Source: a virus | Taxonomy: Duplodnaviria; Heunggongvirae; Uroviricota; Caudoviricetes | DNA length: 15,856 nt | Direction: 5' to 3' (one strand) | Virus record (IMG/VR): IMGVR_UViG_2529292836_000010 | In this document: positions 1 to 15,856 of the stretch, piece after piece | How positions within the stretch are numbered: the first letter of the stretch is position 1 | How the letters are laid out: the number at the start of each line of letters is the position of its first letter | Made by a program: the position numbers and the translations under genes | Notes under the pieces: generated by a model | Told to the model about the DNA's origin: nothing | Seen by the model: the letters and a program-made list of their open reading frames with translations, nothing else | Databases searched by the model: none

Positions 1-7206: not shown

Positions 7207-10200
7207 TTTGGGGATTGATGCGGCAGAGTTTAAAAATGAAATTCCCCGTATCAAAAACCTTCTGAATGGTGCCGCCAGCGATGCAGAACGGTCTTCTGCC
7301 CGTATGCAGCGTTTTATGGAGCGTCAGACTCAGGCCGCCCGGCAGACAACGCAGGCGGCTTCTTCGGCTGCAACAGCCGCCTCCGTCCATGCGCAGACGG
7401 TGGAGAAGAACGCACAGGCTCATGAACGCATGGCCCGCGAGGTGGAGAAAACCCGCCAGCGCATGGAGGCGCTGAGCCAGAAAATGCGCGATGAACAGGC
7501 GCAGGCCATGGCTCTGGCGGAGGCTCAGGATAAAGCGGCTGCTGCGTTTTATCGTCAGATTGACAGTGTGAAACAGGCCAGTGCGGGGCTGCAGGAATTA
7601 CAGCGTATTCAGCAGCAGATCCGACAGGCCAGAAACAGTGGCGGGATTGGTCAGCAGGATTATCTGGCGCTGATTTCTGAGGTTACGGCGAAAACCCGTG
7701 TTCTTACACAGGCTGAGGAAGAGGCTACCCGACAGAAAGTGGCGTTTATCCGTCAGCTTAAAGAGCAGGCAACCCGCCAGAATCTTTCTTCTTCTGAGTT
7801 GCTTCGTGCTAAGGCTGCCCAGCTGGGGGTAAGCAGTGCTGCAGAAGTGTATATCCGCAAAATGGAGCAGGCAGGAAAAGCCACGCATTCGCAGGGTCTG
7901 AAAAGTGCAGCGGCCCGCCAGGAGATAGGCGTTCTGATAGGTGAACTGGCTCGCGGCAATTTAGGTGCGCTGAGGGGATCCGGGATAACGCTGGCTAACC
8001 GTGCCGGATGGATAGACACACTGATGTCACCGAAAGGCATGATGCTGGGCGGGGTTATTGGCGGTATTGCCGCGGCCGTCTATGGTCTGGGTAAAGCCTG
8101 GTATGACGGTCAGAAGGAGGGGGAAGAATTTAACCGCCAGTTGTCGCTGACGGGGCATTATGCCGGAGTCACTGCCGGGCAGCTGTGGACGCTCAGTCGT
8201 GCTATTTCCGGGAATGGTATCACGCAACATGCTGCAGCCGGTGCGCTGGCTCAGGTGGTGGGGAGTGGTGCATTTCGTGGAAACGATATCGGTATGGTGG
8301 CGAGAGCTGCCGCACAGATGGAGCGATCGGTTGGCCAGTCGGTCAGCGATACCATAAGTCAGTTTAAGCGGCTGAAGGATGATCCTGTAAATGCCGCGAA
8401 GGCTCTGGACAATGAGCTGCATTTTCTTACTGCCACTCAGCTTGAGCAGATACGCGTCCTTGGGGAACAGGGGCGGTCCAGTGATGCGGCACGGATAGCC
8501 ATGTCTGCACTGGCAGAGGAAACCGGTCGGCGTACTGCGGATATTGATAATAACCTCAATGCGCTGGGCAGTACGCTGAAGTATCTGTCTGATTTATGGA
8601 GGCGTTTCTGGGATGCGGCCATGAATATTGGTCGTGAAGACTCGCTGGATGAACAGATTTCCGCTTTACAGGAGAAAGTGTCGCGGGCGAAAAGACTCCC
8701 CTGGACGGCATCATCTTCTCAGGTTGAGTACGATCAGCAGCGTCTTAACGAGCTTCAGGAGAAAAAACGCCAGAAGGATTTGCAGGATGCAAAAGAGCAG
8801 GCAGAGCGGAATTATCAGGAGCAACAGAAACGCCGTAATGCTGAAAATGCTGCACTGAACCGGATGAATGAAACGGAAGCAGCACGACATCAGCGTGAAA
8901 TTGCGCGTATTAATGCCATGCAGTACGCCGATCAGGCTGTCAGGGATGCGGCGATACAACGTGAAAATGAACGTTACGAGAAAGCCCTGGCATCCGGTAA
9001 GAAAAAAACACGCGAAACCCGTAATGATGAGGCCACCCGGTTATTGCTGCAGTACAGTCAGCAACAGGCACAGGTGGAAGGACAGATTGCTGCTGCAAGA
9101 CAGTCAGCAGGCATTGCCACTGACAGGATGACAGAAGCGCATAAACAGCTTCTGGCTCTGCAGCAGCGCATCAGCGATCTGGACGGGAAAAAACTGACGG
9201 CAGATGAAAAGAGTGTGCTGGCCCGTAAAGATGAACTGATTCAGGCACTGACGCTGCTGGATGTAAAACAGCAGGAGCTTCAGAAACAGACGGCACTCAA
9301 CGATCTGAAGAAAAAAACAATTCAGCTGACCAGTCAACTGGCTGAAGAAGAGCGCGCTCAGCGCCAGCAACATGACCTGGATATCGCCACGGTGGGTATG
9401 GGTGATCAGCAGCGGCAGCGATATCAGGTACAACTGAGTCTTCGCCAGAAATACCAGCAACAGCTGGAGCAGTTGAGGCGGGATAGTGAGCAGAAAGGAA
9501 CATATAACACGGATGACTACAGAAAGGCCGAGCAGGCGCTGACGGAGAGCCTGAACCGACAACTGAATGAGAATCGCCGTTATTGGCAACAGCTTGAAAT
9601 TGCTCAGGGTGACTGGAAAAACGGAGTCCTGCGTGCACTCCAGAATGTCACTGAGAAAGCGGATAACACAGCCGGGACAGTGGAACAGTTGTTCACGTCT
9701 GCGTTCAGTAGCATGAGTGACTGGCTGGCGACATTCTGTACTACAGGCAAACTCAATTTCAAATCCTTCACCTCTTCTGTGCTGTCAGATATGTCCAGAA
9801 TCATGGCTCAGATAGCTTTAATGAAAGCGGTAAAAGGTATTGCTTCCGCGCTGCCTTTTGATTTTGTAGCCAATGCTGATGGCGGTGTTTATCAGTCGGC
9901 TGATTTGAGTCGCTACAGTGGCACGGTGGTTAACCGTCCGACGTTTTTTGCTTTTGCAAAAGGCGCGGGTGTGATGGGGGAAGCTGGACCTGAAGCCATT
10001 CTGCCACTGCGTCGTGGTGCTGACGGTAAGCTGGGGGTTGTGGCGGATATTGGTGGTTCAGGTATGGCGATGTTTGCCCCGCAGTACAACATCGAGATCA
10101 ATAACGATGGCACGAACGGGCAGATAGGTCCGGCTGCCCTGAAGGTGGTTTATGACCTTGGGAAAAAAGCGGCAGCGGACTTTATGCAACAGCAGGCCCG

Positions 10201-10234
10201 TGATGGTGGTCGGTTAAGTGGAGCATATCGGTAA
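7178..10234 (+). CDS. H: Tail tape measure protein H-like (1018 aa)
   Basis: GGAGG at 7165-7169 lies 8 nt before ATG 7178. N-terminus MDQIANLVIDLGIDAAEFKNEI matches recalled lambda gpH MAEPVGDLVVDLSLDAARFDEQ. There is a long Q/R/E-rich coiled-coil centre, and the C-terminus INNDGTNGQIGPAALKVVYDL...DGG matches the gpH C-terminus. The track start 7148 is rejected. Confidence 0.9.
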   Translation: MDQIANLVIDLGIDAAEFKNEIPRIKNLLNGAASDAERSSARMQRFMERQTQAARQTTQAASSAATAASVHAQTVEKNAQAHERMAREVEKTRQRMEALSQKMRDEQAQAMALAEAQDKAAAAFYRQIDSVKQASAGLQELQRIQQQIRQARNSGGIGQQDYLALISEVTAKTRVLTQAEEEATRQKVAFIRQLKEQATRQNLSSSELLRAKAAQLGVSSAAEVYIRKMEQAGKATHSQGLKSAAARQEIGVLIGELARGNLGALRGSGITLANRAGWIDTLMSPKGMMLGGVIGGIAAAVYGLGKAWYDGQKEGEEFNRQLSLTGHYAGVTAGQLWTLSRAISGNGITQHAAAGALAQVVGSGAFRGNDIGMVARAAAQMERSVGQSVSDTISQFKRLKDDPVNAAKALDNELHFLTATQLEQIRVLGEQGRSSDAARIAMSALAEETGRRTADIDNNLNALGSTLKYLSDLWRRFWDAAMNIGREDSLDEQISALQEKVSRAKRLPWTASSSQVEYDQQRLNELQEKKRQKDLQDAKEQAERNYQEQQKRRNAENAALNRMNETEAARHQREIARINAMQYADQAVRDAAIQRENERYEKALASGKKKTRETRNDEATRLLLQYSQQQAQVEGQIAAARQSAGIATDRMTEAHKQLLALQQRISDLDGKKLTADEKSVLARKDELIQALTLLDVKQQELQKQTALNDLKKKTIQLTSQLAEEERAQRQQHDLDIATVGMGDQQRQRYQVQLSLRQKYQQQLEQLRRDSEQKGTYNTDDYRKAEQALTESLNRQLNENRRYWQQLEIAQGDWKNGVLRALQNVTEKADNTAGTVEQLFTSAFSSMSDWLATFCTTGKLNFKSFTSSVLSDMSRIMAQIALMKAVKGIASALPFDFVANADGGVYQSADLSRYSGTVVNRPTFFAFAKGAGVMGEAGPEAILPLRRGADGKLGVVADIGGSGMAMFAPQYNIEINNDGTNGQIGPAALKVVYDLGKKAAADFMQQQARDGGRLSGAYR

Positions 10235-10563
10235 TGGAGACGTTTCACTGGAAAGTGCGCCCGGATATGAATGTGGTATCAGAGCCGAAAGTGGTGACAG
10301 TGAAGCTGGGCGATGGTTATGAACAGCGTCGTGCGGCGGGACTGAATAACCAGTTGTCGACTTACAGCGTGACGATACGTGTTCGTAAATGTGAACACCC
10401 ATCTTTGAAAGCCTTTCTGGAACGGCACGGTGGCGTCCGCGCATTTCAGTGGACGCCACCTTATGACTGGAAGCCGATCAGGGTGGTTTGTCGTAAATGG
10501 TCGGCAAGCGTGGGGGCGCTGTGGGTAACCATAACGGCAGATTTTGAACAGGTCGTGGCATAG
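10234..10563 (+). CDS. M: Tail tip protein M-like (109 aa)
   Basis: METFHWKVRPDMNVVSEPKVVTVKLGDGYEQRR.AGLN..L.TYSVT...HGG...F.WTPPY.W...V.C.KWS matches recalled lambda gpM (MKTFRWKVKPGMDVASVP..GDGYSQRAPAGLNANLKTYSVT). The start overlaps the H stop (TAATG). Confidence 0.9.
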   Translation: METFHWKVRPDMNVVSEPKVVTVKLGDGYEQRRAAGLNNQLSTYSVTIRVRKCEHPSLKAFLERHGGVRAFQWTPPYDWKPIRVVCRKWSASVGALWVTITADFEQVVA

Positions 10564-10572
10564 GAGGCTCTG

Positions 10573-11271
10573 ATGCAGGATATTCCACAGGAAACACATC
10601 ATGAGACGACACGCCTCACTCAGTCAGCCCAGGTGGTGCTCTGGGAAATCGATCTGACAGAGGTCGGTGGTGAACGTTATTTTTTCTGTAATGAGCAGAA
10701 CGAAAAAGGTGAGCCGGTTACCTGGCAGGGGCGGCAGTATCAGGCATACCCCATTCAGGGGACAGGATTTGAACTGAACGGCAAGGGCAGTGCTGCCCGT
10801 CCGACACTGACGGTTTCTAACCTGCACGGTATGGTCACCGGGATGGCGGAAGATCTGCAGAGTCTGGTCGGCGGAACGGTGGTCCGGCGTAAGGTTTACG
10901 CCCGTTTTCTGGATGCGGTGAACTTCGTCAACGGAAACAGCGACGCCGATCCGGAGCAGGAGGTGATTAGCCGCTGGCGCATCGAGCAGTGCAGCGAACT
11001 GAGCGCGGTCAGTGCCTCCTTTGTACTGTCCACGCCGACTGAAACGGATGGTGCCGTTTTTCCGGGGCGCATCATGCTGGCTAATACCTGCACCTGGACC
11101 TATCGCGGTGATGAGTGCGGTTATAACGGTCCGGCGGTCGCGGATGAATATGACCAGCCGACGTCCGATATCACGAAGGATAAATGCAGCAAATGCCTGA
11201 GTGGCTGTAAGTTTCGCAATAATGTCGGCAACTTTGGCGGCTTCCTTTCCATTAACAAACTTTCGCAGTAA
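10573..11271 (+). CDS. L: Tail tip protein L-like with C-terminal Cys cluster (232 aa)
   Basis: GGAGG at 10562-10566 precedes ATG 10573. Essentially collinear with recalled lambda gpL (SAQVVLWEIDLTEVGGERYFFCNEQNEKGEPVTWQGRQYQAYPIQG...) and ends in the Cys-rich CSKCLSGCKF motif known to bind an Fe-S cluster. Confidence 0.9.
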   Translation: MQDIPQETHHETTRLTQSAQVVLWEIDLTEVGGERYFFCNEQNEKGEPVTWQGRQYQAYPIQGTGFELNGKGSAARPTLTVSNLHGMVTGMAEDLQSLVGGTVVRRKVYARFLDAVNFVNGNSDADPEQEVISRWRIEQCSELSAVSASFVLSTPTETDGAVFPGRIMLANTCTWTYRGDECGYNGPAVADEYDQPTSDITKDKCSKCLSGCKFRNNVGNFGGFLSINKLSQ

Positions 11272-11276
11272 ATCCC

Positions 11277-12028
11277 ATGACACAGACAGAATCAGCGATT
11301 CTGGCGCACGCCCGGCGATGTGCGCCAGCGGAGTCGTGCGGCTTCGTGGTAAGCACGCCGGAGGGGGAAAGATATTTCCCCTGCGTGAATATCTCCGGTG
11401 AGCCGGAGGCGTATTTCCGTATGTCGCCGGAAGACTGGCTGCAGGCAGAAATGCAGGGTGAGATTGTGGCGCTGGTCCACAGCCACCCCGGTGGTCTGCC
11501 CTGGCTGAGTGAGGCTGACCGGCGGCTGCAGGTGCAGAGTGATTTGCCGTGGTGGCTGGTCTGCCGGGGTGAGATTCATAAATTCCGCTGTGTGCCGCAT
11601 CTCACCGGGCGGCGCTTTGAGCACGGGGTGACGGACTGTTACACGCTGTTCCGGGATGCTTACCATCTGGCGGGGATTGAGATGCCGGATTTTCATCGTG
11701 AGGATGACTGGTGGCGTACGGTCAGAATCTCTATCTGGATAATCTGGAGGCACAGGGCTTATCAGGTGCCGTTGTCAGCGGCGCAGCCGGGCGATGTGCT
11801 GCTGTGCTGTTTTGGTTCATCGGTGCCGAATCATGCCGCTATTTACTGCGGCGACGGCGAGCTGCTGCACCATATTCCTGAACAACTGAGAAACGAGAGA
11901 GGTATACCGACAAATGGCAGCGACGCACACACTCCCTCTGGCGTCACCGGGCATGGCCGCATCTGCCTTTACGGGGATTTGCAACGATTTGGCCGCCGCA
12001 TCGACCTTCGTGTGAAAACGGGGGCTGA
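11277..12028 (+). pseudogene. K: Tail tip assembly protein K-like (JAMM/MPN plus NlpC/P60 domains), apparently frame-disrupted
   Basis: JAMM motif E..HSHPGGLPWLSEAD and NlpC/P60 Cys/His contexts (GVTDCYTLF, NHAAIY) are present. Around 11715-11765 the ORF frame reads the atypical WRTVRISIWIIWRHRA, whereas an alternate frame gives the lambda-like GQNLYLDNLEAQGL. Downstream, the frame-0 ORF no longer stops at the expected K end (frame-2 TGA at 12026-12028) but reads on into I. Confidence 0.7.
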
Positions 12029-12556
12029 AGCCATCCGGGCGCTGGCCACACAGCTCCCGGCGTTTCGTCAGAAACTGAATGACGGCTGGTATCAGGTGCG
12101 CATTGCCGGGCGTGATGCAGGCGAAACCGAATTATCTGCCCGTCTTAATGAGCCGCTGGCAAATGGTGCCGTGATCCATATCGTGCCGCGTCTGGCGGGA
12201 GCTAAAAGTGGCGGTGTGTTTCAGGTGGTGCTGGGGGCGGCGTTGATTGCGGTGGCATGGTGGAACCCTGTGGGCTGGCTGGGTGCCGCGGCTGTATCGG
12301 GATGTATGCGCAGGGGCCAGTATGATCCTGGGGGTGTGGCGCAGATGCTGGCACCGAAAGCCAGGACGCCACGGCAGCCAGTACAGATAACGGCAAACAG
12401 AACACCTATTTCTCCTCACTGGATAACATGGTTGCCCAGGGCAATGTTCTGCCGGTTCTGTACGGTGAAATGCGCGTGGGGTCGCGGGTGGTTTCTCAGG
12501 AGATCAGCACGGCAGACGAAGGGGATGGTGGTCAGGTTGTGGTGATTGGTCGCTGA
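11914..12556 (+). pseudogene. I: Tail tip assembly protein I-like, split over three reading frames
   Basis: ATG 11914 gives MAATHTLPLASPGMA, matching the recalled gpI N-terminus, then a stop after 33 codons. The next gpI block (RICLYGDLQRFGRRIDLRVKTGAEAIRALATQLPAFRQ...GGVAQMLAPKARTPR) is in frame 0, fused to the K ORF. The last block (DNGKQNTYFSSLDNMVAQGNVLPVLYGEMRVGSRVVSQEISTADEGDGGQVVVIGR*) is in frame 2 and ends at 12554-12556. Confidence 0.7.
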
Positions 12557-12574
12557 TGAAAAACGTTTATGTGA

Positions 12575-12594
12575 AACCGCCTCCGGGCGGTTTT
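12575..12594 (+). terminator. Terminator-like hairpin in the I-J intergenic region
   Basis: 7-bp stem AACCGCC (12575-12581), loop TCCG, GGCGGTT (12586-12592), followed by a T-rich tract (ttttgtcgttt). It lies in a 59-nt gap before the J SD (GGAG at 12604-12607). Confidence 0.3.
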
Positions 12595-12615
12595 GTCGTT
12601 TATGGAGCGTGACGA

Positions 12616-15856
<3,241 letters not shown>

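What the first reader, a model, noticed from the sequence alone, without database searches (positions are those of the whole stretch)
11715..11765. Compensated frameshift patch inside K
For about 14 codons the ORF frame gives WRTVRISIWIIWRHRA, a Trp/Ile-rich string unlike the flanking conserved sequence, while an alternate frame over the same bases gives GQNLYLDNLEAQGL, which matches the K family. The frame is restored by further nearby length changes (net loss of about 3 nt), so the ORF stays open but a segment between the MPN and NlpC/P60 domains is scrambled.
Basis: partly seen in the sequence, partly recalled or inferred. Interest (0 to 1): 0.5.

Follow-up and report, generated by a model that had tools for sequence, protein, structure and literature searches.

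The report
Assembly artefact in prophage tail gene
The scrambled 14-residue stretch in the phage tail gene K is real in the deposited sequence, but it is almost certainly an assembly error: reads from two near-identical prophages in one E. coli strain were merged and the bases where they differ were dropped.

Summary
At 11712-11759 the ORF reads WRTVRISIWIIWRHRA, while the shifted frame gives the normal K sequence. The cause is three 1-base deletions (after 11717, 11750, 11759; net -3).

It is not an isolated compensated event. The window is the whole contig AQEB01000008.1 of draft ETEC genome 2731150 (100-bp Illumina reads, Celera Assembler).
- Against the nearest complete genome (NCCP 13717), bases 1-11716 show 0 indels and 3 mismatches.
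- Bases 11717-14772 carry 61 deleted bases and 0 insertions. These break K again at 11890 and 11957, and also break I and J.
- The 422-aa "open ORF" is a K/I read-through chimera.

NCCP 13717 has a second prophage with a colinear K-I-J. The two copies differ at 188 sites. At those sites the window has the copy-1 base 84 times, the copy-2 base 51 times and a deletion 53 times, and never a third base. Parentage switches 28 times, within 1-8 bp at the shortest. So 53 of the 61 deleted bases sit on copy differences, against a mean of 4.8 and a maximum of 9 in simulations.

Restoring the missing bases gives intact K and I genes and an open J frame. None of 7,557 K copies in complete E. coli genomes has these deletions.

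Verdict: collapsed-repeat consensus artefact, not biology.

The parts
11712..11759 (+). The reported patch: 16 codons of the deposited ORF reading WRTVRISIWIIWRHRA. 14 residues replace the 15 residues NGQNLYLDNLEATGL of intact K.
11717..11718 (+). Missing base 1 of the patch. References have GT[A/C]AC. Copy 1 of NCCP 13717 has A and copy 2 has C.
11750..11751 (+). Missing base 2 of the patch. References have GGC[C/A/G]AC. Copy 1 has C and copy 2 has A.
11759..11760 (+). Missing base 3 of the patch. References have CT[G/A/T]TA. Copy 1 has G and copy 2 has A. The K frame is restored here.
11277..12015 (+). Gene K (tail tip assembly protein, Prok-JAB + NlpC/P60) as deposited. It lacks 5 bases (11717, 11750, 11759, 11890, 11957). 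Restoring them gives an intact 247-aa K with 2 aa differences from WP_032311100.1.
11914..12556 (+). Gene I (tail assembly protein I) as deposited. It lacks 5 bases (11957, 12301, 12309, 12332, 12368). The repaired product is identical to WP_000741576.1.
11277..12545 (+). The 422-aa ORF annotated in GenBank as EMW90665.1. It is a K/I read-through chimera produced by the deletions, and is a singleton cluster in the 15-billion-protein collection.
12616..15856 (+). Gene J (tail tip protein), running off the contig end. 51 bases are missing, and the J frame has 26 stops as deposited. After repair with copy-1 bases it is open over 1097 codons.
11699..14826 (.). Chimeric tract. Every informative site carries the allele of prophage copy 1, the allele of copy 2, or a deletion. 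All 61 deletions lie in 11717-14772. In 14147-14563 every differing site is deleted.
1..11698 (.). Clean, copy-1-specific part of the contig (head genes, tail shaft, TMP, M, L, 5' end of K). It has 0 indels and 4 mismatches to NCCP 13717, the fourth at 11443. In gene L the two prophage copies are only 88.5% identical, and the window follows copy 1 at 81 of 81 informative sites.

Best explanation
The patch is a consensus artefact of a collapsed repeat in a short-read draft assembly.

Strain 2731150 most likely carries, like its nearest complete relative NCCP 13717, two lambdoid prophages whose K-I-J tail-tip modules are colinear and about 94-97% identical. Their upstream genes are more diverged (L is 88.5% identical). 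The contig was seeded in the unique head and tail-shaft genes of copy 1. From about 11699 onward, 100-bp reads from both copies were piled into one multiple alignment.

At each column where the copies differ, the consensus caller chose base 1, chose base 2, or called a gap. A gap call is expected when the two alleles were placed in separate half-occupied columns. In the K patch, three of four neighbouring differing columns were dropped, which by arithmetic restores the frame.

Shown: the deletion-only profile; its confinement to the shared module; the coincidence of deletions with inter-copy differences; the site-by-site chimerism; the intactness of all three genes once the bases are restored; the uniqueness of the sequence; and the sequencing and assembly method.

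Inferred: that 2731150 itself has both prophages, and the exact step of the consensus algorithm that emits gaps.
For: 1. Provenance. The window is the entire 15,856-bp contig AQEB01000008.1 of GCA_000354895.2, E. coli 2731150. That strain was sequenced with HiSeq 2000 100-bp reads and assembled with Celera Assembler (PMC5469772).

2. Error profile against NCCP 13717. Bases 1-11716 have 0 indels and 3 mismatches. Bases 11717-14772 have 61 deleted bases and 0 insertions. Bases 14773-15856 have 0 indels. The same 61 deletions appear against every reference tried.

3. Second copy. NCCP 13717 holds a second prophage, and its J is the best match to window 13452-14006.

4. Two-template alignment of window 11277-15856. 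The copies differ at 188 of 4641 columns. At those columns the window has the copy-1 allele 84 times, the copy-2 allele 51 times, a deletion 53 times and a third base 0 times. Only 8 deleted bases lie at identical columns, and there are only 2 novel substitutions.

5. Controls. In 25 simulations of 61 random deletions, a mean of 4.8 and a maximum of 9 fell at differing sites. Hypergeometric p is about 1e-68. There are 28 parental switches among 95 retained informative sites, some 1-8 bp apart.

6. Independent panel of 10 alleles. 35 of 61 deleted columns are polymorphic against a 10.7% background (binomial p 8e-19). Simulations gave a mean of 14% and a maximum of 21%.

7. Repair. Restoring the bases gives an intact K, an I identical to a RefSeq protein, and an open J. 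There are no other lesions.

8. Uniqueness. The best of 7,557 K places in 4,082 complete E. coli genomes is 101/104, so none has even one of the three deletions. There are 0 exact matches in GTDB species representatives or IMG/VR. The ORF product is a singleton cluster.

9. Repeat context. K-I-J is multi-copy, with a median of 3 places per genome, mostly 95-99% identical. The upstream TMP-M-L stretch is mostly 90-95% identical. This fits collapse starting only in K.
Against: - The reads (SRR446754) could not be inspected, so elevated depth and two haplotypes in the tract are predicted, not shown.
- The two templates come from NCCP 13717, not from 2731150 itself.
- 8 of the 61 deleted bases (for example 11957 and 12565) are at sites where the two NCCP 13717 copies agree. 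They need a third copy (NCCP 13717 has three places), strain-specific differences, or another cause.
- I did not verify from documentation that the Celera consensus emits gaps at split columns.
- The prophage is defective (terminase truncated by an IS66-family element), so real decay of tail genes is not excluded a priori.
Confidence: 0.94

Rival explanations
1. The deletions are genuinely in the DNA of strain 2731150. The tail-tip genes of an already defective prophage are decaying, and the K patch is a real compensated frameshift.
For: The prophage has lost most of its terminase gene to an ISCro1 insertion, so selection on tail genes may be relaxed. A sister genome has an internal stop in gene U.
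Against: - There are 61 deletions, 0 insertions and only 2 novel substitutions in 3 kb, next to 11.7 kb with 3 substitutions and no indel. Neutral decay would not be this localised or deletion-only.
- 53 of the 61 deletions fall exactly on inter-copy differences.
- Once the bases are restored, the genes have no stops and almost no amino-acid changes.
- No other genome shares any of the three patch deletions.
Confidence: 0.02
2. A genuine recombinant between the two prophages, made by gene conversion, in which repair of heteroduplex mismatches left a fine mosaic and 1-base deletions at the mismatched sites.
For: The tract is a mosaic of the two copies, and the deletions sit at former mismatch positions. 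A heteroduplex model would also place them there.
Against: - No known mismatch-repair pathway deletes the mismatched base (general knowledge, not tested).
- Parental switches 1-8 bp apart, 28 of them in 3 kb, are far finer than known conversion tracts.
- In 14147-14563 every one of 32 differing sites is deleted, which looks algorithmic.
- The product would be a non-functional K, I and J, seen in no other of 4,082 genomes.
Confidence: 0.02
3. Ordinary random sequencing or base-calling errors (low coverage, homopolymer slips) unrelated to paralogous copies.
For: A few deletions are in 2- to 4-base runs, for example AA at 11717, CC at 11750 and TTTT at 12565.
Against: - Most deleted bases are not in homopolymers.
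- Illumina chemistry rarely gives indels (general knowledge), and the platform is stated in PMC5469772.
- The errors are confined to the repeat-shared 3 kb and coincide with inter-copy differences far above random expectation.
- The retained bases alternate between the two copies.
Confidence: 0.02

Closest known systems
Bacteriophage lambda gpK / 'C40 family peptidase' tail tip assembly protein (Prok-JAB + NlpC/P60) of mEp460/cdtI-like lambdoid prophages
   Same: It has the same position (L-K-I-J), the same two Pfam domains, and 97-98% nucleotide identity to K of mEp460, EC93 and NCCP 13717. After the 5 missing bases are restored, the product is a normal 247-aa K.
   Different: As deposited, the frame is shifted over aa 147-160, then lost at 11890 and 11957. 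The NLPC_P60 match is truncated (profile 1-81 of 105), and the ORF runs on into I.
Collapsed-repeat mis-assembly: reads of diverged repeat copies merged into one consensus (described for example in Phillippy, Schatz and Pop 2008, 'Genome assembly forensics', cited from memory, not read here)
   Same: The contig is bounded by repeats, with an IS66-family element at the 5' end and the variable part of J at the 3' end. The consensus is a column-wise mixture of two copies, and the errors are restricted to the shared segment.
   Different: The usual signature is correlated SNPs in the pile-up with a majority base in the consensus. Here about 28% of the differing columns (53 of 188) were emitted as gaps, giving a deletion-only profile. 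The pile-up itself was not seen.
Genuine compensated frameshifts in protein evolution (paired indels that leave a short out-of-frame segment)
   Same: A short out-of-frame segment is flanked by in-frame conserved sequence, with a net length change that is a multiple of 3.
   Different: Real cases are inherited and found in several related genomes. This one is unique to one draft contig, is followed by further uncompensated shifts in the same gene, and coincides with paralogue differences.
P0061 = ECZU29_62970, a 75-aa K fragment from another E. coli assembly
   Same: It contains TVRISIWIIWR, the same alternative-frame translation of the conserved K DNA.
   Different: The frameshift has a different breakpoint (after ...EMPDF), it is never compensated, and it comes from an unrelated record. 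It shows only that this peptide appears whenever K is read out of frame.

Membership tests
Lambda gpK-type tail tip assembly protein | Prok-JAB (MPN) domain followed by an NlpC/P60 domain | tested here: met
   PF14464 matches aa 3-105 (E 1.2e-13). PF00877 matches aa 111-200 (E 8e-10), but is truncated at profile position 81 of 105 in the deposited ORF. It is complete (aa 111-224) in the reference K.
Lambda gpK-type tail tip assembly protein | Gene order L-K-I-J, with K and I overlapping in different frames | tested here: met
   The annotated neighbours in L001-L004 and lambda, and the Pfam calls on the source contig, agree.
Lambda gpK-type tail tip assembly protein | Uninterrupted ORF of about 247 codons (199 as annotated in lambda) | tested here: not met
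   Five missing bases shift the frame. The ORF is intact only after in-silico repair.
Evolutionarily real compensated frameshift | The same out-of-frame segment is present in independent, trusted genomes | tested here: not met
   The best of 7,557 places in 4,082 complete genomes is 101/104 with all three bases present. There are no exact matches in GTDB representatives or IMG/VR. The protein is a singleton cluster. No hit carries the compensated patch.
Evolutionarily real compensated frameshift | The rest of the gene remains in frame and functional | tested here: not met
   The K frame is lost again at 11890 and 11957.
Collapsed-repeat consensus artefact | The region is multi-copy and highly similar within related genomes, while the flanks are more diverged | tested here: met
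   NCCP 13717 has 3 places. Copies 1 and 2 are 94-97% identical in K-I-J and 88.5% identical in L.
Collapsed-repeat consensus artefact | The consensus is a site-wise mixture of the copies, with errors located at the sites where the copies differ | tested here: met
   At the 188 differing sites the outcome is 84 copy-1 alleles, 51 copy-2 alleles, 53 deletions and 0 third bases. There are 28 parental switches. Simulations placed a mean of 4.8 of 61 deletions at differing sites.
Collapsed-repeat consensus artefact | Short reads and an overlap-consensus assembler | tested here: met
   HiSeq 2000 100-bp reads and Celera Assembler; strain 2731150 = AQEB00000000, reads SRR446754 (PMC5469772).
Collapsed-repeat consensus artefact | Roughly doubled read depth and two haplotypes in the pile-up over the tract | not testable with these tools

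The most novel reading that the evidence does not exclude
The 61 single-base deletions are physically present in strain 2731150. They would be the scar of an unusual recombination between two resident prophages, in which heteroduplex mismatches were resolved by excising the mismatched base. The result would be a fine mosaic with deletions at former mismatch sites.
Probability: 0.02. Interest if true: 0.55.

Novelty: not a real feature. Interest (0 to 1): 0.04.

Why it matters
Biologically it does not matter: K, I and J of this prophage are almost certainly intact in the cell.

Practically, there are three useful points:
- EMW90665.1 (the 422-aa 'lambda tail assembly I family protein') and the J fragments on this contig are artefactual database entries.
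- Deletion-only tracts that coincide with paralogue differences are a recognisable signature of collapsed prophage repeats. Other draft assemblies built the same way may carry them, though none was examined here.
- A 'compensated' frameshift should be checked against the indel pattern of the whole contig before being read as biology.

Tried and rejected
- A literature search for the strain number alone returned only unrelated papers. The strain was then found through the Bangladesh ETEC genomics paper.
- Exact-pattern scans for the 59-nt patch in GTDB species representatives and IMG/VR found nothing.
- The protein search with a 77-aa query around the patch returned only short fragments and not even the source protein, so it is a weak negative. 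Its one interesting hit, P0061, turned out to be an unrelated, uncompensated frameshift. The 'IWRHR' hits are the native K C-terminus.
- Multiple alignments (MAFFT) misplace gaps in the densest region, 14147-14563, and inflate 'novel' mismatches. I replaced them with a banded two-template dynamic-programming alignment plus simulations.
- The pair L003/L006 was first used as proxy parents. One search showed that the L006-type K and I proteins are exactly those of the second prophage of NCCP 13717, which made a same-genome test possible.
- Repairing J with L006 bases gave a stop at codon 622, probably from gap placement in a multi-base event. Repair with copy-1 bases gave a fully open frame.
- Homopolymer error, programmed frameshifting and true pseudogene decay were considered and rejected, for the reasons given under the rival explanations.

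Full report
**What is in the sequence**

ORF 11277-12545 (+, 422 aa) starts as a typical lambda-type K protein and reads ...EMPDFHREDDWWRTVRISIWIIWRHRAYQVPLSAAQPGDVLLC.... The string WRTVRISIWIIWRHRA is aa 146-161, nt 11712-11759. Frame 3 over the same bases reads GQNLYLDNLEAQGL.

The window lacks exactly three single bases, after 11717, 11750/51 and 11759. All seven references have them, and each gap falls in a column that is polymorphic among the references: A/C, G/C/A and G/A/T. The observation and the 'net -3' are therefore correct.

Two descriptive details are not correct.
- The patch lies inside the NlpC/P60 domain, not between the domains. In intact K, Pfam places NLPC_P60 at aa 111-224 and Prok-JAB at aa 3-105.
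- The K frame does not stay open. It is lost again at 11890 and 11957. After those two deletions the ORF is in the frame of gene I, which is why it runs for 422 codons and hits Lambda_tail_I at aa 228-309.

**Context**

The window is the late operon of an mEp460/cdtI-like lambdoid prophage. It holds the portal, a ClpP-protease/capsid fusion, tail shaft genes, the tape measure protein, M, L, K, I and J.

An exact protein look-up identified the 422-aa product as EMW90665.1. It is a singleton cluster seen on one 15,856-bp contig. That contig is AQEB01000008.1 of GCA_000354895.2, E. coli 2731150, and it is identical in length to the window.

Strain 2731150 is a Bangladeshi ETEC isolate (AQEB00000000, reads SRR446754). 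It was sequenced with HiSeq 2000 100-bp reads and assembled with Celera Assembler (PMC5469772).

**The patch is the first of many deletions**

Against the nearest complete genome, NCCP 13717 (99.3% identity over the whole window), the differences are distributed as follows:

| Window segment | Indels | Mismatches |
|---|---|---|
| 1-11716 | 0 | 3 |
| 11717-14772 | 61 deleted bases, 0 insertions | about 68 |
| 14773-15856 | 0 | 6 |

The same 61 deletions appear against every reference used. Most are not in homopolymers.
- Ten fall in K, I and the I-J spacer: 11717, 11750, 11759, 11890, 11957, 12301, 12309, 12332, 12368 and 12565.
- 51 fall in J. In 14100-14620 the best genomes match 521 of 559 positions with no mismatches, so the window is the reference minus 38 bases.

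With a run of -1 deletions, every third one restores the frame. This also happens in I at 12301/12309/12332. The 'compensation' in K therefore needs no selection.

When the missing bases are put back:
- K is an intact 247-aa protein with 2 aa differences from WP_032311100.1.
- I is identical to WP_000741576.1.
- J is open over all 1097 codons to the contig end.

Apart from the missing bases there are no lesions.

**Is the patch found anywhere else?**

A 101-nt query across the patch hit 7,557 places in 4,082 complete E. coli genomes. The best identity is 97.1%, which is 101/104, so none carries even one of the three deletions. The exact 59-mer is absent from GTDB species representatives and from IMG/VR.

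A protein search around the patch found no K with the compensated segment. One 75-aa fragment from another assembly (P0061, ECZU29_62970) contains TVRISIWIIWR. It arises from a different frameshift after ...EMPDF that is never corrected. It shows only that this peptide is the alternative-frame reading of conserved K DNA.

**Mechanism**

In a panel of ten homologous K-I-J alleles, 35 of the 61 deleted columns are polymorphic, against a 10.7% background (binomial p about 8e-19). Thirty simulations with random deletions, re-aligned the same way, gave a mean of 14% and a maximum of 21%.

The best match to the deletion-free segment 13452-14006 is a second prophage in the same NCCP 13717 genome, at 2.845 Mb rather than the cognate copy at 3.00 Mb. 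I fetched that copy as L014. Its K and I proteins are the same accessions as in ETEC 203740.

Copies 1 and 2 are colinear without indels and differ at 188 of 4,641 columns from the K start onward. A two-template alignment of window 11277-15856 gave these outcomes at the 188 sites:
- the copy-1 base at 84,
- the copy-2 base at 51,
- a deletion at 53,
- a third base at 0.

Only 8 deleted bases lie at columns where the copies agree. There are only 2 novel substitutions (11443, 12559) and no insertions.

In 25 simulations of 61 random deletions in a random chimera, a mean of 4.8 and a maximum of 9 fell on differing columns. Hypergeometric p is about 1e-68.

Among 95 retained informative sites between 11699 and 14826, parentage switches 28 times, at distances down to 1-8 bp. 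In 14147-14563 all 32 differing sites are deleted.

Upstream, in gene L, the two copies are only 88.5% identical, and the window follows copy 1 at 81 of 81 sites. Across genomes, K-I-J is multi-copy (median 3 places) and mostly 95-99% identical, whereas the TMP-M-L stretch is mostly 90-95% identical.

In the patch itself the two copies differ at four neighbouring sites. Three were dropped (11717, 11751, 11759). At the fourth (11754) the copy-1 base was kept. The two preceding informative sites (11699, 11701) carry copy-2 bases.

**Interpretation**

The contig is anchored in the copy-specific head and tail-shaft genes. From about 11699 it becomes a column-by-column consensus of reads from two, possibly three, co-resident prophage copies. 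Differing columns were resolved to either base or to a gap. This is a collapsed-repeat consensus artefact.

The coincidence of deletions with inter-copy differences and the fine chimerism are shown. That strain 2731150 itself holds both copies, and the exact consensus step that emits gaps, are inferred. The read pile-up was not available.

**Rivals**

- Real pseudogene decay is contradicted by four things: the deletion-only, sharply localised profile next to 11.7 kb of near-identity; the lack of other lesions; the coincidence with paralogue differences; and the absence from all other genomes.
- A real gene-conversion mosaic with deletions at heteroduplex mismatches would place deletions at the same sites. 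It requires an unknown repair outcome and implausibly fine switching. I give it about 2%.
- Random sequencing error does not explain the site specificity or the chimerism.

**Verdict**

The feature is an artefact of the deposited draft assembly, so interest is very low.

The decisive test is to map SRR446754 to the contig and to the two copies. The prediction is about double depth, two haplotypes and no reads lacking the bases. Alternatively, sequence across K from copy-specific primers in L.

Noticed in passing
window 1-300: The contig starts inside the 3' end of an IS66-family ISCro1 transposase gene (ORF 9-194). This is followed by an 84-nt remnant of the terminase large-subunit gene. The prophage is therefore defective (terminase truncated by the IS) in this lineage, in NCCP 13717 and in L5_E1779. 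Only records with this IS junction match window 1-223.
   Followed up: partly
window 12301-12332 (gene I): A second 'compensated' triple of 1-base deletions (12301, 12309, 12332) scrambles a short stretch of I...AVSGCMRRGQYDPGGVAQML instead of ...AVSGMYAAGASMILGGVAQML. All three are at copy-1/copy-2 differences, so the mechanism is the same as in the K patch.
   Followed up: yes
window 14147-14563 (gene J): This is the densest error cluster: 38 bases are missing in about 420 nt, and every one of the 32 sites where the two prophage copies differ is deleted. The deposited annotation places spurious antisense genes here (L005 12925-13335 and 13470-13637, which are window 14201-14611 and 14746-14913, minus strand) and splits J into five pieces.
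   Followed up: yes
P0061 (ECZU29_62970, another E. coli assembly): A 75-aa 'hypothetical protein' that is K read out of frame from ...EMPDF onward (IVRMTGGVTVRISIWIIWRRRAVSG...). It is an independent, uncompensated frameshift or mis-call in another record.
   Followed up: partly
L004 5466-5867 (L5_E1779_ETEC, same prophage): The tail terminator gene U is annotated as a pseudogene with an internal stop in this complete genome. It may be a genuine lesion in the same IS-disrupted prophage.
   Followed up: no
window 6840-6880 (end of G / start of T): The G-T junction reads ...ACG CCG GAA AAG TCC TGA. The lambda slippery heptamer GGGAAAG is not here; in the window it occurs only at 4451 and 11365. 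The site used for the expected G-T -1 frameshift in this phage group was not examined.
   Followed up: no
window 1962-3989: A single 675-aa gene fuses a ClpP-like prohead protease to a major capsid protein domain (PF00574 + PF25209). This is typical of this mEp460/cdtI-like group and intact here.
   Followed up: no
window 11957, 12565, 14178, 14201, 14368, 14406, 14443, 14454: Eight deleted bases lie where the two NCCP 13717 copies agree. They may reflect a third K-I-J copy (NCCP 13717 has three places) or strain-specific differences. Lambda has G where the panel has A at the 11957 site (the lambda base is from memory).
   Followed up: no

What the first reader, a model, noticed from the sequence alone, without database searches (positions are those of the whole stretch)
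11914..12556. Gene I is split across three frames and its body is fused in-frame to K, creating a 422-aa chimeric ORF
The track ORF 11277-12545 is not a natural protein. It is K up to about 11950, then the body of I, then about 55 codons of out-of-frame I sequence (QPVQITANRTPISPHWITWLPRAMFCRFCTVKCAWG...). One deletion in a C-run near 11957 joins I to the K frame, and a second near 12375 moves the I C-terminus into frame 2. Automated annotation would probably call this a large novel K/I fusion protein.
Basis: partly seen in the sequence, partly recalled or inferred. Interest (0 to 1): 0.55.

Follow-up and report, generated by a model that had tools for sequence, protein, structure and literature searches.

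The report
K–I fusion ORF is assembly artefact
The 422-residue "K/I fusion" reading frame is really in the sequence, but it was almost certainly created when a draft E. coli genome assembly merged two near-identical prophage tail-gene copies and dropped bases where they differ, so it is not a real protein.

Summary
The ORF at 11277-12545 exists. The cause is nine missing bases in K/I plus one in the spacer, not two.

These ten belong to 61 missing bases (44 events, no insertions), all between 11717 and 14772. That lies in a 3.1-kb patch covering the K 3' end, I and the first two-thirds of J. The 11.7 kb upstream has no indels and 4 mismatches against the closest complete genome, E. coli NCCP 13717.

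NCCP 13717 carries two co-resident copies of L-K-I-J, A and B, which align without gaps. At the 148 patch sites where they differ, the window has A 51 times, B 54 times and nothing 38 times. 37 of 44 deletion events sit on such a site (about 2.7 expected by chance). Outside the patch the window is almost pure A.

No complete E. coli genome record matched shares the deletions tested. Eighty IMG/VR relatives and mEp460 have intact I.

The window is a whole draft contig, AQEB01000008.1 of E. coli 2731150. The ORF is deposited as EMW90665.1, a singleton.

Verdict: a collapsed-repeat consensus artefact, of low interest except for database curation.

The parts
11277..12545 (+). 422-aa chimeric ORF, deposited as EMW90665.1. 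Residues 1-147 are K, 148-161 scrambled, 162-204 K, 205-227 junction codon plus third-frame linker, 228-341 I, 342-352 scrambled, 353-364 I, and 365-422 out-of-frame I sequence.
11277..12015 (+). Remains of gene K (tail tip assembly protein, JAB/MPN + NlpC/P60; 744 nt and 247 aa when intact). Five bases are missing, after 11717, 11750, 11759, 11890 and 11957.
11914..12556 (+). Remains of gene I (tail assembly protein I; 648 nt and 215 aa when intact). Five bases are missing, after 11957, 12301, 12309, 12332 and 12368. In intact relatives it overlaps K by 103 nt, in the -1 frame of K.
12428..12556 (+). 42-aa ORF that is the true in-frame C-terminus of I (MVAQGNVLPVLYGEMRVGSRVVSQEISTADEGDGGQVVVIGR).
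11699..14830 (.). Blended patch holding all 61 missing bases (44 events) and 70 of the 77 substitutions against copy A. The sequence alternates between alleles of prophage copy A and copy B, with bases dropped at sites where the two differ.
12616..15856 (+). Gene J (tail tip / host specificity protein). It is broken into at least six called ORFs by 50 of the missing bases and runs off the contig end.
1..11698 (+). Clean part of the contig: ISCro1 end, terminase remnant, portal, protease/capsid, tail genes through L and the first 140 codons of K. It has no indels and 4 mismatches against NCCP 13717 copy A.

Best explanation
The fusion ORF is a consensus artefact of a draft genome assembly. The window is the complete 15,856-bp contig AQEB01000008.1 of E. 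coli 2731150. This strain's lineage carries at least two lambdoid prophages whose K-I-J tail-tip genes are about 95% identical.

Where the contig enters this shared segment, reads from both copies were piled together. At columns where the copies differ, the consensus took one allele, the other allele, or no base at all. The dropped bases produce frameshifts. These scramble part of K, join K to I, push the end of I into another frame and shred J.

In the cell, K (247 aa) and I (215 aa) are most likely separate, intact, overlapping genes in each prophage copy.

Shown here:
- The positions of the losses.
- Their coincidence with the differences between the two copies.
- The A/B blending.
- The absence of these losses from complete genomes.

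Inferred:
- That the assembler's consensus step is the agent, since no reads were available.
- That strain 2731150 itself holds both copies. This was shown only for its closest complete relative.
For: 1. Source. Exact protein look-up places the ORF on NCBI GCA_000354895.2, contig AQEB01000008.1. Its length of 15856 equals the whole window. The contig starts in an IS element and ends inside J, so both ends are at repeats.

2. Distribution of the losses against the colinear copy A in NCCP 13717:
- 61 missing bases and no insertions, all between 11717 and 14772.
- Positions 1-11698 have no indels and 4 mismatches.

3. Comparison with both NCCP 13717 copies. Copy B is at 2.84 Mb, and A and B align with no gaps. 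In the three-way alignment:
- Upstream (10573-11698): the window matches A at 92 of 92 sites where A and B differ.
- Patch (11699-14830): at 148 such sites the window has A 51 times, B 54 times, a deletion 38 times and another base 5 times.
- 37 of 44 deletion events sit on a site where A and B differ. Random placement gives a mean of 2.7 and a maximum of 9 in 5000 trials.
- 54 of 70 substitutions against A are the B allele.
- Downstream (14831-15856): A 26 times, B 3 times.

4. Independent panel of 81 homologues (80 IMG/VR loci plus mEp460):
- 34 of 44 events lie on naturally polymorphic sites, against 9.8 expected; 0 of 5000 trials reached this.
- 64 of 74 window substitutions are alleles seen in the panel. 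The other 10 abut multi-base gaps.

5. Type of site:
- The losses are not homopolymer-biased: 19 of 34 single-base events are in runs of length 1, against a background of 57%.
- 23 of 33 coding single-base events hit codon position 3, as natural SNPs do.

6. Absence elsewhere:
- None of 4229 complete-genome records has the 11890 and 11957 losses (best match 91/93).
- None of 3492 has the four losses at 12301-12368 (best match 91/95).
- All 80 IMG/VR relatives encode a full 215-aa I.
- The 422-aa protein is a singleton cluster among about 15 billion proteins.

7. Copy number. The H region is single-copy per genome (median 1 place). The K-I-J region has a median of 3 places and up to 14.

8. Recurrence. 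Three other IMG/VR contigs (L085-L087) show 42-128 missing bases in the same L-K-I-J region. These are again mostly at polymorphic sites, and only 8-16 positions are shared with the window. This pattern points to a recurrent process, not inheritance.
Against: - No reads, coverage data or assembly method were available, so the consensus step is inferred, not observed.
- Copy B was taken from a related complete genome, not from strain 2731150.
- 7 of 44 events and 16 of 70 substitutions are not explained by A versus B. A third copy exists in NCCP 13717 and was not examined.
- The last 1 kb of the contig (14831-15856) is again almost pure A, although A and B differ there by only 2.8%. Divergence alone therefore does not set the patch boundary.
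- Prophage A really is defective, because an IS interrupts the terminase gene. Some real decay of tail genes in this lineage is therefore not implausible.
Confidence: 0.93

Rival explanations
1. Genuine pseudogenes. The prophage is a decaying cryptic element, and K, I and J have really accumulated frameshift deletions in this strain, so the cell encodes the 422-aa chimera.
For: The prophage is defective: ISCro1 has been inserted into the terminase gene. A close relative, L5_E1779_ETEC, has an internal stop in U. Bacterial mutation is deletion-biased (established knowledge).
Against: - 44 deletion events and no insertions in 3.1 kb, beside 11.7 kb with none.
- 37 of 44 events fall exactly on sites where two co-resident copies differ, against 2.7 expected by chance.
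- Most hit third codon positions.
- The relatives with the same IS insertion have intact K, I and J.
- No complete genome record matched shares the tested deletions.
- No mutational process is known to target sites that happen to be polymorphic in a paralogue.
Confidence: 0.03
2. Platform miscalls of homopolymer lengths (454, Ion Torrent or nanopore type) in an otherwise correctly assembled single-copy region.
For: All the indels are deletions of 1-4 nt. A few lie in short runs, for example TTTT to TTT at 12565.
Against: - The run-length distribution of deleted bases equals the background, and only 3 of 34 are in runs of 3 or more.
- Such errors would be spread over the whole contig, yet 1-11698 and 14831-15856 have none.
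- This does not explain the alternation of A and B alleles.
Confidence: 0.02
3. A real recombinant (gene-conversion mosaic) between prophages A and B that the assembler reported faithfully. The A/B alternation would be real, with sequencing or consensus errors added on top.
For: Lambdoid prophages do exchange tail-gene segments (established knowledge). Runs of pure B alleles without deletions occur at about 12400-13000 and 13500-13900.
Against: - This still needs a separate cause for deletions placed exactly on A/B differences.
- The alternation is very fine-grained, with switches every few sites. That is more typical of per-column consensus voting than of conversion tracts.
- This rival does not rescue the fusion ORF as real.
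Confidence: 0.02

Closest known systems
Lambda-type tail tip genes K and I, as in phage mEp460 (NC_019716, F853_gp16/gp17), phage cdtI and the E. coli NCCP 13717 prophage (WP_032311100.1 / WP_000741576.1)
   Same: Same gene order, L-K-I-J. The DNA is 97-98% identical over 11200-12700. The domains are the same: Prok-JAB + NlpC/P60 for K and Lambda_tail_I for I. The start of K and the start and stop of I are the same.
   Different: In all of these, K (247 aa) and I (215 aa in NCCP 13717) are separate genes. In the NCCP 13717, L5_E1779 and second NCCP copies they overlap by 103 nt. The window lacks nine bases in K/I and therefore reads through as one 422-aa ORF.
Collapsed-repeat (paralogue-merging) consensus errors in draft genome assemblies
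   Same: The damage is confined to a multi-copy segment near a contig end. The sequence alternates between the alleles of two copies, and indels sit at the columns where the copies differ. The same kind of damage occurs in other draft-derived contigs. It is absent from complete genomes.
   Different: The assembler and read type for AQEB01 could not be looked up here. The exclusive direction of the error (only deletions, 1-4 nt) is a property of that unknown pipeline and was not reproduced here.
Lambda G/GT programmed -1 frameshift (a real fusion of adjacent tail genes)
   Same: Two adjacent tail genes are read as one polypeptide, with the downstream gene in the -1 frame of the upstream one.
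   Different: Here the fusion is written into the DNA by missing bases, with scrambled linker residues. Nothing indicates ribosomal slippage, no K-I frameshift product is known to me, and none was tested.

Membership tests
Lambda gpK-type tail tip assembly protein (JAB/MPN + NlpC/P60) | N-terminal Prok-JAB domain followed by a complete NlpC/P60 domain, in a protein of about 247 aa encoded between L and I | tested here: inconclusive
   Prok-JAB is intact (residues 3-105). The NlpC/P60 match is truncated to profile positions 1-81 of 105, against 1-105 in the intact relative. Residues 148-161 are scrambled, and the last 43 K residues are replaced. The DNA is clearly gene K with five bases missing.
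Lambda gpI-type tail assembly protein (PF06805) | Lambda_tail_I domain near the N-terminus of a separate protein of about 215-223 aa, with its own start codon and the conserved C-terminus ...VSQEISTADEGDGGQVVVIGR | tested here: not met
   The domain is present (residues 228-309 of the ORF, 82 bits). However, the I start codon (11914) is out of frame with it, and the conserved C-terminus lies in another frame as a separate 42-aa ORF. As written, no ORF encodes an I protein. The DNA is gene I with five bases missing.
Natural K-I fusion protein | The same fused architecture recurs in independent genomes | tested here: not met
   The protein is a singleton 90% cluster among about 15 billion proteins. 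No record with the junction deletions was found among 4229 complete-genome records. All 80 IMG/VR relatives encode a full 215-aa I, and K and I are annotated as separate genes in the relatives examined.
Collapsed-repeat assembly artefact | The errors coincide with differences between paralogous copies and are confined to the repeated segment | tested here: met
   37 of 44 events lie on sites where A and B differ, against 2.7 expected. The patch is a blend (A 51, B 54, deleted 38), and the flanks are almost pure A. The segment is multi-copy, with a median of 3 places per genome against 1 for H.
Collapsed-repeat assembly artefact | Excess read depth and biallelic read pile-ups over the patch | not testable with these tools

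The most novel reading that the evidence does not exclude
The deletions are real, made by a biological process that acts on heteroduplex DNA formed during recombination between the two co-resident prophages. In that case, error-prone processing of mismatched positions would leave 1-4-nt deletions exactly at the sites where the copies differ. This would inactivate the tail genes of a defective prophage and create a K-I chimera.
Probability: 0.02. Interest if true: 0.65.

Novelty: not a real feature. Interest (0 to 1): 0.07.

Why it matters
Biologically it does not matter: the strain almost certainly has ordinary, separate K and I genes.

Practically, it is a clean worked example of how merged prophage paralogues in draft assemblies create fake "novel fusion" proteins. 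These persist in public databases. Here the examples are EMW90665.1 and the fragments of J.

It also gives a simple diagnostic that needs no reads. Indels that fall on sites polymorphic among paralogues, and mostly on third codon positions, indicate a consensus artefact. The same signature appears in at least three IMG/VR viral contigs. Tail-gene "pseudogenes" and odd ORFs in such collections should therefore be treated with care.

Tried and rejected
Rejected by base-level alignment, which shows nine losses in K/I, none of them a C-run contraction.
- Homopolymer-type sequencing error. Rejected by run-length analysis and by the confinement to one patch.
- Looking for the window in IMG/VR by an exact 46-mer across three window-specific deletions. 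No hit.
- Looking for a single homologue that explains the whole patch. Among 81 loci none does. The best, L034, explains 28 of 61 deleted positions and 45 of 73 substitutions. The co-resident copy B of NCCP 13717 does better.
- Literature searches for AQEB01, GCA_000354895 and strain 2731150, to learn the sequencing and assembly method. Nothing relevant.
- Terminator scan of the I-J spacer. Nothing by the tool's criteria.
- Loci from E. coli genomes were sometimes not exported to the script machine. L002 and L004 never appeared, so L003 and L089 were used instead.

Full report
**What is in the sequence**

The window is the late-gene region of a lambdoid (mEp460/cdtI-like) E. coli prophage. 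In order it holds:
- the end of an IS66-family ISCro1 transposase gene and a remnant of the terminase gene;
- the portal gene and a ClpP-protease/capsid fusion gene;
- the tail genes Z, U, V, G, T, H, M and L;
- then K, I and J.

A 422-aa ORF runs from 11277 to 12545 on the + strand. Pfam finds Prok-JAB (residues 3-105) and NlpC/P60 (111-200), the two domains of lambda-type K. These are followed by Lambda_tail_I (228-309).

**Exact anatomy**

I aligned window 11200-12700 with two intact relatives, the E. coli NCCP 13717 prophage and phage mEp460. The window has ten single-base deletions and no insertions. They lie after window positions 11717, 11750, 11759, 11890, 11957, 12301, 12309, 12332, 12368 and 12565.

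Mapping every codon of the ORF onto the reference frames gives:

| ORF residues | Content |
|---|---|
| 1-147 | K |
| 148-161 | out of frame (TVRISIWIIWRHRA); three deletions restore the frame |
| 162-204 | K |
| 205 | junction codon spanning the deletion at 11890 |
| 206-227 | third frame, between the deletions at 11890 and 11957 |
| 228-341 | I |
| 342-352 | scrambled |
| 353-364 | I again (GVAQMLAPKART) |
| 365-422 | out-of-frame I sequence |

The true I C-terminus survives as a separate 42-aa ORF at 12428-12556.

In intact relatives K is 247 aa and I is 215 aa. The two genes overlap by 103 nt, with I in the -1 frame of K.

The missing base there is an A (a G in some relatives) between GGC and CGC.

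**The lesion is much larger than the finding**

The whole window is 99.3% identical to a colinear stretch of E. coli NCCP 13717, including the same IS/terminase junction. A full-length alignment shows:
- 61 missing bases in 44 events: 34 of 1 nt, 5 of 2 nt, 3 of 3 nt and 2 of 4 nt;
- no insertions;
- all events between 11717 and 14772;
- 73 of the 77 substitutions between 11699 and 14826;
- no indels and 4 mismatches in positions 1-11698.

The same damage cuts J into at least six called ORFs.

**Where the window comes from**

Exact look-up of the 422-aa product finds one place: NCBI assembly GCA_000354895.2, contig AQEB01000008.1. Its length is 15,856 bp, so the window is the entire contig. 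The protein is deposited as EMW90665.1, [quoted passage not shown]. It is a singleton at 90% identity among about 15 billion proteins. The contig begins in an IS element and ends inside J, so both ends are at repeats.

**Test of cause 1: are the deletions at sites that vary among natural homologues?**

I fetched 80 IMG/VR loci encoding I. All have a full 215-aa match, and most align to the reference K-J segment without any gap. With mEp460 added, the panel has 81 homologues. The results are:
- 34 of 44 deletion events fall on a site with a minor allele seen at least twice. Random placement in the patch gives 9.8, and 0 of 5000 trials reached the observed value.
- 64 of 74 window substitutions carry alleles seen in the panel. 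The other ten abut multi-base gaps and are alignment noise.
- The deleted bases are not homopolymer-biased: 19 of 34 single-base events are in runs of length 1, against a background of 57%.
- 23 of 33 coding single-base events hit codon position 3.

The losses behave like SNP sites, not like mutations or platform errors.

**Test of cause 2: the co-resident paralogue**

For window 13000-14800, the best match in NCCP 13717 is not the colinear copy A. It is a second prophage at 2.84 Mb, copy B, which has intact L, K, I and J. A and B align with no gaps. The three-way alignment gives:

| Region (window) | Sites where A and B differ | Window has A | Window has B | Deleted | Other |
|---|---|---|---|---|---|
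| Upstream 10573-11698 | 92 | 92 | 0 | 0 | 0 |
| Patch 11699-14830 | 148 | 51 | 54 | 38 | 5 |
| Downstream 14831-15856 | 29 | 26 | 3 | 0 | 0 |

Within the patch, A, B and deleted sites alternate in short runs. In addition:
- 37 of 44 deletion events sit on a site where A and B differ. Random placement gives a mean of 2.7 and a maximum of 9 in 5000 trials.
- 54 of 70 substitutions against A are the B allele.

The patch is therefore a column-by-column blend of two prophage copies that co-reside in this lineage, with bases dropped where they disagree.

**Supporting context**

- The H region upstream is single-copy per genome: a median of 1 place, with 2068 places in 1862 genomes.
- The K-I-J segment is multi-copy: a median of 3 places and up to 14, with 15,391 places in 4608 genomes.
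- None of 4229 complete-genome records has the two junction deletions (best match 91/93). None of 3492 has the four I deletions (best match 91/95).
- An exact 30-mer across the 11957 deletion does occur in three IMG/VR contigs. Those contigs carry their own 42-128 missing bases in the same L-K-I-J region, again mostly at polymorphic sites. They share only 8-16 positions with the window. This is what a recurrent assembly process acting on similar pairs of paralogues would give, and not what inheritance would give.

**Interpretation**

The best explanation (confidence about 0.93) is a collapsed-repeat consensus artefact in a draft assembly. Reads from two or more prophage copies of K-I-J were merged, and heterogeneous columns were resolved as allele A, allele B or a gap.

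Shown here:
- the positions of the losses;
- the A/B blend;
- the statistical coincidence with the differences between copies;
- the multi-copy nature of the segment;
- the absence of the tested losses from finished genomes.

Inferred:
- the consensus step itself, because no reads or assembly metadata were available;
- that strain 2731150 carries both copies, which I showed only for its closest complete relative.

Not fully explained:
- 7 events and 16 substitutions are not accounted for by A versus B. A third copy exists in NCCP 13717 and was not examined.
- The last 1 kb of the contig returns to pure A, although A and B are similar there.

**Rivals**

- Genuine pseudogenisation of a defective prophage is conceivable, because an IS interrupts the terminase gene and a relative has a stop in U. 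It cannot explain why the deletions avoid 11.7 kb of adjacent sequence. It also cannot explain why they land on sites that differ in a paralogue and on third codon positions, or why relatives with the same IS insertion have intact K, I and J.
- Homopolymer miscalling is excluded by run-length analysis and by the confinement to one patch.
- A real A/B gene-conversion mosaic could underlie part of the allele alternation, but it would not make the deletions real.
- A natural or programmed K-I fusion has no support. The architecture is unique to this contig.

**Comparison with known things, and verdict**

The DNA is ordinary lambda-type K and I, 97-98% identical to mEp460-group phages and to many E. 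coli prophages. As written, no ORF qualifies as an I protein, and the K reading frame lacks its last 43 residues and part of its NlpC/P60 domain.

The feature is not real biology. Its value is as a curation flag for EMW90665.1 and the J fragments of this contig, and as a read-free diagnostic for merged-paralogue artefacts. Interest is low.

Noticed in passing
window 1-300: The contig starts with the 3' end of an IS66-family ISCro1 transposase gene (1-194), followed by an 84-nt remnant of the terminase large-subunit gene (217-300). The prophage is therefore defective by IS insertion. The identical junction is present in E. coli NCCP 13717 and L5_E1779_ETEC.
   Followed up: partly
window 12616-15856: Gene J (host specificity / tail tip) is cut into at least six called ORFs by 50 of the 61 missing bases, and it runs off the contig end. 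These fragments are presumably deposited as separate proteins, like the K/I chimera.
   Followed up: partly
L085 (IMGVR_UViG_2531839454_000013), L086 (IMGVR_UViG_2531839332_000012), L087 (IMGVR_UViG_2529293146_000012): Three IMG/VR viral contigs show the same kind of damage in L-K-I-J: 121, 128 and 42 missing bases against the intact reference, mostly at polymorphic sites. They share the 11957 deletion but few others. The artefact is therefore recurrent in public viral contig collections.
   Followed up: partly
L003 11277-12565 (maps to window 11277-12556): In intact relatives K and I overlap by 103 nt, and I lies in the -1 frame of K. A -1 ribosomal slip in the overlap would give a K-I fusion much like the artefactual one. 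I did not look for slippery sites or for conservation of such a signal.
   Followed up: no
L004 5266-5667 (E. coli L5_E1779_ETEC, NZ_LR883006.1): In this close relative the minor tail protein U gene is annotated as a pseudogene with an internal stop. Some real decay of this IS-disrupted prophage therefore occurs in the lineage.
   Followed up: no
window 14831-15856: The last 1 kb of the contig is again almost pure copy A (26 of 29 informative sites) with no deletions. Yet copies A and B differ there by only 2.8%, less than in the blended patch. I could not explain why the blending stops here.
   Followed up: no
window 1962-3989 and 6482-7206: There is a ClpP-like prohead protease / major capsid fusion gene (675 aa), and a G/T tail chaperone pair arranged as in lambda. 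Both match the intact relatives without indels.
   Followed up: no
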